Part shown: positions 1 to 64,000 of the stretch, one piece after another
How the letters are laid out: every line of letters starts with the position of its first letter
Position numbering within the stretch: position 1 is the stretch's first letter
Origin: Escherichia phage C6
DNA: 64,000 nt
Strand: one strand, 5' to 3'
Sequence record: MW679410.1
Made by a program: the position numbers and the translations under genes
Notes under the pieces: generated by a model
What the model was told of the DNA's origin: nothing
What the model saw: only the letters and a program-made list of their open reading frames with translations
Databases searched by the model: none

Positions 1-1623
<1,623 letters not shown>

Positions 1624-1652
1624 ACAATAAAGCATAACCAAGAGGATTCAAA

Positions 1653-3635
1653 ATGTCTTTATTATCACCGGGCATTGAGCTCAAAGAAACGTCCGTACAG
1701 AGTACTGTCGTTCGTAACGCAACGGGTCGTGCAGCGCTGGTTGGTAAATTCCAGTGGGGCCCTGCTTTCCAGGTAACTCAAATTACTAACGAAGTTGAAC
1801 TGGTGGATTTGTTTGGAGGTCCTAACAACGAAGTGGCAGATTATTTTATGTCTGGTATGAACTTCCTCCAGTATGGTAACGACCTTCGTACTGTTCGTGT
1901 TGTTAACCGTGAATTCGCTAAAAACGCATCTCCTGTTGCAGGCAATATAGAAACCACTATTACTACGGCTGGTTCTAACTATGCAGTAGGCGATAAAATC
2001 AATATTAAATATAACCAAACTGTAATCGAATCTGAAGGCCGTGTGACTTCTGTAGATACGGATGGTAAAATTCTTTCCGTGTTTATCCCATCAGCAAAAA
2101 TTATTGCTTATGCACGTTCTTTAAACCAGTATCCTACCCTGGGTCCGGCTTGGACGGCTGAAGTTACTTCCGCTTCTTCTGGTGTTTCTGGTACTATTAC
2201 CGTAGGTAAAATTGTTACCGATTCTGGTATTCTTTTGACTGAAGCCGAGAATAGTGAAGAAGCTATTACTTCTCTTGAATTCCAAGCCTCTCTTAAGAAA
2301 TTTGCTATGCCTGGCGTAGTGGCTCTTTATCCAGGCGAAATTGGTTCTACTCTGGAAGTAGAAATCGTTTCCAAAGCAGCTTACGATGCAGGTTCTACTA
2401 AAATGCTGGATATTTATCCGGGTGGTGGTTCTCGTGCTTCTATTGCCAAGGCGGTATTTAATTACGGTCCACAAACAGATGACCAATACGCGATTATTGT
2501 TCGTCGTGATGGCGCTATCGTAGAATCCGTCGTACTTTCTACCAAAGAAGGTGAAAAAGACGTTTACGGTAATAACATTTATCTCGATGACTATTTCGCT
2601 AAAGGCACTTCTAACTATATTTTTGCTACCTCTTTGAACTGGCCTAAAGGCTTCAGTGGTATCATTAATCTGATGGGTGGTGTATCTGCTAACGATCAGG
2701 TTACTGCAGGTGATTTGATGCAGGGTTGGGATTTGTTTGCCGACCGTGAAGCACTCCATATTAACCTTTTGATTGCTGGTGCTGTTGCTGGTGAAGGCGA
2801 TGAAGTTGCTTCTACCGTTCAGAAACACGTGGTGAGCATTGCTGATGAACGTCAAGATTGCTTAGCCTTTATTTCTCCTCCTAAAGGACTGTTGGTTAAC
2901 GTTCCATTGACTCGTGCAGTAGATAACCTTATTGACTGGCGTACAGGTGCAGGTACTTTCGATACCAACAACATGAACATTAGCACCACTTATGCTGCTA
3001 TTGATGGTAACTATAAATATCAGTATGACAAATATAATGACGTAAACCGTTGGGTGCCTCTGGCAGCCGATATGGCCGGTTTGTGTGCGCGTACAGATGA
3101 TGTTTCTCAGCCTTGGATGTCTCCGGCTGGTTATAACCGTGGTCAGATTCTTAACGTTCTGAAATTGGCAATTGAACCGCGCCAAGCTCAACGTGACCGC
3201 ATGTACCAAGAAGCTATTAACCCAGTTGTTGGTTTTGCTGGTGGTGATGGTTTCGTATTGTTTGGTGATAAGACTGCAACTAAAGTTCCATCTCCGATGG
3301 ACCATATTAACGTTCGCCGTCTGTTCAACATGCTTAAGAAAAATATCGGTGATGCCTCTAAATATAAACTGTTTGAATTGAACGACAACTTCACTCGTTC
3401 AAGCTTCCGTATGGAAGTTTCTCAGTACTTAGATGGTATTAAGGCACTTGGTGGGATTTATGAAGGACGTGTGGTTTGCGATACTACAGTGAACACCCCT
3501 GCGGTTATCGACCGTAATGAGTTTATTGCTAATATCTACGTTAAACCGTCGAGATCAATAAATTACATCACGTTGAACTTCGTTGCAACGAGCACTGGTG
3601 CTGATTTTGATGAATTGATTGGACCTTTAGTATAA
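1653..3635 (+). CDS. 18: Tail sheath protein gp18
   Basis: 660 aa; N-terminus MSLLSPGIELKETSVQST and C-terminus INYITLNFVATSTGADFDEL match T4 gp18 (659 aa) from memory. Confidence 0.95.
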   Translation: MSLLSPGIELKETSVQSTVVRNATGRAALVGKFQWGPAFQVTQITNEVELVDLFGGPNNEVADYFMSGMNFLQYGNDLRTVRVVNREFAKNASPVAGNIETTITTAGSNYAVGDKINIKYNQTVIESEGRVTSVDTDGKILSVFIPSAKIIAYARSLNQYPTLGPAWTAEVTSASSGVSGTITVGKIVTDSGILLTEAENSEEAITSLEFQASLKKFAMPGVVALYPGEIGSTLEVEIVSKAAYDAGSTKMLDIYPGGGSRASIAKAVFNYGPQTDDQYAIIVRRDGAIVESVVLSTKEGEKDVYGNNIYLDDYFAKGTSNYIFATSLNWPKGFSGIINLMGGVSANDQVTAGDLMQGWDLFADREALHINLLIAGAVAGEGDEVASTVQKHVVSIADERQDCLAFISPPKGLLVNVPLTRAVDNLIDWRTGAGTFDTNNMNISTTYAAIDGNYKYQYDKYNDVNRWVPLAADMAGLCARTDDVSQPWMSPAGYNRGQILNVLKLAIEPRQAQRDRMYQEAINPVVGFAGGDGFVLFGDKTATKVPSPMDHINVRRLFNMLKKNIGDASKYKLFELNDNFTRSSFRMEVSQYLDGIKALGGIYEGRVVCDTTVNTPAVIDRNEFIANIYVKPSRSINYITLNFVATSTGADFDELIGPLV

Positions 3636-3760
3636 TCTATTATCCCAGGCTGTAATATAAAGAACCTAAAACTATTATACCATGTGTTTGGTTACAGCGT
3701 ACATCACGTAGAATTGCGCCTGGGATTGATTATTCTTTAGGAATATGATTTATCAACTGT

Positions 3761-3768
3761 TATAAATA
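3761..3768 (+). promoter_or_regulatory. Late promoter box TATAAATA upstream of gene 19
   Basis: Exact TATAAATA about 50 nt before the gene 19 start. Confidence 0.6.
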
Positions 3769-3781
3769 AATTAATCAGAAC

Positions 3782-3802
3782 GTTCCTGGTGTGTCCAGGA
3801 AC
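3782..3802 (+). promoter_or_regulatory. Stem-loop (8-bp stem, 5-nt loop) between late promoter and gene 19 RBS
   Basis: GTTCCTGG-TGTGT-CCAGGAAC perfect inverted repeat. Confidence 0.5.
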
Positions 3803-3820
3803 TGACTTATGAGGCATCCC

Positions 3821-4312
3821 ATGGAGTTGACAGATATCACTCGTGCATTTGAGTCAGGTGACTTTGCACGCCCTAACCTTTTCGAAGTGGAAATTCCATT
3901 TCTCGGTAAAAACTTTAGCTTTAAATGTAAAGCAGCACCTATGCCGGCAGGCATTGTAGAAAAAGTACCGGTTGGCTACATGAACCGTAAAATTAACGTA
4001 GCTGGTGACCGTACGTTTGATGATTGGACTATTACCATTTATAACGATGATGCACATGACACTCGTCAAGCAATTGTTGATTGGCAGAATCTCTGTCATG
4101 GTATGACCAATGAAATTACGGGTGCAGCACCTGCAGAATATAAGAAACAAGCAGTAGTTCGCCAGTTCCATCGTGACGGCAAGACTGTGACCAAAGAAGT
4201 TACAATTTACGGCTTATGGCCTACTAACGTTGGTGAAGTCCAGATGGATTGGGATTCAAACAACGAAGTTGAAACGTTTGAAAGTACGTTCGCTATCGAT
4301 TGGTGGGAATGA
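3821..4312 (+). CDS. 19: Tail tube protein gp19
   Basis: TRAFESGDFARPNLFEVEI matches T4 gp19; start moved to the Met at 3821 (GAGG 6 nt upstream, N-terminal length then equals T4); ORF-track start 3809 is the alternative. Confidence 0.9.
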   Translation: MELTDITRAFESGDFARPNLFEVEIPFLGKNFSFKCKAAPMPAGIVEKVPVGYMNRKINVAGDRTFDDWTITIYNDDAHDTRQAIVDWQNLCHGMTNEITGAAPAEYKKQAVVRQFHRDGKTVTKEVTIYGLWPTNVGEVQMDWDSNNEVETFESTFAIDWWE

Positions 4313-4313
4313 G

Positions 4314-4321
4314 TATAAATA
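4314..4321 (+). promoter_or_regulatory. Late promoter box TATAAATA upstream of gene 20
   Basis: Exact TATAAATA immediately after the gene 19 stop. Confidence 0.6.
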
Positions 4322-4329
4322 GAATTATC

Positions 4330-4347
4330 AAGGAGCTTCGGCTCCTT
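4330..4347 (+). promoter_or_regulatory. Stem-loop with UUCG tetraloop in the gene 19-20 intergenic region
   Basis: AAGGAGC-TTCG-GCTCCTT; may act as gene 19 terminator/attenuator or as 5' hairpin of the gene 20 transcript. Confidence 0.5.
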
Positions 4348-4369
4348 ATCCCATTCATCGGAGACTCTA

Positions 4370-5944
4370 ATGGCAAACTTTAATACAATATTAAGTTTTC
4401 TTAAGCCATGGGCTAATGAAGACGAAAAAGAATATAAACAACAAATTAATAACAATTTAGAGTCTGTCACCGCACCTAAGCTTGATGATGGCGCTCGCGA
4501 AATTGAGACACAAGAGCAAAATATTCCTTATAATGCTCTTATGCAACAGATGTTTGGTAGTAATGAGCCTGAAGTTAAAAATACCAGGGAACTTATTGAT
4601 ACCTACCGTAATTTAATGAATAACTATGAAGTCGACAACGCCGTACAGGAAATTGTGTCTGATGCTATTGTCTATGAGGATGATAAAGAAGTAGTTGCAT
4701 TGAATTTAGACGGGACAGAATTTAGTCAAGCAATTAAAGATAAAATCTTGGCCGAATTCAGTGAAGTTTTAAACCTTTTAAATTTCCAACGTAAAGGCAC
4801 TGACCATTTCCAACGCTGGTATGTAGACTCAAGAATTTTCTTTCATAAAATTATAAACCCTAAAAAAATGAAAGAGGGCGTACAAGAGCTTCGTCGCTTG
4901 GACCCACGCCAAGTCCAATATATTCGTGAAATCGTTACACGTATGGAAGACGGTGTTAAAATTGTAGACGGATATCGTGAGTTTTTCGTTTACGACACAG
5001 GTCATGAAAGCTATTGCGCAGATGGACGCATTTATTCAGCTGGGACTAAAGTTAAAATTCCTCGTGCTGCTGTGGTTTATGCCCATTCAGGATTATTAGA
5101 TTGTTGTGGTAAAAACATCATTGGCTATTTGCAACGTGCTATTAAGCCTGCAAACCAGCTTAAATTGATGGAAGATGCAATGGTCATCTACCGTATTACA
5201 CGTGCTCCTGACCGTCGTGTGTTTTATATCGATACAGGTAATATGCCTTCACGTAAGGCTGCAGCACAAATGCAACATATCATGAACACGATGAAAAACC
5301 GTGTGGTGTATGATGCTTCGACAGGTAAAATTAAAAACCAACAACACAATATGTCCATGACTGAAGACTATTGGTTGCAACGTCGTGACGGTAAAGCGGT
5401 AACAGAAGTTGATACAATGCCAGGTGCTACTGGTATGAGTGATATGGATGACGTTCTTTATTTCCGCACAGCACTTTATCGTGCGCTGCGTGTTCCTGAA
5501 TCACGTATCCCTAGCGAGTCTAATTCTGGTGTTATGTTTGATGCCGGTACAGCAATCACTCGTGACGAATTAAAATTCTCTAAATGGATTCGTCAGCTAC
5601 AAAACAAATTTGAAGAAATTTTCCTAGACCCATTAAAAACAAACCTCATTCTTAAAAAGATTATTACAGAAGATGAGTGGGAAAAGGAAATAAATAATAT
5701 TAAAGTTACGTTTAACCGTGATAGCTATTTCAGTGAAATGAAAGATGCTGAAATCATGGAACGCAGAATCAATATGCTAACGATGGCTGAACCATTTATT
5801 GGTAAGTACATTTCACATCAAACGGCTATGAAAGATTTCCTCCAAATGACTGACGAAGAAATTAATCAAGAAGCTAAGCAAATTGAAGAAGAGTCTAAAG
5901 AGGCTCGTTTCCAAAACCCAGATGAAGAAGAAGAGGATTTCTAA
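4370..5944 (+). CDS. 20: Portal vertex protein gp20
   Basis: 524 aa, same length as T4 gp20; [20 protein letters not shown] and C-terminal [10 protein letters not shown] conserved. Confidence 0.95.
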
Positions 5945-6198
5945 TGGAAGATTTAATCGAAGCTATTAAATCAAACGACCTCGTAGCAGTTCGTAAAGCA
6001 GCAGCCCCGCTTATCGAATCTCGAGTAGCCGCTTTGATTGAAGCCCGTAAAGCAGAAATTGCTCGCTCCGTTATGATTGAAGGCGAAGAAGCTGACGAAG
6101 ATGACGAAGACGAAGATGACAAAAAATCCGATAAAGCAGATAAGAAAGACAAAAAAGAATCTGACGATGCGGATGATGACGACGAGGACGATGAATAA
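5944..6198 (+). CDS. 67: Prohead core protein gp67
   Basis: 84 aa with [29 protein letters not shown] and an acidic tail; position between 20 and 68 as in T4. Confidence 0.85.
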
Positions 6199-6626
6199 TG
6201 TTCCTTATCCCTGATGATTACGAATTAACTCTAGAAAGCGTAGAGGCCAAAATTCCAGAAGCACAGGGACGTTTTGCTGCTCTTTCTGAAGCGCTAGAGA
6301 AAAGCGATATAAATAATCTTGTAGAGAACATGATTGCTGAAGGCGATATCGAATGTGCTATCGCTCTTGGTTCTTTAAATGAATCAATGGCTCTTAACGA
6401 ATTTATCGTTAAACACGTTTCCTCTAAAGGTGTGCTTACTCGTACTAAAGATATTAAAACCCGTCAACGTAACGCATTCCAAACGACCGGGTTATCTAAA
6501 GCAAAGCGTCGTCAGATTGCTCGTAAAGCATCTAAAACCAAACGTGCTAATCCATCTACTCAAGTACGTGCCGAACGTAAGCGTAAGAAAGCCCGTTCTA
6601 AACGTAAAGCTTTTGGACTTAACTAA
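6198..6626 (+). CDS. 68: Prohead core protein gp68
   Basis: 142 aa, basic C-terminus; position and size as T4 gp68; ATGA-type stop-start overlaps on both sides. Confidence 0.8.
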
Positions 6627-7261
6627 TGAAACCTGAATTGCTCATCGAACATTGGGGACAACCAGGTGAAATTATCGATGGGGTTCCTATGTTGGAATCT
6701 CATGATGGAAAAAATTCTGGGCTTGCTCCCGGCCTTTATATAGAAGGCATTTTCATGCAAGCAGAGGTAGTTAACCGTAATAAACGCCTTTACCCAAAAC
6801 CTATTTTGGAAAAAGCCGTTGCCGATTATATGGCGGAACAGGTTGCTACTAAACAAGCTTTAGGAGAATTAAACCACCCACCTCGTGCTAACGTTGACCC
6901 TATGCAAGCCGCTATTATTATTGAAGATATGTGGTGGAAAGGTAATGATGTTTATGGACGTGCACGTATCATCGAAGGTGACCATGGCCCAGGTGATAAA
7001 CTAGCTGCAAATATCCGAGCAGGTTGGGTTCCTGGTGTTAGTTCTCGTGGTCTTGGTTCTTTAACCGAAACCAACAAAGGATATAAGCGTGTAAACGAAG
7101 GTTATAAATTAACCGTCGGTGTTGATGCAGTATGGGGACCATCTGCTCCTGATGCTTATGTAACTCCAAAGCAAATTACAGAATCACAAACGGTAGAAAC
7201 CGATACCAGTGCCGATGACGCCTTTATGGCTCTCGCAGAGGCCATGAAAAAAGCGTTATAA
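6626..7261 (+). CDS. 21: Prohead core scaffold protein and protease gp21
   Basis: 211 aa; LIEHWGQPGEIIDGVPMLESHDGK...GELNHPPRANVDPMQAAIIIEDMWWKGNDVYGRARIIEGDHGPGDKLAANIRAGW matches T4 gp21. Confidence 0.95.
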   Translation: MKPELLIEHWGQPGEIIDGVPMLESHDGKNSGLAPGLYIEGIFMQAEVVNRNKRLYPKPILEKAVADYMAEQVATKQALGELNHPPRANVDPMQAAIIIEDMWWKGNDVYGRARIIEGDHGPGDKLAANIRAGWVPGVSSRGLGSLTETNKGYKRVNEGYKLTVGVDAVWGPSAPDAYVTPKQITESQTVETDTSADDAFMALAEAMKKAL

Positions 7262-7291
7262 ATATTATTATCTAAACAACAGGACTACAAA

Positions 7292-8107
7292 ATGCTTAAA
7301 GAACAACTGATCGCCGAAGCACAGAATATTGATGCTTCCGTTGCTCTTGACAGTATTTTCGAATCAGTTAATATTTCTCCGGAAGCAAAAGAAACTTTCG
7401 GCACTGTATTCGAAGCTACCGTCAAGCAACACGCCGTGAAACTGGCTGAATCTCACATCGCTAAAATCGCTGAAAAAGCGGAAGAAGAAGTCGAGAAAAA
7501 TAAAGAAGAAGCTGAAGAAAAAGCCGATAAGAAAATCCAAGAAGCTGCCGGTCGTTTCCTTGACCACGTTGCTAAAGAATGGATGGCTGAAAACCAGCTG
7601 GCTGTTGATAAAGGTATTAAAGCCGAACTGTTCGAATCCATGTTGATGGGTATGAAAGAACTGTTTGTTGAACACAATGTGGTTGTTCCAGAAGAAGCAG
7701 TAGATGTTGTTGCTGAAATGGAAGAAGAGCTCCAAGAGCAGAAAGATGAAACCGCTCGTCTGTTCGAAGAAGTTGGTAAGCGCGATGCGTATATTAATTA
7801 CGTACAGCGTGAAGTTGCTGTTACGGAAGCAACTAAAGACCTGACTGAATCTCAAAAAGAAAAAGTTAGTTCTCTGGTAGAAGGCATGGATTATTCCGAT
7901 GCATTCGGTAAAAAAATTGGCGCTATTGTTGAAATGGTTAAAGGTCAGTCCGACGTTGAAAACCCAATCACCGAAGCCGCTATAAATAAAAATGTAGACG
8001 ATGCTGCGGCACTGAATTACATTTCAGAAGCAGTTGAAGAAAAAGGCGCTAAGCCTACCCTGTCCTTCGCGGACCTGTCTGCAATCGCAGCATCACGAAT
8101 TTCTTAA
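7292..8107 (+). CDS. 22: Prohead core scaffold protein gp22
   Basis: 271 aa; MLKEQLIAEAQNIDASVALDSIFESVNISPEAK matches T4 gp22; acidic coiled-coil-like composition. Confidence 0.93.
   Translation: MLKEQLIAEAQNIDASVALDSIFESVNISPEAKETFGTVFEATVKQHAVKLAESHIAKIAEKAEEEVEKNKEEAEEKADKKIQEAAGRFLDHVAKEWMAENQLAVDKGIKAELFESMLMGMKELFVEHNVVVPEEAVDVVAEMEEELQEQKDETARLFEEVGKRDAYINYVQREVAVTEATKDLTESQKEKVSSLVEGMDYSDAFGKKIGAIVEMVKGQSDVENPITEAAINKNVDDAAALNYISEAVEEKGAKPTLSFADLSAIAASRIS
7981..7988 (+). promoter_or_regulatory. Late promoter box TATAAATA inside gene 22, upstream of gene 23
   Basis: Exact TATAAATA about 140 nt before the gene 23 ATG. Confidence 0.5.
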
Positions 8108-8128
8108 TTTAATAAGGTTATACAACAC

Positions 8129-9688
8129 ATGAAAAAGAATGCATTAGTTCAAAAATGGTCCGCTCTGCTGGAAAACGAAGCCCTTCCTGAAATCGTGGGT
8201 GCTTCTAAACAAGCTATCATCGCTAAAATTTTCGAAAATCAGGAACAAGACATCCTGACTGCCCCGGAATACCGTGATGAAAAAATCTCCGAAGCATTTG
8301 GTTCTTTCCTGACCGAAGCTGAAATTGGTGGTGACCACGGTTATGATGCTACCAATATCGCAGCTGGCCAGACTTCTGGTGCTGTAACTCAGATTGGGCC
8401 GGCAGTAATGGGTATGGTTCGTCGTGCTATTCCTCATCTGATTGCTTTTGATATTTGTGGTGTTCAGCCTCTGAATAACCCTACCGGCCAGGTATTTGCC
8501 CTGCGCGCAGTTTATGGTAAAGACCCTATTGCTGCTGGCGCTAAAGAAGCTTTCCATCCGATGTATGCTCCGAACGCTATGTTCTCTGGTCAGGGCGCTG
8601 CTCAGACTTTTGAAGCACTGGCTGCAAGCAAAGTTCTGGAAGTTGGTAAAATTTATTCCCACTTCTTCGAAGCTACCGGTTCTGCACACTTCCAGGCTGT
8701 TGAAGCTGTAACCGTTGATGCAGGCGCTACTGATGCCGCTAAACTGGATGCTGCTGTTACCGCTTTGATTGAAGCTGGTCAGTTGGCTGAATTGGCTGAA
8801 GGTATGGCTACTTCTATCGCTGAACTTCAGGAAGGTTTTAACGGTTCCCAGGATAACCCGTGGAACGAAATGGGCTTCCGTATCGACAAACAAGTTATCG
8901 AAGCTAAATCCCGTCAGCTGAAAGCAAGCTACTCTATCGAACTGGCACAGGACCTTCGTGCAGTACACGGTATGGATGCAGATGCTGAACTGTCCGGTAT
9001 CCTTGCTACCGAAATTATGCTCGAAATCAACCGTGAAGTTATCGATTGGATTAACTACTCTGCACAGGTTGGTAAATCTGGTATGACCAACACCGTTGGC
9101 GCTAAAGCTGGTGTGTTTGACTTCCAGGACCCGATTGATATCCGTGGTGCTCGTTGGGCCGGTGAGAGCTTTAAAGCCCTTCTGTTCCAGATTGATAAAG
9201 AAGCAGCCGAAATCGCTCGTCAGACCGGTCGTGGTGCTGGTAACTTCATCATCGCTTCCCGTAACGTAGTTAACGTACTGGCTGCAGTTGATACTTCTGT
9301 AAGTTATGCAGCTCAAGGTCTGGGTCAAGGTTTCAACGTTGACACAACCAAAGCAGTATTTGCCGGTGTTCTTGGTGGTAAATATCGCGTTTACATCGAC
9401 CAGTATGCACGTTCCGATTACTTCACCATCGGTTATAAAGGCGCTAACGAAATGGACGCAGGTATCTACTATGCTCCGTACGTTGCACTGACCCCGCTGC
9501 GTGGTTCCGATCCGAAGAACTTCCAACCGGTAATGGGCTTCAAAACTCGTTACGGTATCGGTATCAACCCGTTTGCTGACCCGTCTGCACAGGCTCCTAC
9601 CAAACGTATTCAGAGCGGTATGCCTGACATCGTTAACAGCCTTGGTCTGAATGGTTACTTCCGTCGCGTATATGTTAAAGGTATCTAA
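8129..9688 (+). CDS. 23: Major capsid protein gp23
   Basis: 519 aa; long colinear match to T4 gp23 (EAEIGGDHGYDATNIAAGQTSGAVTQIGPAVMGMVRRAIP...GINPFA...YFRRVYVKGI). Confidence 0.97.
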   Translation: MKKNALVQKWSALLENEALPEIVGASKQAIIAKIFENQEQDILTAPEYRDEKISEAFGSFLTEAEIGGDHGYDATNIAAGQTSGAVTQIGPAVMGMVRRAIPHLIAFDICGVQPLNNPTGQVFALRAVYGKDPIAAGAKEAFHPMYAPNAMFSGQGAAQTFEALAASKVLEVGKIYSHFFEATGSAHFQAVEAVTVDAGATDAAKLDAAVTALIEAGQLAELAEGMATSIAELQEGFNGSQDNPWNEMGFRIDKQVIEAKSRQLKASYSIELAQDLRAVHGMDADAELSGILATEIMLEINREVIDWINYSAQVGKSGMTNTVGAKAGVFDFQDPIDIRGARWAGESFKALLFQIDKEAAEIARQTGRGAGNFIIASRNVVNVLAAVDTSVSYAAQGLGQGFNVDTTKAVFAGVLGGKYRVYIDQYARSDYFTIGYKGANEMDAGIYYAPYVALTPLRGSDPKNFQPVMGFKTRYGIGINPFADPSAQAPTKRIQSGMPDIVNSLGLNGYFRRVYVKGI

Positions 9689-9704
9689 GATATAACCTTA
9701 TTAT

Positions 9705-9735
9705 GGGAGACTTCGGTCTCCCATTCTTGTTTCTG
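9705..9735. terminator. Rho-independent terminator after gene 23
   Basis: GGGAGAC-TTCG-GTCTCCC hairpin followed by a T-rich tract (ATTCTTGTTTCT). Confidence 0.8.
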
Positions 9736-9737
9736 TA

Positions 9738-10004
9738 CTATGCAATCTTAACTCGACGATTGATGATATCACGGAAGTCAATACGATTTTCTTGGATTTT
9801 CAGCCAGTTACCAGATTTGTCTTTGGTATGGGTAGAGTATTCACCGTTCCACCAGAAGTCAGTTTCATAAGCTAGGGCTTCGTATTTCTTAACCAATGCA
9901 TTAACTGCATTACCGTTAGGATTGGTACCAAATTTTTCTACCAGAGCTTTGATGTCTTTGTCAAGGTTAGAAAGTGTAGTACGGATAAAGTTTAATTTGT
10001 TCAT
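9738..10004 (-). CDS. Hypothetical early protein, 88 aa, at the position occupied by segD in T4
   Basis: Minus-strand ORF between late genes 23 and 24; start taken at the second Met (10004) because GAGGAG lies 7 nt upstream; own early-type promoter at 10034-10063; not GIY-YIG-like. Confidence 0.6.
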   Translation of the reverse strand: MNKLNFIRTTLSNLDKDIKALVEKFGTNPNGNAVNALVKKYEALAYETDFWWNGEYSTHTKDKSGNWLKIQENRIDFRDIINRRVKIA

Positions 10005-10033
10005 TTTTAATCTCCTCATGTTTTGATAGGTCT

Positions 10034-10063
10034 ATAGTAACACGACGCTTTTTGTGTGTAAAC
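10034..10063 (-). promoter_or_regulatory. Early-type sigma70 promoter for the 88-aa ORF
   Basis: Minus strand GTTTAC (-35), 18-nt spacer, TACTAT (-10) with TG two bases upstream. Confidence 0.55.
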
Positions 10064-10069
10064 CACTTT

Positions 10070-10077
10070 TATAAATA
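10070..10077 (+). promoter_or_regulatory. Late promoter box TATAAATA upstream of gene 24
   Basis: Exact TATAAATA about 30 nt before the gene 24 ATG. Confidence 0.6.
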
Positions 10078-10106
10078 AAATTATATTCTCAATAAGGAAA
10101 ATAGCA

Positions 10107-11387
10107 ATGGCTAAAATTAACGACCTTTTAAAAGAGTCGACCACTACTTCGAGTTCTTCGATTGGTCGTCCAAATTTAGTAGCTTTAACCAGAGCTACGA
10201 CCAAACTGATTTATACCGACCTTGTAGCTCAGCAGCGTACTAACCAACCTTTGGCTGCTCTATATGGTATCAAATATCTTACAGAAAAAAACGAATTATC
10301 TTTCCAGACAGGTGCTACTTATTCTGGTGCAGTATCCGCTAAAGACCGTGCCTCTATCCCAGTTTTCACTGCAGGTGCTGTTTACGCTAAAGATGATTTG
10401 TTCCAATTTGAAAACGTAGTTTATAAAGCTTTGGTAGCAACACCATTTGCAGGTGCTACTGGCGATGAATACGAACAACTTCAAGAAGCTATTGTTAAGT
10501 TGACTATTCGTATTATGTCCGAAGCCGCACTGACTGAGCGTTTTGAAGGCCTCCAGGATGTAGATGTTTCTGAAGCCAAATTCGTCGTTAATAAATGGAA
10601 CGCTCCAGTTAAATCCCGTAAGTTGAAGAGTACTGTTACTGTAGAACTGGCTCAAGACCTCGAAGCAAATGGTTTCGATGCCCCTAATTTCTTGGAAGAC
10701 CTCCTGGCTACTGAAATGGCTGATGAAATCAACAAAGATATTCTTCAGTCCCTGGTTACGGTTTCCAAGCGTTATAAAGTTGAAGGTTTGTGTGATGACG
10801 GCTTAATTGACCTGAGTTATGCTAACTCACCGGAAGCTTCTCGCAAGCTTTATGAAATAGTTTGTGAAATGGTTTCTCATATCCAGCGCGCAACCTCTTA
10901 TACGGCAACTTATGTAGTAGCGAGTACTCGCGTAGCCGCTGTTCTGGCTGGTTCTGGCTGGTTAAGACATACCCCACAGAACGACAAATATCTTTCTGCA
11001 AATGCATACGGATTCCTGGAAAATGGTTTGCCTGTGTATTGTGATACCAACACGCCAATTGATTATGTTACTGTAGGTGTTAAAGAGGAATTTGGTGGGA
11101 AAGAAGCAGTAGGTTCTTTGTTCTATGCGCCGTATACAGAAGGCCTTGATTTGGCTGACCCTGAACATGTGGGTACATTTAAAGTGGTCGTTGACCCTGA
11201 AAGCCTGCAACCATCTATTGCATTAATGGTTCGTTATGCACTGGCTGCTAACCCTTATACGGTTACTTCCGATGATAAACAAGCCCGTATTATTGATGCG
11301 ACTAATATGGATTTGATGGCGGGACGTTCTGATATGTCCGTATTGCTTGGTGTGAAACTTCCTAAAGTTTTGACTGAATTAAACTAA
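10107..11387 (+). CDS. 24: Capsid vertex protein gp24
   Basis: 426 aa; MAKINDLLKESTTTSSSSIGRPNLVALTRATTKLIY and ELAQDLEANGFDAPNFLEDLLATEMADEINKDILQSL match T4 gp24. Confidence 0.95.
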   Translation: MAKINDLLKESTTTSSSSIGRPNLVALTRATTKLIYTDLVAQQRTNQPLAALYGIKYLTEKNELSFQTGATYSGAVSAKDRASIPVFTAGAVYAKDDLFQFENVVYKALVATPFAGATGDEYEQLQEAIVKLTIRIMSEAALTERFEGLQDVDVSEAKFVVNKWNAPVKSRKLKSTVTVELAQDLEANGFDAPNFLEDLLATEMADEINKDILQSLVTVSKRYKVEGLCDDGLIDLSYANSPEASRKLYEIVCEMVSHIQRATSYTATYVVASTRVAAVLAGSGWLRHTPQNDKYLSANAYGFLENGLPVYCDTNTPIDYVTVGVKEEFGGKEAVGSLFYAPYTEGLDLADPEHVGTFKVVVDPESLQPSIALMVRYALAANPYTVTSDDKQARIIDATNMDLMAGRSDMSVLLGVKLPKVLTELN

Positions 11388-11394
11388 CAAAAAA

Positions 11395-11414
11395 GGGACC
11401 TTACGGTCCCTTTG
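11395..11414. terminator. Bidirectional terminator between gene 24 and rnlB
   Basis: GGGACC-TTAC-GGTCCC hairpin flanked by A-run on one side and T-rich tract on the other. Confidence 0.75.
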
Positions 11415-11419
11415 TCGTC

Positions 11420-12424
11420 TTACGACACTAATTCAATCCATACTGCTCGTAGGGTATCTTTTACACACTCAACGAGCTGCTTTTTAACTTCAACAGGATT
11501 TTCTGCATCGGTTAATTCTAATTCTTCACGGGCGGCTTCTTCTAAGATATCTTGGACTGTCAAGCCCATTACCTTTCCGAAATCCTTTTTAGATACTTCG
11601 CCAATCTTACTGATGACATTATTAATGCGGTTAACAGTCACATAATCGGTGAATTGCCACATCAAATCCATATCGTCTTGGGATAAAACTACCACAGTCT
11701 TGATAGGCTTATCGGACTTTTTCTTCTCGCTGAATTTAGAGTTCTTACATTTAATCGCTACGCGATTTCCGTTTGGAAGCCAGGTAGGAATATCAGGTTT
11801 AAGTACAAAGCCTTCGGCTGTAAATACTTTACCTTCTACCTTAGGAATAAAGTCTGTCGAGTTTGCAATAGTTAGGCCAGCGTTATCCACTGCAAAATTA
11901 TAATCAGGAATAACTGAATCAAAGTCGTTAGGTAATTTAATAAGGTCTTCAAAGCTACCGGTGGCCAGACATGGAGCTACCTTAAACTTATGGATAATAC
12001 AGAAGGCTTCCATCAATGTATCGGTTAGAACAGATTCTGAACCATCTTCCTTAGTAACTCGGATATCGAACACATAAAAGTCTTTATCGCCGTAGTCCAC
12101 ATTCTTCTGGATACCTGTCCCAGCGAATTCGCCATAAATCTGGTACGACTGATAATTAATCGATTCAATTAGATGTTGAACAGATTTAATAGAATCAGCA
12201 TAGTTCTTAAGTACAATTTCATAACCATAGAAATCTTCAGCAGGGAGGATAGGGCCAGTGCGCTTGGCGCATGTGACTGCGTCACGTTCTATGATTAAAC
12301 TAAAGTTGGTTCCATGAATCTTCTCACGTGCCACCCATTCACCACTGGTCAAACCATTAGTACGGAGTTTTTCGATAAACTTACTGTTGTAGTGGTTTTC
12401 GAGACTGCTATATTTCTTGAACAT
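11420..12424 (-). CDS. rnlB: RNA ligase 2 (RnlB)
   Basis: 334 aa, same length as T4 Rnl2; [20 protein letters not shown]...[17 protein letters not shown] with the ligase KxHGxN motif. Confidence 0.93.
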
Positions 12425-12538
12425 AAATCACCATAATAAATATAATTAAATAGAAGAGCTAGTAGTCTTCTGTCACCAAGCCAAATGGTTTAACGGAAGG
12501 ACCTAGACCCATTATAACACACCTAAATTTAAAGCATA

Positions 12539-12748
12539 TTACTTTGAACTAGAACGCGCTTTGCGCCGAACCTTGTTGTTCAATCTTTTACGATAAACAA
12601 CCTTTTCTTTCGCTTTAAATTTGGCCTTGGCTTGTTCTACATCAACCCATGCTTTGGCCATGTCCTTAGCGGTCCCGCCCATTTTTTTAGCAATTTCTAT
12701 AAAATTCAACCCAGATTCGTGTAAAAAATGTACTTTAACCTTATCCAT
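12539..12748 (-). CDS. Hypothetical small basic protein (24.2/24.3 position)
   Basis: 69-aa ORF between rnlB and hoc, lysine/arginine-rich C-terminus; no recognisable domain. Confidence 0.5.
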   Translation of the reverse strand: MDKVKVHFLHESGLNFIEIAKKMGGTAKDMAKAWVDVEQAKAKFKAKEKVVYRKRLNNKVRRKARSSSK

Positions 12749-12819
12749 AACAATTCTCTCGTTGAGTTGGTAAAACCCATCTTAACATAGAATTTTTAAC
12801 TTGTAAACAGGAATTTTGT

Positions 12820-12848
12820 ACTTTAACGCAAAATGGGCCTTGCGGCCC
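12820..12848 (-). terminator. Terminator-like hairpin after hoc
   Basis: GGGCC-TTGC-GGCCC hairpin followed on the minus strand by AUUUUGCG. Confidence 0.55.
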
Positions 12849-12852
12849 TTAA

Positions 12853-13701
12853 TTAATAAACGTAATCGTATATAATACCAGCTTCTAAAGCGGTGCGATG
12901 AATAATTCGACCATTACGAGATTCTTGTACATCAACCTCCGGATAGTCGGTAATCATTTTTTGAAGTGTGTATCGGTGCAAATAATACGGGCTATCCGGG
13001 TCATCTGTTTTCCAGTCTTGCCCAGCAATAGTCATTTTCTGAATTTCATCCATAACCCACCAACCACACCAGATATAAGCCGAATTGCGTACTGGCAATG
13101 GATGCACATAAGGTAATTCACCGTCAGGAACAGGTGCTACTTTAGCTGTGACTGTTACATTACCAGTTTTCGTAACAGTCGTCGGGTTATAATCAGTCGC
13201 CGAAACCACAACAGAAACTTCAATAACCTGTGAACCTTCAGCGCCTGTATCGATTGCTAGAGTATCCGTGGTGCCAGCAACAGGAGAACCGTCTTTCTTC
13301 CAAGAATAGGCAAAAGTAGCTCCACTCGGTGCGCCGACGACATCCGCTTTAAAAGAGGCCGGGGTGTCTTCCGGAACATTAATTGATTCTGGGGTTAATG
13401 TCACAGAAACATCAGACATAGTTTTATTCTGGATAGTTAAAGTTGTTTCGGCTTCAGCAGTTTCCGGTTCGCCTTCCGTTGGTGTAGTTGTTGCAACAAC
13501 TTTAATAGTCTTACTGCCTGCTGGACCAGCTGCGACATAATCCATTGCTGCAGTCACAGAAGATTGAGGAACGCCATCAACGGTCCAGACAAATGATTCG
13601 GTACCTTCAGCTGCAGCACCGGAACCGGTCGCAGTGAAATTGGTTGTTGCTCCAATAACGGCCGTAGCCGCCAAAGGAGCAATAGTTACGGTATAAGCCA
13701 T
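12853..13701 (-). CDS. hoc: Hoc outer capsid decoration protein, short form
   Basis: 282 aa; Thr/Ala/Val-rich beta-strand segments (Ig-like) and a C-terminal capsid-binding region (YVHPLPVRNSAYIWCGWWVMDEIQKM...) resembling the T4 Hoc C-terminus; shorter than T4 Hoc (about 376 aa). Confidence 0.8.
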   Translation of the reverse strand: MAYTVTIAPLAATAVIGATTNFTATGSGAAAEGTESFVWTVDGVPQSSVTAAMDYVAAGPAGSKTIKVVATTTPTEGEPETAEAETTLTIQNKTMSDVSVTLTPESINVPEDTPASFKADVVGAPSGATFAYSWKKDGSPVAGTTDTLAIDTGAEGSQVIEVSVVVSATDYNPTTVTKTGNVTVTAKVAPVPDGELPYVHPLPVRNSAYIWCGWWVMDEIQKMTIAGQDWKTDDPDSPYYLHRYTLQKMITDYPEVDVQESRNGRIIHRTALEAGIIYDYVY

Positions 13702-13710
13702 AATAAACCC

Positions 13711-14382
13711 TTATTTTAAAGTGACAAAAGATGAGTTACGAGTTTCTCGTACTAGAACAGACCCATTACGATTGATGTAATAAATCAAGCTGAATAGTGT
13801 TTGGTGTGCGGTAGGATGTTGGAAACTGGTCGGGCGTTCTTTCCAATCCGGAGTTTCAGAAATCCATTGATAAATCCACCAAGGAACGGTGCAATAACCT
13901 GGGTTCTTACCAATAAGCAAAAGATTAGGACTGAAGTTTTCAGGTAAAGAGAATACAGGTTTTTCCAATTCAACAACCTTGGCTACAGCTTCTTTGAATT
14001 TCTCTTCGTCAAACGGAACATCCTCTTCAATAATCTCTACCTTAGGATGTTCGGCTACCTCAACGACTTCAACAACTGCCTCAGGAGCATCGAACAACAG
14101 GGTTGCTTCTTCTTTAGCAGGTTCAGCACCATCAACAAATTCGTTAGCACCTGTAAGTTCGTCGGCAGCATCAATCAAATCAGAAATGGACAACCCTTCG
14201 GTTTCCGGAAGTGGTTCGTCGGCCAAGGCTTTAAGACCTTCAGTGATATCGATAATCAAATTATCAAACGAACGGGTTTTCTTAAGTTTTAAACCGAACT
14301 GTTCACCGTATTCGATTAACTTAGCTTTAGCTTCTTTTTTATCTTCGAGTGCACGAAGCTCTTCAATATATTGAGTATCCAT
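13711..14382 (-). CDS. inh: Putative Inh, inhibitor of prohead protease
   Basis: 223 aa, acidic; position between hoc and uvsW and size match T4 inh; sequence identity not confirmed from memory. Confidence 0.6.
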   Translation of the reverse strand: MDTQYIEELRALEDKKEAKAKLIEYGEQFGLKLKKTRSFDNLIIDITEGLKALADEPLPETEGLSISDLIDAADELTGANEFVDGAEPAKEEATLLFDAPEAVVEVVEVAEHPKVEIIEEDVPFDEEKFKEAVAKVVELEKPVFSLPENFSPNLLLIGKNPGYCTVPWWIYQWISETPDWKERPTSFQHPTAHQTLFSLIYYINRNGSVLVRETRNSSFVTLK

Positions 14383-14402
14383 AATTAGTCTCTTGTTGGT
14401 GT

Positions 14403-14410
14403 ATAAATAT
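14403..14410 (+). promoter_or_regulatory. Late promoter box TATAAATA upstream of uvsW
   Basis: Exact TATAAATA about 28 nt before the uvsW ATG. Confidence 0.55.
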
Positions 14411-14437
14411 AACTATATTTATAACTGAGAATTACTT

Positions 14438-15934
14438 ATGCAAATTCAAGTACATTTTGATAATTTTAGTCATGTCCGTATTGAATGCGATGAATCTACA
14501 TTCTACGAACTCAGAGACTATTTTAGCTTTGAAGCTGATGGATATAAATTCAACCCTAAATTTCGTTATGGACAATGGGATGGTCGTATTCGTCTTCTGG
14601 ATTATAACCGTAAACTGCCTTATGGATTGGTTCCACAGATTAAAAAATTCGCTGAACAATTTGAATACTCTCTGTGGATTGACCCACGTATTCTTGAACA
14701 GGAAGATATTTCTCGTGAAGATTTTGACTCATGGGTTGCTTCTCAAGAAATTTATTCAGGGTCTACCAAGATTGAGCCTCATTGGTATCAGAATGAAGCC
14801 GTATACAACGGCCTGACAAAACGTCGCGCAATTCTGAATTTACCTACATCCGCAGGTAAATCATTAATCCAGGCACTCCTGAGTCGATATTACGTTGAGA
14901 ACTATGAAGGTAAAATCCTTATTCTGGTTCCTACTACTGCACTCGTTGACCAGATGATTAATGACTTCATTGATTATCGTCTGTTCCCTAAAGCAGCAAT
15001 GCTTGGTATTCGTTCAGGTACTGCTCGTGATTCTGATGCAATGATTTACGTTTCGACTTATCAAACCGCTATCAAGCAACCTAAAGAATGGTTCGCTCAG
15101 TTTGGTATGTTTATGAACGACGAATGCCATTTGGCCACAGGTAAATCTATTTCTACTATCATCGAAGGCCTAACCAACTGTATGTTTAAATTCGGTTTGT
15201 CCGGTTCTTTAAAAGATGGTAAAGCTAATTTAATGCAATATATGGGTTTGTTTGGTGATGTGTTTAAGCCGGTATCCACTTCACAGTTGATGGAAGAAGG
15301 ACAGGTTACTGACCTTAAAATCAACAGTATTTTCCTTCGATACCCAGACGAATTCACAGTTAAGATGAAAGGTAAAGATTACCAATCAGAAATTAAAGTC
15401 ATTACTAAGGCTACTCGTCGTAATAAATGGGTTGCTAATTTAGCTGTTAAACTCGCTAAGAAAGAAGAGAACGTATTCCTGATGTTTAAAAACATCGAAC
15501 ACGGTAAAACTCTTTTTGAAATGGTTAAAGAGCAACATAAAGAAGTTTATTATGTATCAGGTGAAGTTAATACCGAAACGCGTAATGCTCTGAAAGTAAT
15601 GGCGGAAAATGGTAAGGGTATTATTGTTGTGGCAAGTTACGGTGTGTTCTCTACCGGTATTTCCGTTAAGAACCTTCACCACGTTGTATTTGCCCATCCA
15701 GTAAAATCTAAAATCATTGTACTCCAGACAATTGGTCGTGTACTCCGTAAACATGCTTCTAAATCAACAGCACAAGTATGGGATATCATCGACGACATGG
15801 GTGTTAAGCCTAAATCAGCTACGGCTAAAAAGAAATATGTTCATTTGAACTACGCCCTCAAACACGCTTTAGAACGTATTCAACGTTATGCTGATGAGAA
15901 ATTTAATTACGTAATGAAACAGGTGGATTTATGA
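14438..15934 (+). CDS. uvsW: UvsW RNA-DNA and DNA-DNA helicase
   Basis: 498 aa; MQIQVHFDNFSHVRIECDESTFYELRDYFSFEADGYKFNPKFRYGQWDGRIRLLDYNR...LNLPTSAGKS...DECH match T4 UvsW; TATAAATA box at 14403-14410. Confidence 0.95.
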   Translation: MQIQVHFDNFSHVRIECDESTFYELRDYFSFEADGYKFNPKFRYGQWDGRIRLLDYNRKLPYGLVPQIKKFAEQFEYSLWIDPRILEQEDISREDFDSWVASQEIYSGSTKIEPHWYQNEAVYNGLTKRRAILNLPTSAGKSLIQALLSRYYVENYEGKILILVPTTALVDQMINDFIDYRLFPKAAMLGIRSGTARDSDAMIYVSTYQTAIKQPKEWFAQFGMFMNDECHLATGKSISTIIEGLTNCMFKFGLSGSLKDGKANLMQYMGLFGDVFKPVSTSQLMEEGQVTDLKINSIFLRYPDEFTVKMKGKDYQSEIKVITKATRRNKWVANLAVKLAKKEENVFLMFKNIEHGKTLFEMVKEQHKEVYYVSGEVNTETRNALKVMAENGKGIIVVASYGVFSTGISVKNLHHVVFAHPVKSKIIVLQTIGRVLRKHASKSTAQVWDIIDDMGVKPKSATAKKKYVHLNYALKHALERIQRYADEKFNYVMKQVDL

Positions 15935-16158
15935 AAACCTTTAAAGAAGTTATTCAAGAAGCATCTATTGAAAGCTTCATGTCTAAAATTAGTTCTTGTC
16001 AGACCATGGACGGTCTGGAGGAATTGGAGAAGTATTACAAAACTCGTAGTAAGGAAGCCGAACTTCGTGATTCGGATGATATTAGCGTGCGCGATGCATT
16101 GGCTGGTAAGAGAGCTGAATTGGAGTCGATGGACGACGAGGAAGAGGAAGATTTCTAA
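15931..16158 (+). CDS. uvsW.1: UvsW.1 small acidic protein
   Basis: 75 aa, overlaps the uvsW stop (ATGA), acidic C-terminus DDEEEEDF; matches T4 UvsW.1 position and size. Confidence 0.85.
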   Translation: MKTFKEVIQEASIESFMSKISSCQTMDGLEELEKYYKTRSKEAELRDSDDISVRDALAGKRAELESMDDEEEEDF

Positions 16159-16212
16159 ACAAAAAGGGCCCAACCTTTCGGAAGGGCCAATAACCATAAA
16201 ATGGCTATACAC

Positions 16213-16386
16213 ACTAGACTAAATTAATAATTGGGTTTCGTTCAGCTGTTCTTCAGTGTTTTCCGTAACTGGCAAGCTTTGAACGTAATTATAGCATGGA
16301 CCCGGATGAACCGGACCTTTTTCTGTTTCAACAACCAATGCAGCATCGATTGGAGTTTTACAGACAACGCAAATCTTATCTGACAT
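16213..16386 (-). CDS. Small CxxC protein (uvsY.-2 position), not in the ORF track
   Basis: Manual minus-strand translation MSDKICVVCKTPIDAALVVETEKGPVHPGPCYNY... (57 codons) between uvsW.1 and uvsY; below the ORF-track length cut-off. Confidence 0.5.
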
Positions 16387-16512
16387 GATTGTCTCCTTAG
16401 TTTAACTTACATATCTATTTATTACTTGCTAAAGCGGCATTAATGAATTCTTGGAGAAGTTTCATCTTATCGGCATCTACTTTAATGGGTTTGGTATTTT
16501 TAGTACGTCTCA

Positions 16513-16947
16513 TTATTTACCTGCCTCAAATTGTCTCATCTCATGCATAGTCTTAAGGTTAAAACCACGCGCCTTAATAGCATCAAGTGCCGAACTACAG
16601 AAGTCCTGTAATAAAGCCCAATACTGGATTGATGTATCGATTTTAATTACACTAGAATCTGCAGCCATTACAGTCTTTAATTCAGACTTCTCATATTGGT
16701 CCATACAAACCTCATCACCAGGCTCTCCGCGTCCCGTGTAGAAATCTAATCGCTTCTTAAGTGAGGTCTTTTTCTGGATTTCTAATCTCATTATTTCTTT
16801 CTTACAATTCGTATACAGTCTTAGCCATTTGCTGTGCAGCAAAACGTTGTTCTGTACTTCATACTGTAACCGAGTTCCATCAATCTTTAAATCTTCATCC
16901 AAAGCATCTTGAAACGACTCTAATTTATATTCAATCTCTTTACTCAT
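16513..16947 (-). CDS. uvsY: UvsY recombination mediator
   Basis: Similar to T4 UvsY (KLQYE..NNV.L.SKWL...YEKSE.KTV..AD..V.K.DTS.QYW..L.DFCS.ALDAIK.RGF....EAGK); start moved to the internal Met at 16947 to match the T4 N-terminus. Confidence 0.88.
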   Translation of the reverse strand: MSKEIEYKLESFQDALDEDLKIDGTRLQYEVQNNVLLHSKWLRLYTNCKKEIMRLEIQKKTSLKKRLDFYTGRGEPGDEVCMDQYEKSELKTVMAADSSVIKIDTSIQYWALLQDFCSSALDAIKARGFNLKTMHEMRQFEAGK

Positions 16948-16978
16948 CGCATGTTTCCTGTGTAATAACCATAGGACC

Positions 16979-17008
16979 ATTATACACTATTCATTTGAAT
17001 AGCAATTA
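16979..17008 (-). promoter_or_regulatory. Putative MotA-dependent middle promoter for uvsY
   Basis: Minus strand TATAAT (-10) with a TTGCTAT MotA-box-like element centred about 20 nt upstream. Confidence 0.4.
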
Positions 17009-17395
17009 ACCACTCTGTGAGAGCTGGATTCTAATTTGCTCTAATGTATCAGGGTCATCAACGATACTAAACTGAACGGTCACGATAATCGAGTTATCAT
17101 CGTACACAGGTGTCACACCTACAGCCAGGGCAGAAATTCTAGGTTCGAAGTTCCGCACAGCGGAAACTATATTACGCTTAATAGTATCCGTGATTAATGG
17201 GGTGATATTCTCAAACAATTGGTTACTGATGTCGCAACCAAATTCCGGCATAAAAGGGCGTGAACCTTTGCGAGTAGTAATAATGCCTAACAAACTATTT
17301 TTTACTGCACGAGCGCCTGTAGCTTTAGCGACGTCTCTATTCCAAGACGTCCTCATTTCAGGGTCTAAATCCGAATACATTTTATTGATATTCAT
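17006..17395 (-). CDS. 25: Baseplate wedge protein gp25
   Basis: 129 aa; LLGIITTRKGSRPF.PEFGCD...QLFEN.TPL matches T4 gp25. Confidence 0.93.
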   Translation of the reverse strand: MNINKMYSDLDPEMRTSWNRDVAKATGARAVKNSLLGIITTRKGSRPFMPEFGCDISNQLFENITPLITDTIKRNIVSAVRNFEPRISALAVGVTPVYDDNSIIVTVQFSIVDDPDTLEQIRIQLSQSG

Positions 17396-18018
17396 TACAT
17401 CACCTTAAAGAACTCTTTAAGTCCCTCAATAACGTGGACGGTATGTTCACCACATTCACAAGAAATAGGTATGGCCAAAATAGGCTTAGGGGCGACTAGG
17501 GCATCATAAACTTCTTTTATATCTTTTTCTGTTATCACAGAATAAAGGTCATCAAGTTCCGCATCGCTTAAATCGGAAAGAAAAAGCTTTTCGCCTGCAG
17601 AAGTTAAAATATAATCGATACACCCTGCGACCATCATAGCCCTATTTTTATCTTCAAAGAGTTTAGGGTATCTGAAAACAATTTTAAAGTTGCCAAAGTC
17701 TTTAATAACATCAGGCTCTTTACCTAATGTTGCGCGAGTTAGTGTCATAGGGACAACCTGTGAGCGACCACAACTACAAACCCACTCACGTTCTATATTC
17801 ACTTCAGCTAATGAATGGGCCCACAGGTTTATCACCAGGAGCTCAGATTCTTGCTTGTTTAAATCACGAGCATCTGTGCAATTGGAAATGAGTTCATTGA
17901 TAAAGGACTCTATTCTGCCTTCTAATTTAGCTTGGAGCAAGTCCTTATACTCTCTGAGGGTAAATGCTCTGCATTTTATGGTTTTGTTTTTAATTTTTAC
18001 GTCAAAAGTATAATTCAT
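17395..18018 (-). CDS. 26: Baseplate hub subunit gp26
   Basis: 207 aa; position upstream of 25 and divergent from 51 as in T4; size matches T4 gp26. Confidence 0.85.
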   Translation of the reverse strand: MNYTFDVKIKNKTIKCRAFTLREYKDLLQAKLEGRIESFINELISNCTDARDLNKQESELLVINLWAHSLAEVNIEREWVCSCGRSQVVPMTLTRATLGKEPDVIKDFGNFKIVFRYPKLFEDKNRAMMVAGCIDYILTSAGEKLFLSDLSDAELDDLYSVITEKDIKEVYDALVAPKPILAIPISCECGEHTVHVIEGLKEFFKVM

Positions 18019-18037
18019 TGTCTTCTCCTTTAAGCTT

Positions 18038-18048
18038 ATTTATAAATA
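18038..18048. promoter_or_regulatory. Divergent late promoter boxes between genes 26 and 51
   Basis: TATTTATAAATA contains TATAAATA on both strands. Confidence 0.6.
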
Positions 18049-18068
18049 CATCAATAAGAGGACACCCT

Positions 18069-18821
18069 ATGGCTAATATAGTACGTTGTGAAATGCCTGA
18101 TGGAGTCCACCGATTTAAACCTTTTACAGTAGCTGATTATCGTGATTTTATTTTGATTCGAAATGACATGAATAATAAATCACCTGAAGAGCAAAAACAA
18201 ATTTTAGATGAGTTACTGGAAGAATACTTCGGTGAATATCCTATGTCATGGCGCCCGTATATGTTCATTGAACTTTACACGTCATCACTCGGCAAGACCA
18301 AAATTCCTATCCGATACACTTGCAGTAAGTGCGAAAAGGATAGACAAGTTTTATTCAATTTGAAACAGGCCAAGTTAGATAATCCCACAATTGAAGTGGC
18401 GGGCTTGAAGCTAACATTCAAATTTCCGGAAATAGAATATCCAGACAAATCTGAATTGATTTTGAACACCCTCCAAACCGTAGAAGATGAAAACGGAAAA
18501 TATAATTGGACTGACCTTTCTGAAGAAGACCAATTAGCCGTAATAGATGCTATAGACTTATCCACTTTAGAGGATATAGTCAAACAAACCAGCCCTATTA
18601 ATTTCGAACTCAAATATGGATGTTGTAATCGTAGAACGATTGCGTATACCGATATTTTAGAGGTGTTTAAGCTTATAGTCAATCCGGATGAGATATTTTT
18701 ATTTTACCAAATAAACCATTTATTGGTAAAGAACAATTATTCATTAGAAAGCATTATGCAGATGATTCCAATCGAACGCGGTATTGCTTTGTCTTTGGTT
18801 GAAAAGGACCTTAAGAAATGA
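18069..18821 (+). CDS. 51: Baseplate hub assembly catalyst gp51
   Basis: Start moved to the Met at 18069 (AAGAGG upstream, TATAAATA at 18041-18048), giving 250 aa as in T4 gp51; the ORF-track start 18018 would overlap the divergent gene 26 start. Confidence 0.85.
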
Positions 18822-19987
18822 GTTCAAAAACTATGCAACGTGAAGGCTTTCCTAATATCAGTATACGCCTTTACGAAGATTATGACGCCTGGTTAGAGCA
18901 TCGTTTTGTTGAACTAGGCGCTACATTTACTACTCTAACAATGCGAGATGGACTTTACGGTAGTAATGAAGGGTTGCTCCAGTTTTATGATGCAAAGAAC
19001 CTTCATACTAAAATGGATGGCGAACAGATTATTCAAATTTCTGTTAAGAATGCTAACTCCGAGCGTACCCAATCAAGAATTTATGGAAGTAAACACTTTG
19101 CTGTAGGAGTGGATTCGAAGGGCGACAATATCATAACAATACAACTCGCCCCAATCCACTTTTTAGAAAATCTTAAATTCGGGCGTATGTTCTTCCCTAG
19201 TGTCCAAGAAACATTAACTGAAATGATTGGTGTTATTTACCAAGACCGTCCACTTCTTGCACCTCCATTGAACGGGATAAACGTTTATGTTCCTAATGTT
19301 CCTTGGTGTGATTCAATGGACCGTTATATGGAATTTGTACGAGAAGTAGGTATGGCCGTTGAATCTGATAAATTTGTATTTGTCTGGGAAGATATAGATG
19401 GTATTTCTATCATGGACTACGAATTTATGGTTAATCAAGAGCCAATTAATTTTGTGGTAGGTGAGCCTCGTTTAATAGGCCAATACGTCCAAGATATGGA
19501 CACTCCTATCGCATTTGATTTTGAATGGTTAACTAAAGCCAACCAGCATTCCAGAAAACCATATGAAAACGCTACTGTATACGCACACTCTTTCTTAGAC
19601 AAAAACGCCACACGAATTACTTTTGGTGATGGGCAAAACAGTATATTGGTTTCTCGCTCTGGTGGATATTCTGATTATACCTACCGAAATGGATTTGAAG
19701 AAGCCGATAGATTAGTTACTATGGCCCAATACGATGGCTATGCTCATTGTAAGGTATACGGTAACTTTGAACTAACTCCAGGCGATAAGATTAATTTCTA
19801 TGACCCTAAAAACCAATTCCAATACGATTTTTATGTAGACGAAGTTATTCATGAAGTGAGTAACAATACATCAATTACAAACCTTTATATGTTTACTAAT
19901 GGTAAGCCTATTAAGATTGAAGAACCACCGAAGGTTAAAAATGAACTTAAAACTGATACTCCCGATCAAGAAAATAACGCTGGGTGA
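18818..19987 (+). CDS. 27: Baseplate hub subunit gp27
   Basis: 389 aa; ...[46 protein letters not shown]... matches T4 gp27. Confidence 0.93.
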
Positions 19988-20468
19988 CAAAGAGATTTCT
20001 ATTCCTAAATTGGGCCTTAAACACCAGAAATTGGTTAAAGATGAAAAGGACCCTTACAAGGCTCTTCACATATTAATGAATTCCATTTATAAAGGTTTAT
20101 CTGCGGCAGAGACCGATTTTGCAGCTCTTCATCTTTTAGAATTTAATGGAAGATTAAAAAGTAAAGTAACCAAAGACGGATTTACTTATAACTTAAATGA
20201 CCTTTATATCTGCCAGCGACTTGAATTCCAATTCCAAGGTAAAACATTTAAATTTAAATCACACGAACCATTTCAAACATTTGGTCCTGTTGATAGTGTA
20301 TTACAATCTCTTTACCTTGGTGATGATGTACCAGATTTTCTGGATATGCCTGCCTTTGTTGCTACATGGGCCGACGATATAACTTCTACCATAGCTATCC
20401 CTGGTCCTAATGGTCCTATCAAAGGATTGCTTAAAATCATGGATATCTTAAATGAAGAACGAATCTAA
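19941..20468 (+). CDS. 28: Baseplate distal hub subunit gp28
   Basis: Start moved to the Met at 19941 ([23 protein letters not shown] upstream), about 175 aa as in T4 gp28; overlaps the end of gene 27 in another frame. Confidence 0.85.
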
Positions 20469-22188
20469 TCAGAATAGTTTTCGTCGCAATAAACTGATTG
20501 AAGAAATGGCTCCTCAGCGTCGTGCTGAGGCGCTAGCCCAAACTCAGAACGACGAATTAGGAAATATATCAGATGTTTTATCCGATTCCCAGGCGGCGTC
20601 TGAATTGCTCTCTGAAGTGGTTGAGACAAAGTCCAATCAGATTATTAGTTCTGTAGACCGAGTAGATAAAAGCGTCCAAGACGTTGTCGCTGGAACAGAA
20701 TTAACAGCCGAAGCTATATCAGAACAAACCCAACAGTCTAAAGCTCTTTCGGATGCATTAAACGAAAAGATTAATAAGCTTTCTAATATGTTGGAGGCTA
20801 AATTTTCTGGTATTTCTATTCCACCGGAAGGGAGCTCATTAAAGGTTATTGAAGACTCTATTCCTGAAGAACCTAAGGCCGAAACTCCTAAAGTTCCTGC
20901 CGTTATTGAAGATATTCTCCCTCCGGAAGACAATAAACCTGACGCTGAATTTGTGCCTGAGCCTCCTAAAAATTCAGATGAAGGTAAAGAAGGTGATAAG
21001 TCTTCTCTTTCTGATAAAATTGAAGCCCTTACTAAAATAACTGAAAAGGGATTTAAAGCTTCTGTAAGTGTCGCTGATAGAATTTCAGGCATGCTTTTTA
21101 AGTATACCATTACTGCCGCCGCTGAAGCTGCTAAACTCGCCGCAGGTTTAGTCCTTTTAATATTTGGTATAGATGCCATTCGTGTATACTTCCAATATTT
21201 CATGGACCAATTTGAGTCAGGGTGGAAAGAATTTAACGATAAGTTTAAAGAGTGGGGCCCGTTACTTGAAGGGCTAATGACATGGGCCAAGAATGCCGAG
21301 GCTATGTTTAGTGAAGGGAACTGGTTAGGCCTGGCCGAAGCTATTATTCGCGGTATGGTTAATCTTACTAAAAATATGGCACAGCTTTTAATGCTCGGTA
21401 TTTCTAAGTTGATTTCGGCTATTTTAAGTAAAATACCTGGTATGGGTGATTTGGCTGAAAACGTAGAGGCTTCCGCTTTAATGTCGTATCAACAAAATAC
21501 TGGAGCCACTTTAGATGACGAAGACCAAACTAAAGTAGCCAAGTACCATGATAGACGTTCTGCTGAGGCTTTAGAAACAGCCGAGAAAATGAATAAGAAG
21601 TATAAGGATAAACCCGAGCTTATAAACCAGGCAGAGAAATACGGTAATCTTACTAAAGAACAAGCCGACCAATTACGCGCAGGTGGAATTGACACAAGCT
21701 TCCGTGACCTCCCTGAAGAAGAACGTTTAGATTATTTCAAGAAACGTGATAAAGCCCAAGCTGATATTATTCGTTTGACCCAAACTGCCGATAATATAAT
21801 GAAGCCTGATTCTAAAGATATCGAAAACGCTAAAGCATATAAAGCTGATATCGAGAAACAATTGGCTGACCCTATTATGGCTAAAGGTGGTGCACCGAAG
21901 GACCTTAATATCCAGCAATTACTTGATAAGATGAATAAATCTTTAGAGAAATTTAACGAAGCTGAAAAGCCTAAACCTGCTTCTGTAGCTGAATCCCCTG
22001 AAAATACCCAGGTTAAAAAGGTTGATGAGCAAATGAGAGCAAAGGAAAATGCTAAATATAGTCAGCAGGCTCCAACACAAATAAATCAGCAAACGAATAT
22101 CAAGAAAACGAGTAAGACTAGTTATAATTTACCTCCACAGTCCTCTACTCCGGCTCCTGGTATGCGTCAAGCTACTAAAGTTAATTAG
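20452..22188 (+). CDS. 29: Baseplate hub subunit and tail-length determinant gp29
   Basis: 578 aa; N-terminal SFRRNK motif and position after 28; similar size to T4 gp29. Confidence 0.88.
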   Translation: MKNESNQNSFRRNKLIEEMAPQRRAEALAQTQNDELGNISDVLSDSQAASELLSEVVETKSNQIISSVDRVDKSVQDVVAGTELTAEAISEQTQQSKALSDALNEKINKLSNMLEAKFSGISIPPEGSSLKVIEDSIPEEPKAETPKVPAVIEDILPPEDNKPDAEFVPEPPKNSDEGKEGDKSSLSDKIEALTKITEKGFKASVSVADRISGMLFKYTITAAAEAAKLAAGLVLLIFGIDAIRVYFQYFMDQFESGWKEFNDKFKEWGPLLEGLMTWAKNAEAMFSEGNWLGLAEAIIRGMVNLTKNMAQLLMLGISKLISAILSKIPGMGDLAENVEASALMSYQQNTGATLDDEDQTKVAKYHDRRSAEALETAEKMNKKYKDKPELINQAEKYGNLTKEQADQLRAGGIDTSFRDLPEEERLDYFKKRDKAQADIIRLTQTADNIMKPDSKDIENAKAYKADIEKQLADPIMAKGGAPKDLNIQQLLDKMNKSLEKFNEAEKPKPASVAESPENTQVKKVDEQMRAKENAKYSQQAPTQINQQTNIKKTSKTSYNLPPQSSTPAPGMRQATKVN

Positions 22189-22196
22189 GATTAATA

Positions 22197-23285
22197 ATGA
22201 AAGCAAAAGAACTTGACTTTGATGTAGCCTCCTTGTTTAAAGGAGGTTCAAAGACCTCCGCCGGGCAGTCTAAAGCTAAACCGGCTCAAACTACGGTAAC
22301 GGCCCAATACCCGGCAGAAAGGGCCTCTGGCAATGACACCTCTACAGATATGGTGTTAAGCGATTTATATAAAAACGGCTTACTTTTTACAGCGTATAAT
22401 TTTAGCTCTCGTGTATCACCTGATTTGCGTAATGACCGATCAAGTCAAATGACTAAAAAGTTTTCAAAAGCCTCTAGTAAACTTACCGGTAATACCGGAG
22501 GATTCAGCGCGGTTAAAAACTTGTTCAGTAATAACTCTAAAGGAGTTAAATTTGACAACCAAGCTTTGGCAAATATTTTACTCCCACGTTCTAAATCTGA
22601 CGTAGATTCGGTATCGCATAAATTTAATGATGTCGGTGAATCATTAATTACTAAAGGTGGTGGTACTGCTACAGGTATTTTAAGTAACATTGCAAGTACT
22701 GCTGTATTTGGTGCATTGGAATCTGTAACTAACGGCGTAATGGCTGATTCAGGTGAACAGATATACACCACTGCCCGTAGTATGTACGCCGGCCCAGATA
22801 ACCGTACTAAGGTATTCACTTGGGAAATGACTCCACGAAACGCTCAAGACCTTATCCAGATTATTAAAATATACGAAATCTTTAATTACTATTCTTATGG
22901 TGAAACCGGCAACTCAGCCTTCGCTGGTGAATTAAAAGAGAAGATTGATACCTGGTATCGTTCTACGTTTAAAAAAGAAGCTATTGACAAGTTTGACGGT
23001 AAGCTATTAGGGGAAAGTATTACAAGCTTCCTTTCTAATGTTATTGTGGTAAGTAACCCGACCATTTGGTATATCCGAAACTTTGGCGATAGCAGTTCAT
23101 ATGATGGTCGTGAAGATATTTTTGGTCCATGCCAAATCCAAAGTATACGATTTGATAAAACCCCTGATGGTCATTTTAACGGATTGGCTATTGCTCCTAA
23201 CTTACCATCTACATTTAGTTTAGAAGTTACTTTCCGTGAAATCATTACTTTAAACCGTGGCTCACTTTATACGGAAGGATTCTAA
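22197..23285 (+). CDS. 48: Baseplate tail-tube cap gp48
   Basis: 362 aa; position and size match T4 gp48; EKTSAGQS-like N-terminal motif. Confidence 0.85.
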   Translation: MKAKELDFDVASLFKGGSKTSAGQSKAKPAQTTVTAQYPAERASGNDTSTDMVLSDLYKNGLLFTAYNFSSRVSPDLRNDRSSQMTKKFSKASSKLTGNTGGFSAVKNLFSNNSKGVKFDNQALANILLPRSKSDVDSVSHKFNDVGESLITKGGGTATGILSNIASTAVFGALESVTNGVMADSGEQIYTTARSMYAGPDNRTKVFTWEMTPRNAQDLIQIIKIYEIFNYYSYGETGNSAFAGELKEKIDTWYRSTFKKEAIDKFDGKLLGESITSFLSNVIVVSNPTIWYIRNFGDSSSYDGREDIFGPCQIQSIRFDKTPDGHFNGLAIAPNLPSTFSLEVTFREIITLNRGSLYTEGF

Positions 23286-24238
23286 TGTATACTTTACAAG
23301 AATTTCAGAATCAGGCAATTAATATTGACCTACAAAGGAATAACCTGTTTAGTGTAGTATTTGCTACAGTTCCTTCTTCTAAATCTCAAGCGCTCCTCGA
23401 CCAGTTCGGTGGAGCTTTATTTAACAATATCCCATTGAATACCGATTTGTTTGGTATTACACAAGGAGAGTTGACCCAAGGTGTTACGACATTAGTGACA
23501 GCGGGCACTCAGAAGTTGATTCGTAAGTCAGGTATAAGTAAATATCTGATTGGAGCTATGTCATCCAGGGTTGTGCAGAGCTTACTAGGAGAGTTTGAAG
23601 TAGGTACATATCTGATGGATTTTTTCAATATGGCTTATCCTACGGCAGGTCTTTTAGTCCACGCCGTTAAAATCCCGGATAATACTTTGAACTATGAAAT
23701 GGATTTGAACCACAACTCGCCTAATATCAAAATTACCGGAAGAGAATATTCTCCTCTGGTATTAAGCTTCCGTATGGATTCTGAAGCTGCCAACTACCGT
23801 GCTTTTAATGACTGGGTCAATAGTGTTCAAGACCCAATTACACAATTAAGAGCATTACCTGAGGATGTTGAAGCTGACATTCAAGTCAACCTTCATTCTC
23901 GTAATGGATTACCCCATACAGTAGTAATGCTTAATGGGTGTGTTCCTGTTAGTGTTTCGTCACCGGAATTATCCTACGACGGTGATAACCAAATTGCTTC
24001 GTTTGATGTTACATTTGCTTATAGAAGTGTGCAGACGGGTGCAGTCGGTAAACAGGCGGCTTATGAATGGCTGGAAGATAAAGTCCTTAAAGGAGTGGCG
24101 GGCATAAGTGAGAGTAATTCACTGAGTTCTTCAGTAGCTAAATTAAGCCGACTTTCAGGAGCTTCTAGTGGATTAACAGGATTGGTTAATACATTTGGTG
24201 GGCGTGCTATTAATAGTGGAATATCGAGGTTGCTATAA
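23285..24238 (+). CDS. 54: Baseplate tail-tube initiator gp54
   Basis: 317 aa; ATGA overlap with gene 48; position and size match T4 gp54. Confidence 0.85.
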   Translation: MYTLQEFQNQAINIDLQRNNLFSVVFATVPSSKSQALLDQFGGALFNNIPLNTDLFGITQGELTQGVTTLVTAGTQKLIRKSGISKYLIGAMSSRVVQSLLGEFEVGTYLMDFFNMAYPTAGLLVHAVKIPDNTLNYEMDLNHNSPNIKITGREYSPLVLSFRMDSEAANYRAFNDWVNSVQDPITQLRALPEDVEADIQVNLHSRNGLPHTVVMLNGCVPVSVSSPELSYDGDNQIASFDVTFAYRSVQTGAVGKQAAYEWLEDKVLKGVAGISESNSLSSSVAKLSRLSGASSGLTGLVNTFGGRAINSGISRLL

Positions 24239-24244
24239 CAAAAA

Positions 24245-24268
24245 AGGAGAGCGTACGCTCTCCTTTAG
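24245..24268. terminator. Bidirectional terminator after gene 54
   Basis: GGAGAGCG-TA-CGCTCTCC perfect palindrome flanked by an A-run and a T-run. Confidence 0.75.
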
Positions 24269-24271
24269 GGG

Positions 24272-24562
24272 TTATTTACGGAACGAAATGAAACCTGCTG
24301 TGGTCATTAGCGGTTGCTTTTTAACAAACACCGTAACTGAAATAGGAGCTTCAGATTCGAGTTGTCCTGTCACTACACCGTTAAAAATGTTTTCGGTTTG
24401 TTCTGGATGAGAAAAATTCTCAACAGGTCGGATATCAAACTGTTTGTCTTCACCGAAAACTCGACGTAATTCATTACCCACTGCACTGTCAAACTCTTCA
24501 GAAGCAGGGATAACGTTTTCAACTACCAGTTCTTGACCATTAAAACGGAATGCAGATTTCAT
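24272..24562 (-). CDS. Hypothetical early protein, 96 aa (alt.-3 position)
   Basis: ORF with GAGGAG RBS and an early-type promoter at 24591-24620; between gene 54 terminator and the alt array. Confidence 0.6.
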   Translation of the reverse strand: MKSAFRFNGQELVVENVIPASEEFDSAVGNELRRVFGEDKQFDIRPVENFSHPEQTENIFNGVVTGQLESEAPISVTVFVKKQPLMTTAGFISFRK

Positions 24563-24590
24563 AATGTTCTCCTCATGTTTGTGTAAGGTA

Positions 24591-24620
24591 ATAGTACCAC
24601 ATCCTTGTGGTGTTGTAAAC
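24591..24620 (-). promoter_or_regulatory. Early-type promoter for the 96-aa ORF
   Basis: Minus strand GTTTACA, 18-nt spacer containing the inverted repeat CCACAAGGATGTGG, TACTAT; leader ...CATGAGGAGAACATTATG. Confidence 0.55.
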
Positions 24621-26743
24621 TACATTTTGAATTTATTTGGCAGAGCAGAGATATCCAAAGATGCAGCAAGGATTTCCATAGCTTCGTTGCTTTCAGAAAC
24701 GGATTCATTAACCAAGAATTGACTGAATCCATGCATCAGGCGAACTTCACCAGTTTCCATCAAATGGTCGCCATCGTAAACAGATTCGCTGAGCTCTGAA
24801 GGAGGTGTTACTGTAGCTTCCATAAGATATTTGTGAGATACCCTATCATTCATAGCAAAAGCCGCTACTTTATCAACCTTCAACAATAATCCACGCGGAA
24901 GGATAATTTCTGCTTCTTCGGCATATTCTGTAAGGTCACCAGGAGCGATAACTTTAACTGCTTCAGCACCTCGAATAACCATACCAATTTCAGCAATTCT
25001 ATCCGCAGGACCTTCAGGTGCAATTGGATTACCAAACTCGTCTTCTTCCCATTCTACCTCTTCGTCATCGACTTCACCCACATCAGATGAACTACCACTA
25101 GCCAATTTAAACAACTCATCAGCGGAGGATAAAGAACCTTCACCACCAACAAAAACGGCTTGGTTGTCGAGGGCCATATAATTTTTACCAAATTCACCAA
25201 AGATGTTAGGCTTTAATGAGGCTGACACAAAGTTCTTAAAGTAAAATGTTTTGTTATCGATATTATGACGCAGAATTTTGTATGGCAAATCCTGACCACG
25301 ATACAAAATAGTACCCTTAGGAAGTTTAATACCCTTAGTAAATGCTGAGTCTAAATCCTTAATCAATTTAATAGCCGTTGTATTGTTTTCGGATTCAGGT
25401 TTACCTAAAAGGAACAAGTTCATAGGAGCATATTCAGCTGCGCAATATTCAATAATAGCATTGCTTTCGTCTTTGGTTAGGTCCTTAGGTTTAATGAGCT
25501 CACCTGAATAAGCATATGCATCACTAATAGAATCGTTAATTAGTTTATAAACGGCTTCCATAGCGAAAGCAATTCGAGAGGCCTTTTCTGAAGGGGAGCC
25601 TTTAAAACGGGTACTCAGGTTATTAACAATTTTCTTAATAATATCCAGACTATTGGTTGTATTGATTTGCGAAAGACCGCTTAAAAGTCTATCGACTTCT
25701 GTATTAAAAAATGCCATATTATTAGAGTAAATTTCAAACCCTTGTTTATCTCTATTAGCATAATTTAGTTTAAATTTACTATCAGTCATTAAAGCGTGCG
25801 TGAGAGCAATGGTGTATCTAAAGTTGGCAAGGTCCTCGCTCTTAGATTTAAACTGAGAAGCCTGGCGCATTTTGGTAATAGCACCTTTTTTAAAGTTCTG
25901 ACTAATCTGTTCAATACCTTCATTCTCAGGGCCTTCAGCCGTGTGAACCGGTACAGAAGCTTCAAACTCGTTATAAACCTGCAATTCTTTAGGGGACAAA
26001 GTTTCAGGCTCAGCAGTAGAATACTGCGCGGCTGCTGCCATACGACGCGAAATCTTAGTACGAGTAATGACAGCCTTATCAGTACGTTTTTCTTCAACTT
26101 GTGCAATAGATGCCGCTACGGCTTCGACCTTACTTACGGCCTGGCCGGTTTTCTTAGAAACATACACTTCGCCAACTTTAGACTCAACTTTAGTATAAAG
26201 ATCGGCATTAATTTCAGGCATACCCTTGATATCTTCAATATTAGCCCCGCGACGTACTAAAAGAACGTAGGTATGTTTTCCGCTGAATTGGAACATGTCG
26301 TCAACAACTTTAAACTTACCACCGGTACGGGCCATAGCCAAACGAGCTAATACGCGCTGAACGGTAGGGCCTTTACCTTTCATTTTCTTAGTAGGGAAAC
26401 GGAATAAAACCGCGTCCATTTTAAGTTTGTTTATTTGTTCATATATGGTATCGAAAATGGTGTTCAGTGTACCGAGTGGATCGGTACCCAAACCACCCTT
26501 GAGTTCTGCCGGAGCGCCTTTAGCAGATAAACTCATTAAGATAACATGGACGTACTTATCGCCCGCCTTAACCATCTTAATAGCGTCGCCTTCAGACGCA
26601 TAAGATACCATACGTGCTACTAAATTGTCATTACCAGGAGCATGTACCGCAAAAATCTGCGGTACGCCTGAGCCAGGTTTAAGATTTGTTACTGGGTAAT
26701 TTTTTTTATCACTTTTATCAAAAACTTCGTTTAAATTTTCCAT
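24620..26743 (-). CDS. alt: Alt-type ADP-ribosyltransferase paralog A (third in the array)
   Basis: 707 aa; N-terminal MENLNEVFD (LxE-type motif) and conserved approx 230-aa N-domain shared with the two upstream paralogs; ART-like R/S-x-S/E-x-E elements (LYRGQ, FVSASL, EEAEIILPRG); divergent central module. Confidence 0.85.
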   Translation of the reverse strand: MENLNEVFDKSDKKNYPVTNLKPGSGVPQIFAVHAPGNDNLVARMVSYASEGDAIKMVKAGDKYVHVILMSLSAKGAPAELKGGLGTDPLGTLNTIFDTIYEQINKLKMDAVLFRFPTKKMKGKGPTVQRVLARLAMARTGGKFKVVDDMFQFSGKHTYVLLVRRGANIEDIKGMPEINADLYTKVESKVGEVYVSKKTGQAVSKVEAVAASIAQVEEKRTDKAVITRTKISRRMAAAAQYSTAEPETLSPKELQVYNEFEASVPVHTAEGPENEGIEQISQNFKKGAITKMRQASQFKSKSEDLANFRYTIALTHALMTDSKFKLNYANRDKQGFEIYSNNMAFFNTEVDRLLSGLSQINTTNSLDIIKKIVNNLSTRFKGSPSEKASRIAFAMEAVYKLINDSISDAYAYSGELIKPKDLTKDESNAIIEYCAAEYAPMNLFLLGKPESENNTTAIKLIKDLDSAFTKGIKLPKGTILYRGQDLPYKILRHNIDNKTFYFKNFVSASLKPNIFGEFGKNYMALDNQAVFVGGEGSLSSADELFKLASGSSSDVGEVDDEEVEWEEDEFGNPIAPEGPADRIAEIGMVIRGAEAVKVIAPGDLTEYAEEAEIILPRGLLLKVDKVAAFAMNDRVSHKYLMEATVTPPSELSESVYDGDHLMETGEVRLMHGFSQFLVNESVSESNEAMEILAASLDISALPNKFKM

Positions 26744-26746
26744 TAT

Positions 26747-28792
26747 TTACCCTTGGGTGAATTTTTCTGGGATTTCGTCAAAATTAATACATGAAGCCAA
26801 AAGAGGCATTATATCCACCTTGGTCGATTTGACAAATGAATCAAAAGACACAGGGTTGTCGGTCTCTGTTTCTACGCCTTGGTAAACAACCAATTCGCCG
26901 GTTTCCATCAATGCATCACCATCATAGATAACCGCATTTTCTGCTAGTTGGTCTGTGGTCTGGATATCAGCTTCCAATAATTTGGTGTTGTAGTTTCCTT
27001 TATATGAGGCATCTGTAATTTTAGTAATCTTAACAGTAGTTCCACGTGGAAGAATAACCTCTTGTTCTGTTGGAGAACCTGACAATTCACCGGGCACAAT
27101 TACGTTAATAGAGTCTGCACCGGAAATTTTCCAACCGATGTTCATCATTGTATTTTCGGAACTCGTCAGCATACTTGGAAGAACAATTTCATTATCGCCT
27201 TGGAAAGATGTCCCAACGCGATAGTCCTGATGAACTGCGGCCATTGCGACGTTTGATACCCAGCCGCCAAAGATAATCGGCTTAAGGGACGTTGATACAT
27301 AGTTCCTGAAATAAAACAATTTTGAGTGTTTGATTTTATCAAAAGTGTTAACATTTAAATATTGACCACGCCAAAGTGTAATATCAGGTGGCAATTTATG
27401 GCCAATTTCAAATGCCGCATCCATATCATTAATTACTTCAATTACGCGATAACTATCAATAAATTCTGCATCCTCTTCATAATAATTACCCAACAAATAA
27501 TTATTAACATCGGTATAATATTGGCCGCAATAAGAAGAAATAGCCTCACGCTGCTCATACTCAAATCGATTATCGCTATAACTGGCTGTAAAATGCATAA
27601 CACTTTCTGACGCTTCATTAGCAAAATCGGTAACAGCAGCACTTATACGTTGAGCATACTCTTGTTCCCAAAGCTCTGCCGCATATTCGGCCGCATCCAT
27701 ATTAGGAGGAGCCTCATTCATTTTTCTTTCGATAAATGCAGCTTTGCGAAGGTTAAGAACCTCTGCACATGATTCGGCAAAAATCTGCATCTGCTTCATA
27801 CTGCCGACAGGAGCACGTTTAAGTTCACGATGCATACGGTTAAAAATTGGGTCAGAGTCTTCGACTCGAATTTCTTCTTTCCAAACACCGTTTGCTCGCA
27901 TAGCCATATCTGCCGCGCGCATACGCTCCATAGTATTCGTTTCAGAAGGTTGAATAAAAATTTCTAGTTCTTCATAATCGTCGATAAGTTCCGCTGTTGC
28001 TGGGGCACTAAATTTTGATGCCTCTGCATCAATCTCATTCCAACCTTCCGGAACTTCATCTCGAGGAGAATACTGGGCTGCGGCTACAGCACGCCTAGAA
28101 ATCTTGGTAGTAGTAATAACGGCCTTATCCGTACGTTTTTCTTCGACTGCCGCTATACTAGCAGATAGTGCTTCTATTTTGGTTACCGATTGGCCTGTTT
28201 TCTTGGATACATAAACCTCACCAACTTTAGACTCAACCTTAGTGTAAAGGTCTGCATCAATTTCAGGCATACCTTTTATGTCCTCAATATTAGCTTGTTT
28301 ACGAACCAGTAAAACGTATGTATGTTTGCCTGTAAATTGATACATATCATCGACAACTTTAAACTTGCCGCCAGTACGAGCCATCGCCAAACGTGCCAAT
28401 ACACGTTGAACAGTAGGACCCTTACCTTTCATTTTCTTGGTAGGGAACCGGAAAAGAACTGCATCCATACGAAGAGCTTTAACTTGTTCGTATACAGTAT
28501 CGAAAATGGTGTTCAGTGTACCAAGTGGGTCAGAACCTAACCCGCCTTTCAACTCGGCTGGGGTACCCTTAGCAGACAAACTCATCAAAATAACATGAAC
28601 ATATTTGTCGCCCGGCTTAACCATTTTAATAGCGTCTCCTTGAGACGCATAAGATACCATACGAGCAACCAGATTATCATTACCTGGTGCTTGGATAGAG
28701 AAAATCTGTGGAATACCGGAACCCGGTTTAAGATTTGTTACTGGATAGTTTTTAGCGGAATCACTATCAAAAACCTCATTTAAATTTTCCAT
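26747..28792 (-). CDS. alt: Alt-type ADP-ribosyltransferase paralog B (second in the array)
   Basis: 681 aa; N-terminal 230 aa nearly identical to paralog A; LWRGQ, YVSTSL, EQEVILPRG motifs; unique central module; C-terminus ...PLLASCINFDEIPEKFTQG. Confidence 0.85.
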   Translation of the reverse strand: MENLNEVFDSDSAKNYPVTNLKPGSGIPQIFSIQAPGNDNLVARMVSYASQGDAIKMVKPGDKYVHVILMSLSAKGTPAELKGGLGSDPLGTLNTIFDTVYEQVKALRMDAVLFRFPTKKMKGKGPTVQRVLARLAMARTGGKFKVVDDMYQFTGKHTYVLLVRKQANIEDIKGMPEIDADLYTKVESKVGEVYVSKKTGQSVTKIEALSASIAAVEEKRTDKAVITTTKISRRAVAAAQYSPRDEVPEGWNEIDAEASKFSAPATAELIDDYEELEIFIQPSETNTMERMRAADMAMRANGVWKEEIRVEDSDPIFNRMHRELKRAPVGSMKQMQIFAESCAEVLNLRKAAFIERKMNEAPPNMDAAEYAAELWEQEYAQRISAAVTDFANEASESVMHFTASYSDNRFEYEQREAISSYCGQYYTDVNNYLLGNYYEEDAEFIDSYRVIEVINDMDAAFEIGHKLPPDITLWRGQYLNVNTFDKIKHSKLFYFRNYVSTSLKPIIFGGWVSNVAMAAVHQDYRVGTSFQGDNEIVLPSMLTSSENTMMNIGWKISGADSINVIVPGELSGSPTEQEVILPRGTTVKITKITDASYKGNYNTKLLEADIQTTDQLAENAVIYDGDALMETGELVVYQGVETETDNPVSFDSFVKSTKVDIMPLLASCINFDEIPEKFTQG

Positions 28793-28795
28793 TAT

Positions 28796-30880
28796 TTACC
28801 CTTGGATGAATTTTTCTGGGATGTCATAGAGGTCTATGCATGAAGCCAAAAGAGGCAGTACATCAAACCGTGTAGATTTAACAAATGAATCAAAAGATAC
28901 AGGGCTTTCGGAAGTATCGAAGTCATCTTGATATACGACCAACTCGCCGGTTTCCATTAGTACGTCACCATCATATACCACAGATTCTTGAAGCTCATCT
29001 GTTGTCATAACTTCAGCTTGGATGAGTTTTGTATTACTAGATGTTGTTCCATCATTATTAGAAGCATCTGTTATTTTATTAACTTTGACCATTAATCCAC
29101 GCGGTAGAATAACTTCGGCTTCAGTTGCTATTCCGAGATTTCCTGGATATACTACATTAACTTTATGAGCCCCATCAATAGCCCATCCTATTTGAACTTT
29201 AACGTAATCAGGATTTTCCTTATACGCCCTTATTTCATTAGGGTTAATAGTTATTCCTTCTTCATTTTTATCGACTGTCAATTCATTACGAACTTCCGGT
29301 TCTAAAAGACCGATACCAGCGTGTGTAACACCAAATCGTCCAAAAATGATAGGGGTTAAAGAAGTAGATACAAAATTTCTGAAATAGAACACTTTATTTT
29401 TAACTAGTGCTTCGTATATAGGAGCAGTCATACTCTGTGCACGATAAACTGTAATGCCTTCTGGTATACGGTCACCATTTTCAAAAGCAGAATCCAAATT
29501 ATTAACTGCAGATTCGATATCTTTTTCGCTCATAACCTCATAGTTCTGAGGATTATAACGTCCTAAAAGAAGATTATTTATGTCTGTATATCCTGAACCA
29601 CAATATTCTCTGATGCCGCGCTTTTGTGATGGGGTATATTTAGAGCCCTCACGAGCAATAGTAATATCGACCATAATACCACCACCCACACCAGCAAAAC
29701 TATATACACGTTTTTTAATGAACTTGGTCTTGGCGGCTTTCCACTTCGCATCGGTCAATTCATTCCAGAGGTCGTCAGGTTGGCCTTTACGAGTTTTGTT
29801 ATGCCGGGCCAGCCATTCACCTTTGTATTCTTCGAAAACGGTATTAATAGCAGAGGCATATTTTTCTAGAGCTTTAACAGATGTCAAAGGTTCGTTTTTG
29901 ATGGCCGTAAGAATTTTATCTTTAATTTTCTCTTGGATTTCACCTATACCGTGAAGAGGAAACATTTTATAATCGTAATGCAATTCTTCAGCAGTGCCTT
30001 CAGCCACTATATTAGCAACCTTATTTTTAGCCGCAGGAGAATTGTTATTAGTAACCATTTCCTGAGCCTCAGGGATTAATGGAACTGTTGCTGGTTTATT
30101 AAAATCCGCTGCAGTAGCTTCATATTTCTTAAACAATTCACTTTCATTACGATAAGATTCCAATGATTGGCTTGCTGCAATAGCACGTCGCGAAATCTTA
30201 GTCTTGGTTATAACCATTTTATCAGTGCGACGTTCTTCAACCTTAGCAATACTGCCGGCAATAGCAGTTTCTTTAGTAACCTGCACACCTTCTTTTTTGG
30301 AAATATAAACTTCACCGACATCAGAATCTACCTTAGTGTATAATTCGGAATTAATTCCTGGCATACCTTTGATATCTTCGATATCAGCTTGTTTACGAAC
30401 TACTAAGATGTAAGTATGTTTACCGGTAAATTGGTACATAGCCGGAACTACTTTAAAACGTCCACCAGTTTTCTGTGCTACCAAACGTTGGATAATCCGT
30501 TGGACAATAGGTCCTTGTCCTTTCATTTTCTTGGTAGGAAAACGGAACATCACGGCATCCATACGAAGCTTTTTAACTTGGTCATAAACCACATCAAAAA
30601 TAGTATTAATCGCATCTACGGGAGTAGGGCCAAGGCCACCCTTAAGTTCGGCCGGAGTACCTTTAGCTGAAAGGCTCATAAGGATAACGTGGGCATATTT
30701 ATCACCCATTTTAACTTGTTTAATAGCATCACCTTCAGAAGCGTAGGATACCATACGCGCGACCAATTGGGATTCAACGTCTCCAATTTTCCAAATCTGG
30801 GGTACTTTAAGTTTAGGGTTCAAGTTTACTGTAGGCAGAGTGCCTTCGGACTCAAACACTTCATTTAATTGTTCGGTCAT
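28796..30880 (-). CDS. alt: Alt-type ADP-ribosyltransferase paralog C (first in the array)
   Basis: 694 aa; same architecture (MTEQLNEVFE..., VYRAQS, FVSTSL, EAEVILPRG, C-terminal ...PLLASCIDLYDIPEKFIQG); N-domain more diverged than A/B. Confidence 0.85.
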   Translation of the reverse strand: MTEQLNEVFESEGTLPTVNLNPKLKVPQIWKIGDVESQLVARMVSYASEGDAIKQVKMGDKYAHVILMSLSAKGTPAELKGGLGPTPVDAINTIFDVVYDQVKKLRMDAVMFRFPTKKMKGQGPIVQRIIQRLVAQKTGGRFKVVPAMYQFTGKHTYILVVRKQADIEDIKGMPGINSELYTKVDSDVGEVYISKKEGVQVTKETAIAGSIAKVEERRTDKMVITKTKISRRAIAASQSLESYRNESELFKKYEATAADFNKPATVPLIPEAQEMVTNNNSPAAKNKVANIVAEGTAEELHYDYKMFPLHGIGEIQEKIKDKILTAIKNEPLTSVKALEKYASAINTVFEEYKGEWLARHNKTRKGQPDDLWNELTDAKWKAAKTKFIKKRVYSFAGVGGGIMVDITIAREGSKYTPSQKRGIREYCGSGYTDINNLLLGRYNPQNYEVMSEKDIESAVNNLDSAFENGDRIPEGITVYRAQSMTAPIYEALVKNKVFYFRNFVSTSLTPIIFGRFGVTHAGIGLLEPEVRNELTVDKNEEGITINPNEIRAYKENPDYVKVQIGWAIDGAHKVNVVYPGNLGIATEAEVILPRGLMVKVNKITDASNNDGTTSSNTKLIQAEVMTTDELQESVVYDGDVLMETGELVVYQDDFDTSESPVSFDSFVKSTRFDVLPLLASCIDLYDIPEKFIQG

Positions 30881-30902
30881 AATAATTCCTCTTTAATAAC
30901 CT

Positions 30903-30932
30903 TATTTATGCCAGAAAAGGCCCGAAGGCCTT
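30903..30932 (-). promoter_or_regulatory. Hairpin (AAGGCC-CGAA-GGCCTT) plus variant late-promoter-like box upstream of the alt array
   Basis: Palindromic GC hairpin followed on the minus strand by UUUUCUGG, then cATAAATA (one mismatch to TATAAATA) about 20 nt before the first alt ATG. Confidence 0.4.
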
Positions 30933-31113
30933 AAAGTGGTAGCAACGTACGGTATACTTCAAATTTAGGACCCTTTTCATAGCGGTCGAAATTATCTTTA
31001 AAATCGGCGAACGCGATTTCATTTTCAAATTCAAGGACAATTTGGGACACCGCAGTGGAGACATCGCCACCTTCTTTATATCCAATAACCACGGTTTCTA
31101 AATAAACTTTCAT
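30931..31113 (-). CDS. Hypothetical small protein, 60 aa
   Basis: ORF directly downstream of ligase; start placed at the Met 1 nt after the ligase stop (TAA-T-ATG); the ORF-track start 31155 would overlap ligase by 41 nt; hairpin at 30917-30932 follows. Confidence 0.45.
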   Translation of the reverse strand: MKVYLETVVIGYKEGGDVSTAVSQIVLEFENEIAFADFKDNFDRYEKGPKFEVYRTLLPL

Positions 31114-31114
31114 A

Positions 31115-32638
31115 TTATAACCCAGTTTGAGACCAATCACCGAATACATCTTCAAATGTATCAGCTTCTGTTTTATCGAAACGCCAACCTTTAATAATTG
31201 GAAGGAAAATACCTACGGTATCAGTACGTCCTTTAGAATGAACCCAACCATTACATTCACAGTCGGCAATACGGCCAATCAATTTACCTTCACGAGCTTG
31301 TTTCATAAGAAGTTCACGGTCTAAATCAGGACGGTCTTCCAATGGAATCAATACCTTTTTACCTGATTTATCTTTCTTATGGGTAGTATCTTTAAAGCCT
31401 GAACCACAGTCACTTGTAATTCGACGACAACGTGATACCAACTCGACACCACCTAGTTTGTTAGGGTCCTTCGAGTGTTCATAATAACCTACCACTTCTA
31501 AAGCAATATCAATTACTTCTTTGAACTTGATAAGATTCTTAGAACGGCGGTTTTCCCAGTAGGAGTCCATGTTCTTAAGGATAATACCTTCCAGGCCCTG
31601 GTCGACATATTTCTTATAAACGACTTTAGCTTCTTCAAGATTATTAACCCACTGGTTTTCGATAGCTTCAACACGCGTTGTACCATGCAATACGACATTA
31701 TGAGCAACCATAAGTTCTAAGGCTGTAAAGCGTACATCATACTTATCGCCTTTAATTTTACCTTCGGAATATACGACATCCAATGGGACATAATCCCACG
31801 CCTGTAATACCATACCAGCGGCTTCGGTCGGAGTAATAGTTCCTTGAAGAGCCTTGTTAGCCAAGCCGTTTGACGTGGAACGATCGGCGACAGTTTGGAA
31901 TTCCTTAGCCTTACTTAATTCAGGAAGTTCCTCATCAAACATACTAAACAAATCATTAGATGCTTTAGGTTCTACCTTAGGAGTATGGTAAACTAATTCG
32001 CCGTCAATCATAACACCATTAGGATGGCGTTGTCGAGCTTCTTCGGTCATGGTCATTAATTCAGCAGCCAAAAGATTAAGCCCTTGATATTCGTTACCAC
32101 CACGAGTAAGGAATGTCACACCATCGTTACGAACTTCAGCAAAACAACGAGCGCCATCAGCTTTTAATTGGGCAAACGCAGGCCATTTAATATTTTTCTT
32201 AATCAAAGCTTCATCATAAGAACTAGCCAACATCTGCGGTTGTTCAGGGATTAAACCTTTCCAAACCTTGTTAGCAATAGAAATTGATGCACCACATTCA
32301 AGGTCACGCATCATTACACGACGTAATACCTCGGCATCTTGTCCCTTAGCATCAGCAATGATTTGAGCCAGTTCTTCAATAGCTGCATTACCCGTAATCT
32401 TACGTGTGGCTAATGTGAATTCAGCGAAATCAAGAAGGTCTTCAAGAGTAATCATACCAAAGGATTGAGACGTAAATCCAGGTTCCGGCCACTTTTTAAT
32501 GCCATAGTTCAAACGACGAGTATAAGCCATACGATAAACACGTTTCAGAAGCTCATTGTCCTTTTCACGAGCAATAATAGCTTCTTTAGCTTTAGTAGAA
32601 TCAATAGCAGCAATTTCGTTTAAAATATCTAAAATCAT
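31115..32638 (-). CDS. 30: ATP-dependent DNA ligase gp30
   Basis: 507 aa; MILDILNEIAAIDSTKAKEAIIAREKDNELLKRVY...QLKADGARCFAEV (adenylation KxDG motif)...LEGIILKN matches T4 DNA ligase. Confidence 0.95.
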   Translation of the reverse strand: MILDILNEIAAIDSTKAKEAIIAREKDNELLKRVYRMAYTRRLNYGIKKWPEPGFTSQSFGMITLEDLLDFAEFTLATRKITGNAAIEELAQIIADAKGQDAEVLRRVMMRDLECGASISIANKVWKGLIPEQPQMLASSYDEALIKKNIKWPAFAQLKADGARCFAEVRNDGVTFLTRGGNEYQGLNLLAAELMTMTEEARQRHPNGVMIDGELVYHTPKVEPKASNDLFSMFDEELPELSKAKEFQTVADRSTSNGLANKALQGTITPTEAAGMVLQAWDYVPLDVVYSEGKIKGDKYDVRFTALELMVAHNVVLHGTTRVEAIENQWVNNLEEAKVVYKKYVDQGLEGIILKNMDSYWENRRSKNLIKFKEVIDIALEVVGYYEHSKDPNKLGGVELVSRCRRITSDCGSGFKDTTHKKDKSGKKVLIPLEDRPDLDRELLMKQAREGKLIGRIADCECNGWVHSKGRTDTVGIFLPIIKGWRFDKTEADTFEDVFGDWSQTGL

Positions 32639-32898
32639 TTTACCGTCCTTACAGTTTGGGTACTTCTATTATAAGCCACTTCATCTAAAAGCTCATTTAA
32701 AGTTTTGTGATACGATATAATACGCTTATCTTTAATATCATATTCAGTAACATACATAAATCCACGCCGAACACATTGGATAAAGATATCTTCATCTTTG
32801 GCTTGGAAATATACAGGGTTCAATCGAAGGAATTGTCTAACGTTTCCATAATCATGGGATTTAGGGGTCCCATCAGTAATAGTATGAACTACAAACAT
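32635..32898 (-). CDS. Hypothetical early protein (30.1 position)
   Basis: ORF upstream of ligase; start placed at the Met at 32898 (TAA-T-ATG after the preceding gene); ORF-track start 32931 is the alternative. Confidence 0.5.
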   Translation of the reverse strand: MFVVHTITDGTPKSHDYGNVRQFLRLNPVYFQAKDEDIFIQCVRRGFMYVTEYDIKDKRIISYHKTLNELLDEVAYNRSTQTVRTVK

Positions 32899-32899
32899 A

Positions 32900-33538
32900 T
32901 TAACCTCGAGCAATCCATTCAACTGCGGCATTATTACGAAGGGATTCGATTGCTGCGATATCGTCCCATGAATTAACCTTTACGGCCAAATTAGGTTTAA
33001 AGTCGCGTTCACCACGAGCTAACCAATAAACTTGGATATCCATGAGAACATTAGATGCTGCATCGCAATGATGAGCCAAATCATCAACATAAAACTTAAT
33101 ACGTTTACCGTACGTATTTTTAGCTCTTATGAAGAGGTCTTCTTTTGATTCTGAATGACCGCACATCAGAATCTCCTTGAATGCGCCAGGGAACAAAGCA
33201 TTCAAATTGAATTGTCTATTCAGCAGGGCATCAATTGAGTCGCCTAGCGCAGTCACGGCTACAAAATCGAAGTCTTTTTTGAGCTTGTTGATATGTTTTA
33301 GTGCGTCCATGTAAGGAGACAGATAACGAATAAAATCTGACTGATTATATTTCTCGATTAAACGAGCGCCCAATTCATTATCACAATTAAACAGCTCGCC
33401 TGGAGATAAGAACCGTTCGTCCTGAATCATATTCAAAATATGTTCTAAAGGCAAATTATATTTCTGTGCGAAATAAGGCAAGCCGGACTGCCAACTTAAA
33501 CATACTCCATCGATATCTGTTAAGATAACTGGTTTCAT
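32900..33538 (-). CDS. HAD-superfamily hydrolase, putative phosphatase or nucleotidase
   Basis: 212 aa; N-terminal VILTDIDGV (HAD motif I DxDG) and a DD pair near the C-terminal third. Confidence 0.7.
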   Translation of the reverse strand: MKPVILTDIDGVCLSWQSGLPYFAQKYNLPLEHILNMIQDERFLSPGELFNCDNELGARLIEKYNQSDFIRYLSPYMDALKHINKLKKDFDFVAVTALGDSIDALLNRQFNLNALFPGAFKEILMCGHSESKEDLFIRAKNTYGKRIKFYVDDLAHHCDAASNVLMDIQVYWLARGERDFKPNLAVKVNSWDDIAAIESLRNNAAVEWIARG

Positions 33539-34002
33539 AATAAATCTCTCAATTTGTTTAGGATGTCGATAAACTCTTTTTCAGTTAGTATTGTATCACA
33601 TTCTGTAAGGTGGCTTGCCATCGAATGCTTTAAAACTTTACCTTTTGTGGATTGTAACGCATCGCGGAATCCTTTGTTCTGGAGCGCTGCTTCAAAATAC
33701 GCACTTTCGTAAAGCTCTTTCCACGCTTCGGAATATCTTGAAAACGGAGTTCCAAGCCAGAACAACGTGCCACGGTCCTGAGCTCTAGCATAAGCTCGAC
33801 CAGCTTTTTGCGCGTCTAACCCGGACATCCCAAATATACGTCTTTGCTGTTCAACATTTTTCACCTTACATCCTTGGAGGAATCCTTCGAGTCCACCAAA
33901 TTGGATACCATCCATAACGAAAGGCCATTTAGCAAAGTTACTTAATGCACATGATGGCCATGGGAAGTTGCTTCTAATTTCTAATTCAGACATCTTTGAC
34001 AC
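33535..34002 (-). CDS. NADAR/YbiA-like domain protein
   Basis: 155 aa; LSNFAKWPFVMDGIQFGGLEGFLQGCK parallels the E. coli YbiA core FSNFAAWPIKVDGKTWPTSEHYFQAQK (recalled from memory). Confidence 0.7.
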   Translation of the reverse strand: MSKMSELEIRSNFPWPSCALSNFAKWPFVMDGIQFGGLEGFLQGCKVKNVEQQRRIFGMSGLDAQKAGRAYARAQDRGTLFWLGTPFSRYSEAWKELYESAYFEAALQNKGFRDALQSTKGKVLKHSMASHLTECDTILTEKEFIDILNKLRDLL

Positions 34003-34198
34003 TTATAATTTCAACATCAGCCCAATGACCATAACCAGGTAGACGGTCTTTAATAGATAATCCACCGTCAAATTTCAGCATTTTAATTGTTTTAGTATAT
34101 GGTTCAATATTTCGGGCCCATGGACTCACGTCTGTCACACGATAAGTAACTTCGACCATTTCTGTGCCCAAAATTTTCTGAATCAGTTTCTTAAACAT
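33986..34198 (-). CDS. Hypothetical early protein, 70 aa
   Basis: Tightly packed ORF in the 30.x cluster; no recognisable motif. Confidence 0.5.
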   Translation of the reverse strand: MFKKLIQKILGTEMVEVTYRVTDVSPWARNIEPYTKTIKMLKFDGGLSIKDRLPGYGHWADVEIISVKDV

Positions 34199-34199
34199 A

Positions 34200-34394
34200 T
34201 TATCCTCGCTTTAAACATTTAATTACAGACAGTTCACCACCCATGCGAACATCTTCAGTTCCATCGACCCATAGGACGGTGTAGGCTTCTTTAATAGTAA
34301 CATTACCTAATTTAAAAGCAGGTAGAACCTTTGAAATCATTCCAGGAATACCTATACCCTTTAATTGGACCGTTTGCGATAAGAATAGTTGCAT
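34200..34394 (-). CDS. Hypothetical early protein, 64 aa
   Basis: Tightly packed ORF; no recognisable motif. Confidence 0.45.
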   Translation of the reverse strand: MQLFLSQTVQLKGIGIPGMISKVLPAFKLGNVTIKEAYTVLWVDGTEDVRMGGELSVIKCLKRG

Positions 34395-34714
34395 TAGAAC
34401 CTCATCTGAAAGCCGTGTGATTTAACATTACCACCATAGATGTCAGACGTATTGACTTCACGTGCAACACTCGGGTCGATATTGATATCACGGTTGAGCT
34501 TAGTGATTGCTAGGGTATCACGACCATTAACAGTACGGAATTCTACCGGGCATACAACATCAGCGTAAGCCTTAATAGATTCACGAGTAGGTTGTTTGTC
34601 GGCAGGAACATCTTTACTTGCTTTAGAGAAAACAACTTCACAGAAATTTTTACGAGTGTCGAAATAAGTGGTCATAAACATAATATTTTCCTCAAAGGAG
34701 GCCGAAGCCTCCAT
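34394..34714 (-). CDS. Hypothetical early protein, about 106 aa
   Basis: ORF with ATGA overlap onto the downstream gene; start uncertain (internal Met candidates). Confidence 0.5.
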   Translation of the reverse strand: MEASASFEENIMFMTTYFDTRKNFCEVVFSKASKDVPADKQPTRESIKAYADVVCPVEFRTVNGRDTLAITKLNRDINIDPSVAREVNTSDIYGGNVKSHGFQMRF

Positions 34715-34722
34715 TTTTAAGA

Positions 34723-35088
34723 TTAGATATCGAATTCGTTCAGAACTACATCAAAGATTGCTTCCAGGTGTTCAGGTTTAGCTCTGTTGCTCAGGATGTG
34801 TCGAATCCAAGTTTTAACCAGAAGCTTACGATTAACACCGTTCCAGCAAGGATGGGTACCTAAATCACGTTGACGGAAATCATCATCTAAAGCGATTTTA
34901 AAAGTAGAACCTTCCATTGTGATTGAAACCGTAATACCATTTTCAAAGCGCATATAAACGTAGTTAGGAGTCATGCACTGCTCGATTTCGCACACCGTGC
35001 CGTTGTTGTGTTTCCACAGGCAAATAACTTCAGAAGAACCAGCGATACCGTTAGAAACATATTTACGTTCGAAGTTGATGTAGTTCAT
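34723..35088 (-). CDS. Hypothetical early protein, 121 aa
   Basis: ORF preceded by an early-promoter cassette at 35130-35158 and the leader ...GGAGAATAAAATG. Confidence 0.6.
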   Translation of the reverse strand: MNYINFERKYVSNGIAGSSEVICLWKHNNGTVCEIEQCMTPNYVYMRFENGITVSITMEGSTFKIALDDDFRQRDLGTHPCWNGVNRKLLVKTWIRHILSNRAKPEHLEAIFDVVLNEFDI

Positions 35089-35118
35089 TTTATTCTCCAG
35101 TTTGTTTTCGTATTATTT

Positions 35119-35158
35119 GGTACAGGTCTATAATAACACAACCTGTACCAAAGTAAAC
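35119..35158 (-). promoter_or_regulatory. Early promoter cassette with stem-loop over the -10 box (PeSL-like)
   Basis: Minus strand GTTTAC, 17-nt spacer, TATTAT; inverted repeat GGTACAGG...CCTGTACC brackets the -10; leader ...GGAGAATAAAATG. Confidence 0.55.
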
Positions 35159-35162
35159 TGTT

Positions 35163-35531
35163 TTATGCAACTTTAATCCAATTATCTAAATTTAATTCAC
35201 CTTTGGCTTTCATTTTTTCAATCAAATCGTCAGCAGTAGTGCGACCATTTTGATACCATGTAACATCTTCAGAATAACCAGTTTCTTCATCTTCATAGGT
35301 CTTACAACGAATCTTACCGATTATGATGGTTTTCAGTTCGTAGGTATCACCGGTAAAAAAGTTTGTTACCATAATTTTCCAAGAGAAGTCATCAGAAGGA
35401 CCTTCCGGAGTCATGCAACCTACAAATTCAAATTGTTCTTTGTACAAGCGCCATTGCATTTCTTTAGTTTCGATTGCTTTGTAACCGTCGTGGTCTTTAC
35501 ATTTGATATATGAGTTAAGATTGATTTTCAT
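35163..35531 (-). CDS. Hypothetical early protein, 122 aa
   Basis: ORF preceded by a near-duplicate of the same promoter/leader cassette (35540-35601). Confidence 0.6.
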   Translation of the reverse strand: MKINLNSYIKCKDHDGYKAIETKEMQWRLYKEQFEFVGCMTPEGPSDDFSWKIMVTNFFTGDTYELKTIIIGKIRCKTYEDEETGYSEDVTWYQNGRTTADDLIEKMKAKGELNLDNWIKVA

Positions 35532-35539
35532 TTTATTCT

Positions 35540-35601
35540 CCAGTTTGTTTTCGTATTATTTGGTACATGTCTATAGTATCATGCCTACTAGAGATGTACA
35601 T
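35540..35601 (-). promoter_or_regulatory. Second copy of the promoter/leader cassette (degenerate -35)
   Basis: Near-duplicate of 35090-35160 (TTTTATTCTCCAGTTTGTTTTCGTATTATTTGGTACA.GTCTATA); -10 TACTAT, -35 region ATGTAC. Confidence 0.4.
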
Positions 35602-35643
35602 ACTTTTTTGCAAATAAAACGAAAAAAGGAACCCGAAGGTTCC

Positions 35644-36000
35644 TTACTTAATGATGATACGAGGATTAAGCTCTGCCGTGTAGTAATTTACAGCCTTAGT
35701 AACTATAGCTTCACCTTTAGGATTTGCCAGAACCCATTCACGGGCTCGTTTGTGAGCTTCTAATTCAGTCAATAATCCGGACCTTTGACACCCTCTGTCT
35801 TGGGTACCTGCTTCTGTTAAAAAAGCAACTAGGTAGATCGCGTTTTCATAAGGCGTGGCGGGCGGTACGTATACAGGCGGGCTTGGCGGGTTATATGCCG
35901 CGGGATGATGTGCCGGAATTCCATCATACGGCCCTGTACCTGGCACCGCGTAAGAGGCGCCGCGAGGAGAAGTAAATGTATGATTATATCTATCGTTCAT
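35644..36000 (-). CDS. Hypothetical proline-rich protein, 118 aa
   Basis: ORF with a Pro-rich N-terminal half (PAAYNPPSPPVYVPPATP); follows the terminator-like hairpin at 36019-36036. Confidence 0.5.
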   Translation of the reverse strand: MNDRYNHTFTSPRGASYAVPGTGPYDGIPAHHPAAYNPPSPPVYVPPATPYENAIYLVAFLTEAGTQDRGCQRSGLLTELEAHKRAREWVLANPKGEAIVTKAVNYYTAELNPRIIIK

Positions 36001-36010
36001 AATATTTCCT

Positions 36011-36036
36011 ACAAAAATGGGACTCCGAAGAGTCCC
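36011..36036 (-). terminator. Terminator after the 53-aa ORF
   Basis: GGGACTC-TTCG-GAGTCCC hairpin followed on the minus strand by AUUUUUG. Confidence 0.6.
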
Positions 36037-36041
36037 ATAAC

Positions 36042-36203
36042 TTATGCCTGAGGCTTACCAAAGCAAGCAGCATCTGCACGCAATACCGCACGAGCACGAG
36101 CTTGAAGCTTATCAACTACCTGATCGATACGCTTGTTGGACGCACGCTTGTAACCAGCGCGTTTAGAGGTACCGTCAACTACTTTAACTTCTTTCTTAGC
36201 CAT
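36042..36203 (-). CDS. Hypothetical small basic protein, 53 aa, not in the ORF track
   Basis: Manual translation MAKKEVKVVDGTSKRAGYKRASNKRIDQVVDKLQARARAVLRADAACFGKPQA; followed by a GC hairpin with UUCG loop and a U-run. Confidence 0.45.
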   Translation of the reverse strand: MAKKEVKVVDGTSKRAGYKRASNKRIDQVVDKLQARARAVLRADAACFGKPQA

Positions 36204-36470
36204 TTTAAATCTCTTAAATTAGAATGCAGGACTTATTGGCGTTGCCTGCGCAAGCCCTCAAGGGGAACATAGGTTTCGGATATTTAACGACAGGATAACC
36301 ATAAACCTCGTCATCATACCAACCACGGCTTAGACAGATAACCTTTTTCTGACGCGTGATAGTACAAAATACATTCAAGAGGTACACCGTAAAATTGTCG
36401 GGGCGGTACTTCTAAAACATACCGATTCGTAAATCGATAATCAGACAATTCGACGGCTCCTCGATTTAAC

Positions 36471-36719
36471 TTACTTCAGGGTAATAATAAAATGACGTAC
36501 TGCTTTACGAGCTGCTGAAGCCAAAGGCTTAGCAAATTTCAGTTCATCTTTAGCTTCCAGTTCAGCAGCCAGAGTAGCCTGAGCCGGATTCAGATGTTTG
36601 AAATAACGCAGGATTTCCAGTGCTTCGGCTTCAACATCAATAGATGCGCCGTAGTTTTCGTGACCGTTGTTCCAAGCGTTGCGTTGCAGTTCAAGAGCGT
36701 GATTCAGTTGTTTGTTCAT
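36471..36719 (-). CDS. rIII: rIII lysis-inhibition accessory protein
   Basis: 82 aa; MNKQLNHALELQRNAWNNGHENYGASIDVEAEALEILRYF... matches T4 rIII in sequence and length (from memory); adjacent to gene 31. Confidence 0.85.
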   Translation of the reverse strand: MNKQLNHALELQRNAWNNGHENYGASIDVEAEALEILRYFKHLNPAQATLAAELEAKDELKFAKPLASAARKAVRHFIITLK

Positions 36720-36857
36720 TTTAGTTTCTCAATTCGAGATAAAGATTGGCGAGCACGTTCGTCTCAGTATTTCCAGCTGAGTTGTATCTCGCCGTATGGA
36801 AGAGGCTAACCCCATACACCAACCGAAGTTCTGTATGACATCAACCTCTTCGTAATT

Positions 36858-37181
36858 TTATTTATACAAGCAAGGAATTGCTTTGTAATGACAGGTAACG
36901 AATTTTTGTTTAATTTCTTTGGGCTGTTTAATACCCAATGCAACCAACGGATGAGGCACGTTAGCAATCTTACCAACAGGAAGTGGAGTCAAATCGCCTA
37001 CTTCACAAAAATCTTCAGGGACATCAGGTCCTACAGAATAAATTTCACAAAGTTCAGGGATTTCACCTTGATGGAGTTTGCCAATAACGATACCAGATGC
37101 AGTAGTTTCTTCATCACCAGCTTGTTTTGGTTCGGAAACGAGAATAACATATTCTCCGACCGCTTTAATAGGAAGTTCCAT
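36858..37181 (-). CDS. 31: Co-chaperonin gp31 (GroES analogue)
   Basis: 107 aa; ...[18 protein letters not shown]...ELC...[20 protein letters not shown]...[31 protein letters not shown] matches T4 gp31. Confidence 0.95.
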
Positions 37182-37239
37182 ATTTAATCCATATTGTTTT
37201 GTTGATAGATTAATAATAACACGCTATTCTTAAAGCATA

Positions 37240-37536
37240 TTACAGGACAAGCAGAGTTTCGGTCTGAAGGCCATTAACAGAAATCAGCTTATCGAAACGG
37301 AATGAACGCCATTGTTGAAGGTCGACATCAAAAACATATAGAGAATTACGTGGGCCTTGTTTACCTGTTTCAGATTTGAAGTCTTCCTTTTTAGGAAGAA
37401 GGTCTAAGTCACGGGTACATTTAAGACGACGAATAGTACCATTAATCTTTTCAAACACCACTTCGTGAATGCCTACGGACAGGATGGTTTTTACTTTTTC
37501 ACAAATGCGAATTGTTTCTTGTTCAGTTAAAATCAT
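37240..37536 (-). CDS. Hypothetical early protein (31.1 position)
   Basis: 98-aa ORF between 31 and cd. Confidence 0.5.
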   Translation of the reverse strand: MILTEQETIRICEKVKTILSVGIHEVVFEKINGTIRRLKCTRDLDLLPKKEDFKSETGKQGPRNSLYVFDVDLQQWRSFRFDKLISVNGLQTETLLVL

Positions 37537-37538
37537 AA

Positions 37539-37772
37539 TTATTCCAGAATAGTTTTGATAGTGGTTGCATTACGCTCTTTTAGAGCTCTTAATAGGCTAT
37601 AGCAATTTTCAAGAATAGGTACTGTTTTGTAGTTCATGTTGGCATAAACCCACTCAGATTTATAGTACGATTTCCATCGAGAGAAAAAGTACTTTTTGTA
37701 TTCTACTGAATAGGCTACTAAGCTTTCACCTTTTGAGTTCAGGCCTGAAAACTTAACTAGACGAAATTTCAT
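37539..37772 (-). CDS. Hypothetical early protein (31.2 position)
   Basis: 77-aa ORF; ATGA overlap with cd. Confidence 0.5.
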   Translation of the reverse strand: MKFRLVKFSGLNSKGESLVAYSVEYKKYFFSRWKSYYKSEWVYANMNYKTVPILENCYSLLRALKERNATTIKTILE

Positions 37773-38317
37773 TATTCACCACAATAGTTTTGAATTGATT
37801 CCCAGTTCAGAGAACGGAGACCTGTACGGTTATACTGGATAACTTCTATGCCTGATTCACGGAGGATATCGTCCCAACCTTCAGGATTTCGGTCATAGAG
37901 CTCAGCATAAACCAATGTTTTAATTCCAGACTGTGCAATAGACTTAGCACAATCGGCGCACGGAGATAACGTCACGTACATCGTAGCGCCATCAATAGAA
38001 CTTCCGGTACGAGCTGCAAACAAAATAGCATTCAGTTCAGCATGGATTTCATTTTTAGATGACCATGCAGCGTGAGCCATACGGTGTTCTTTAAGAAGAA
38101 CGGATTTATGCGACATTCGCGTCGGGTCATACACAACACGAGTCCAGTCCTGTTCCACAGCGTGGTCACAACAGTTAACACCGCCGGATGGTGAACCATT
38201 ATAGCCTGTAGAGATAATGCGACCATTCTTTTCGATAACCGCACCCACTTTCCATGAACAACATTTTGATTCTTGAGAAATCAGATATGCAATCTGAAGG
38301 TATGTGCTTGCTTTCAT
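37772..38317 (-). CDS. cd: dCMP deaminase
   Basis: 181 aa; cytidine/dCMP deaminase zinc motifs (HAELNAI... and LSPCADCAK); position as T4 cd. Confidence 0.92.
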   Translation of the reverse strand: MKASTYLQIAYLISQESKCCSWKVGAVIEKNGRIISTGYNGSPSGGVNCCDHAVEQDWTRVVYDPTRMSHKSVLLKEHRMAHAAWSSKNEIHAELNAILFAARTGSSIDGATMYVTLSPCADCAKSIAQSGIKTLVYAELYDRNPEGWDDILRESGIEVIQYNRTGLRSLNWESIQNYCGE

Positions 38318-38655
38318 TACATCACCACTAGATAAGCTGTATTATTGGTTTCGACACGATATAAATCAGTACGAAGTTTAGTGATAGATTTCACACGTGA
38401 GGTTAATATACCATAACCGTCCGGGAAGCGTTTTTGTTTATCGAAAAATACCGCCGCCGGAATTCGATCACCAATTTCAACCGGAAGAACAGTAGCCAGC
38501 ACAGCATCATATGTTGAAGTATGGATGCTTTGGAAATCTTCACTCAGTTTAAAAAGGTCTTTGATGTACTGAGTAGCCTTTTCAGAGAGACCTCGATGGT
38601 CTCCGTCTTCGTCAGATTGTAAGGTGGCATTAACTGCTAGTTTTAAATTAAGCAT
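38317..38655 (-). CDS. Hypothetical early protein (cd.x cluster)
   Basis: ORF; start moved to an internal Met (38655) to avoid a 50-nt overlap; ORF-track start is 38697. Confidence 0.45.
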   Translation of the reverse strand: MLNLKLAVNATLQSDEDGDHRGLSEKATQYIKDLFKLSEDFQSIHTSTYDAVLATVLPVEIGDRIPAAVFFDKQKRFPDGYGILTSRVKSITKLRTDLYRVETNNTAYLVVM

Positions 38656-38884
38656 CAATATACACCCGCTGCGCTTCGACCAGACCATCAGAACCAAGTT
38701 TCAACTGGGTAATCTGGCCGCCATTTTTAGGATTAACGATAACCAATACCGCACGTGGTGATTCCTGAATTACTCGCAGAGTTGCATCAGGAAAACGTAC
38801 AGAAACCTTATTAATCAGGGCCTGAGCAAATTCTTTAACTTTAACTTGGAACTGCTCTACAGTAATAGGTTGTTCGCTCAGCAT
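38648..38884 (-). CDS. Hypothetical early protein, 78 aa
   Basis: ORF; ATGA overlap with the upstream gene. Confidence 0.5.
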   Translation of the reverse strand: MLSEQPITVEQFQVKVKEFAQALINKVSVRFPDATLRVIQESPRAVLVIVNPKNGGQITQLKLGSDGLVEAQRVYIDA

Positions 38885-39438
38885 CAGATTGTCTCCAACT
38901 TAAGTTGTTTGGTAGTGGTAGCTTGGGTAACGTCGCCTTTAACAATATAACACACTTGTTGGAACGAACTGGTCAAAAGCTCTTCAGCCTGACGATCGGC
39001 TTGTTCCTTTGTGTTATGGCGAGAATGAACTTCAATCTTACCATTTTTAACAATAAGCACTTTCCAATCGGCTGTAGCTTTTACTGGCTTAGGTTCGTCA
39101 TTTTCAGGAATACTTACCGATACCGTCGGACGTGCCACTTCAATGAAGTATTCGAATTCATGAGCAAATGCACCTGTTGAATTAAAGAGAACACCATCTT
39201 TAACATCAGGATTACCGGTAATTTTGCCCATATCAGAAAACATCATTTCATCGTATATACGAATTCGGCTTACACGCGGCTTCCCATTATGGTAAATAAT
39301 TTCAACTTCAAACGGATTCATACCTACATACTTGGCAAAAGCCATATTAGTCATGTAAGCACCGTTACCAGTGAATTCATTTTTATAATGGTCACTTATA
39401 AACTTGTAAAACTTACGCTCTTCAAAGAACTTACTCAT
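38884..39438 (-). CDS. Hypothetical early protein, 184 aa
   Basis: ORF with a strong AGGAAATCGAAATG-type leader; no recognisable motif. Confidence 0.6.
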   Translation of the reverse strand: MSKFFEERKFYKFISDHYKNEFTGNGAYMTNMAFAKYVGMNPFEVEIIYHNGKPRVSRIRIYDEMMFSDMGKITGNPDVKDGVLFNSTGAFAHEFEYFIEVARPTVSVSIPENDEPKPVKATADWKVLIVKNGKIEVHSRHNTKEQADRQAEELLTSSFQQVCYIVKGDVTQATTTKQLKLETI

Positions 39439-39506
39439 TTCGATTTCCTCATTTGTTTCGGTAAGGTCATCATATCACCGTCCTTGGTGAAAGTAAACAC
39501 CTTTTT

Positions 39507-39785
39507 TTAAATTGCTTCGACAACTACCGTTTGTTTCTGGAAGTCCATTTTGCATGAAATAGCCAAAATGTGGTTATCAATTTTAAATGGGACAATTGCA
39601 AATGCTGCACCAGGCGTGAGTTGAACAGTGATTGCATCAACCGCATCCGGGAACATGATTTCCAGAATAGCAGACAAACGACCGTGCACCTTTAGTTCAG
39701 TCGACACGTCGACGGGTTCGTATAGGTAATCAGATACAATCTGACTAAAAATGGTTTTAACAATTTCAGAATAAGTAGGGAACAT
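39507..39785 (-). CDS. Hypothetical early protein, 92 aa
   Basis: ORF in the cd-pseT cluster. Confidence 0.5.
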   Translation of the reverse strand: MFPTYSEIVKTIFSQIVSDYLYEPVDVSTELKVHGRLSAILEIMFPDAVDAITVQLTPGAAFAIVPFKIDNHILAISCKMDFQKQTVVVEAI

Positions 39786-39792
39786 AATTACC

Positions 39793-40008
39793 TCAGTGTA
39801 CTGTATGGACCTTCACGTTAACAATAAACCGGTCAACGACTTCAGTCAGAGGAACGAACTCAACATAGTACTCGCCTTTGTAACGTTCATTGAGGTCATT
39901 ACGAAGGGCCGCTAGTGAGTTAATGAGGGTAGGAGACATATTCTGACCTACCAGTTTCTGAAGCTCTTTATAAGCTTCTTCTTCAACTTCGTGGTGTTTG
40001 TTATACAT
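39793..40008 (-). CDS. Hypothetical early protein, about 72 aa
   Basis: ORF; start placed at an internal Met just after the upstream stop; ORF-track start is 40113. Confidence 0.4.
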   Translation of the reverse strand: MYNKHHEVEEEAYKELQKLVGQNMSPTLINSLAALRNDLNERYKGEYYVEFVPLTEVVDRFIVNVKVHTVH

Positions 40009-40197
40009 AATGTTCTTCCAAGAAGGCAAGGAGTTCAGGAGCGGATTTAAAAATACCACCATCGACCTTGTCTTCATCTTTATAGTCCATAACATCCAGG
40101 CCAATACGTCCATCGGTTAAAGGCCATACGCTGAAAAAGTATTCGTAACGTTTTTCAATTTCTTCGATTGTGCGAAAAATCTTTTCAATATTATTCA

Positions 40198-40198
<1 letters not shown>
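40001..40198 (-). CDS. Hypothetical early protein, about 65 aa
   Basis: ORF; start placed at the Met overlapping the pseT stop; ORF-track start is 40228. Confidence 0.4.
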
Positions 40199-41398
<1,200 letters not shown>

Positions 41399-41402
<4 letters not shown>

Positions 41403-41881
41403 ACACCGAGTTCCTTATAAAGTTCTTCACGGCAAGTTTTAAGGGTTTTACCTGATTCGTAAGCAACACTTTCAGGAACATCGCCAAGGGTTACAGCGGA
41501 TTGCATTTGGCCATGGCGTTTAGCCGCGTATTCAAAACTTTTCACTAGCTCACGAATACGTTCTTTTTCATTGTACTCTTCAATGAATTCAGGGTATTCC
41601 CAAACCGGACGCATCATACGATACCACTGTTGGATGGTAATATAATTACTTCCATCCAAATTAATAATCTGCGAAGGCTCAATAGACCCTGGAGCATAAA
41701 AAGTTACCTGTCTTACTACATCAATACCGTCCACAATAGCCCAAGCAAAATTGAAAGTTGCCTTCTTTTCAATTGGTGTACTTGCACAGGACCCTAATTT
41801 TAAGAGCTTTTGTAATGCGGGAGATTTAATACTTGAAATGTATTCAGGCTTAGCCACAAAACTGTTATCACGTAAAGTCAT
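41399..41881 (-). CDS. Hypothetical early protein, 160 aa
   Basis: Start moved to the Met at 41881 (GAGG upstream); the ORF-track Met at 41917 lies inside the -10 box of the promoter at 41916-41945. Confidence 0.55.
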
Positions 41882-41915
41882 AATAATTTCCTCAAATTTT
41901 ATAATCCGTAGGAGC

Positions 41916-41945
41916 ATTATACTCTGCTCCCAAGAGTTTGTAAAC
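41916..41945 (-). promoter_or_regulatory. Early promoter for the 160-aa ORF
   Basis: Minus strand GTTTACA, 17-nt spacer, TATAAT; inverted repeat GGAGCA...TGCTCC spans the -10. Confidence 0.55.
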
Positions 41946-42048
41946 TACTTTCCAAAAAGACCATGCATACACATGCTGAACACAATCCCAAAACAAAAGA
42001 ATGCAGCGCCAAATCTAACGGCATCCCAACCGCAAACACATGTCTCAA

Positions 42049-42339
42049 TCATTTGCACTTCTCCTCTTTTAGTCCAGAACGATAATAACATAACATAGAT
42101 TTCTGGTCTTGTACATATCTTTTTACGTCATTCAACCAAATACGATGTTCTTGGGAATCTTCAAATGGCATTCCAACCCAAGCTTTACCATCGATTACCT
42201 TAACCTGCCATTTAACATTATGTTCGGCAATAGGTTGTGGCCATGAAGGATGCAGTTGTTGCTTAGGCACTACAGGGATGTCCTGGGTGCATCCAACTAA
42301 CAAGCCAATAGATAACACTACCACAGATAATTTAATCAT
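42049..42339 (-). CDS. Outer-membrane spanin (o-spanin) lipoprotein
   Basis: 96 aa; signal peptide with lipobox LLVGC then Pro-rich periplasmic domain; directly downstream of and overlapping the i-spanin gene. Confidence 0.8.
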   Translation of the reverse strand: MIKLSVVVLSIGLLVGCTQDIPVVPKQQLHPSWPQPIAEHNVKWQVKVIDGKAWVGMPFEDSQEHRIWLNDVKRYVQDQKSMLCYYRSGLKEEKCK

Positions 42340-42689
42340 TCTGTAATGCTCCTGAAGTCTTCTGTAAAGGAATCGAAGGACTTGTTGATTTGTTTTTCGA
42401 CCAGTCCTGGCTTACTTGCCACCACGTGCGCCTTCTTCGAATCTTTACGGAGCTTTTCATTTTCTACCTTAATTTTATCCATTCGGGCATTCATTTCAGT
42501 AGTACGGAATTCAATATCCGAGTATTGACCACGAAGGTCCTCTACAGCTTCAGCGTTCTGTTTGGCTGTTTGCTGGGTAGTTTTCAGTTCTTCAGTAAGG
42601 GTATCAATACGACTTGATTGATACGAAATAAAACCGTAAGCACCTACTGCAATGGCTCCAGCTAAAAGGTAAATACTTAATTTAGACAT
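42336..42689 (-). CDS. Inner-membrane spanin (i-spanin)
   Basis: 117 aa; N-terminal transmembrane helix (IYLLAGAIAVGAYGFISY) followed by a charged coiled-coil-like domain. Confidence 0.8.
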   Translation of the reverse strand: MSKLSIYLLAGAIAVGAYGFISYQSSRIDTLTEELKTTQQTAKQNAEAVEDLRGQYSDIEFRTTEMNARMDKIKVENEKLRKDSKKAHVVASKPGLVEKQINKSFDSFTEDFRSITE

Positions 42690-43177
42690 TTGGTAATAAT
42701 CTCGATGATGTCATCACGTGACAGGGAATTAATAAGAACCGTTTTAGGATTTTCGCACTGAATTTTGTACGTTTCGAACATAAAACACAATTCTTCAGCG
42801 GTATGGTAAGGACTTGAAATGCCGAGGCGATTAAACTTGTCGCTTAATGGGTCGCAAATCAAATAGAAAGTGATGCCTGAGATTTTAACATTAGGTTGGC
42901 TAATATTAATGAACACCTCGGCATCGTACTTGGAAAGGTTGTTTTGGAGAAACTCAACCATAGAGTTAACAGCTTCTGGCATGGCTTCACGCTTTTCTTC
43001 TGCATAACGGGTAGAGTATTCTTTTTGCTTGATTTTCTTTTTAGCATTTTTAGCTAAAGTAACACGAAGATCGGTCAGGTAACCTACTGCACGAGAACCT
43101 TTAAAAACTTGGATACCGTCAGTAGAGTCACCAAAAGCCTTAACAACCATTTCGTTAGTAATCATTTGCATATTCAT
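42677..43177 (-). CDS. Hypothetical early protein, 166 aa (position and size of T4 alc; identity not confirmed)
   Basis: ORF upstream of rnlA with GAGGAG RBS and an early promoter at 43209-43237. Confidence 0.55.
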   Translation of the reverse strand: MNMQMITNEMVVKAFGDSTDGIQVFKGSRAVGYLTDLRVTLAKNAKKKIKQKEYSTRYAEEKREAMPEAVNSMVEFLQNNLSKYDAEVFINISQPNVKISGITFYLICDPLSDKFNRLGISSPYHTAEELCFMFETYKIQCENPKTVLINSLSRDDIIEIITKCLN

Positions 43178-43208
43178 TTTGTTTTTCTCCTCATTAGTTG
43201 GTAAGTCT

Positions 43209-43237
43209 ATACTAACACATCATGAGGAGATGTAAAC
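43209..43237 (-). promoter_or_regulatory. Early promoter upstream of the 166-aa gene
   Basis: Minus strand GTTTACA, 17-nt spacer, TAGTAT; leader ...AATGAGGAGAAAAACAAAATG. Confidence 0.55.
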
Positions 43238-44385
43238 TACTCTACCACAATTTCTTTCAAATATTTTTCAGGGATTTGGGCTTTATGGTTTTTCAAGAAC
43301 ACCGAGTTAATCTGGTCTACAACCGTATCATAATTAATACCGCCTACGTACGCCTGCATAAGAATAGAGAACAGCCCTGGGAAGTCCTTAAGGATTAACT
43401 GACCCGTAACGGCATAGTCTTTACGGTCGCGGCCCTTGAGTTGGGAATATGCTGCTTCCAACAAAGCCAATGATTGTTCTAGGTAATCTAGATGGATACG
43501 TTCAAAGGCATCGATTTTCTCGATAGCAAAGGAATCCGTACTGAACAGACCACGGAGGTCATCGGTTCCACCGGCCACTACAACTTCAAACAAACGTTCG
43601 TTATTGTTAATGGAATCTTTGGTATGGTGCAGTGCACTGTACCAGGCAGTTTTGAGTTTAAAGAACGTACCATCTTTCAGTACAAAGATGAAACCTTCAA
43701 TACCCTCTTGTTTACGGATGTTTTCTACGAAATCACCTTCAGTGAGGTCATAGCTTTCAACCAAATGCTTACGCAGCGCGCCATCTTTAAACAGTTCAGC
43801 ATATGGAATATATTCACCTGTTTCATTATTACGAACGTTCAACAGGATGAGGTTTGTTTCTTGGTACGCCAGCACGATACGGTTGGTAGGTGCAACATAT
43901 TCAAGGTTGCAGGTATACCCAGCTTTGGTGATTTCTTCTAGACGTGCGGCAAAAGCCTCGTTCTCAGGGAGACGAAGGAAACGTAAAGAATCATACACCA
44001 TTGATGAATGGATAGAGCCTTTAGATTTAACAGAAAGATACTGACGGTCCATGAATGTAGAAATCAGAGAACCATCTTCCTTAGCCATTACGAGGTCGAT
44101 ATTTTCTGGCGACAAATCCAGACCGATAGTCATAGGGTTTTCGTCGAGGTTAAAGAACTTTTGCATAGGACGAGCAGCAATACGTACTGGACCATTCTCG
44201 TCCATTTCAAACATAATGCCTCGACACTCTAGTGCGCCGTCTTCCAACCAATCACTGTACGATGCATAGTTATAACTAAAGATGCGATAGTTGACTCCTA
44301 GCGCACTCTGAAAGTCTTTAAAGAAGAACTTAGATTTAGTCGAGTTTTTAACCAAGGCCATCAAGTTATCATATAATTCAATCAT
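43237..44385 (-). CDS. rnlA: RNA ligase 1 (RnlA, gene 63)
   Basis: 382 aa; position between denA and the alc-position gene; size close to T4 Rnl1 (374 aa); nucleotidyltransferase-like lysine in ...DLVMAKEDGSL. Confidence 0.85.
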   Translation of the reverse strand: MIELYDNLMALVKNSTKSKFFFKDFQSALGVNYRIFSYNYASYSDWLEDGALECRGIMFEMDENGPVRIAARPMQKFFNLDENPMTIGLDLSPENIDLVMAKEDGSLISTFMDRQYLSVKSKGSIHSSMVYDSLRFLRLPENEAFAARLEEITKAGYTCNLEYVAPTNRIVLAYQETNLILLNVRNNETGEYIPYAELFKDGALRKHLVESYDLTEGDFVENIRKQEGIEGFIFVLKDGTFFKLKTAWYSALHHTKDSINNNERLFEVVVAGGTDDLRGLFSTDSFAIEKIDAFERIHLDYLEQSLALLEAAYSQLKGRDRKDYAVTGQLILKDFPGLFSILMQAYVGGINYDTVVDQINSVFLKNHKAQIPEKYLKEIVVE

Positions 44386-44795
44386 TGCTTTATCCTATGT
44401 TGGGTATTCCAAGGTGGATTAAATTTCTTTATGAACATTGGCTCTTCAAGAGACATGGTCTCAACTGACATAGTTCCAAGTTCGTTAGTCATCGACAGAT
44501 TAAAGCACTGCCGTGCATAGAACTCTACCTTTTTACCTGCCATTAATGCTTCATGAATCAGAATGGACTTGGTCGAATCCGACGTTTGGTCCTTACGATT
44601 AATAGCGGTTCGGTAGTAGTTGATGCGCTTACGAAGATTTTTAGTCTTCCCGATGTAGACTAGTATATCATCAACCGCTATAGCATATATGACATTTTGT
44701 TTATTTGGTACTGTGAGCGGAGCAATGCTGGCGTCATCTTGGAGTTCTAGGGTGACGTACTTGATAAAGCTAAATTCGTCTGCGATTTCTTTCAT
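44382..44795 (-). CDS. denA: Endonuclease II (GIY-YIG family)
   Basis: 137 aa; VIYAIAVDDILVYIGKTKNLRKRINYYR (GIY-YIG-like); position and size match T4 denA. Confidence 0.85.
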   Translation of the reverse strand: MKEIADEFSFIKYVTLELQDDASIAPLTVPNKQNVIYAIAVDDILVYIGKTKNLRKRINYYRTAINRKDQTSDSTKSILIHEALMAGKKVEFYARQCFNLSMTNELGTMSVETMSLEEPMFIKKFNPPWNTQHRIKQ

Positions 44796-44821
44796 AGCAA
44801 TAAGGGGCCGAAGCCCCGTCC

Positions 44822-46030
44822 TTAAAAATATTTCTTGTATGATGCCATTACTTTATCATCAACATCATTATCAATTTGTGCTACAAGGTAAGAACTGATT
44901 TCCACTTCCTGAGGAGCAGCCTGTACAGCATCAGAGTTCAGGTATTCGCGAATCCAAGGATACGGATGGCGGGTAGGAGCATCAGTAATAGGACATGGTA
45001 AGCCGCATTGTTTCATACGAGAAACTGTCAAGTAATCGACAAAAGCACCCATGTTCTGAGTATTTAATCCAGGGCAAGTGCCGTCTTTGAACAGGTGAGC
45101 GGCCCATTCTTTTTCTTGACGGTTAACTTCCATGAAAATATCAACTGCTTCTTGTTCACACTCTTGAGCAATTTTAACCCATTCGTCGCCATCAGTGCCA
45201 AGTTGGAGTTGACGAATAATGTACTGGGTACCTTTAAGGTGAAGCTGTTCATCACGTGCAATGAACTTCATAATCTTGGCATTACCTTCCATGATTTCCA
45301 TGTTCTTATGGAAGTTAAAGGTACATGCGAAAGATACATAAAAACGAATAGCTTCCAATGCGTTGATTACGTGGAGACAAAGATAAAGAGAACGCATCAG
45401 TTCACGTTTCCAATACATCTCATGCTCTATGGCATCTTCAATATCATCTTCGTCTGCGTTAATTTCTTTTTGGTACTCAATATCAGCTTTAGCATTCTGC
45501 CAATATCTAGTTTTCTTTAAAACATCGTCATAATAACGACCAATGGATTCGGCCCGTTTCATGATGGCGTCATCTAACAGAATTTCATCAAATACCTTAG
45601 ACGGATCTGTATAGAGGTTACGCATGATATGGGTATATGAACGAGAGTGAATAGTTTCACTAAAGGTCCATGTGGCAACCCATGTATCGAGGCTAGGGTC
45701 TGAAATCAAGGCCTGAAGCGCTGCAGAAGGAGCACGTCCCTGGATACTATCCAGAAGTGATTGATACTTCAGGTTATTGGTAAAAATATTTTGCTGGAAT
45801 TGTGGAAGCTTATTAAACTGGGCAGCGTCCATCATCAAGTTGACTTCTTCTGGACGCCAGAAAAAACTCAACTGCTTTTCACAAAGCTCTTCGAATACTT
45901 TATGACGTTGGATATCATAACGAGCAATACCCAATCCTGAACCAAAGAACATCGGCTCGACTAAAACATCAACTGGGGTAGTATTAAAAACTGTAGACAT
46001 GTTATTCTCATTTGTTAGTGACTCATCCAT
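44822..46030 (-). CDS. nrdB: Ribonucleotide reductase beta subunit, uninterrupted
   Basis: 402 aa continuous ORF with class Ia R2 features; no intron-sized interruption. Confidence 0.93.
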   Translation of the reverse strand: MDESLTNENNMSTVFNTTPVDVLVEPMFFGSGLGIARYDIQRHKVFEELCEKQLSFFWRPEEVNLMMDAAQFNKLPQFQQNIFTNNLKYQSLLDSIQGRAPSAALQALISDPSLDTWVATWTFSETIHSRSYTHIMRNLYTDPSKVFDEILLDDAIMKRAESIGRYYDDVLKKTRYWQNAKADIEYQKEINADEDDIEDAIEHEMYWKRELMRSLYLCLHVINALEAIRFYVSFACTFNFHKNMEIMEGNAKIMKFIARDEQLHLKGTQYIIRQLQLGTDGDEWVKIAQECEQEAVDIFMEVNRQEKEWAAHLFKDGTCPGLNTQNMGAFVDYLTVSRMKQCGLPCPITDAPTRHPYPWIREYLNSDAVQAAPQEVEISSYLVAQIDNDVDDKVMASYKKYF

Positions 46031-46053
46031 GAGTCAATTATAATCAGATTTTA

Positions 46054-48309
46054 TTAAAGCTTACAAGCTGCACAATCGTCGGCTTTAGGAGTTTCGATTT
46101 CGTAGTCATCAGTACCAGAGCCATCTCGGGTATTATGATAGTAAAGGTTCTTACCACCGTAGTACCAGAAATATAGCAGGTCATCAAGCATTACAGACAT
46201 CGGAACTTTTCCTTTTGGAAAAATCTGCGGGTCGTAATATGTGTTTGCTGATGCAGATTGACAAACCCATTTCAACATAATCACCACCTGCGTAAGATAA
46301 GGTTTATTACCTTTCTTAGCAAGTGTCCAAGCGTAATCATAGAGCCCTTGGTTATGTTCTACATTAGGAACTACCTGACGGAAGTTACCTTCTTTAGATT
46401 CTTTAATACTTACCGGGCCACGCGGAGGTTCGATACCGTTTGTAGAGTTGGAAACCTGGCTGCTTGATTCGCACGGCATAAGTGCTGATAATGTGCTATT
46501 ACGGATGCCATGTTTAGCCAAGTCTTCCCGCAACGACGTCCAGTCACAAACATAGTTAGGGGCTGCGATTTGGTCAATCTTTTTATTGTACCAGTCGATA
46601 GGTAATTCGCCTCGAGACCATTTAGTGTCTGAATAATACTCGCAAGGTCCTTTTTCTTCGGCCAACTTGATTGATGCTCGGATAAGTCCATATTGTAATC
46701 TCTCAAACAGTTCGTGAGTTAAATCGTTAGCGTCTTCATAAGAAGCAAAGTTTGAAGCCAACCAAGCGGCGTAGTTCGTAACACCTACACCCAGGTTACG
46801 ACGTTTCTTAGCCTTCAGAGCTTCAGGAACAGGATAATCTTGGTAGTCCAACAGGTTATCAAGTGCACGTACCTGGACTTCAGCAAGTTCGTTGATTTTG
46901 TCTTGGTCCTGCCAATCGAAGTTATCCAGCACAAATGCAGACAATGTACACAAGCCAATTTCAGCGTCCGGACTATTCACATCAGTAGTCGGGATAGCAA
47001 TTTCACAACACAAGTTACTCTGACGAATAGGAGCTTTCTCACGAATAAATGGTGTGAAGTTGTTAGTGTTATCAACGAATTGAGGATAAATTCGTGCAGT
47101 GCCTGAACGTTCAGTCATGAACAATTCAAAAAGGTCACGTGCTTTAATACGTTTCTTACGAATACTAGGGTCTTTTTCTGCAGCTTCATACAATTCACGG
47201 AAACGGTCTTGGTCTTCGAAATAAGAATGGTAAAGCTCACCACCCATTTCATGAGGACTAAACAGAGTAATGTAATCATTTTTGCCGAAACGTTCCATCA
47301 TCAGGTCGTTCAACTGGATTCCGTAGTCCATATGACGAATACGGTTCTCATCGACACCCTTGTTGTTTTTCAGAACGAGCAGATTTTCAACTTCCAAATG
47401 CCAAATAGGATAATAAGCAGTAGCAGCGCCGCCACGGATTCCACCTTGTGAACATGATTTAACAGCAGTCTGGAAATGTTTCCAGAATGGAATAACACCG
47501 GTATGTTTGACTTCACCCATGCCAATACGAGAACCTTCAGCACGAATCATACCAACGTTGATACCAATACCTGCACGTTTAGAAATGTATTCAATTATTG
47601 AGTTAGCAGTTTTGTTAATAGATTTCAGTGAGTCGCCTGCTTCAATAACCACACAAGAACTAAATTGGCGAGTTGGTGTACGGGCTCCGGCCATAATAGG
47701 AGTAGGCAACGAAACCTGACGAGTACTTACGGCATCATAAAAACGAATAATATGTGCTAAACGATTACCCGGCTCTTCTTGGTGTAAGGCCATACCAATA
47801 CACATGATAGCGAACTGAGGAGTTTCATAGATTTTACCGGTTGTTTTATCTTTAACCAGATATTTCTCTTTCAGCTGCATTGCGCCAGCATATGTCAATT
47901 CGAAATCGCGTTCATGCTTGATATGAGATTCTAAGAAAGTAATTTCTTCTGCAGAATATCGAGACAGCAATTCAGGGTCATATTTACCTTCGTTAACACA
48001 ATAGGAAATATGGTCGATAAAACTACGCGGTTCAAACTGGCCGTAAACTTCTTTACGCAGTGCAAACATCAATTGCTTTGCAGCAACATATTGGTAATCA
48101 GGCTCTTCAACCGAAATAAGGTTGGCTGCTACCTTAACAGTCAGATTCTGAATATCTTTGGTAGTCATACCATCGCGAAGATGAGATTTGATTTCTTCGT
48201 ATAATTCATAGGGGTCGATTTGGGTTCCTTCACAGCCCCAAGTCAGAACTTTAATAATTTTTTGTGCGTCAAAATCTTGGGATACACCACTACTTTTTTG
48301 TACTTGCAT
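46054..48309 (-). CDS. nrdA: Ribonucleotide reductase alpha subunit
   Basis: 751 aa; class Ia R1 motifs including the C-terminal redox pair (...ADDCAACKL). Confidence 0.95.
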   Translation of the reverse strand: MQVQKSSGVSQDFDAQKIIKVLTWGCEGTQIDPYELYEEIKSHLRDGMTTKDIQNLTVKVAANLISVEEPDYQYVAAKQLMFALRKEVYGQFEPRSFIDHISYCVNEGKYDPELLSRYSAEEITFLESHIKHERDFELTYAGAMQLKEKYLVKDKTTGKIYETPQFAIMCIGMALHQEEPGNRLAHIIRFYDAVSTRQVSLPTPIMAGARTPTRQFSSCVVIEAGDSLKSINKTANSIIEYISKRAGIGINVGMIRAEGSRIGMGEVKHTGVIPFWKHFQTAVKSCSQGGIRGGAATAYYPIWHLEVENLLVLKNNKGVDENRIRHMDYGIQLNDLMMERFGKNDYITLFSPHEMGGELYHSYFEDQDRFRELYEAAEKDPSIRKKRIKARDLFELFMTERSGTARIYPQFVDNTNNFTPFIREKAPIRQSNLCCEIAIPTTDVNSPDAEIGLCTLSAFVLDNFDWQDQDKINELAEVQVRALDNLLDYQDYPVPEALKAKKRRNLGVGVTNYAAWLASNFASYEDANDLTHELFERLQYGLIRASIKLAEEKGPCEYYSDTKWSRGELPIDWYNKKIDQIAAPNYVCDWTSLREDLAKHGIRNSTLSALMPCESSSQVSNSTNGIEPPRGPVSIKESKEGNFRQVVPNVEHNQGLYDYAWTLAKKGNKPYLTQVVIMLKWVCQSASANTYYDPQIFPKGKVPMSVMLDDLLYFWYYGGKNLYYHNTRDGSGTDDYEIETPKADDCAACKL

Positions 48310-48437
48310 AATTTCCTCAATATGTTAGGTTCTATAATTATTCTATCATAGAACCTGTTAAGCATGGACTGATATTTATAGAATGAAATTCAGTCCGACC
48401 ATAATAACCAAAAACAGAGTACAGATTATTTGAATTT

Positions 48438-50214
<1,777 letters not shown>

Positions 50215-50224
50215 TATATTTTCC

Positions 50225-50464
50225 TCACGCTTTCTTAGCGATTTTCCAGTCAGCTTTAAATTGGTCCACATCAGAGTGGTGAACCCAGAAACCGGATGAG
50301 CTACCATCTTCATAAAGAGGGCACCCATCACAATCGTCTTTCCAACCCATTTCACACAAAGCTTGTTCAGCTTTTTCCAGAGCTTCTGGATTTTTACCTT
50401 GGATTGTGAAGTACCATTTACCTTTAACTTCAGAATCGTTGATTGATTCACGTTGTAATTTCAT
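50225..50464 (-). CDS. Hypothetical early protein, about 79 aa
   Basis: Start at the Met at 50464 preceded by AAGGAG; early promoter at 50490-50519. Confidence 0.55.
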   Translation of the reverse strand: MKLQRESINDSEVKGKWYFTIQGKNPEALEKAEQALCEMGWKDDCDGCPLYEDGSSSGFWVHHSDVDQFKADWKIAKKA

Positions 50465-50489
50465 TTTATTCTCCTTAGTTGACAAGGCT

Positions 50490-50519
50490 ATAGTATCACT
50501 ACCATAGCCTGGTGTAAAC
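50490..50519 (-). promoter_or_regulatory. Early promoter cassette
   Basis: Minus strand GTTTACA, 18-nt spacer with imperfect inverted repeat, TACTAT; leader ...AAGGAGAATAAAATG. Confidence 0.55.
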
Positions 50520-50747
50520 TTATTTTTGAATTAAGCCCATATAAAATTTAGCGTCTTCCGGGTGCATACCGTCACAATACTCGTCAGCCATAAAGCGGGT
50601 AAGGTCTTCAAGAGGACCTTGGACTTCAATTTGCATACTGCAGAATTGCGTATCTTTAATATGGGTCATAACTAAAGAAGGATAACGATTACGGATAACT
50701 TCGTAAGTGTATTCAAAATCAACGATATCAATATTAACCTTAGCCAT
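50520..50747 (-). CDS. Hypothetical early protein, about 75 aa
   Basis: Start at the Met at 50747 preceded by GAGG; early promoter at 50780-50808. Confidence 0.55.
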
Positions 50748-50779
50748 TTTATTTTCCTCACTCATTAGTTGATAGGTCT

Positions 50780-50808
50780 ATAGTATCATGTTTAAAGCAG
50801 ATGTAAAC
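50780..50808 (-). promoter_or_regulatory. Early promoter cassette
   Basis: Minus strand GTTTACA, 17-nt spacer, TACTAT; leader ...ATGAGTGAGGAAAATAAAATG. Confidence 0.55.
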
Positions 50809-50810
50809 AC

Positions 50811-51071
50811 TTATTTTTGAATTTTATCGAGCCATTTACCAAGTTTAATCATTTCTTTGGTAGCTTTTTCCATACTTCTGAATTTAACCAGTAAAGGTTG
50901 GGCATCAACACCCATAACTAAAGTGGTTACAAGGCTATGTTCACCTACAAGCCATAAGGAATACGTTTGGATATCGAGGCCATAATTTCTGTCTTTATGA
51001 ACTCGTACACCCATCACTTCAAATTTCTCACTGGCTTTTTCTACTGCATCCAGGAAATCATCTTTAGTCAT
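50811..51071 (-). CDS. Hypothetical early protein, about 86 aa
   Basis: ORF; start placed at the Met 1 nt after the upstream stop (TAA-T-ATG). Confidence 0.45.
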   Translation of the reverse strand: MTKDDFLDAVEKASEKFEVMGVRVHKDRNYGLDIQTYSLWLVGEHSLVTTLVMGVDAQPLLVKFRSMEKATKEMIKLGKWLDKIQK

Positions 51072-51072
51072 A

Positions 51073-51456
51073 TTAGGCCTTAAAAGTTTTTTGCAAAAGT
51101 TCAATGATTTGGTCAACGTTCTGTTCGGTGACAATGCAATGGATTTGAGTTACGCCCGCCTTAGTAATGGGTTCGTCAACTTCATCTTGTTCGGCATATT
51201 CACGGAAGCAATAGAACTCGTCTTCATGCAACTCAAAATAATTTGGCCCTAACCCAACTTCATTATAAATCTCGCCGTTAGCGCATTCGATTTTAGTCAC
51301 AAATTTGTCGCCATCTATAGTCAACATATCCTTTACTTCAAACCAACCACCGTTGTCTTGGATAAGGTCGACCATATCGTTATTATTGATAGGGGTGATA
51401 TTAATAAAAGCTTTGATACACTCAGGGCGAAGTTCGTATTTTTTACCGATTTCCAT
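51073..51456 (-). CDS. Hypothetical early protein, 127 aa
   Basis: ORF with GAGG RBS and an early promoter at 51486-51514. Confidence 0.6.
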   Translation of the reverse strand: MEIGKKYELRPECIKAFINITPINNNDMVDLIQDNGGWFEVKDMLTIDGDKFVTKIECANGEIYNEVGLGPNYFELHEDEFYCFREYAEQDEVDEPITKAGVTQIHCIVTEQNVDQIIELLQKTFKA

Positions 51457-51485
51457 TTTTATTTCCTCATGTAGTTGATAAGTCT

Positions 51486-51514
51486 ATAGTATCATGTTTA
51501 AAGGCATTGTAAAC
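51486..51514 (-). promoter_or_regulatory. Early promoter cassette
   Basis: Minus strand GTTTACA, 17-nt spacer, TACTAT; leader ...CATGAGGAAATAAAAATG; near-identical to the copy at 50780-50808. Confidence 0.55.
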
Positions 51515-51523
51515 CATTAAATG

Positions 51524-51550
51524 CCAAAAAGGGAAGACCGAAGTCTTCCC
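51524..51550 (-). terminator. Rho-independent terminator after gene 32
   Basis: GGGAAGAC-TTCG-GTCTTCCC hairpin followed on the minus strand by UUUUU. Confidence 0.8.
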
Positions 51551-51566
51551 ATTATAAATCAATAAC

Positions 51567-52472
51567 TTATAGACCAGCTAACAGGTCGTCCAGACCATCG
51601 TCATCAGAAGGACTTACTGACGGCTCAGGAGTAGTGGAACGAGTTGGTGTAGACGGTTTGGAATCATATGCATCAAGGTCTGCACTGAATGCGTCCAGGT
51701 CATCACCAATCTTATCAGCGGCTGCAGATGCGACAGCGGCAGCACCACCAAGAGCAGCTGTACCAACAACTTTCTTAAACTTGGCTTCGTTAGTTTCGAA
51801 TGATTTGAAATCGAGCAGTTTAGAAAGGTCATGCATTTCTTCCATCAATTTAGCTTGGTAAGCTTCATCATTGATGTTAGGAATTTCAGACTGACCCATG
51901 AATTTGGAATCGTCGTAGTTCTTGAAGTCGCCAACTTTCTTAGATTTCAGTACGAAGTTCGCACCATCAAACGGACATGTTACGTCAACCGGCACTTCAC
52001 CAATATCAGTATCAACTTCAACCATCTGGTTGATTTTATCCATAATTTTCTGACCGAAACGGAATTTAAACACTTTACCTTCGTTAGCAGGCACTGCACT
52101 ATCCTTAATAACAAGGATGTTAGCCCAGAAGGAAGTTTTACGTTTCATCAGTTTGTATTCGGCGTTATTCGTATTAAAGGTGTCATTCTGGTTCATGTAT
52201 TTACATACAGGGCATGAATCGAAATCACCGTGAGTAGACGTACAGTTCTCAATATACCATTGACCATTTTTCTTAAAGCCGTGGTTAACGAGCTTAATGA
52301 ATGGAGATGGATTTTCTTCGTTTTTCGAAGGTAGGAAACGAATTACCGCAGTACCGACACCATTGTCATCTTTCAATTTCCATTCAGCTTTATCATCGGA
52401 AGAGAAAGAAGAACCACCTTTCATTGCAGACAGTTGAGCAGCCAGTTGGGAAGGGTCTTTACGTTTAAACAT
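51567..52472 (-). CDS. 32: Single-stranded DNA-binding protein gp32
   Basis: 301 aa, same length as T4 gp32; ...[50 protein letters not shown] (zinc site) and acidic C-terminus. Confidence 0.96.
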
Positions 52473-52561
52473 ATTATTTACCTTAGCAGATTTAGCAGTT
52501 GTATTTTATTAACAGTTTTTAACAGATTGAGTTAGTATATTAACACAGTTTATTTGGAGCA

Positions 52562-53215
52562 TTAAAACTTACAAGATTTGATAGTTTCAATAAACAATTT
52601 ACGAGCTTCTAAATTATCAATTATAAGAATTTTCTTATAAGCATTTAATTTAGTCGAATACTTGGACCACACTAAATCGTTGGTCTGTTCATCATGTTTA
52701 TTTATTATATCCATAAATGAATCAAGCAAAATAAATGTTTCGAATGAAATAACATTCGATTGAAGGAGCTTAAAAATATAGCTCGAGTTAACTTTTTTAT
52801 TATAATCAAAAATTTCAGAAAGCGCTTGAACTTCCACTTTCTTACTAAAATAATAAATGTTTTTGATATCATCCTCAAAAACTTGTTTTATTCTTTTAAG
52901 TCTACCGATATATTCTCGGTAAAAGACTAAGGCGTCAGCATCACTGATGTCGCCAATCCATGCATCTTGGTTAGCTACCAAGTTACTCATGAAAATAAGA
53001 GCAAGCTCTTTCAAAGTGTATTTATCACTCAATTTCTCAAAGAAATATTTGTCACGTCGTTTTTGGTAAGCCGTATCGGAGATTCGCATGACCCAGTTAT
53101 ATTTTATAACGTCGTATTTGGCATTGAAGTGATGTTTGAGCATTAAGTATAGTGAATATACGCTCTTACCATTCACCATACGGTTATTGTTTGGTGGCAT
53201 GCGAATCTTAATCAT
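52562..53215 (-). CDS. 59: Helicase loader gp59
   Basis: 217 aa, same length as T4 gp59; MIKIRMP...GKSVYSLYLMLKHHFNAKYDVIKYNW...QKRRDKYFFEKLS. Confidence 0.95.
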   Translation of the reverse strand: MIKIRMPPNNNRMVNGKSVYSLYLMLKHHFNAKYDVIKYNWVMRISDTAYQKRRDKYFFEKLSDKYTLKELALIFMSNLVANQDAWIGDISDADALVFYREYIGRLKRIKQVFEDDIKNIYYFSKKVEVQALSEIFDYNKKVNSSYIFKLLQSNVISFETFILLDSFMDIINKHDEQTNDLVWSKYSTKLNAYKKILIIDNLEARKLFIETIKSCKF

Positions 53216-53514
53216 AACAAGAAATCCAGGGTATTAGTCTTTTGCGTTCGGGCCATTGAAGGTCGAAGCAAGTTATCATCAATAGCTTCGTTCATAATTT
53301 TATCAATAATTCCTGCAGGCAAATAACGAGCAAAGTTACCTTCAGGGATGCTGTTCTCTTCTAACCATGCGGTAGCCGCTTCGAGGTAACTACAACCTTC
53401 AGCTTCAACAAAGGCCTCAATATCAAGGCCATTCTGTTGTTTGTTTACCAATACATGGACAGGTTCGGAAGCGGTATTAACCGCTCCATCAAAATCATTC
53501 AAAGATTGTGTCAT
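53212..53514 (-). CDS. 33: Late-promoter transcription accessory protein gp33
   Basis: 100 aa, acidic; position between 59 and dsbA as in T4. Confidence 0.8.
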   Translation of the reverse strand: MTQSLNDFDGAVNTASEPVHVLVNKQQNGLDIEAFVEAEGCSYLEAATAWLEENSIPEGNFARYLPAGIIDKIMNEAIDDNLLRPSMARTQKTNTLDFLL

Positions 53515-53773
53515 ACAGTTCTACCACTTCAGTTTTTTCGTCTTCGAAACGTTCACGAGTGCCTTTATGGTACAGGGAGAACAATTGGTTAAACATTTTA
53601 CCGTCTACACCAAGTTCAGTCTTAGCACGGTCTTTGATATCTTTAATTTCGTCACCATAAGCTTCCATTTTTAATTTAGTATCGGAAGCCGACTTAATCA
53701 GTTGTGCCAATGTGTTGCCATGTTCTTCTTGATTGAATTCAACTTTCACTTTTTCTTTAGCCATTATATTCAC
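53495..53773 (-). CDS. dsbA: DsbA double-stranded DNA-binding protein
   Basis: About 90 aa; position between 33 and rnh as in T4; start may be the second Met. Confidence 0.75.
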   Translation of the reverse strand: MNIMAKEKVKVEFNQEEHGNTLAQLIKSASDTKLKMEAYGDEIKDIKDRAKTELGVDGKMFNQLFSLYHKGTRERFEDEKTEVVELYDTIFE

Positions 53774-53774
53774 C

Positions 53775-54722
53775 TTAATAAAAATCAGCTACTGTAGCGG
53801 TTAGTTTAGACAAACCGGATTTAACGAAATAAGGATAAACTTTAGATTTCGAAGGTTTGTTATACGTATTATATCTTTCAGTAATTAAAGCAACAATATC
53901 ATCTGGAATAAAGTCCATATCAATTAAGATTTGGTTTTCACAGAAACGTTCATATTGTTCTTCAGTAAGAAGTGTTTTAATTATATCATGGTCATAATAA
54001 TTAAGAGCAATTGCTTCAAGTTCCTTGGCACGAGTGCTAGGAGTACGTTCGCCTTCAACCATTGTCAACCAGTAATCACCGCGAACTTTAATACTCGCGA
54101 CGTTATCTTTACGGTCGCCTTTAACTACTTTAGTTACACAATCCAGTAATGAGTCACCAGATTTCGTTTTGACGAATTTTTTCTGCATTGGAGACCATTG
54201 TTTTACCCCAGGGAATTTATGGAGTTGAGTAAAGTCACCGTCCGAAGAACCAATCATTACCGGATGGCCTAAAGCCGTAAGGATTCGGGTTAAAACCGCA
54301 ATATGGTCATCAGCTTCGATTGTATCGATATTCATAACAATATAAGGCATGTTTTGTTCCAGTTCATCAACAATAATATGCATTGCTGTGAATAAACCTT
54401 CCCAATCAAATGGTGATTCGTCACGTGCCTTAGCACGGTTTTTCTTATAATAAGAAGAATAACGACGACGCCAATAGCCGGATTTGGAGTTATCAACACA
54501 AATAATCAATTGGTTGTAACCTTGTTTTTTAAAGTCTTTAATATTTTTCTTAATTGAATTCAACACGAGGTGTCGAAGCATTGCTGTGGTTACTTTAGGA
54601 AATCCAGCATTTTCACCAAATTCTTGGAATGCTGCAGCCATAATGATTTGGCTAAAGTCTAACAACAAGAATCCATCTTTTTGACGTTCTTCTTCAGGAA
54701 GTAAAAAATCTAAATCGTTCAT
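53775..54722 (-). CDS. rnh: RNase H / 5'-3' exonuclease (FEN-1 family)
   Basis: Matches T4 RNase H (...ILNSIK...KSGYWRR...YKKNR.KAR.ES.....W...Y..............MPY...D..EADDHIAVL...SSDGDFTQLHK..VKQWSPM); start moved to the Met at 54722 (GAGG upstream) because the ORF-track Met at 54755 lies inside the promoter -10 box. Confidence 0.9.
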   Translation of the reverse strand: MNDLDFLLPEEERQKDGFLLLDFSQIIMAAAFQEFGENAGFPKVTTAMLRHLVLNSIKKNIKDFKKQGYNQLIICVDNSKSGYWRRRYSSYYKKNRAKARDESPFDWEGLFTAMHIIVDELEQNMPYIVMNIDTIEADDHIAVLTRILTALGHPVMIGSSDGDFTQLHKFPGVKQWSPMQKKFVKTKSGDSLLDCVTKVVKGDRKDNVASIKVRGDYWLTMVEGERTPSTRAKELEAIALNYYDHDIIKTLLTEEQYERFCENQILIDMDFIPDDIVALITERYNTYNKPSKSKVYPYFVKSGLSKLTATVADFY

Positions 54723-54753
54723 ATGAACCTCTGTCCAATTAGTGTAGAGGTTC

Positions 54754-54782
54754 ATTATATCATGACCCTAGAAGAAGTAAAC
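54754..54782 (-). promoter_or_regulatory. Early promoter for rnh
   Basis: Minus strand GTTTAC, 17-nt spacer, TATAAT. Confidence 0.55.
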
Positions 54783-54788
54783 ACTTTG

Positions 54789-54796
54789 CTATAAAT
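54789..54796 (+). promoter_or_regulatory. Late promoter box TATAAATA upstream of gene 34
   Basis: Exact TATAAATA about 35 nt before the gene 34 ATG; divergent from the rnh promoter. Confidence 0.6.
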
Positions 54797-54829
54797 AGTT
54801 CTATACCCTGAAAACGAAAAGGAAATAAA

Positions 54830-57800
54830 ATGGCTGATATTTTAAAACCTGCATTCCGTGCTACATCCGGACTCGATGCTGCGGGCGAGAAAGTTATCAA
54901 TGTTGCCAAAGCCGATTACAATGTATTAGATGATGGCGTCAACGTTGAATTCTTTATAGATGAGAACACCATCCAGGCGTACGACGAGACGCGCGGATAT
55001 AAGAATGGGTTTGCAGTAATCCATGACCAACGTATCTGGGTTGCTCAACGTGATATCAATGCTCCTGCAGGAACTTTTACTCCCGGCTATTGGACTGCTA
55101 CCCGTACTGACCCTAAATGGATTACCGTAGCGTCTCCTACACGCCAGCTGGCTTCCGGTGAATATATTGCGGTGGATTCCGCTGCTAGCTTTACTACATT
55201 TACCCTGCCTCCTAACCCTACAGATGGTGATACCGTTGTAATTAAAGATATCGGCGGACGAGTGGGTTATAACGAAATCAAGGTCCAATCTAGTTCTGCT
55301 CCTGGCGGTGGTAACCAGAAAATTGTTCGTTTTGGTAATCAGTTCTCTGAAACCCTGATAACTAAGCCTTTTTCTTATAACATGCTTATCTTTGCTAACC
55401 GTCTTTGGCATTTCTGGGAAGCAGGTAATGAAGAACGTGGTATTCGTGTAGAACCGAACATGGCCCAGTTCCAATCACAAGCAGGTGATAACGTTCTCCG
55501 TCGTTATACTTCAGGTGCAGTAATTAAGTTTACTCTTCCTAAGTATGCGAACCAAGGTGATATGATTAAAACCGTTGATATCGATGGTTTAGGAAGTAAG
55601 TTCAACTTAATCGTTGAAACGTTTGATGCTTCATCTGCATTAGGTAAGCCTGGACAGCATAGCATGGAATTCCGTACCTCCGGTGATGGATTCTTTGTTT
55701 ATAACTCTACCGAAAAATTATGGTATGTTTGGGACGGTGACCGTCAAACTCGTTTACGTGTAATTCGTGATGATGTTGAGCTCTTGGCTAATGAAAGTGT
55801 TATTGTTTTTGGCCCTAATAATACAACGCCGCAGACGATTAATATCACATTACCCACAAGCGTAGCCCAGGGTGATGTCGTTAAGATTGCTCTGAACTAT
55901 CTCCGTAAAGCTCAGACGGTAAATATTAAGGCTTCTGTAGGAGATAAAATAGCTTCTTCGGTTCAATTGCTCCAGTTCCCTAAACGTTCTGAATATCCGC
56001 CAGATACTGAATGGGTATTGAATGATGTATTGACCTTCAATGGTAACTTAAGTTATACTCCGGTTATTGAACTGAGTTATATCGAAGACCCCACTACAGG
56101 TGCTAAATATTGGGTTGTTGCTCAGAACGTTCCTACTGTAGAACGCGTGGATTCTAAGGATGATTTAACCCGTGCTCGTCTAGGTGTTATTGCTCTGGCG
56201 TCACAGACCCAAGCAAACGTCGACCACGAAAATAATCCTGAAAAAGAACTGGCTATCACACCGCAGACTTTAGCTAATCGTGTAGCTACTGAATCACGTC
56301 GTGGTATTGCTCGTATTGCTACAACCGCTCAGGTAAACCAGAATACCGAATTTGCATTCCAGGACGATTTGATTATTTCTCCTAAGAAATTAAACGAACG
56401 TACTGCTACCGAAACTCGTCGTGGTGTCGCTGAAATTGCTACGCAACAGGAAACTGATGCTGGTGTTGATGATACAACCATTATCACTCCTAAGAAGCTA
56501 CAGACGCGCCAGGGAACTGAAATCCTGTCCGGTATAGTAAAATACGTATCCACCACAGGAACCACTCCTGCGACTTCTAGAGCAACTGTAGGTACTAACG
56601 TTTATAATAAGAACACAACTACTTTAGTTATTTCTCCTAAAGCTTTGGACCAATATAAAGCTAACTATGAGAACCAAGGCGCTGTATATCTTGCTACGCA
56701 AGCCGAAGTTAATGCGGGTGCTACTAACCCTGGTTTTAGTAACTCAGTTGTTACACCTGAAACATTAGGTGCTCGTCGTGCTACTGATACCAATCATGGT
56801 TTAATTGAAATTGCTACGCAAGCAGAGACTGATACTGGAACTGATTATACTCGTGCGGTAACGCCTAAGACGTTAAATGACAGGAATGCTACTCAAACAC
56901 TTACCGGTATTGCTCGTATTGGTACTCAAGTAGAATTTGATGCAGGTGTATTAGATAATGTTATTTCAACTCCGTTGAAAGTTAAAACAAGATTTAATGA
57001 TACTGCTAGAACTTCTGTCTCAGCAGCCAGCGGTTTGGTTGAATCAGGAACCTTATGGAACCATTATACACTAGATATCCGTGAAGCAAGTAATACTCAA
57101 CGTGGTACGGCTCGTTTGGCTACCCAAACTGAAGTTAATACTGGTACCGATGACAAAACAATCATCACTCCACTTAAGCTTCAAGCTAAAAAGGCTACCG
57201 AAAACGCTGAAGGTATTATCCAACTCGCTACTCAGGCCGAAGTTATTGATGGTACGGTAAGTAATAAAGCGTTTAGTCCAAAGCATTACAAATATATCGT
57301 TCAACAGGAAAAATCCTGGGAAGCTACTTCTGCTCGTAGAGGATATGTTAAATTAACCACAGGTACAGCCACTTGGGAAGGTGATGATACTAATGGTTCT
57401 GTTGCTAACCTGGCTAAATTTGAAGATTCCGGCTTTGCTATTTCCCCTCTTCAAATGAATACAGCATTAACTCACTATCTTCCGATTAAAGGTAAGGCTT
57501 TTGACTCTGATAAATTGGACAACCTGGATAGCTCTCAGTTCGTCAGGAGAGATATTGACCAAATAGTTGAAGGAACATTAACCCTTCGTAAAAACATCAG
57601 AGTAGATGGCCAGTTGGCTACAGGCGGTACCGGTGAATTTGGTGGTTCTTTAGCTGCTAATAGCACATTTACCCTCCGTAATACAGGAACGGCTACGCGT
57701 ATAGTATTTGAAAAGGGTCCTCAAACGGGAACTAACCCTGCCCAATCTATGAGTATTCGCGTATGGGGTAACCAATTTGGCGGTGGGTCCGACCAAACCC

Positions 57801-58729
57801 GTTCTACGGTATTTGAAGTTGGCGATGAAACATCTAACCACTTCTATAGCCAGCGTAACAATTTAGGTAACATTACCATGAGTATTAATGGTACTGTCCA
57901 ACCTATTAATGTTAACGCTTCGGGTACATTGAACGCTTCCGGTGTTGCTACCTTTGGACGTTCTGTAACAGCCCAAGGTGAATTTATATCTTATAGTTCA
58001 AACGCATTTAGAGCAATAAGTGGTAATTACGGGTTCTTTATTCGTAATGATAACTCTAATGTTTATTTCATGTTGACTAATTCAGGCGACCAGACTGGCG
58101 GCTTTAACGGATTAAGACCATTAGCTATTAATAATACATCCGGCCAGGTTACAATTGGCGAAGGGCTTGTTATTGCTAAAGGAGCCACTATTAACTCAGG
58201 CGGTTTAACGGTTAATTCAAGAATTCGTTCACAAGGTGCTAAACCGGCAGACCTTTATTCTAGAAAACCTGATGCGGATAACACTGGCTTTTGGTCTGTT
58301 GACGTTAATGATTCAGCCACATATACCCAGTTCCCGGGTTATTTTAAAATGGTTGAAAAAATTAACGAAGTAACCGGACTGCCGTATTTGGTTCGTGGTG
58401 AAGAAGTTAAATCGCCTGGTACGTTAACTCAGTTCGGTAATACTCTGAATTCGCTTTACCAAGATTGGATTACCTATCCAAATACTGCAGACGGAAGCAC
58501 TACTCGTTGGACTCGTACTTGGCAGCAAAATAAAAATGCTTGGTCTGGATTTGTTCAGGTATTTGATGGTGGTAACCCACCACAACCATCTGATATCGGT
58601 GCATTGCCTTCAGACAACGCTTCAATGAGTAACTTGACCATTCGTGATTGGTTACGTATTGGTAACGTTCGTATAATTCCGGACCCGGTAACTCGTTCTG
58701 TTAAATTCGAATGGATTGATACACCATAA
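54830..58729 (+). CDS. 34: Long tail fiber proximal subunit gp34
   Basis: 1299 aa; long colinear similarity to T4 gp34 including ...KASVGDKIASSVQLLQFPKRSEYPPDTEWV... and C-terminal ...NPPQPSDIGALPSDNASMSNLTIRDWLRIGNVRIIPDPV. Confidence 0.95.
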   Translation: MADILKPAFRATSGLDAAGEKVINVAKADYNVLDDGVNVEFFIDENTIQAYDETRGYKNGFAVIHDQRIWVAQRDINAPAGTFTPGYWTATRTDPKWITVASPTRQLASGEYIAVDSAASFTTFTLPPNPTDGDTVVIKDIGGRVGYNEIKVQSSSAPGGGNQKIVRFGNQFSETLITKPFSYNMLIFANRLWHFWEAGNEERGIRVEPNMAQFQSQAGDNVLRRYTSGAVIKFTLPKYANQGDMIKTVDIDGLGSKFNLIVETFDASSALGKPGQHSMEFRTSGDGFFVYNSTEKLWYVWDGDRQTRLRVIRDDVELLANESVIVFGPNNTTPQTINITLPTSVAQGDVVKIALNYLRKAQTVNIKASVGDKIASSVQLLQFPKRSEYPPDTEWVLNDVLTFNGNLSYTPVIELSYIEDPTTGAKYWVVAQNVPTVERVDSKDDLTRARLGVIALASQTQANVDHENNPEKELAITPQTLANRVATESRRGIARIATTAQVNQNTEFAFQDDLIISPKKLNERTATETRRGVAEIATQQETDAGVDDTTIITPKKLQTRQGTEILSGIVKYVSTTGTTPATSRATVGTNVYNKNTTTLVISPKALDQYKANYENQGAVYLATQAEVNAGATNPGFSNSVVTPETLGARRATDTNHGLIEIATQAETDTGTDYTRAVTPKTLNDRNATQTLTGIARIGTQVEFDAGVLDNVISTPLKVKTRFNDTARTSVSAASGLVESGTLWNHYTLDIREASNTQRGTARLATQTEVNTGTDDKTIITPLKLQAKKATENAEGIIQLATQAEVIDGTVSNKAFSPKHYKYIVQQEKSWEATSARRGYVKLTTGTATWEGDDTNGSVANLAKFEDSGFAISPLQMNTALTHYLPIKGKAFDSDKLDNLDSSQFVRRDIDQIVEGTLTLRKNIRVDGQLATGGTGEFGGSLAANSTFTLRNTGTATRIVFEKGPQTGTNPAQSMSIRVWGNQFGGGSDQTRSTVFEVGDETSNHFYSQRNNLGNITMSINGTVQPINVNASGTLNASGVATFGRSVTAQGEFISYSSNAFRAISGNYGFFIRNDNSNVYFMLTNSGDQTGGFNGLRPLAINNTSGQVTIGEGLVIAKGATINSGGLTVNSRIRSQGAKPADLYSRKPDADNTGFWSVDVNDSATYTQFPGYFKMVEKINEVTGLPYLVRGEEVKSPGTLTQFGNTLNSLYQDWITYPNTADGSTTRWTRTWQQNKNAWSGFVQVFDGGNPPQPSDIGALPSDNASMSNLTIRDWLRIGNVRIIPDPVTRSVKFEWIDTP

Positions 58730-58737
58730 GAGGTAAT

Positions 58738-59862
58738 ATGGAAAGATTTATGGCTGAATTTGGACAAGATTATGTTCAAATTCCTGTACTATCTGAAAAT
58801 AATGCCGTTAGTTATAAACTTAGTATAGCAGGGAGCTGTACTAAGTCCACTAAAAAGGCTTATATCAAATTTCAAGATGAGGACTTCGGTCCTCAGAATT
58901 TCCAATCCGGGTTAAATTTGGTTGAAATAGACCCGACAAATAACACAATAGTGACTACAAAATCATACGCACTTACTAAAGACCATGATGTTATTTCCCA
59001 AGCGTTTATAACTTATATTTCATCTATACCCGCTGGTAGAATTGTTTGCTTTATTTCTTCCGGTAAATTAAACGCCTCACAGGTATTAATTGATTGGTTT
59101 AGAGCTTCTGGCTCTACAGCGTTTCCGGATAAATGGCTTATTGATAAAGTGGATACTTCTTATTCAGCTTTTTATGTTTCAGGAAGAAATGCTATTGTAA
59201 TGGAACATGTGCTTTATAACGATGGTGTTTTGGTAGAAGACGTTTCCACCCCATTAGAAGTCGTTTATGACAACTTTAATGATGTAGGAGGAACTGGGTT
59301 CCCTGTTAGAGTCATTGAAGATGAAAACACTTATTATAGCGGAGCTACTCAAGAAATTAAAAGGTTTCCTACCGAATCCACTATAACTCCTTGTGCCGGT
59401 TATAATATGGTTCCTGGAGATTTCTTTTATCTCAAATTCCAAATGACCTATGACCAGGCTTTAAAAGATTTAGGGACGACTCAGATGTCCATACGATTTT
59501 TTAATGGTCAGGAAATGCTTCAATCCACTGATATCAATATTCCTGTAGGAGCGGGCTCTCCGCCAGCAGGCGCATGGATGTCTTTTGAGCGCGTAATAGA
59601 AGTTCCGCCGAATGCCAATGGGTTTACATTATATTGTAGAAAAACTGTCTCAGGAGGAGTAGGAGGTGTTAGGAATGTTATGTTTGGTGAAATAGCTAGA
59701 CCTGAAGATACTCCTAAATCCGCTGAAATTGGTGTTAATGGTATTCGTATGAGCTACGGTACTGAAACCCGTTCAATGGATAATGTTATTGCACAATTGA
59801 ATGACAAATCATCTGGTAACGCAGGTAAGGTATTTGTTCAAGAATTTAAAGAAAAATATTAA
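58738..59862 (+). CDS. 35: Long tail fiber hinge connector gp35
   Basis: 374 aa; position and size match T4 gp35. Confidence 0.85.
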   Translation: MERFMAEFGQDYVQIPVLSENNAVSYKLSIAGSCTKSTKKAYIKFQDEDFGPQNFQSGLNLVEIDPTNNTIVTTKSYALTKDHDVISQAFITYISSIPAGRIVCFISSGKLNASQVLIDWFRASGSTAFPDKWLIDKVDTSYSAFYVSGRNAIVMEHVLYNDGVLVEDVSTPLEVVYDNFNDVGGTGFPVRVIEDENTYYSGATQEIKRFPTESTITPCAGYNMVPGDFFYLKFQMTYDQALKDLGTTQMSIRFFNGQEMLQSTDINIPVGAGSPPAGAWMSFERVIEVPPNANGFTLYCRKTVSGGVGGVRNVMFGEIARPEDTPKSAEIGVNGIRMSYGTETRSMDNVIAQLNDKSSGNAGKVFVQEFKEKY

Positions 59863-59884
59863 GGGACCATAAGGTCCCTTTTTT
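59863..59884 (+). terminator. Rho-independent terminator after gene 35
   Basis: GGGACC-ATAA-GGTCCC hairpin followed by TTTTTT. Confidence 0.8.
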
Positions 59885-59886
59885 GC

Positions 59887-59894
59887 TATAAATA
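59887..59894 (+). promoter_or_regulatory. Late promoter box TATAAATA upstream of gene 36
   Basis: Exact TATAAATA immediately after the terminator, about 25 nt before the gene 36 ATG. Confidence 0.6.
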
Positions 59895-59919
59895 CGTTAT
59901 CTAATAAAGAGGAATAACT

Positions 59920-60579
59920 ATGGCTGATTTAAAATTAGGCTCAACTGCTGGAGGTTCCGTTATATGGCACCAAGGTAACTTTCCGTTGACGCCCGTAAGC
60001 AATGATTTATTTTACAAAACATATAAAGTATATACAGAATTTAATAAGCCTCAAGCCGCTGATAACGACTTTGTTTCTAAAGCCGATGGTGGGAATTATT
60101 TAGGTACAGTAAACTTTGATAAAGACTTGCAATTTAAAGATTCTGATGGATACTGGGTTAAATTAGGTAGAAAAACCAATACATCCCCAATGTCATCCAC
60201 GTATTCTTTCTCATTTAGAATGAGCAAAGGTATGGGTCTTGAGACATCGGATGGTACACCATTTGTAATTTTCGACCCGACTACTGTTGTAGGTGCAAAC
60301 CGACTTACTGTAATGGGTGATATCCTTGGTCGTCAAATTAAAGACGAATCAGGTCGAGTGTTTTCTCCAGGGAATACTCCGACAAAAGCCCAAGTTGGAT
60401 TAAGCGATGTAGATAACGCAAAACAGGTCCAAATAAATAATAGTAACATACAATCTATGGCTGGTGTTCTTTCAGCCCCGAATTTCATATCTAGGAACCC
60501 AGGTACATTGAACGAACACGTTCCTCGTATGGACCAGGTTGTTCTTAGAGGTACATCTGAAGATTTTGGATATTATTAA
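59920..60579 (+). CDS. 36: Long tail fiber distal connector gp36
   Basis: 219 aa; position and size match T4 gp36; TATAAATA box at 59887-59894. Confidence 0.88.
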
Positions 60580-60587
60580 GAGGCATT

Positions 60588-63500
60588 ATGGCTACTTTAA
60601 AATCGATACAATTTAAAAGAAGTAAAACACCAGGAGCCAAGCCTACTGCAGCTCAGTTAGATGAAGGCGAACTGGCTATTAACTTGCGTGACCGCACTAT
60701 TTTTACTAAGTCGGACCAGGGACAGATTATTGATTTAGGCTTTGCTAAAGGTGGACAAGTTGATGGCGATGTAACTATTAATGGAACTTTACGCATTAAC
60801 GGCCCATTAAATAATTTTGGAAACTTTTCTACAAGCGGGTCAATTACGGCAGGCACGAGTATTTCGGCTCAAACTTTTAGAGCATTACAAGGCTCGTTTT
60901 ATTCAAGAGCTTCAAACGATACAACATCGAATGCCCATTTATGGTTTGAAAATGCTGATGGCTCTGAACGTGGTGTTATATATGCACGTCCTCAAACTAC
61001 AAATGCTGGTGAATTACGCATTAGGATTAAACAGGGGACAGAAGGCACTGCTAATAGTGAATTCTATTTCCGCTCTATAAATGGTGGTGAATTTCAGGCA
61101 AACCGTATTTTAGCATCAGATTCATTAGTAACTAAACGAATTGCAGCCGATACAGTTATCCACGGTGGCAAAGCCTTTGGTGTATATGATACAGATTCAT
61201 TAGTTAATTATGTATACCCAGGCACAGGCGAAGAAAATGGTGTAAACTATCTTCGTAAAGTTCGAGCTAAGTCTGGCGGCACTATATGGCATGAAATCTG
61301 TACGGCCCAAACAGGTCAGGCTGATGAGGTTTCTTGGTGGACTGGTAGTACTCCAGTATCTAAACAATGCGGTATTCGTAATGACGGGCGAATGATTGTT
61401 CGTAATAGTCTTGCGCTTGGCACAATGACTACTGATTTTCCGTCAAGTGATTATGGTAATGGAGGTGCTCTAGGATTTGGCGCTTATTTAGCTTTAGGTG
61501 ATAACGGCACAGGTTTACGTTATCAAAAAACCGGTGTTTATGATTTAGTCGGTTCTGGTTTATCTGTGGCCTCTGTTACTCCGGATAGTTTCCGTAGTAC
61601 TCGTAAAGGTTTATTTGGACGTTCAGAAGACCAAGGTGCAACTTGGATTATGCCAGGTACGAATGCTGCCTTTTTATCAGTTCAAACCCAGGCTGATGTG
61701 AATAATGCAGGTGACGGTCAGACGCATATTGGCTATAACTCAGGCGGAAAAATGTCTCACTATTTCCGCGGTAAAGGTCAAACCAATATTAACACCCAAG
61801 AAGGCATGGAACTTAACCCAGGTATTCTTAAACTGGTAACCGGCGGTAATAATGTACAGCTTTATGCTGACGGCACTATTTCTTCTATTCAAAGAATTAA
61901 ATTTGATAACGGGGTACTTCTTACCGGGGCTAGAGCTGACGGTATTCAACTTGATGCGCCTACATCATTAGATGGCACTAAAACTATACTGTGGGGCGCT
62001 GGTACTCGCGCAGGTCAGAATAAAAACTATATATCTATTAAAGCATGGGGTAATTCATTTAATACAGGTGGCGGTAATAGAGAAACTGTTTGGGAAGTTT
62101 CAGATTCACAGGGCTATTATTTTTACGCGCAAAGAACCAACCCGGCATCAGGTGAAACCGTCGGCCCTGTTAACTTTAAATTTAACGGAACTGTCGAAAC
62201 AGGCCATATCATAGGCCTTGGTAATATAAGTGCCTCCGGTACAGGTTCTTTTGGTGGCAATGTTACTATGTCTAACGGTTTGTTTGTCCAAGGTGGTTCT
62301 TCTATTACTGGACAAGTAAAAATTGGTGGAACAGCAGATGCATTAAGAATTTGGAATGCCGAATACGGTGCTATTTTCCGTCGTTCAGAAAGTAACTTTT
62401 ATATTCTTCCAACCAATCAAAATGAAGGCGAAAGTGGAGACATTCACAGCTCTTTGAGACCTGTGAGAATAGGATTAAACGATGGCATGGTTGGGCTAGG
62501 AAGAGATTCTTTTATAGTAGATCAAAATAATGCTTTAACTACAATAAACAGCAATTCTCGCATTAATGCCAATTTCAGAATGCAATTAGGACAAAATGCT
62601 TATATAGATATTGAGGCTTCTGACGGTGTTCGTCCTGCAGGGTGTGGTTCATTTGCATCCCAGAATGACGCAAACGTAAGAGCTCCGATTTATATGAATA
62701 TAGAGCGTACTGCTCCTTCTGAATATATTCCTATTGTCAAACAACGTTACGTACAAGGTGATAGTACTTATTCTATTGGTACCTTAATTTCTCAAGGAGA
62801 CTTCCGCGTTCATTATCACCAGGGCAATAGTACTACCGGAACTGATTTGAGTTGGGAATTCCGCCGCACCGGTGACTTCCGCTTACCTGGTAAAATTATT
62901 GTAGGCAACACAACTTTAGGAACTGATGGTAATATCACTGGTGGCTCTGGTAACTTTGCTAACTTAAACAGTACAATTGAATCACTTAAAACTGATATTG
63001 TTTCAAGTTATCCTATTGGAGCCCCAATTCCATGGCCAACGGATACTCCTCCTAATGGTTATGCTTTGATGGAAGGTCAGACCTTTGATAAAGGTGCTTA
63101 TCCTAAGCTTGCTGTTGCATATCCTTCTGGTACTATTCCTGATATGCGTGGTCAAACTATCAAGGGTAAACCAAGTGGACGTGCTGTGTTAAGTGCAGAA
63201 GCTGATGGTATTAAGTCCCATAACCATGGTGCATCCGCATCTAATACAGATTTAGGTACTAAAACTACGTCAAGTTTTGATTATGGTACTAAAACCACTT
63301 CAAGTTTTGATTATGGTACTAAGACCAGTAATACCACTGGTAACCATAACCATACAGTAAGCGGTACTACTAGCGCAGCAGGTAACCACCAGCACTCACA
63401 GACCGGTCCAAGGGGTCCTAATAATCAACCAACAGGAGTATATCCTAATGGAGCTACTGCAATTAGTGGAACCAATGTTCTTTCTTTTGCCACAAGCGAC

Positions 63501-63767
63501 AAAATCGTGCCTGGTATAGGCCAATATATTGCAAAGTCGTCAACAGAAGGTAACCATACACACTCTTGGTCTGGAACTACAAGTACCACAGGTAACCATG
63601 CCCACACTGTGGGTATTGGTGCCCATAGCCATTCGGTCGGTATTGGTGCTCACACTCACACGGTAGCGATTGGTTCACATGGTCATACAATCACTGTAAA
63701 TAATACAGGTAATACAGAAAACACAGTTAAAAACATTGCTTTTAACTATATCGTTCGCTTAGCATAA
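60588..63767 (+). CDS. 37: Long tail fiber distal subunit gp37 (receptor-binding fibre)
   Basis: 1059 aa; C-terminal region with multiple His-x-His motifs ([52 protein letters not shown]) as in the T4 gp37 tip; followed by a T4-type gp38. Confidence 0.93.
63253..63330 (+). repeat. Tandem duplication of a 30-bp unit inside the gene 37 tip region
   Basis: CAAGTTTTGATTATGGTACTAA(A/G)ACC present twice in tandem (63271-63300, 63301-63330) with a partial copy upstream; encodes [24 protein letters not shown]. Confidence 0.7.
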
Positions 63768-63770
63768 GGA

Positions 63771-63788
63771 GAGGGGCTTAGGCCCCTT
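63771..63788 (+). promoter_or_regulatory. Stem-loop between genes 37 and 38
   Basis: GGGGC-TTAG-GCCCC hairpin directly after the gene 37 stop, no U-run. Confidence 0.4.
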
Positions 63789-63794
63789 CTGAAT

Positions 63795-64000
63795 ATGAAA
63801 ATTTATCATTTTTATTTTGACACAAAAGAATTTTACAAAGAAGAAAATTATAAACCAGTTAAAGGTCTTGGTCTCCCGGCTCACTCAACTACAAAGGAAC
63901 CATTGGAACCTAAAGAAGGTTTCGCAGTTGTATTTGATGAACGTAAGCAAGATTGGATTTATGAAGAAGACCATCGAGGCAAACGTGCATGGACTTTTAA
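63795..64000 (+). CDS. 38: gp38, T4-type tail-fiber assembly factor, 3'-truncated at window edge
   Basis: Manual translation from ATG 63795: MKIYHFYFDTKEFYKEENYKPVKGLGLPAHSTTKEPLEPKEGFAVVFDERKQDWIYEEDHRGKRAWTF, nearly identical to the T4 gp38 N-terminus as recalled. Confidence 0.88.
   Translation, partial: MKIYHFYFDTKEFYKEENYKPVKGLGLPAHSTTKEPLEPKEGFAVVFDERKQDWIYEEDHRGKRAWTF

Follow-up and report, generated by a model that had tools for sequence, protein, structure and literature searches.

The region between genes 23 and 24

The window analysed here is the whole 64,000-nt stretch of Escherichia phage C6 (MW679410.1), a T4-like coliphage of the genus Dhakavirus. Over positions 9500–10300 it shares 99.5% identity with Escherichia phage AnYang, whose record lists the ORF described below as a hypothetical protein. 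Gene 23, encoding the major capsid protein, ends at position 9688 and gene 24, encoding the vertex protein, starts at 10107, both on the plus strand. The spacer between them contains an ORF of 88 codons on the minus strand at 9738–10004 (stop codon included), with its ATG at 10004–10002, a TAG at 9740–9738 and the inferred product MNKLNF...RRVKIA. It is preceded by the Shine-Dalgarno sequence GAGGAG (10017–10012, minus strand) 7 nt 5' of the ATG, the 5' leader is unstructured by folding, and GGAG or GAGGAG is present in every aligned orthologue. An alternative in-frame ATG at 10019, used in several GenBank records, would give 93 aa. It overlaps with GAGGAG and lacks conservation, a stop codon standing in its place in the Mosigvirus orthologue, so that the 88-codon reading is the right one.

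Downstream of gene 23 there is an intrinsic terminator hairpin (9703–9724, plus strand) with a 9-bp stem, a UUCG loop and a T-rich tail reaching to about 9734. The calculated free energy is -15.4 kcal/mol on the plus strand and -14.8 kcal/mol on the minus strand, with a z-score of about -3.4. The T-run is found on the plus strand only. Read on the minus strand, where no U-run follows it, the same hairpin is also a 3' hairpin directly past the stop codon of the ORF. It is 98–100% conserved in the dhakaviruses and in the Tequatrovirus copies of the cassette, and an Rfam search over 9400–10400 returned only a sub-threshold match to PhrS, located on this hairpin.

An early-type σ70 promoter is located upstream of the ORF on the minus strand (10034–10063). 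It has GTTTAC(A) as -35 region (10063–10057), a spacer of 18 nt after GTTTAC and an extended -10 region TGTTACTAT (10042–10034), made up of TGn at 10042–10040 and TACTAT at 10039–10034, and from its sequence transcription is predicted to start near 10027. On the plus strand the motif TATAAATA (10070–10077), the established T4 late promoter motif, which from its sequence should serve gene 24, stands back to back with the early promoter and lies inside the A/T-rich region upstream of it. These elements were all found as given in the preliminary description of this DNA, which had listed a minus-strand ORF of 88 codons, the GAGGAG, a GTTTAC-N18-TACTAT promoter and the gene 23 hairpin beyond the stop codon. 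Its statement that T4 has segD in the same slot is also correct, and T4 segD is likewise on the minus strand. A further σ70-like match, TTGCTA-N16-TATAAT (10107–10080), possibly a MotA-type middle promoter, was set aside, as its -10 region is not conserved in Gaprivervirus and Mosigvirus.

Early promoters of T4 have a -35 region GTTTAC(A), 17–18 nt of spacer and a -10 region TAnnAT, often extended by TGn and with A-rich sequence upstream. The promoter of the ORF, GTTTACA-N17-TGTTACTAT with ATAAAAGTG 5' of it, has the sequence of a promoter of this type. Generic σ70 sites are not enriched in the region (6 sites with 9.7 expected). The 64-kb window does, however, hold 11 sites with the specific pattern GTTTAC-N17-19-TANNAT, every one on the minus strand, with 0.84 expected; none of 100 shuffled sequences reached 11, and TGn precedes the -10 region in most of the sites, all of which points to this pattern as the early promoter class of the phage. 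The ten other sites, all on the minus strand (12808–12779, 24620–24591, 35158–35130, 39498–39469, 41945–41916, 43237–43209, 50519–50490, 50808–50780, 51514–51486 and 54782–54754), map further candidate early promoters; the site at 12808–12779 lies 30 nt upstream of a 69-codon ORF (12539–12748) between rnlB and hoc. In an alignment of 13 alleles of the slot promoter from five lineages, T4 included, the -35 region, the extended -10 region and the spacing are constant and the sequence of the spacer varies; the Gaprivervirus alleles deviate in having CATAAT as -10 region and no TG.

A strong terminator for the minus strand (11413–11392) is located after rnlB, upstream of the ORF, and since it should block read-through the ORF needs a promoter of its own. 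The terminator is a GC-rich 9-bp hairpin between the convergent genes 24 (end at 11387) and rnlB (end at 11420); it scores as a minus-strand terminator and is probably shared by the two genes.

For T4 segD, Edgell et al. 2010 (PMC2988022) stated in a review that no specific promoter had been found and that very low expression was assumed. The supplementary data of Wolfram-Schauerte et al. 2022 (PMC9697503) list T4 segD as an early RNA and a middle protein, with the protein detected. On the segD strand 5' of segD in T4 (NC_000866, 107233–107322) there is a sequence ATTTAC-N18-TATTAT (or TTTACA-N17-TATTAT) with TGn before the -10 region, and this upstream region aligns as a homologue of the promoter region of the window ORF. 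The homologous T4 promoter is thus very probably active early, and a conserved early-type promoter 5' of segD fits the early class assigned by the omics data, as against the absence of a promoter noted in 2010. Together, the sequence and the T4 data suggest that the ORF should be expressed early in phage C6 as well. The earlier claim that the ORF has its own early-type promoter is consequently well founded, given the class of 11 sites, the conservation across lineages and the homologous region in front of the early gene segD of T4.

The PHROG 6003 family and its predicted protein

Within Dhakavirus the pairwise dN/dS of the ORF (Nei-Gojobori) is 0.05–0.12 at dS values of 0.3–0.47, and it stays below 0.5 at all depths where dS is unsaturated. 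The ORF is therefore under strong purifying selection and is not a chance reading frame but a genuine gene. It is ordinary in kind. Many genome records list it as a hypothetical protein, and it belongs to PHROG 6003, whose profile it matches over residues 1–88 (positions 1–88 of 90; E-value 2.2e-49). JS98 ORF173c, VR7 gp190 (VR7ORF190c) and AnYang ORF119 are family members, none with a function assigned, and in many GenBank records an identical or nearly identical protein is annotated in this slot. The protein was found in 130 phage records by tblastn with the Dhakavirus query and in 239 with a Mosigvirus query, giving a family of about 240 records of phages of E. coli and Shigella.

The orthologues of other dhakaviruses show 90–100% amino acid identity to the window protein and occupy the gene 23/24 slot on the opposite strand. 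The same slot holds the orthologues of Gaprivervirus (about 65%), of Mosigvirus (about 120 records, about 33%), of a few members of Tequatrovirus (GEP001 and 310Ecol104PP, about 91–93%) and of uncultured T4-like phages (28–57%). With 65 and 33% identity between genera the protein evolves fast. Homologues with about 40% identity are present in rV5-like phages (Vequintavirinae), where they lie in long runs of small genes on the same strand with no function assigned, and the carriers thus belong to two unrelated phage lineages, T4-like and rV5-like. The family is small. When 1.8 billion representative proteins were searched exhaustively with the family profile, only nine clusters and no additional lineages were obtained, and a scan of IMG/VR recovered the same isolate genomes and nothing else. 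Two large proteins among the nine clusters, P0025 and P0026, are built of repeats, match the profile only through short repeated stretches (an SNGNQ-type motif in P0025) and are not relatives, and P0023 is a 160-aa chimera from a 701-bp contig, in which an unrelated N-terminus is joined to family residues of about 32–63.

Hosts named in the records examined are E. coli, Shigella and close enterics, with the exception of one Vequintavirinae record labelled Acinetobacter. This record, Acinetobacter phage ABPH49 (MH533020, positions 2501–2767 of the piece examined), holds the closest homologue outside the T4-like phages, with 41% amino acid identity and a GTG start; as ABPH49 is classed among the rV5-like phages, its host label may deserve checking. 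Another label concerns the Gaprivervirus orthologue of EAWsc9 (PQ341120, positions 401–682 of the piece examined), which is named glycosyl hydrolase family 25, probably an annotation error as neither the sequence nor Pfam supports it.

AlphaFold2, run with an alignment of 19 sequences, gives a model with a mean pLDDT of 93.7, in which helices at residues 3–25 and 31–48 are followed by a beta hairpin (52–61 and 67–71) and a helix at 77–87. Among the viral structures of BFVD the sole significant match is an independently modelled homologue from an rV5-like phage (TM-score 0.90), and Foldseek searches of PDB and BFVD gave no match outside the PHROG 6003 family. The protein is predicted to be soluble, with a pI of 9.5, and the pI is 9.2–9.9 across the family. 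Invariant residues are M1, K3, F6, N30, G31, N32, A45 and Q71, with N30-G31-N32 forming the start of helix 2. There is no conserved Asp, Glu, His, Cys or Ser in the family alignment, and no conserved catalytic or metal-binding residue. In a small protein this absence of acidic, His, Cys and Ser positions favours a binding protein over an enzyme.

Searches of Pfam, NCBIfam and PADLOC gave sub-threshold and mutually inconsistent matches only (among others DUF5380 with an E-value of 0.12, DUF4859 and Ca_bind_SSO6904), a profile search of PDB sequences was empty, and no paper on phrog_6003 or DUF5380 turned up in the literature searches. A reading of the N-G-N loop as an EF-hand was rejected by eye, as the loop has too few residues and lacks the acidic ligand positions, and hhalign detected no relation to the product of the small T4 gene 24.2. 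The fold comparison likewise gave no match to helix-turn-helix, ribbon-helix-helix or other nucleic-acid-binding folds.

The GIY-(10–11 aa)-YIG motif and the Pfam GIY-YIG domain are absent from the protein, by sequence and Pfam, and so is a C-terminal NUMOD/helix-turn-helix module; the length of 88 aa is short of the roughly 200–250 aa of a seg-type enzyme. Against the SegD orthologue of Dhakavirus hhalign gives a probability of 5%. With no Pfam match either, the preliminary description was right that the ORF does not encode a seg-type homing endonuclease.

Alleles of the slot, segD and recombination

The slot was sampled over 1,504 T4-like records, using the two flanking gene ends as query. 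In most T4-like phages (T2, RB10, most of the sampled Tequatrovirus, Jiaodavirus, Karamvirus, Moon and X20) it is empty, with about 81–89 bp that contain only the terminator and TATAAATA and lack the minus-strand promoter. Altogether five alleles exist, namely empty, promoter only, promoter with ORF, promoter with ORF and segD, and promoter with segD, and TATAAATA is kept in every one. Promoter, ORF and segD are found together in 38 of 86 Dhakavirus-type records, and 53 records have the T4 type with promoter and segD.

The promoter-only allele is found in three dhakaviruses, CLB_P2, dhaeg and dhabil, isolates grown on K-12 or 55989. They have lost exactly the 294 bp that correspond to the leader and the ORF (9738–10031 in the window), with a 4-nt repeat ATAG at the bounds. 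The flanks of this allele are 99.4% identical to those of JS10, which carries the ORF, and the allele is read as a recent deletion. In the CLB_P2-type deletion the early promoter is left pointing straight into the gene 23 terminator hairpin. The copy in Tequatrovirus 310Ecol104PP (1201–1470 of the piece examined) is a pseudogene annotated as a hypothetical protein of 64 aa; a deletion following residue 43 shifts its frame, and a short stretch near KIQEN is duplicated.

As CLB_P2, dhaeg, dhabil and 310Ecol104PP are all propagated isolates, these natural variants indicate that the gene is dispensable for lytic growth. The preliminary description had proposed that absence or disruption of the ORF in close relatives, with the region otherwise conserved, would speak against its reading. 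Such relatives do exist, but they do not make the ORF non-functional: loss in relatives combined with a dN/dS of about 0.1 across about 240 genomes identifies the gene as dispensable, not functionless.

Collinear relatives are thus polymorphic for the presence of a gene that has its own promoter. Like phage morons and the small early accessory genes of the T-even hyperplastic regions, typified by T4 early ORFs, the ORF is an autonomous unit of promoter and gene that is present or absent, dispensable, fast-evolving and laterally exchanged. The moron concept was developed on temperate lambdoid phages, and expression of such classical morons often takes place in the prophage; unlike these, the ORF resides in a virulent phage and borrows its terminator from the opposing capsid gene. 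With this difference the proposal of a moron or accessory insertion gains support from the empty slots, the exchange across genera, the clean deletion and the frame-disrupted copy.

In phages 04086, IME08, ATK47, LF82-x and others a segD orthologue is inserted at a point corresponding to 9734–9748 of the window. That of phage 04086 (OR842557, positions 2771–3442 of the piece examined) is unannotated, has 223 codons and is 57% identical to T4 SegD over the full length. It starts 3 nt past the new stop codon of the ORF, whose last two codons and stop have been replaced, and ends at the terminator. In the dhakaviruses segD is thus predicted to be under the same promoter as the ORF, and the arrangement is that of a neighbour invading downstream of the ORF rather than of an alternative occupant. 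The earlier suggestion that the ORF lies where T4 carries segD holds as far as the slot is shared, but the ORF does not simply stand in place of segD, since 38 of the 86 records hold both. The T4 segD locus resembles the ORF in slot, strand, a homologous divergent promoter region and a stop codon abutting the gene 23 terminator; the protein differs, with 223 aa as against 88 and a GIY-YIG/NUMOD architecture that the ORF product, the resident neighbour, lacks. Most simply, the promoter-segD allele of T4 would be a derivative of the arrangement with promoter, ORF and segD from which the ORF has been lost. Gene 23 of 04086 is annotated as truncated (1110 bp), though an intact ORF of 519 codons is present at 3502–5061 of the piece examined.

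Compared with the DNA of Tequatrovirus GEP001, the window is 90% identical in the ORF, 96–98% in its 3' half and 98% in the terminator, and about 72–82% in the flanking gene 23, indicating that the cassette has been exchanged between Dhakavirus and Tequatrovirus. Within the genus, the first 300 nt of gene 24 (10107–10406) are only about 66–74% identical to those of Bp7 and VR5, whereas the ORF, the terminator and the end of gene 23 are 84–100% identical to the same phages, and the end of gene 23 is 93–98% identical to that of other dhakaviruses. A divergent gene 24 end beside a similar gene 23 end marks the slot as a mosaic recombination breakpoint. The window phage thus carries a divergent gene 24 allele. 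Gaprivervirus VR7 (positions 1–2395 of the piece examined) and two uncultured T4-like contigs have two tandem copies of gene 24 following the slot, and the window has one.

Possible function of the ORF

The ORF is best explained as a non-essential early accessory gene in a mobile cassette, the product of which would bind a host macromolecule stoichiometrically, a reading to which we give about even chances. The cassette consists of the early promoter, the ribosome binding site and the 88-codon ORF, abutting the gene 23 terminator. Host σ70 RNA polymerase should initiate at GTTTAC/TGnTACTAT early after infection and transcribe the ORF leftward, antisense to the late capsid genes, toward the gene 23 hairpin. 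The predicted product is a small, soluble and basic protein with a compact helix-helix-beta hairpin-helix fold, which most likely acts stoichiometrically by binding a macromolecule specific to E. coli and Shigella. Binding would give an advantage that depends on the host range, in host takeover or counter-defence, and that is not needed on laboratory strains. The slot itself is a recombination hot spot where the cassette has been gained, exchanged across genera, deleted, and invaded downstream by segD.

A role directed at the host is suggested by the combination of early expression, dispensability on laboratory hosts, occurrence in two coliphage lineages, rapid divergence and mobility of the cassette; the runs of small same-strand genes around the rV5-like homologues were counted toward early expression. 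Several points weigh against it. No sequence or fold match was obtained to any characterised protein, the basic pI would also suit nucleic-acid binding and regulation of the phage itself, and the conserved place of the ORF between two capsid genes, the same in three genera, may point to a link to the capsid. The protein shows no similarity in sequence or fold to characterised anti-defence inhibitors. What it shares with the anti-defence and host-takeover proteins in PDB and with T4 AsiA-type binders is limited to small size, expression early in infection and an absence of catalytic motifs, and its basic pI counts against an acidic DNA mimic of the Ocr or Arn type. In the toxicity screen of early proteins from Mosigvirus AV110 only genes with T4 early homologues were tested, and by this selection the PHROG 6003 family should not have been included.

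The strongest competitor, to which we assign a rather low probability, is that the protein is a nucleic-acid-binding regulator of the phage's own expression or DNA, acting for example on the neighbouring late capsid transcripts or promoters. A pI of 9.2–9.9 throughout the family, a location at a divergent pair of early and late promoters beside genes 23 and 24, and expression that precedes the late genes would all agree with such a role. The fold comparison recovered none of the known nucleic-acid-binding folds, however, and the ORF is missing from most T4-like phages that have the same late promoter and terminator, has rV5-like homologues in a different context, and is dispensable.

Somewhat less probable is a tie to segD, with the ORF as a partner, a regulator, a target carrier, or a passenger co-converted during SegD-induced repair. 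The 38 records with segD 3 nt downstream under the same promoter, and the homologous promoter that serves T4 segD, are compatible with this, as is the finding that the cassette and its short flanks have crossed genera in the manner of co-conversion tracts; homing endonuclease genes have moreover been reported at boundaries of genetic exchange (PMC10448857). But most carriers are without segD, including about 48 Dhakavirus-type records and all Gaprivervirus and Mosigvirus slots examined, the T4-type allele is a segD without the ORF, the rV5-like homologues have no endonuclease gene nearby, and the two proteins are unrelated in sequence, so that the evidence counts against the link.

It also counts against a capsid-related role, which we consider improbable. 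A helper in folding or assembly, or a modulator of gp23 or gp24, would explain the fixed position in three genera. Dhakavirus, Gaprivervirus, Mosigvirus and uncultured relatives are strictly syntenic in having the ORF between genes 23 and 24, but this much would be seen in any case, as recombination has its anchors in the conserved genes on either side. The ORF is moreover on the opposite strand under an early promoter, is missing from most phages whose capsid genes are closely related, has been deleted in viable dhakaviruses, and its rV5-like homologues are not near capsid genes.

Least probable of all, and similarly opposed by the evidence, is that the coding sequence is incidental and that the minus-strand transcription matters, as an antisense or 'anti-late' RNA over the 3' end of gene 23 or by interference with the late promoter of gene 24: the CLB_P2-type allele does keep the promoter without the ORF, and some read-through into antisense gene 23 is plausible as the minus-strand hairpin has no U-run, but the strong purifying selection at the protein level, the conserved start codon and ribosome binding site and the confident, conserved predicted fold stand against it, and with flanks 99.4% identical to JS10 the promoter-only allele fits a recent deletion that requires no upkeep of the promoter by selection.

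The T-even phages have many small early genes that are as yet uncharacterised, and as one of these the ORF is of modest immediate value. The family is nevertheless a clean candidate for screens, with its 88 aa, its confident predicted fold and its restriction to coliphages, and as the natural deletion alleles of CLB_P2, dhaeg and dhabil are nearly isogenic with JS10, a comparison on host-range and defence panels is feasible. A broader proposal, which we hold only tentatively, is that a new fold family, common to T-even and rV5-type coliphages and made up of counter-defence or takeover factors specific to E. coli, has the 88-aa protein as its founding member, which would spread as a promoter-gene cassette via the gene 23/24 hot spot, possibly aided by SegD, and that the 'promoterless' segD of T4 may have inherited the promoter of the cassette after loss of the ORF. 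The five slot alleles form a compact natural series in which to study the establishment of free-standing homing endonucleases next to resident genes and the passage of cassettes from one genus to another.

Follow-up and report, generated by a model that had tools for sequence, protein, structure and literature searches.

The window, a 64,000-nt stretch of Escherichia phage C6 (MW679410.1), is part of a Dhakavirus genome, that of a T4-type phage resembling JS98 and QL01. It carries three alt genes in tandem on the minus strand, in the order altC, altB, altA (Table 1). The T4-type context (gene 30 - alt.1 - alt - alt.-3 - gene 54) is present around the array, which is flanked by an alt.1-like ORF (PHROG 1976) and an alt.-3-like ORF (PHROG 1739). 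Upstream of altC, the late-promoter-like CATAAATA is a candidate promoter, while no terminator-like site was found at either alt-alt junction.

Each of the three genes encodes a full-length Alt-like ADP-ribosyltransferase (ART) with intact R / S-x-S / E-x-E motifs. PF03496 (ADPrib_exo_Tox) was the sole Pfam match, at 63.3, 75.0 and 124.3 bits for altA, altB and altC, respectively, all above the curated cutoff of 23.4 (E=4.9e-36 for altC); no MuF domain was found in the paralogs. Additionally, all three products matched PHROG 802 over their full length (E=1e-249 to 1e-262). The catalytic motifs of the R-S-E clade are YRAQ479, VSTSL504 and EAEVILPRG587 in altC; WRGQ474, VSTSL499 and EQEVILPRG576 in altB; and YRGQ481, VSASL506 (an S-A-S variant) and EAEIILPRG610 in altA. 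The paralogs are built from a conserved N-terminal domain of ~243 aa, a hypervariable middle, the ART domain and a C-terminal tail that is conserved in the non-terminal genes only. An N-terminal [L/I]-x-E motif is kept (MENLNE|VF here, MELITE|LF in T4). The structure predicted for the N domain (pLDDT 54.8) was too poor for use.

Table 1. Positions of genes, repeats, junction elements and crossover intervals at the alt array.
Feature	Position	Strand	Description
altC	28796..30880	-	First of array; 694 aa; Alt-like ADP-ribosyltransferase; T4-Alt-like tail, terminus ...IPEKFIQG; basis ORF
altB	26747..28792	-	Middle of array; 681 aa; basis ORF
altA	24620..26743	-	Last of array; 707 aa; deviating tail ...LPNKFKM; without downstream coupling cassette; basis ORF
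Ligase (gene 30 position)	31115-32638		
gp54	23285-24238		
Upstream array signals	30903..30932	-	GC hairpin 30917-30932, then late-promoter-like CATAAATA 30903-30910, then SD AAAGAGGAA, altC ATG
Direct repeat copy 1	26015..26926	.	altB tail including stop + 3-nt spacer (183 nt) + altA first 729 nt
Direct repeat copy 2	28064..28975	.	altC tail including stop + 3-nt spacer (183 nt) + altB first 729 nt
Third, weaker N-domain repeat copy	30158..30880	.	altC 5' region; 65-72% identity, spacing 2094 from altB
Junction cassette altB->altA	26730..26773	-	...IPEKFTQG, stop TAA, spacer ATA, ATG GAA AAT TTA AA (MENLNE...)
Junction cassette altC->altB	28779..28822	-	44 nt; one mismatch vs 26730-26773
SD-like AAGGG for altA	26750..26754	-	From altB's final two sense codons CAA GGG; 6 nt upstream of ATG
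SD-like AAGGG for altB	28799..28803	-	Within altC's last codons
Crossover interval 1	26670..26692	-	altA nt 52-74; LQ5, ABTNLS3, QL01, UGJNEcP3; overlaps 20-nt exact A/B match 26676-26695
Crossover interval 2	26591..26617	-	altA nt 127-153; E33, PSD9; includes 21-nt exact A/B match 26594-26614
Crossover interval 3	26538..26548	-	altA nt 196-206; PSD2002
Crossover interval 4	26472..26476	-	altA nt 268-272; IME281; adjoins 26-nt exact match 26448-26473
Crossover interval 5	26361..26403	-	altA nt 341-383; WG01; includes 17-nt exact match 26373-26389

The 912-nt direct repeat and the inter-alt junctions

A direct repeat of 912 nt runs without gaps at an offset of 2049 nt, and its two copies are 77.1% identical. 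The 5' coding parts of altA and altB (729 nt) are 77.4% identical, and the spacer together with the 3' tails of altB and altC (183 nt) is 76.0% identical. Because the flanking 30-nt windows are only ~25–35% identical, the repeat lies far beyond chance. The spacing of 2049 nt is common to all four repeat families (D1-D4) returned by the repeat search. Exact repeats of at least 14 nt within 24600-30900 fall only on the diagonals 2049, 2094 (B/C) and 4143 (A/C), the longest being 27 nt (26730-26756, at the junction) and 26 nt (26448-26473). The N domain of altC is less similar to those of altA and altB (66–70% aa and 64–66% nt identity). A preliminary description of this DNA had noted near-identical inter-alt junctions, similar 5' regions in altA and altB, and a repeated unit spanning the 3' end of one gene, the junction and the 5' end of the next. 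All three observations were borne out, with the junction positions displaced by 1–3 nt and the repeat larger than had been described.

The motif CCATTATTTACCCTTGG(G/A)TGAATTTTTCTGGGAT has exactly two occurrences (26740-26773 and 28789-28822), each lying within the 44-nt tract that the two junctions share. This tract is nearly invariant across 22 inter-alt junctions with C/B-type tails from 16 Dhakavirus arrays. As in a coupled gene pair, for which an SD 5–9 nt from the start is expected, the SD-like AAGGG sits inside the 3' end of the upstream gene, 6 nt from the ATG, and the intercistronic gap is 3 nt; the SD spacing agrees with that of other genes in the window. GGG accounts for 5.3% of Gly codons in the phage, yet it is used in 22/22 of the C/B-tail junctions. 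In SP18, AAGGG is found at equal spacing but outside the CDS. This pattern, read together with the T4 literature, suggests that the junction probably serves as a cassette for translational coupling.

Copy number, hybrid genes and effector cassettes in related phages

Comparison of the alt loci across related phages revealed one, two or three copies. Dhakavirus arrays take the forms C-B-A, C2-B-A, D-C-A*, C-A* and C2-A*, with novel second genes in VR5 and Bp7, and Gaprivervirus arrays are either Dg-Bg or Bg alone. altB is missing in about half of the Dhakavirus genomes, and its middle region is matched by just 44 phage records. The two-copy arrays lack exactly altB, i.e. 2049 nt.

Where altB is missing, the final gene of the array combines a B-type 5' part with an A-type 3' part (B-5'/A-3' hybrid). 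Apart from a mosaic class, at least five breakpoints are clean and fall within the repeat. They are located at nt 51|75, 126|154, 195|207, 267|273 and 340|384 in different genomes (crossover intervals, Table 1), and the polarity is always B-5'/A-3'. At the 109 fixed A/B differences, WG01 displays 50 B-state sites followed by 59 A-state sites; its B part differs from the nearest B, and its A part from the nearest A, by 0–1 mismatches per 60 nt. Maximum chi-square values for the hybrids were exceeded in 0 of 300 permutations. Additionally, the three-copy phages QL01 and UGJNEcP3 carry an altA with a B-type tip, which points to conversion without copy loss. The last genes of the JS98 type are mosaics rather than clean hybrids (10–29 "other" states) and may in part represent a third, older allele. 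Whether a given event was a deletion or a transfer is something we infer from these patterns, and the hybrids could also stem from recombination of co-infecting phages with different arrays instead of intragenomic deletion.

The middle and ART regions vary as a block between conserved ends, with approximately eight cassette types among the arrays (A, B, C, C2, VR5 first, VR5 second, D and Bp7 second). Between C and C2, the N domain and tail are 82–98% identical at the nucleotide level while the middle and ART are 38–77% identical, with identity dropping at ~nt 720 and recovering at ~nt 1860. The altB cassette is 80% identical (nt) to that of altb from the Gaprivervirus SP18, with a peak of 95%, as compared to 49% for the N domain and 69–72% for the flanking gp48, gp54 and ligase genes. 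The cassette boundaries, at ~nt 720-735 and ~nt 1860-1920, are the boundaries of the repeat. These comparisons indicate that variable effector cassettes have been exchanged between conserved head and tail, even across genera. Taken with the copy-number states and the hybrids, they indicate that the repeats have repeatedly served as recombination substrates in relatives, with copies deleted and enzyme modules swapped, in line with the two roles that the preliminary description had proposed for them.

Age and upkeep of the repeats

To set DNA similarity against protein similarity, the expected nucleotide identity was computed from the amino-acid alignment and the codon usage of the phage. The altA and altB heads are 77.4% identical compared to 73.7% expected (z=3.1), and the altB and altC tails 73.8% compared to 65.3% (z=3.3). 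The same codon is used at identical residues at a frequency of 0.545 for A/B (0.456 expected) and 0.68 for the B/C tail (0.44 expected), and third-position identity in the repeat is 52–54%. The A/B excess over the protein-level expectation is thus small, ~4 points, and the similarity is explained mostly by protein conservation. When the 912-nt repeat was shuffled with triplets preserved, neither the best 45-nt window (P=0.13) nor the longest run (P=0.20) stood out. Synonymous sites are near saturation and the duplication is not young; taken by itself, the window shows no trace of recent exchange, and the junction tract is no statistical outlier.

We consider it likely, as the best explanation overall, that the three alt paralogs form a tandem array that is old, and that the repeats correspond to the conserved ends, head and tail, of its genes. 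A recent segmental duplication by unequal crossover, with the 2049-nt unit copied lately and the junction identity left over, would account for the constant period and gapless repeat, for an altB with an A-like head (87% aa) and a C-like tail (68% aa), as in an A/C crossover hybrid, and for the slight nucleotide excess (z ~3). However, the copies are just 77% identical with synonymous codon matching near saturation, their longest exact run (27 nt) is not significant, the altB middle and ART are only 20–40% identical (aa) to A and C and instead find their orthologues in Gaprivervirus altb (80% nt), and T4 shares the junction architecture, there with a decayed second copy. The codon-expectation and shuffle results have already largely refuted this reading, which we regard as highly improbable. 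The preliminary description had held that a self-comparison of 24600-30900 with identity no higher than protein conservation predicts, and no extended identical tracts, would speak against its unequal-crossover duplication. Three diagonals did appear, but identity was barely above the protein-level value and the 27-nt run was no outlier, so that a fresh duplication in this genome nearly fails on that comparison. The repeat geometry agrees with unequal crossover; a recent DNA-level event is not supported. The head and tail of altB would fit an old A/C hybrid, but because its middle and ART resemble neither gene, an origin by unequal crossover is one that we infer. An assembly or annotation artefact, in which repeats were collapsed or mis-joined in short-read assemblies, has next to no credibility: some records are indeed poor (phage 04086 is frameshifted, and the extra "places" in LHE83 are due to the record origin), but repeats at 77% identity are too divergent for collapse, every ORF is intact, and the architectures recur in many independent isolates from different groups and years, including JS98, JS10 and IME08.

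Pure protein-level conservation of ancient paralogs, with the DNA repeats a passive by-product that has no recombination role, fits the near-predicted nucleotide identity and the non-significant identical tracts in the window. It is nevertheless unlikely given the clean B/A joints inside the repeat in close relatives, whose polarity fits direct-repeat deletion, the conversion tips in three-copy arrays, and the coincidence of cassette and repeat boundaries. Concerted evolution, with frequent gene conversion rather than protein selection as the main force keeping heads and junctions alike, is possible though doubtful. It is favored by the B-type altA tips of QL01 and UGJNEcP3, by A-type patches (nt ~311-327) in the altB of fDHCT2, MX01, AnYang and UGJNEcP3, by an I/T codon shuffled among junction types (MX01, AnYang, LQ5), and by the same-codon excess in the B/C tail. 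Yet the altC head is only 64–66% identical to the other two, and because the A and B heads still differ by 23%, with 109 differences fixed across genomes, homogenisation must be patchy and rare relative to divergence.

For the old tandem array, we envisage three probable causes of the kept similarity. Purifying selection would act on the N domain, which by analogy with T4 may have a head-packaging role and carry a prohead-protease site at L-x-E; the junction, with AAGGG in the final two codons, stop, 3-nt spacer and ATG, would be held as a coupling cassette; and occasional gene conversion may occur among the paralogs. Being direct and holding exact runs of 17–27 nt, the repeats can be paired out of register by the T4-type recombination machinery. 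Such pairing would precisely remove the 2049-nt unit, turning C-B-A into C-B/A hybrid; it would also give altA a B-type 5' end, and would let whole effector cassettes be traded between the conserved head and tail, both inside a genus and from one genus to another.

Comparison with known systems

Tandem alt paralogs are a known arrangement, already annotated and published. Adjacent alt paralogy in T4-like phages is in print (Nolan et al. 2006, PMC1524935; Jin et al. 2014, PMC4177764, for JS98 and Bp7), and GenBank records name altA/altB in JS10, IME08 and SP18 and three Alt-like genes in QL01, MX01 and WG01. In the literature searched, we found no description of the B/A hybrid gene series or of the cassette exchanges. 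T4 alt shares its locus with the array, between gene 30/alt.1 and alt.-3/gene 54, and forms a head-to-tail tandem with alt.-1 as here. The layout is alt, a 3-nt spacer and alt.-1/alt.-2 (junction CAAGGATAA-ATC-ATG), with the SD embedded in a ...KF(V/I/T)QG stop tail as in C6, though with the codons CAA GGA. In RefSeq NC_000866, alt.-1/alt.-2 are annotated as stemming from an old duplication that took in the first part of alt. In T4 the second copy is a decayed N-terminal fragment, whereas here 3/3 copies are full length with catalytic motifs intact.

T4 Alt is an ADP-ribosyltransferase packed in the head and injected with the DNA, a function known only for T4; gpAlt is a prohead-core protein, and the gp21 protease trims small N-terminal peptides (PMC9958956). 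The T4 internal-protein (IP) locus and MuF-fused polymorphic effectors likewise join a conserved capsid-targeting N-terminus to variable injected effectors (PMC3012670; PMC9503650). The alt paralogs resemble them in having a conserved N-terminal module and C-terminal effectors that are highly variable among close relatives, and, by analogy with T4, may also share delivery with DNA and cleavage of an N-terminal peptide by gp21 protease (PMC9958956). They differ in that the conserved module is a ~243-aa domain rather than a ~10-aa targeting peptide and, unlike MuF effectors, they gave no Pfam match to a MuF domain.

T4 also amplifies and deletes genes by recombination at 6–10 bp microhomologies, as at tifA (Srikant et al. 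2022, PMC9391042, which cites earlier rII and gene 16-18 amplification/deletion work). In both cases copy number changes through recombination of short homologous stretches in direct orientation within a T4-type genome, where headful packaging makes extra copies costly. The known T4 events were observed in the laboratory and use 6–10 bp microhomologies, whereas those at alt would involve 912-nt homeologous repeats with exact runs of 17–27 nt and are read from natural isolates.

The alt array and the age of its repeat

The window carries three adjacent alt ORFs, altC, altB and altA in coding order, with 3-nt spacers between them. Each encodes a full-length Alt-like ADP-ribosyltransferase (ART), as indicated by matches to PF03496 well over threshold and to PHROG 802 end-to-end, and the R, S-x-S and E-x-E motifs are intact in all three paralogs. 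As in T4, the array is flanked by DNA ligase and alt.1 on one side and by alt.-3 and gp54 on the other. Megablast placed the phage in the genus Dhakavirus, with the window 96–97% identical to fDHCT2, QL01 and MX01, whose GenBank records already annotate three Alt-like genes. A PDB sequence search with altA returned no match, and AlphaFold2 modeling of the N-terminal domain, run on an alignment of the three paralogs of the window, reached a mean pLDDT of 54.8, too low for fold matches to be meaningful.

Coordinates of the alt genes and of the direct repeat
Feature	Position	Strand	Description
altC	28796-30880	minus	ORF, 694 aa
altB	26747-28792	minus	ORF, 681 aa
altA	24620-26743	minus	ORF, 707 aa
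Direct repeat	26015-26926 vs 28064-28975		offset 2049, gapless 912 nt, 77.1% identity

The ART domain of altA contains an acidic insertion (…SSDVGEVDDEEVEWEEDEFG…; ~aa 540–575, ~25019–25126) relative to altB and altC, and reads S-A-S at aa 506 where the other two have S-T-S. Additionally, the last alt gene of vB_EcoM_005 (L007 1120–3144) has an in-frame 33-aa deletion, equivalent to aa 609–641 of window altA (~24821–24919), that leaves the ORF intact. Because the catalytic E-x-E motif (EEAEIILPRG) is lost with the deletion, this last Alt copy is probably enzymatically dead.

The preliminary description reported near-identical inter-alt junctions, and the motif it quoted indeed occurs exactly twice in the window, at 26740–26773 and 28789–28822. 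Self-comparison of 24600–30900 also recovered the proposed direct repeats, with all exact repeats of at least 14 nt falling on diagonals 2049, 2094 and 4143, the longest being 27 nt (junction) and 26 nt. As described, the repeat unit joins a 3' end, a junction and a 5' end: the final 183 nt of one gene, the 3-nt spacer and the initial 729 nt of the gene that follows. altC provides a third, weaker copy of the N-terminal part (64–72% identity by segment and partner).

The same description regarded the repeat unit as what unequal-crossover duplication would be expected to give. At the protein level, the first ~243 residues (the N domain, or head) are 87% identical between altA and altB and 66–70% between altC and either of them, over the last ~56 residues only altB and altC are alike (68%), and the paralogs share 12–26% in the middle region and 34–40% in the ART domain. 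As a null model for nucleotide identity, we took the protein alignment and drew synonymous codons from the phage's own codon usage. Observed identity was 77.4% vs a predicted 73.7% for the A/B heads (z=3.1) and 73.8% vs 65.3% for the B/C tails (z=3.3), with third-position identity of 52–54%. We rejected the possibility that, within the window, conservation of the junction tract exceeds that of the remaining repeat: neither the tract (44 nt, one mismatch; best 45-nt window 43/45 matches) nor the 27-nt exact run is an outlier under a triplet-preserving shuffle (P=0.13 and 0.20, respectively). Because nucleotide identity lies near the protein-level expectation and no tract stands out, a recent DNA-level duplication is wrong or at least unsupported, and we read the repeat as old paralogy kept mostly by protein-level selection. 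This reading agrees with the Gaprivervirus orthologues of the altB middle and ART regions (~81% nucleotide identity in the middle, 80% over both) and with the alt/alt.-1/alt.-2 arrangement of T4. A simple A/C hybrid origin of altB is insufficient, as its middle and ART regions match neither neighbor.

The inter-alt junction

Read in the coding direction, the junction consists of CCA GAA AAA TTC A(T/C)C CAA GGG TAA, the spacer ATA, then ATG GAA AAT TTA AA. Among 24 inter-alt junctions compared, the 22 with a C- or B-type tail (16 Dhakavirus arrays) have a nearly invariant block. CAA GGG, the final pair of sense codons, contains AAGGG 6 nt 5' of the next ATG, a spacing that agrees with other genes of the window, and GGG is the rarest Gly codon of the phage (5.3%), yet is invariably used at this position. 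The T4 equivalent is CAA GGA TAA ATC ATG, SP18 has AAGGG at an equal distance from the start but outside the coding region, and altA, the last gene, has a different tail without the element. Taken together, these features suggest that CAA GGG serves as a Shine-Dalgarno (SD) sequence for the next gene. Since the junction tract is no outlier within the window, the functional case is built on invariance across phages, the rare GGG and the T4 comparison.

A promoter and terminator scan, used for context only, showed no enrichment over shuffles (16 vs 19.9 and 9 vs 5.9), and found no terminator-like site at either alt–alt junction. A hairpin, CATAAATA and a strong SD are located 5' of altC. With the SD-like junction codons, this arrangement leads us to read the junction as a putative translational-coupling cassette in a three-gene operon. 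The first codons after it encode M(T)E(N/Q)LNE-VF (MELITE-LF in T4). The prohead protease cleaves small N-terminal peptides off gpAlt (PMC9958956), and we infer that this start fits its [L/I]-x-E site.

In several relatives, including fDHCT2 (L003), JS98 (L012) and UGJNEcP3 (L016), the spacer ATA (28793–28795 in the window) is replaced by ATG, which adds an in-frame upstream Met (MMENLNE...) abutting or overlapping the upstream stop and thus produces 1-aa length differences between annotations. A sigma-70-like match (TTGTCA-16 nt-TATAAT, 11/12; 26808–26835, minus strand) lies in the 3' end of altB, ~65 nt 5' of the altA ATG. Its -10 is kept in 7/7 altB genes examined, its -35 is variable, and the homologous altC tail is without it. 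This match may be an internal altA promoter or may have arisen by chance, as the region shows no excess of promoter-like hits. The minus-strand stretches 24243–24266 and 24591–24619 contain a strong intrinsic-terminator-like hairpin 3' of alt.-3 (24272–24562) and, in the gap separating alt.-3 from the stop codon of altA, a promoter-like site (TTTACA-17 nt-TACTAT) and a small hairpin.

Copy number and hybrid genes in relatives

A tblastn census that took the N domain as query identified 1816 places in 1201 phage records, and related alt loci were found to vary among one, two and three copies, as anticipated for such repeats. Approximately 36 distinct Dhakavirus genomes were represented among the best census rows and the arrays examined in detail, ~15 with three copies and ~21 with two. 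The two-copy Dhakavirus arrays are missing exactly altB and one spacer, or 2049 nt. Neither the census nor the detailed check of arrays found more than three copies. Apparent 4- and 5-copy arrays in LHE83 and phage 04086 were artefacts of naive place counts, inflated because the record origin of LHE83 (L028; C-B-A) cuts through altA and because phage 04086 (L027 5012–11563) is a D-C-A array with frameshifts, its last alt gene being affected. The phage 04086 record (OR842557; 177 kb, 148 features) appears to be a low-quality assembly, its other annotations also looking fragmented. An IMG/VR scan with altB yielded no new metagenomic arrays; the matches were cultured isolates only (QL01, VR5, VR20, VR25, VR26, IME281, IME341, JS98 and vB_EcoM_005).

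Gene order in the alt arrays examined in detail (C2 and D, other gene types; A*, last gene of arrays without altB)
Array	Phages
C-B-A	window, fDHCT2, QL01, MX01, AnYang, LHE83
C2-B-A	KIT01, UGJNEcP3
D-C-A*	WG01, LQ5, ABTNLS3, E33, PSD2002, PSD9
C-A*	IME08, JS10, CUA3, IME281, IME341; dhaeg similar, with diverged C-type first gene
C2-A*	JS98, vB_EcoM_005
Other second genes	VR5, Bp7
Gaprivervirus, two copies	SP18
Gaprivervirus, one copy	VR20, VR25, VR26, vB_YenM_P8

The last gene of the altB-less arrays is a B-5'/A-3' hybrid; genes of the JS98 type are mosaics in which older events may be represented. When scored at 109 sites fixed between A and B across genomes, last genes displayed five clean breakpoint classes, between altA nt 51 and 75 (LQ5, ABTNLS3, QL01, UGJNEcP3), 126 and 154 (E33, PSD9), 195 and 207 (PSD2002), 267 and 273 (IME281), and 340 and 384 (WG01). 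WG01 has 50 B-state sites followed by 59 A-state sites; its mismatches to the nearest B, and past the switch to the nearest A, number 0–1 per 60 nt. For those hybrids given a maximum chi-square test, the value was exceeded in 0/300 permutations. Four of the five intervals overlap or abut exact A/B runs of 17–26 nt in the window; the nt 195–207 interval has 11 nt only.

The B-5'/A-3' polarity holds without exception and is the product expected from deleting the interval between two direct repeats. QL01 and UGJNEcP3 retain altB, yet their altA has a B-type tip, indicating that conversion also occurs without copy loss. T4-type phages undergo deletions and tandem amplifications at homologies down to 6–10 bp (PMC9391042), and the repeats of the window are therefore more than adequate as substrates. 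The suggestion that they serve copy-number change is thus supported in relatives by the copy states, the exact loss of altB and the hybrid breakpoints. The hybrid series documents naturally occurring homeologous recombination between T4-type sequences, the crossovers lying in DNA of 77% identity where exact runs measure ~11–26 nt.

Cassette exchange and known systems

Sliding windows along paired alt genes revealed conserved ends around exchanged cassettes (middle plus ART), as expected from the module swapping previously proposed. altC and C2 (KIT01, JS98) are 82–98% identical over nt 1–720 (75% in one JS98 window) and 95–98% over the last ~200 nt, with 38–77% between these ends. altB and SP18 altb (L009) display the reverse pattern: 37–63% in the head (49% over the N domain), 55–58% in the tail and 80% overall in the cassette (nt 721–1920, window 26873–28072; 58–95% in 60-nt windows). 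The core genes gp48, gp54 and ligase are 69–72% identical between the window and SP18. Because the cassette exceeds both the N domain and these flanking genes, the comparison points to movement of the altB effector cassette between genera after their divergence. Its boundaries coincide with the ends of the DNA repeat.

Injected together with the DNA of the phage, Alt enzymes start to reprogram the host as soon as infection begins. It is possible, though on balance we would not favor it, that the array is a dedicated diversification locus for these host-takeover enzymes. The N domain and tail/junction would act as recombination linkers for gain, loss and exchange of ART cassettes, even across genera, and copy number would be tuned within headful-packaging limits against host defences. 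The polar B/A hybrids would then be the trace of frequent, ongoing events and not rare accidents. With one to three Alts and about eight effector cassettes among near-identical phages, the locus is a plausible arms-race hotspot. For Dhakavirus phage-therapy candidates, this means an unstable alt content, with differences even among isolates that are otherwise almost identical.

The alt array of the window is of a known kind and in effect already annotated, as altA/altB or three Alt-like genes are named in GenBank records of the closest relatives. Nolan et al. (2006, PMC1524935) counted alt.-1/alt.-2, along with a full-length duplicate of alt, among paralogous duplications, and Jin et al. (2014, PMC4177764) reported that alt is duplicated in JS98 and Bp7 and forms a cluster in ZZ1. 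A limited literature search found no published description of the B/A hybrid series or the cassette exchanges, which are incremental findings within this known kind. Both the tandem arrangement of alt paralogs and copy change through recombination in T4 are established, and the basic picture is unchanged. In T4, alt is followed by a 3-nt spacer and alt.-1/alt.-2, which the RefSeq annotation traces to an old duplication of alt's initial part; the alt.-1/alt.-2 pair is a decayed second paralog. The T4 alt to alt.-1 junction (L017 4566–7003) reads AAG TTC GTT CAA GGA TAA, ATC, ATG GAA CTT and shares with the junctions of the window the tail with its embedded SD, the spacer of 3 nt and a following gene that starts with an N-terminal [L/I]-x-E. 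A conserved N-terminal module paired with injected effectors that vary is likewise a feature of the T4 internal-protein locus (PMC3012670) and of MuF-fused effectors (PMC9503650).

What the first reader, a model, noticed from the sequence alone, without database searches (positions are those of the whole stretch)
32900..34002. HAD-family hydrolase and NADAR/YbiA-like gene pair next to DNA ligase and the ADP-ribosyltransferase array
The 155-aa protein at 33535-34002 has the NADAR/YbiA core LSNFAKWPFVMDGIQFGGLEGFLQGCK, which parallels E. coli YbiA. The adjacent 212-aa protein starts with the HAD motif VILTDIDGV. NADAR-domain proteins are known to hydrolyse ADP-ribose adducts on guanine, including as antitoxins of DarT-type DNA ADP-ribosyltransferases. 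A phage-encoded NADAR about 2 kb from three ADP-ribosyltransferase genes could either tune the phage's own ADP-ribosylation or counter host DarT-like defence. I cannot confirm from memory whether the T4 gene at this position has already been assigned to this family.
Basis: partly seen in the sequence, partly recalled or inferred. Interest (0 to 1): 0.6.

Follow-up and report, generated by a model that had tools for sequence, protein, structure and literature searches.

The report
Known phage anti-DarT NADAR plus phosphatase
These are the T4 genes 30.3 and 30.2 in a JS98-like coliphage: 30.3 is the already characterised AdfN enzyme that strips defensive ADP-ribose from phage DNA, and 30.2 is an uncharacterised HAD phosphatase that merely sits beside it, so the finding is correct but not new.

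Summary
Both ORFs exist on the minus strand with the quoted motifs, about 2 kb from three Alt-type ADP-ribosyltransferase genes. The window comes from a JS98-like T-even phage, and the genes are orthologues of T4 30.3 and 30.2.

The 30.3 protein is 152 aa from the ATG at 33993 and 86% identical to T4 AdfN. It keeps the catalytic Glu36 and Lys43, the phage-type His123 and the C-terminal helix. Its predicted structure matches only YbiA/NADAR structures in the PDB. T4 AdfN has already been published as a NADAR guanine-ADP-ribose DNA glycohydrolase that defeats the host DarTG1 defence (Nat Commun 2025; Toxins 2024). The family was placed in the NADAR superfamily in 2012.

The two genes are not a conserved module. 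Of 83 loci with 30.3, 60 have no 30.2 within 6 kb. By contrast, 30.2 sits directly upstream of DNA ligase in all 67 T4-like loci examined.

Verdict: already known, low interest.

The parts
33535..33993 (-). adfN / gene 30.3 orthologue: 152-aa NADAR-superfamily (phage gp30.3 subfamily) DNA guanine-ADP-ribose glycohydrolase. Catalytic codons: E36 at 33888-33886, K43 at 33867-33865, H123 at 33627-33625. The C-terminal helix (aa 138-151) is intact.
   Evidence: PF08010 E=5e-65. 86% identity to T4 gp30.3/AdfN over 152 aa with no gaps. E36, K43 and H123 are invariant across 39 homologues. AF2 pLDDT 95.5. Foldseek finds only YbiA/NADAR structures. hhalign against YbiA gives 93.8%.
33994..34002 (-).
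   Evidence: T4 30.3 and the homologues start at the ATG that corresponds to 33993. This ATG gives the same 8-nt overlap with 30.4 as in T4.
32900..33538 (-). Gene 30.2 orthologue: 212-aa HAD-superfamily phosphatase with a C1 cap, NT5C-like. Motif I is D8-x-D10-G-V (D8 at 33517-33515, D10 at 33511-33509). Motif II is T96, motif III K132, motif IV D152-D153. This is the short form, lacking the roughly 65-aa C-terminal extension of T4 gp30.2.
32635..32931 (-). Gene 30.1 orthologue (DUF3045), lying between 30.2 and ligase. The likely start is the internal ATG at 32898.
   Evidence: PF11243 E=2.4e-20, with the match beginning at aa 12. T4 30.1 is 89 aa.
31115..32638 (-). Gene 30, ATP-dependent DNA ligase: the conserved downstream neighbour of 30.2.
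   Evidence: PF01068 E=2.4e-23. Ligase lies downstream of 30.2 in all 67 T4-like loci.
24620..30880 (-). Three tandem Alt-like ADP-ribosyltransferase paralogues (24620-26743, 26747-28792, 28796-30880). Context only.
   Evidence: PF03496 at E=2.5e-17, 6.6e-21 and 4.9e-36.

Best explanation
The window comes from a JS98-like T-even coliphage, and the region holds orthologues of T4 genes 30.3 and 30.2.

Gene 30.3 (33535-33993, minus strand) encodes AdfN. AdfN is an orphan DarG1-like NADAR enzyme. After a host DarT1 toxin ADP-ribosylates guanine bases in phage DNA, AdfN hydrolyses the N-glycosidic link and releases ADP-ribose, so replication can continue in hosts carrying DarTG1. The sequence shows that this copy is intact and has all catalytic residues. 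The enzymatic activity and the anti-DarTG1 phenotype were shown for the T4 protein, which is 86% identical, and are inferred here by orthology.

Gene 30.2 (32900-33538) encodes a Mg-dependent HAD phosphatase of the C1-capped, NT5C-like kind. Fold and motifs are shown here. Its most likely substrate is a (deoxy)nucleoside monophosphate or a similar small phosphoester, but that is inference.

The two genes are neighbours through T-even synteny and do not form a functional module. Gene 30.2 travels with DNA ligase, and 30.3 moves independently.
For: Identity of the phage and genes: about 94% nucleotide identity to JS98 and NC-G, whose records label these genes 30.1-30.5. The T4 gene order alt-30-30.1-30.2-30.3-30.4 is reproduced.

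AdfN:
- 86% identity to T4 gp30.3, with the segment GGLEGFLQGCK identical.
- E36, K43 and H123 are invariant in the family.
- The model has pLDDT 95.5 with the C-terminal helix present.
- Foldseek finds 2b3w, 8bau and 8bat only.
- hhalign against YbiA gives 93.8%.

Published work on the T4 orthologue:
- T4 30.3 was renamed adfN. It is necessary and sufficient against DarTG1 in T-even infections. E36A and K43A mutations and a C-terminal truncation all impair it (PMC11825919).
- It hydrolyses guanine-ADP-ribose in vitro but not thymidine-ADP-ribose (PMC11125620) and not cytidine-ADP-ribose (PMC12945103).
- Transposon insertions in adfN are lost under DarTG1 (bioRxiv 10.1101/2025.11.20.689424).

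HAD phosphatase: motifs, fold and the NT5C bridge.

Not a module:
- 60 of 83 loci with 30.3 have no 30.2 within 6 kb.
- 30.3 is adjacent in only 22 of 79 loci centred on 30.2, while ligase is downstream in 67 of 79.
- The same genome can hold the two genes about 55 kb apart (L047 and L115).
Against: - No assay was done on this allele. It has 21 substitutions relative to T4 AdfN, and none of them falls in an invariant column.
- Pfam PF08719 does not match the window protein directly.
- No Pfam or NCBIfam HAD model reaches threshold on the window gp30.2. NT5C scores only 13.4 bits against a cut-off of 24.8.
- The IMG/VR locus samples are the best-scoring 80 and are not phylogenetically balanced.
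Confidence: 0.88

Rival explanations
1. The two genes form a functional module. gp30.2 would be the unidentified T-even-specific factor that AdfN(T4) needs, since AdfN(T4) works only during T-even infection. It might process a reaction product or target AdfN to replicating DNA.
For: - AdfN(T4) cannot rescue uninfected E. coli from DarT1, and it barely rescues T5 or Bas25. The authors suggest a requirement for another T-even protein (PMC11825919).
- 30.3 and 30.2 overlap by ATGA in this window and in T4.
- They are directly adjacent in 16 T-even-proximal loci.
Against: - Adjacency is lost in most of the family, and both genes persist when separated.
- Every gene in the 30.x cluster overlaps or abuts its neighbour, so the ATGA overlap is not specific to this pair.
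- A genome-wide T4 transposon screen under DarTG1 describes adfN as the hit and never mentions 30.2. This is absence of mention only; I did not inspect the data tables.
- Guanine de-ADP-ribosylation has no chemical need for a phosphatase, and purified AdfN works alone in vitro.
Confidence: 0.06
2. The NADAR tunes or reverses the phage's own ADP-ribosylation by the three neighbouring Alt-type enzymes, which act on host proteins or RNA.
For: The gene lies about 2 kb from three Alt paralogues. Iyer et al. 2022 noted that NADARs in T4-like phages are early genes co-located with ADP-ribosyltransferases (PMC9503650).
Against: - Characterised NADARs, including the T4 protein, cleave base-linked (guanine) ADP-ribose on nucleic acids. 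From established knowledge, Alt/ModA/ModB modify arginine residues on proteins.
- In most gp30.3-family loci no Alt or 30.2 cluster is nearby. For example, in Aeromonas phage 31 and Vibrio phage D485 the gene sits in different contexts.
- The DarTG1 phenotype explains why the gene is retained.
Confidence: 0.04
3. gp30.2 is a DNA-end 3'-phosphatase that prepares nicks for the adjacent DNA ligase, and not a small-molecule nucleotidase.
For: 30.2 lies immediately upstream of ligase in all 67 T4-like loci. From established knowledge, HAD phosphatase domains do perform DNA 3'-end healing in T4 Pnkp.
Against: - The model has a full C1 helical cap over the active site (aa 12-90). From established knowledge of HAD enzymes, that cap is typical of small-molecule substrates, whereas Pnkp-type phosphatases are capless.
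- The closest sequence family is NT5C.
- Distant relatives lack ligase and instead neighbour GMP reductase or a dCMP-deaminase-like gene.
- T-even phages already encode PseT.
Confidence: 0.1
4. The NADAR mainly degrades soluble ADP-ribose-derived immune signals or riboflavin-pathway intermediates (YbiA-like N-glycosidase activity), and not DNA adducts.
For: Iyer et al. 2022 proposed soluble ADP-ribose derivatives as the main targets of phage NADARs. There is a faint TIGR02464 riboflavin N-glycosidase match at E=0.083.
Against: - The last-strand residue is His, not the Glu that defines the YbiA family.
- The DNA activity and the DarTG1 phenotype of the 86%-identical T4 protein have been shown directly.
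- A second, soluble substrate is not excluded.
Confidence: 0.05

Closest known systems
T4 AdfN (gp30.3), anti-DarT factor NADAR (Johannesman et al., Nat Commun 2025, PMC11825919; Toxins 2024, PMC11125620)
   Same: Orthologue. It is 86% identical over all 152 residues with no gaps, and it occupies the same genomic position (30.4-30.3-30.2-30.1-30). The catalytic E36 and K43, the H123 and the C-terminal helix are identical, and the fold matches are the same.
   Different: There are 21 substitutions outside the invariant columns. The host phage is a JS98-like Dhakavirus-type phage, not T4. Nothing suggests a different function.
DarG1 NADAR antitoxins of DarTG1 systems (E. coli C7; Geobacter lovleyi, PDB 8bat; Schuller et al., Mol Cell 2023, PMC11543638)
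   Same: The same YbiA/NADAR core fold, the same Glu and Lys that position ADP-ribose, and the same reaction, hydrolysis of guanine-N2-ADP-ribose.
   Different: - No DarT gene is adjacent, so this is an orphan.
- The last-strand residue is His, not Asp.
- It lacks the N-terminal extension of DarG1 and consists of the core domain only.
- The T4 protein cannot replace DarG1 in uninfected cells.
E. coli YbiA (PDB 2b3w), riboflavin-intermediate N-glycosidase, Pfam PF08719 / TIGR02464
   Same: It is the best structural match (Foldseek E=2.3e-4, TM 0.68) and the only PDB sequence-profile hit. The SNFA..P....DG.....E.F.Q..K core is shared.
   Different: About 17-25% identity. YbiA has Glu where the phage protein has H123. 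PF08719 does not score the window protein directly.
NT5C-family 5'(3')-deoxyribonucleotidases (cdN/mdN, PDB 2jao, 4mum, 6g2n; 3bwv), Pfam PF06941, compared with gp30.2
   Same: HAD Rossmannoid core with a C1 helical cap. The motif I context DxDGVL..(F/W)..GL and the DD motif IV are shared. It is the top sequence-profile PDB hit, and relatives of gp30.2 pass the NT5C threshold.
   Different: - The window protein itself scores below the NT5C cut-off (13.4 against 24.8 bits).
- Identity is about 15-18%.
- The substrate is untested.
- Family-specific invariant residues (W16, S18, Y64-N65, R108, N111) define a separate phage clade.

Membership tests
NADAR superfamily, phage gp30.3/AdfN subfamily | Match to the subfamily profile (Pfam PF08010 Phage_30_3) | tested here: met
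   E=5.1e-65, 217.9 bits against a cut-off of 36, covering profile positions 2-138 of 138.
NADAR superfamily, phage gp30.3/AdfN subfamily | Direct match to the generic NADAR profile (Pfam PF08719) | tested here: not met
   No hit even at E<=10. However, 7 of 39 family members do hit PF08719, best 1.5e-7, and hhalign of the family profile against YbiA gives 93.8% probability, E=1.8e-7. This is a sensitivity limit of a single-sequence scan and is not evidence against homology.
NADAR superfamily, phage gp30.3/AdfN subfamily | YbiA fold: helical core flanked by small beta-hairpins | tested here: met
   The AF2 model has pLDDT 95.5 and pTM 0.90. The only Foldseek PDB matches with probability >=0.97 are 2b3w YbiA, 8bau PnNADAR-ADPr and 8bat G. 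lovleyi NADAR; the next best has probability 0.02.
NADAR superfamily, phage gp30.3/AdfN subfamily | Catalytic Glu and Lys that position the distal ribose and phosphate (PnNADAR E43/K50; E. coli C7 E88/K95; T4 E36/K43) | tested here: met
   E36 and K43 lie in a segment identical to T4 and are invariant in 39 homologues. Their roles are taken from PMC11543638 and PMC11825919.
NADAR superfamily, phage gp30.3/AdfN subfamily | Histidine at the last-strand position, which distinguishes phage NADARs from YbiA (Glu) and DarG1 (Asp) | tested here: met
   H123 in VLKHS is invariant in the family alignment and lies just after strand E120-122 of the model. The criterion comes from PMC11125620 and PMC11543638.
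NADAR superfamily, phage gp30.3/AdfN subfamily | Intact C-terminal helix, whose loss in RB69 reduces activity | tested here: met
   The protein is full length and ends ...EKEFIDILNKLRDLL. The model has a helix at residues 138-151. The criterion comes from PMC11825919.
NADAR superfamily, phage gp30.3/AdfN subfamily | Guanine-ADP-ribose DNA glycohydrolase activity and anti-DarTG1 phenotype | not testable with these tools
   Shown only for the T4 orthologue, which is 86% identical.
DarTG1 toxin-antitoxin system | NADAR encoded next to a DarT1 ADP-ribosyltransferase toxin gene | tested here: not met
   The neighbours are 30.4, 30.5, 30.6, 30.2, 30.1 and ligase. None of them matches a DarT or any defence model. 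The gene is therefore an orphan antitoxin-like gene and not a TA system.
HAD superfamily phosphatase (gp30.2) | Motif I DxDx[TV], with nucleophile Asp and Asp+2 general acid/base | tested here: met
   D8-I-D10-G11-V12. D8, D10 and G11 are invariant in 39 homologues, and D8 and D10 are invariant in 46 sequences down to 21% identity. The Asp+2 argues for a phosphotransferase and against a dehalogenase (established HAD knowledge).
HAD superfamily phosphatase (gp30.2) | Motif II Thr/Ser, motif III Lys, motif IV acidic pair | tested here: met
   T96 is conserved in at least 90% of sequences (Ser in one). K132 is invariant. D152-D153 are invariant, and D153 and K132 remain invariant in the distant set.
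HAD superfamily phosphatase (gp30.2) | Rossmannoid HAD core with a cap domain | tested here: met
HAD superfamily phosphatase (gp30.2) | Curated HAD-family profile above threshold on this protein | tested here: not met
   There is no Pfam or NCBIfam hit above the cut-off. The best is NT5C at E=0.074, 13.4 bits against 24.8. This shows divergence. It does not contradict the fold and motif evidence.
NT5C 5'(3')-deoxyribonucleotidase family (gp30.2) | Membership by profile (PF06941) and the nucleotidase-type motif I context | tested here: inconclusive
   - The window protein is below threshold.
- Relatives linked to the gp30.2 profile at 99% hhalign probability pass threshold (32.7 and 37.7 bits).
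- 11 of 45 distant representatives hit NT5C, best 4.2e-10.
- The PDB profile search finds cdN 2jao first, at E=0.029.
NT5C 5'(3')-deoxyribonucleotidase family (gp30.2) | dNMP phosphatase activity | not testable with these tools
   No paper in the searched library mentions gp30.2, and none describes a function for gene 30.2.

The most novel reading that the evidence does not exclude
gp30.2, an uncharacterised NT5C-like HAD phosphatase found across Straboviridae, has a specific unrecognised role. One possibility is that it is the missing T-even factor that lets AdfN work only in T-even infections. The other, better supported by its invariant linkage to gene 30, is that it works with DNA ligase or the nucleotide pool, for example by clearing a nucleotide by-product or a defence-related nucleotide.
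Probability: 0.08. Interest if true: 0.5.

Novelty: already known. Interest (0 to 1): 0.15.

Why it matters
AdfN shows that phages can capture an antitoxin-type enzyme and use it to erase a host defence mark from their own DNA. That result is already published for T4, so this window adds only another intact orthologue.

Three modest points come out of this check:
- The generic Pfam NADAR model misses this subfamily, and nearly all of the roughly 1,500 GenBank phage records still label the gene 'hypothetical protein'. Annotation pipelines should map PF08010 to AdfN/NADAR.
- The neighbouring gp30.2 is a confident but unstudied HAD phosphatase. Its conserved partner is DNA ligase, not AdfN.
- Natural adfN loss-of-function alleles occur in close relatives, which fits fluctuating selection from DarTG1.

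Tried and rejected
- Single-sequence searches of both proteins against PDB sequences gave only chance hits. Profiles were needed.
- PADLOC gave no hits for either protein.
- The promoter and terminator scan found nothing above shuffle expectation inside 32900-34002. The genes sit in a tightly packed co-directional cluster.
I rebuilt the alignment without it.
- I considered reading the ATGA overlap as evidence of coupling and rejected it, because all 30.x genes overlap or abut their neighbours.
- I considered the T4-annotated out-of-frame internal gene 30.3' and judged it probably not a gene. The ORF at 33630-33791 is only 58% identical to the T4 one, while the main frame is 86% identical over the whole protein, and the first 22 codons of the T4 ORF are not kept.
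- Literature searches for gp30.2 found nothing.

Full report
**Observation.** ORF 33535-34002 is 155 aa from a GTG start. ORF 32900-33538 is 212 aa and starts MKPVILTDIDGV. The quoted NADAR-like string is present exactly. The two ORFs overlap by ATGA. Downstream lie a DUF3045 gene (32635-32931) and an ATP-dependent DNA ligase (31115-32638). Three tandem ORFs of about 700 aa at 24620-30880 all match the ADP-ribosyltransferase family PF03496.

The region is about 94% identical in DNA to coliphages JS98, JS10 and NC-G, whose records label these genes 30.1 to 30.5. The gene order matches T4 alt-30-30.1-30.2-30.3-30.4. The window is therefore a JS98-like T-even phage, and the two genes are the orthologues of T4 30.3 and 30.2. 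One correction is needed. The 30.3 gene almost certainly starts at the ATG at 33993, giving 152 aa as in T4 and the same 8-nt overlap with 30.4.

**The NADAR gene.** The protein matches Pfam PF08010 (Phage_30_3) at E=5e-65. It does not match the generic NADAR model PF08719 even at E<=10, and it gives only a faint TIGR02464 signal. Several results establish the link to NADAR:
- 7 of 39 diverse family members do hit PF08719.
- A profile of the family finds E. coli YbiA as its only PDB sequence hit.
- That profile aligns to YbiA with 93.8% hhalign probability.
- A high-confidence model (pLDDT 95.5) has only three credible PDB matches: YbiA, the Phytophthora NADAR bound to ADP-ribose, and the Geobacter lovleyi DarG1-type NADAR.

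The protein is 86% identical to T4 gp30.3 with no gaps. Glu36 and Lys43 sit in an identical segment. His123 occupies the last-strand position that distinguishes phage NADARs. All three residues are invariant in the family alignment, and the C-terminal helix is intact.

**What is already known.** De Souza and Aravind placed gp30.3 proteins in the NADAR superfamily as the histidine-bearing phage branch, as cited in PMC11125620 and PMC11543638. Later work built on this:
- Schuller et al. 2023 showed that NADARs reverse guanine ADP-ribosylation by DarT1 and defined the catalytic Glu and Lys and the last-strand residue.
- Toxins 2024 showed that purified T4 gp30.3 removes guanine-ADP-ribose but not thymidine-ADP-ribose.
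- Johannesman et al. (Nat Commun 2025) mapped DarTG1 resistance of T-even phages to 30.3 and renamed it adfN. E36A and K43A mutations and a C-terminal truncation like the RB69 allele all impair it. It removes ADP-ribose from DNA in vitro.
- A T4 transposon screen independently found adfN to be conditionally essential under DarTG1.
- A 2026 paper showed that the T4 enzyme is specific for guanine and does not act on cytidine adducts.
- Iyer et al. 2022 had already remarked that NADARs in T4-like phages are early genes co-located with ADP-ribosyltransferases.

I found no support for the first, tuning the phage's own ADP-ribosylation.

**The HAD gene.** gp30.2 has no curated family hit above threshold. 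The best is NT5C at E=0.074. The evidence that it is a HAD phosphatase is nevertheless strong:
- In 39 homologues down to 38% identity, D8, D10, G11 (motif I), K132 (motif III) and D152-D153 (motif IV) are invariant, and T96 (motif II) is nearly so.
- In 46 sequences down to 21% identity, D8, D10, R108, K132 and D153 remain invariant.
- The model (pLDDT 94.7) matches 143 PDB chains at E<=1e-3, all HAD enzymes.

The closest subfamily is NT5C, the 5'(3')-deoxyribonucleotidases:
- The family profile finds mouse cdN (2jao) first among PDB sequences, aligned through DxDGVL..(W/F)..GL.
- Distant relatives that align to the gp30.2 profile at 99% probability pass the NT5C gathering threshold.
- 11 of 45 distant representative clusters hit NT5C.
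- Some of those relatives neighbour a GMP reductase or a dCMP-deaminase-like gene.

My best guess is therefore a (deoxy)nucleoside monophosphate phosphatase, but the substrate is inferred, not shown. The window protein is the short form. T4 and many homologues carry a variable C-terminal extension that ends in a conserved GIEYLxxxPT motif. No paper in the searched library mentions gp30.2.

**Is it a gene pair?** Both genes are near-core in Straboviridae. By tblastn, 30.3 occurs in 1,510 phage records and 30.2 in 1,447, with matching host distributions. Their linkage, however, is local.
- Among 83 loci containing a gp30.3-family gene, 30.2 is directly downstream in 16, lies 0.7-1.2 kb away in 7, and is absent within 6 kb in 60.
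- Among 79 loci centred on 30.2, DNA ligase is downstream in 67 (all of the T4-like ones), while 30.3 is adjacent in only 22.
- Some genomes keep both genes about 55 kb apart (L047 and L115).
- In Aeromonas phage 31 and Vibrio phage D485, 30.3 sits in other contexts.
- The ATGA overlap is not special, because every gene in the 30.x cluster overlaps or abuts its neighbour.

The pair therefore reflects T-even synteny. The conserved partner of 30.2 is the ligase gene.

**The open point.** AdfN(T4) works fully only during T-even infection, and the factor it needs is unknown. gp30.2 is an obvious candidate by position. Against this, the synteny data are unfavourable, AdfN is active alone in vitro, and the DarTG1 transposon screen text does not mention 30.2. 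I give this reading about 6-8%.

**Verdict.** The only uncharacterised element is gp30.2, a new member of a known enzyme kind. Interest is low.

Noticed in passing
L087:5520-6010 (IMGVR_UViG_2974741249, aligned to window 33530-34010): A close relative, whose gp30.2 is 100% identical to the window's, carries a 99-nt in-frame deletion in adfN. The deletion removes about 33 codons (roughly residues 9-42), including the LSNF motif and the catalytic Glu36. Other truncated or frame-switched adfN products exist in public data: P0132 (109 aa), P0133 (91 aa) and P0139. adfN therefore seems to be lost repeatedly in nature, as in RB69. The window copy is intact.
   Followed up: partly
window 31115-33538; loci L086-L152: Gene 30.2 lies immediately upstream of DNA ligase gene 30, with or without 30.1 between them, in all 67 T4-like loci examined. 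This linkage is far more conserved than its adjacency to 30.3. I know of no functional reason for a linkage between a HAD phosphatase and ligase.
   Followed up: partly
window 32900-33100 (C-terminus of gp30.2), compared with L001:5475-5700: The window gp30.2 (212 aa) lacks the roughly 65-residue C-terminal extension found in T4 gp30.2 (278 aa) and in many homologues of 260-310 aa. That extension is variable but ends in a conserved GIEYLxxxPT motif, which may be an interaction peptide.
   Followed up: no
window 33630-33791 (-): There is an out-of-frame internal ORF corresponding to the T4-annotated gene 30.3'. It is only 58% identical to the T4 version, while the main frame is 86% identical over the whole protein. 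It also lacks the first 22 codons of the T4 ORF. It is probably not a real gene.
   Followed up: partly
window 24620-30880 (-): There are three full-length tandem Alt-like ADP-ribosyltransferase paralogues of 707, 681 and 694 aa. T4 has one alt gene plus the short remnants alt.-1 and alt.-2. A 74-aa 'phage blade' protein (PF24647, the alt.1 position) sits at 30931-31155 between alt and ligase.
   Followed up: no
public phage records: Almost all of the roughly 1,500 GenBank phage records that encode gp30.3 homologues still annotate the gene as 'hypothetical protein', despite the AdfN publications of 2024-2025. A few records call gp30.2 a '5' nucleotidase', a 'HAD-superfamily hydrolase' or, wrongly, 'DNA ligase'.
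   Followed up: no
L157:6759-7622, L154:5615-5926, L153:6570-9602: Distant NT5C-like relatives of gp30.2 in non-T-even viral contigs sit beside a GMP reductase/IMPDH-family gene, a small dCMP-deaminase-like gene, or a glycosyltransferase plus an asparagine-synthase-like gene. This points to a nucleotide-metabolism context.
   Followed up: partly

What the first reader, a model, noticed from the sequence alone, without database searches (positions are those of the whole stretch)
33986..36203. Block of seven small early ORFs with no assignable function, including a proline-rich and a small basic protein
Between the NADAR-like gene and rIII lie ORFs of about 70, 64, 106, 121, 122, 118 and 53 codons with tight spacing or ATGA overlaps. 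None has a motif I can recognise. The 118-aa protein has a Pro-rich N-terminal half (PAAYNPPSPPVYVPPATP), and the 53-aa protein (manual call, absent from the ORF track) is strongly basic. In T4-type phages this 30.x-like region is a known plasticity zone, and small early proteins here are prime candidates for host-shutoff or anti-defence activities.
Basis: inference. Interest (0 to 1): 0.45.

Follow-up and report, generated by a model that had tools for sequence, protein, structure and literature searches.

The report
T4-type phage genes 30.4 to 30.9
The seven small ORFs are real, but they are the already catalogued early accessory genes 30.4–30.9 (plus the cassette gene "30.6A") of a T4-type coliphage, so the finding is ordinary; only 30.5 has a host partner shown by experiment, and that was shown for its T4 counterpart.

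Summary
All seven ORFs exist on the minus strand at the stated coordinates. One correction: the "106-codon" ORF is really 95 codons and starts at 34681.

The window is a Dhakavirus-like T4-type phage. Six ORFs are syntenic orthologues of T4 genes:
- 30.4 (46% identity)
- 30.5 (68%)
- 30.6 (84%)
- 30.7 (93%, Pfam PF06919)
- 30.8 (39%, PF06019)
- 30.9 (63%; the "small basic protein")

The Pro-rich ORF is the gene annotated "gp30.6A" in Shigella phage SP18. It is an N-terminally truncated member of a small two-domain family specific to T4-like phages. It sits in a cassette with its own hairpin, which the closest relative lacks.

All seven are under purifying selection (dN/dS 0.04–0.40). In T4, 30.4–30.8 are early at both RNA and protein level; 30.9 is early as RNA only.

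T4 30.5 was recently shown to bind host polyphosphate kinase and to trigger the bNACHT11 defence sensor. Nothing supports an anti-defence role.

Profile, PDB and fold searches gave no function for the other six. Gene 30.8 is bracketed by a duplicated 47-nt promoter-leader, and two unrelated-looking alleles occupy that slot in close relatives.

Verdict: already known, function mostly unknown, low interest.

The parts
33986..34198 (-). gp30.4 orthologue (70 aa)
   Evidence: phrog_2042 E 4e-34. 46% identity to T4 30.4 and 72% to SP18 gp30.4. dN/dS 0.30-0.40. Stop overlaps the ATG of 30.3 by 8 nt.
34200..34394 (-). gp30.5 orthologue (64 aa). By orthology, a binder of host polyphosphate kinase and a trigger of bNACHT11.
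   Evidence: 68% identity to T4 30.5 over the full length, in the same slot between 30.6 and 30.4. phrog_1690 E 4e-28. dN/dS 0.18. T4 30.5 function.
34394..34681 (-). gp30.6 orthologue (95 aa).
   Evidence: 84% identity to T4 30.6 starting at residue 12 of the long ORF. phrog_2153 match covers 12-106. The upstream ATG is not in frame in L025, and GAGG lies 8 nt before the ATG at 34681. dN/dS 0.06-0.07.
34697..34712 (-). Intercistronic RNA hairpin GGAGGC-UUCG-GCCUCC between 30.7 and 30.6
   Evidence: Found by the terminator scan. Kept with compensatory changes in SP18 and L016 (GGGGC-GAAA-GCCCC) and in T4.
34723..35088 (-). gp30.7 orthologue (121 aa), the most conserved member of the block
35130..35157 (-). 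T4-type early promoter of 30.7 (TTTACT-16-TATTAT, equivalently GTTTAC-17-TATTAT)
   Evidence: Promoter scan. Aligns base for base with the T4 sequence upstream of 30.7. Fits the TTTACW-N17-TAYWAT consensus quoted in PMC4122927.
35086..35132 (-). Copy 1 of the 47-nt promoter-leader repeat (-10 box, 5' UTR, GGAG, ATG of 30.7)
   Evidence: Two copies in 64 kb, differing at one base; 0 expected by chance.
35163..35531 (-). gp30.8, 122-aa allele
   Evidence: Pfam PF06019 E 1.3e-44. 96% identity to SP18 but only 39% to T4's 110-aa allele. Dhakavirus relatives L006-L009 and L025 carry the 110-aa allele between flanks that are 98-100% identical.
35529..35575 (-). Copy 2 of the 47-nt promoter-leader repeat (upstream of 30.8)
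   Evidence: Both copies are present in 8 Dhakavirus-type sequences (L002, L006-L009, L011 and the window) whichever 30.8 allele they carry. L025 has only the copy upstream of 30.8.
35573..35601 (-). Probable early promoter of 30.8 (ATGTAC-17-TACTAT). With the hairpin just upstream it forms a PeSL-like terminator-promoter unit.
   Evidence: Sequence and coordinates. The -35 box matches GTTTAC at only 4 of 6 positions.
35626..35645 (-). UUCG-tetraloop hairpin plus T-run at the 3' end of 30.6A (part of the cassette)
   Evidence: Terminator scan. Absent together with 30.6A in ABTNLsp5.
35644..36000 (-). 'gp30.6A' (118 aa): a constrained Pro-rich, predicted-disordered N-half plus a ~65-aa alpha/beta C-domain
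   Evidence: 81% identity to SP18 gp30.6A. 100% identical to a protein of Escherichia phage C6. Full length in only 5 of 50,697 phage records. The C-domain is shared with 143-204-aa two-domain proteins. AF2: residues 1-47 below pLDDT 50; strand 54-61, helix 79-92, strand 96-103. pN/pS is 0.083/0.84 for the N-half and 0.143/0.83 for the C-half.
36017..36038 (-). UUCG-tetraloop hairpin plus T-run after 30.9. The left boundary of the 30.6A insertion lies just downstream of it.
36042..36203 (-). gp30.9 orthologue (53 aa, pI 10.5)
   Evidence: phrog_1427 E 5e-27. 63% identity to T4 30.9 and 92% to SP18. Present in all 36 sequences compared (35 related loci plus the window). Invariant core SKRA-YKR--N-RI ... 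RAR-V. dN/dS 0.12-0.34. In T4 the transcript is early but the protein was not detected.

Best explanation
The block is the 30.4-30.9 early accessory gene cluster of a T4-type (Dhakavirus-like) coliphage, transcribed leftward on the minus strand.

Shown:
- Six ORFs are syntenic orthologues of T4 30.4, 30.5, 30.6, 30.7, 30.8 and 30.9.
- The seventh, the Pro-rich ORF, is the gene annotated gp30.6A. It consists of an RBS, the ORF and its own hairpin. It is inserted after the 30.9 hairpin and ahead of the 30.8 promoter, and the nearest relative lacks it.
- All seven evolve as proteins under purifying selection.
- 30.7 and 30.8 each carry a T4-type early promoter. 30.6, 30.5, 30.4 and 30.3 follow 30.7 with overlapping or abutting codons, as one translationally coupled unit.

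Inferred from T4 data: the genes are expressed in the first minutes of infection, and the 64-aa protein binds host polyphosphate kinase (Ppk) and can be sensed by the NLR-like sensor bNACHT11.

Inferred, weaker: the other six are likewise small non-enzymatic binders of host components.
- gp30.7 is a compact sheet-plus-two-helix protein with an invariant Arg/His/Asn/Lys-rich loop (R72-K88), probably a ligand or partner site.
- gp30.9 is a short basic protein, probably helical, that would bind an acidic partner or nucleic acid.
- gp30.6A is an N-terminally truncated member of a two-domain family found only in T4-like phages. Its linker has expanded into a constrained Pro/Tyr-rich tail.

Variation in the block (30.6A present or absent, two 30.8 alleles, 30.6 replaced in Mosigvirus) most likely arises by recombination in the repeated hairpin, promoter and leader sequences between genes. 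This is the PeSL model.
For: Identity and synteny: megablast finds 791 T4-type phage records, the best being a Dhakavirus at 95.5%. The annotated regions of SP18, ABTNLsp5 and T4 line up gene for gene. BLASTP identities to T4 are 39-93%. The gene-order map covers the window plus 35 related loci.

Families: PF06919 and PF06019 match at full length, and every ORF has a PHROG.

Coding: dN/dS is 0.04-0.40.

Expression: promoters are homologous to those in T4. In T4, 30.4-30.8 are early as RNA and as protein, and 30.9 is early as RNA.

30.5 function: T4 30.5 co-purifies with Ppk, confirmed by reciprocal immunoprecipitation. Co-expression with bNACHT11 blocks colony formation, and deleting 30.5 contributes to escape.

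30.6A: cassette boundaries; fixed position after 30.9 in three more contigs; family relations.

Recombination substrates: the 47-nt repeat brackets 30.8 in the Dhakavirus loci that carry either allele. PeSL description.
Against: No function is demonstrated for this phage's proteins; everything functional is transferred from T4.

For six of the seven there is no experimental or homology-based function at all:
- Pfam, NCBIfam and PADLOC gave nothing informative.
- PDB sequence and profile searches were negative.

Other weaknesses:
- 68% identity does not guarantee that Ppk binding is kept.
- T4 30.9 protein was not detected by proteomics.
- The 30.8 promoter has a weak -35 box.
- The promoter scan as a whole found no more sites than in shuffled sequence, so the promoter calls rest on homology to T4.
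- The 30.6A model is of low confidence (pLDDT 54).
Confidence: 0.85

Rival explanations
1. One or more of the seven proteins is a dedicated inhibitor of a bacterial defence system, or a host shut-off factor.
For: The genes are early, small, non-essential-looking and variable between relatives. The replacement of one 30.8 allele by another between identical flanks looks like arms-race turnover.
Against: No similarity to any characterised inhibitor was found. PADLOC, Pfam, NCBIfam and PDB searches were all negative. The only characterised member, T4 30.5, activates a defence system rather than inhibiting one, and its partner is a metabolic kinase. No curated anti-defence library was available, so this test is incomplete.
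Confidence: 0.2
2. gp30.6A is a decaying remnant (pseudogene-like fragment) of a two-domain gene, not a functional protein.
For: It lacks the N-terminal domain present in nearly all of the 62 representative clusters. It has no promoter of its own and lies downstream of a terminator-like hairpin. It is absent from the closest relative. Its structure model is poor.
Against: Between the window and SP18, synonymous sites are saturated (pS 0.84), yet amino-acid change is low in both halves (pN 0.083 and 0.143). The ORF is intact with an AGGA ribosome-binding site in the window, SP18, P0002 and P0003.
Confidence: 0.08
3. Some of the ORFs, especially the 53-aa one, are chance ORFs or the region acts as RNA.
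For: T4 30.9 protein was not detected by proteomics. The spacer upstream of 30.9 is more conserved than the gene itself.
Against: The 30.9 ORF is intact in all 36 sequences compared, with an invariant peptide core and dN/dS of 0.12-0.34. There are no Rfam matches in 33400-37300. All the other ORFs have strong family matches.
Confidence: 0.02

Closest known systems
Bacteriophage T4 genes 30.4, 30.5, 30.6, 30.7, 30.8, 30.9 (AF158101, 128758-130540)
   Same: Same order, same strand and same flanks (30.3 on one side, rIII on the other). Lengths are nearly the same. Identity is 46, 68, 84, 93, 39 and 63% respectively. The early promoter upstream of 30.7 is homologous, and so is the hairpin between 30.7 and 30.6.
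   Different: The window has an extra gene (30.6A) between 30.9 and 30.8. It carries the 122-aa allele of 30.8 where T4 has the 110-aa allele. It has a duplicated 47-nt leader that T4 lacks.
Shigella phage SP18 (Gaprivervirus) gp30.4-gp30.9, including gp30.6A
   Same: All seven genes are present in the same order, including 30.6A (81% identity) and the 122-aa 30.8 (96%).
   Different: SP18 has a different backbone (about 84% nucleotide identity). It lacks the 47-nt leader duplication and has a longer rIII-30.9 spacer.
T4 30.5 as a bNACHT11 activator and Ppk-binding protein (bioRxiv 10.1101/2024.12.17.629029)
   Same: The window's 64-aa ORF is the positional orthologue, with 68% identity over the full length.
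   Different: Binding to Ppk and activation of bNACHT11 were shown only for the T4 protein. They were not tested for this one.
PeSL elements (promoter-early stem-loops) of T4-type hyperplastic regions (PMC2839356, PMC4122927)
   Same: Terminator-like UUCG hairpins followed by early promoters sit between 30.6A and 30.8. The 30.6A indel begins just after one such hairpin and ends just before the promoter. Repeated regulatory sequence brackets the variable gene 30.8.
   Different: The repeat here is the -10 box, leader and RBS rather than the stem-loop. The stem sequences differ from one hairpin to the next. The recombination itself is inferred, not observed.
Two-domain proteins of T4-like phages (PHROG 17531; HX01 gp264, 204 aa; CkP1_0221-0226; 158-aa proteins of Klebsiella, Erwinia and Enterobacter T4-likes)
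   Same: The C-terminal ~65 residues of 30.6A align with their C-domain, at 61-67% identity to the Mosigvirus form. The profile E-value is 1e-22.
   Different: 30.6A lacks the ~90-aa N-terminal domain and instead has a Pro/Tyr-rich segment predicted to be disordered. It matches only positions 124-189 of the 204-position PHROG profile.

Membership tests
Pfam PF06919 (Phage_T4_Gp30_7) | Full-length match to the family HMM above the gathering score (27 bits) | tested here: met
   173.4 bits, E 1.7e-51, residues 1-120 against profile positions 1-118 of 118.
Pfam PF06019 (Phage_30_8) | Full-length match to the family HMM above the gathering score (25 bits) | tested here: met
   151.5 bits, E 1.3e-44, residues 2-121 against profile positions 3-123 of 124.
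T4 30.4-30.9 orthologue set | Best match to the named T4 gene plus conserved position between 30.3 and rIII | tested here: met
   BLASTP E 1e-18 to 1e-87 for six ORFs, each matching the T4 gene in the same position. Not met for the 118-aa ORF, which has no T4 counterpart.
T4 30.5-type Ppk binder and bNACHT11 activator | Sequence orthology to T4 30.5 | tested here: met
   68% identity over 62 of 64 residues, same slot.
T4 30.5-type Ppk binder and bNACHT11 activator | Physical binding to E. coli polyphosphate kinase | not testable with these tools
   Shown only for T4 30.5, by immunoprecipitation and mass spectrometry with reciprocal immunoprecipitation.
T4 30.5-type Ppk binder and bNACHT11 activator | Activation of bNACHT11 (loss of colony formation on co-expression) | not testable with these tools
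   Shown only for T4 30.5.
PeSL (promoter-early stem-loop) element | Terminator-like stem-loop immediately followed by an early promoter (TTTACW-N17-TAYWAT in the T4/PST group) | tested here: inconclusive
   A hairpin at 35645-35626 is followed by ATGTAC-17-TACTAT at 35601-35573. The -10 box fits, but the -35 box matches at only 4 of 6 positions. The 30.7 promoter fits fully but has no hairpin in front of it.
PeSL (promoter-early stem-loop) element | Located at indel or replacement boundaries between close relatives | tested here: met
   The 30.6A indel against ABTNLsp5 starts after the 30.9 hairpin and ends before the 30.8 promoter. The 30.8 alleles are swapped between identical leader repeats.
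Two-domain T4-like family (PHROG 17531) | N-terminal ~90-aa domain plus C-terminal ~65-aa alpha/beta domain | tested here: not met
   Only the C-domain is present (PHROG positions 124-189 of 204). Nearly all representative clusters are 143-181 aa and two-domain. 30.6A is therefore a truncated variant, not a standard member.
HicB/UPF0150-like antitoxin fold (considered for the 30.6A C-domain because of a T-x-EEA helix motif) | Structural similarity to solved HicB-like domains | tested here: not met
Known defence and anti-defence proteins | Profile match to a curated model | tested here: not met
   PADLOC-DB gave no hits at E<=1 for any of the seven ORFs. PADLOC covers defence systems. No curated anti-defence library was available, so the test is incomplete.
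Apidaecin-type proline-rich antimicrobial peptides (considered for the Pro-rich half of 30.6A) | C-terminal PRPPHPRL pharmacophore with a free C-terminus, in a cationic peptide | tested here: not met
   Only the pentapeptide PVY[IV]P is shared with GNNRPVYIPQPRPPHPRL (sequence confirmed). The segment is internal, is not Arg-rich and lacks PRPPHPRL. That the C-terminal motif is the critical part is from my own knowledge.

The most novel reading that the evidence does not exclude
Like T4 30.5 (which binds Ppk) and the T2 proteins gp6 and gp57 (which bind CoaA and GlpK), several other members of this block may each bind a different host metabolic enzyme. Those same small proteins may also be what NLR-like sensors such as bNACHT11 detect. 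On this reading, the allele replacement at 30.8 and the N-terminally truncated 30.6A, with its constrained Pro/Tyr-rich tail, would be escape or neofunctionalised variants produced by that sensing pressure.
Probability: 0.15. Interest if true: 0.55.

Novelty: already known. Interest (0 to 1): 0.2.

Why it matters
The practical value is small. The work gives correct gene names, a corrected start for 30.6, and one transferable functional lead: the 30.5 orthologue should bind Ppk and trigger bNACHT11.

The block remains a compact set of conserved, early-expressed T4-type proteins of unknown function. gp30.7 is 93% identical to its T4 counterpart and has no confident structural neighbour, so it is a reasonable target for the kind of host-partner pull-down that worked for 30.5.

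The duplicated 47-nt leader around 30.8, with two alleles in that slot within one genus, is a clean natural example of cassette exchange in repeated regulatory sequence. It illustrates a known model rather than adding a new one.

Tried and rejected
1. 30.8 as a relative of the two-domain family. The idea came from the chimeric protein P0035 and a shared WFT motif. hhalign probability was below 1%, and no pair among the 30.4, 30.5, 30.6, 30.7, 30.8, 30.9, CK_220 and two-domain profiles exceeded 5%. P0035 is simply a recombinant.

4. PDB sequence and profile searches for 30.4, 30.5, 30.6, 30.7, 30.8, 30.9 and the two-domain family found nothing below E 0.01.

5. NCBIfam and PADLOC found nothing.

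6. Rfam on 33400-37300 found nothing.

7. A structured RNA in the rIII-30.9 spacer: z-score -1.18, not significant. A conserved micro-ORF there is interrupted by a stop codon in HX01 and by frameshifts in T4.

8. An apidaecin-like motif in the Pro-rich tail: only five residues are shared.

9. Literature searches on gene numbers were mostly noise. Only 30.5 has a published function among the papers searched.

10. Foreign origin of 30.6A. Its N-half is 56% GC against 40% for the window, but GC3 is only 0.44, so the excess comes from Pro, Ala and Gly codons and not from a different codon usage.


Full report
**Observation.** The Pro-rich string PAAYNPPSPPVYVPPATP is in the 118-aa ORF (35644-36000).

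**What the window is.** Megablast of 33500-36800 against 50,697 phage records hits 791 T4-type phages. The best is Salmonella phage ABTNLsp5 (Dhakavirus) at 95.5%. The annotated regions of SP18, ABTNLsp5 and T4 show the same gene order as the window: gp30 ligase, 30.1, 30.2, 30.3, then the block, then rIII and gp31. The 118-aa protein is 100% identical to a protein of Escherichia phage C6, so the window probably comes from that phage or a near-identical one.

**Identity of each ORF.** BLASTP against translated T4 and SP18 genes gives:

| ORF | Gene | Identity to T4 | Identity to SP18 |
|---|---|---|---|
| 33986-34198 | 30.4 | 46% | 72% |
| 34200-34394 | 30.5 | 68% | 88% |
| 34394-34714 | 30.6 | 84% (from residue 12) | 84% |
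| 34723-35088 | 30.7 | 93% | 92% |
| 35163-35531 | 30.8 | 39% | 96% |
| 35644-36000 | SP18 "gp30.6A" | no counterpart | 81% |
| 36042-36203 | 30.9 | 63% | 92% |

Pfam recognises 30.7 (PF06919, E 1.7e-51) and 30.8 (PF06019, E 1.3e-44) at full length. Every ORF has a PHROG of unknown function. A gene-order map of the window plus 35 related loci shows which genes are stable. 30.9 and 30.7 are present in every sequence compared, 30.5 in all but one and 30.8 in all but three. 30.6, 30.4 and 30.3 come and go.

**Correction to 30.6.** The upstream ATG at 34714 lies inside the hairpin GGAGGC-UUCG-GCCUCC (34712-34697). That hairpin is kept in relatives through compensatory changes: GGGGC-GAAA-GCCCC in SP18 and L016. 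In L025 the upstream ATG is out of frame. A GAGG sits 8 nt before the conserved ATGTTTATGACC. The gene therefore starts at 34681 and encodes 95 aa, as in T4.

**Are they genes?** Nei-Gojobori comparisons with SP18 and T4 give dN/dS of 0.04-0.40 for all seven. For 30.6A, synonymous sites are saturated (pS 0.84) while pN is 0.083 in the Pro-rich half and 0.143 in the C-terminal half. The low-complexity half is therefore constrained as a peptide too. In T4, Table S2 of PMC9697503 classes 30.4-30.8 as early for both protein and transcript. For 30.9 the transcript is early but the protein was not detected.

**Transcription anatomy.**
- Upstream of 30.7 is GTTTAC-17-TATTAT (35158-35130). It aligns base for base with the T4 sequence upstream of 30.7 and fits the TTTACW-N17-TAYWAT consensus for the T4 group quoted in PMC4122927.
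- Upstream of 30.8 is a UUCG hairpin with a T-run (35645-35626), followed by ATGTAC-17-TACTAT (35601-35573). This is a PeSL-like terminator-promoter unit with a weak -35 box.
- A second UUCG hairpin (36038-36017) follows 30.9.
- 30.6, 30.5, 30.4 and 30.3 follow 30.7 with 1-nt or 8-nt overlaps or a 1-nt gap, so they are probably translated as a coupled unit.
- Taken alone, the promoter scan finds no more sites than in shuffled sequence. The promoter calls therefore rest on homology to T4.

**Plasticity.**
1. 30.6A is an indel. Aligned with ABTNLsp5, the window has an insert of RBS, ORF and hairpin placed right after the 30.9 hairpin and before the 30.8 promoter. Full-length 30.6A occurs in only 5 of 50,697 phage records. 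In three further contigs it again directly follows the 53-aa 30.9.
2. A 47-nt stretch is duplicated upstream of both 30.7 and 30.8, with a single base difference (35086-35132 and 35529-35575). It covers the -10 box, leader, GGAG and ATG. No such repeat is expected by chance, and the two copies bracket 30.8. Both copies are present in the Dhakavirus-type loci L002, L006-L009 and L011 (L025 has one). Yet those phages carry either the 122-aa or the 110-aa allele of 30.8, which are only 37-39% identical, between flanks that are 98-100% identical. This points to cassette exchange by recombination in the repeated regulatory sequence, as in the PeSL model. The recombination is inferred, not observed.
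3. In Mosigvirus HX01 the 30.6 slot holds a 204-aa protein instead.

**The Pro-rich protein.**
- Its C-terminal ~65 residues match the C-domain of a two-domain family. Members include HX01 gp264, five tandem paralogues in Citrobacter phage CkP1, and 158-aa proteins of Klebsiella and Erwinia T4-likes.
- A full HMMER scan of 1.84 billion representatives finds only 62 clusters, nearly all of 143-181 aa. The 118-aa form is the outlier that lacks the N-domain.
- The first residues, MNDRYNHTFTSPRGASY, align with the linker of the HX01 protein (MWRHNSPFGSKGTF). The gene therefore looks like an N-terminal truncation with an expanded linker.
- The family has no Pfam model apart from two weak FRD2 hits.

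**The other proteins.**
- gp30.9 has an invariant core SKRA-YKR--N-RI followed by RAR-V and no detectable relatives of known structure.
- PDB profile searches for 30.4, 30.5, 30.6 and 30.8 were negative.
- No profile-profile relationship links any two families in the block.

**The one functional handle.** A 2024-2026 preprint (10.1101/2024.12.17.629029) reports four things about T4 30.5:
- It activates the NLR-related sensor bNACHT11 on co-expression.
- Its deletion, together with deletion of two other activators, lets T4 escape.
- It co-purifies with host polyphosphate kinase.
- That interaction was confirmed by reciprocal immunoprecipitation.

The window's 64-aa ORF is the positional orthologue at 68% identity, so this is its most likely activity. 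No similar information was found for the other six.

**Verdict.** They are the well-catalogued 30.4-30.9 block plus the annotated cassette gene 30.6A, so there is no new element here. The anti-defence suggestion has no support, and the only characterised member is a defence trigger that binds a host kinase. Interest is low. What remains of interest is that six conserved early proteins still have no function, gp30.7 above all.

Noticed in passing
window 36201-36320 and 36371-36467 (spacer between rIII and 30.9, minus strand): Two non-coding blocks are about 95% conserved between the window, T4, SP18 and HX01. They are more conserved than the 30.9 gene they precede. A variable insert separates them: about 0 nt in T4, about 50 nt here and about 190 nt in SP18. 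Block A holds a CGAUU-UACG-AAUCG hairpin and a candidate early promoter (TTTTAC-17-TATTTT, 36394-36366). Block B would be a conserved ~120-nt leader of 30.9. There is no Rfam match, the fold z-score is -1.18, and no conserved micro-ORF survives (stop codon in HX01, frameshifts in T4).
   Followed up: partly
window 35086-35132 and 35529-35575: A 47-nt direct repeat (promoter -10 box, 5' UTR, RBS and ATG) brackets gene 30.8. It is specific to Dhakavirus-type genomes and is present whichever of the two 30.8 alleles is carried.
   Followed up: yes
L005 (Citrobacter phage CkP1) 2752-5683: Five paralogues of the two-domain family (CkP1_0226, 0225, 0224, 0223, 0221) lie around gene 30.7. This is a local expansion of the family whose C-domain survives in 30.6A.
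   Followed up: partly
protein P0035 (Enterobacter phage vB_VIPECLOM01, 153 aa): A natural chimera: the N-terminal part is 30.8-like (PF06019), joined at a WFT motif to the C-terminal part of the two-domain family. It is evidence of recombination between neighbouring accessory genes.
   Followed up: partly
protein P0092 (ENA contig, 154 aa); locus L009: P0092 carries both PF08010 (30.3) and PF06919 (30.7), which suggests a deletion fusing 30.7 to 30.3 and removing 30.6-30.4. In L009, 30.6 is cut to 66 aa and 30.3 to 119 aa. Both suggest these genes are dispensable.
   Followed up: no
window 33535-34002 (gene 30.3) and 32900-33538 (gene 30.2): The mechanical ORF for 30.3 starts at a GTG (155 aa). 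All relatives start at the ATG three codons later (33993, 152 aa). Pfam assigns it to PF08010 only; no NADAR model hit at E<=1. Gene 30.2 is 212 aa here and in Dhakavirus relatives, against 270-289 aa in T4 and SP18.
   Followed up: no
window 35775-35999: A local GC peak (53-56% against 40% for the window) coincides with the Pro-rich half of 30.6A. GC3 is only 0.44, so the peak reflects Pro, Ala and Gly codons rather than foreign codon usage. The GC-rich stretch also produces an 83-aa antisense ORF (35724-35975, + strand) that has no support.
   Followed up: partly
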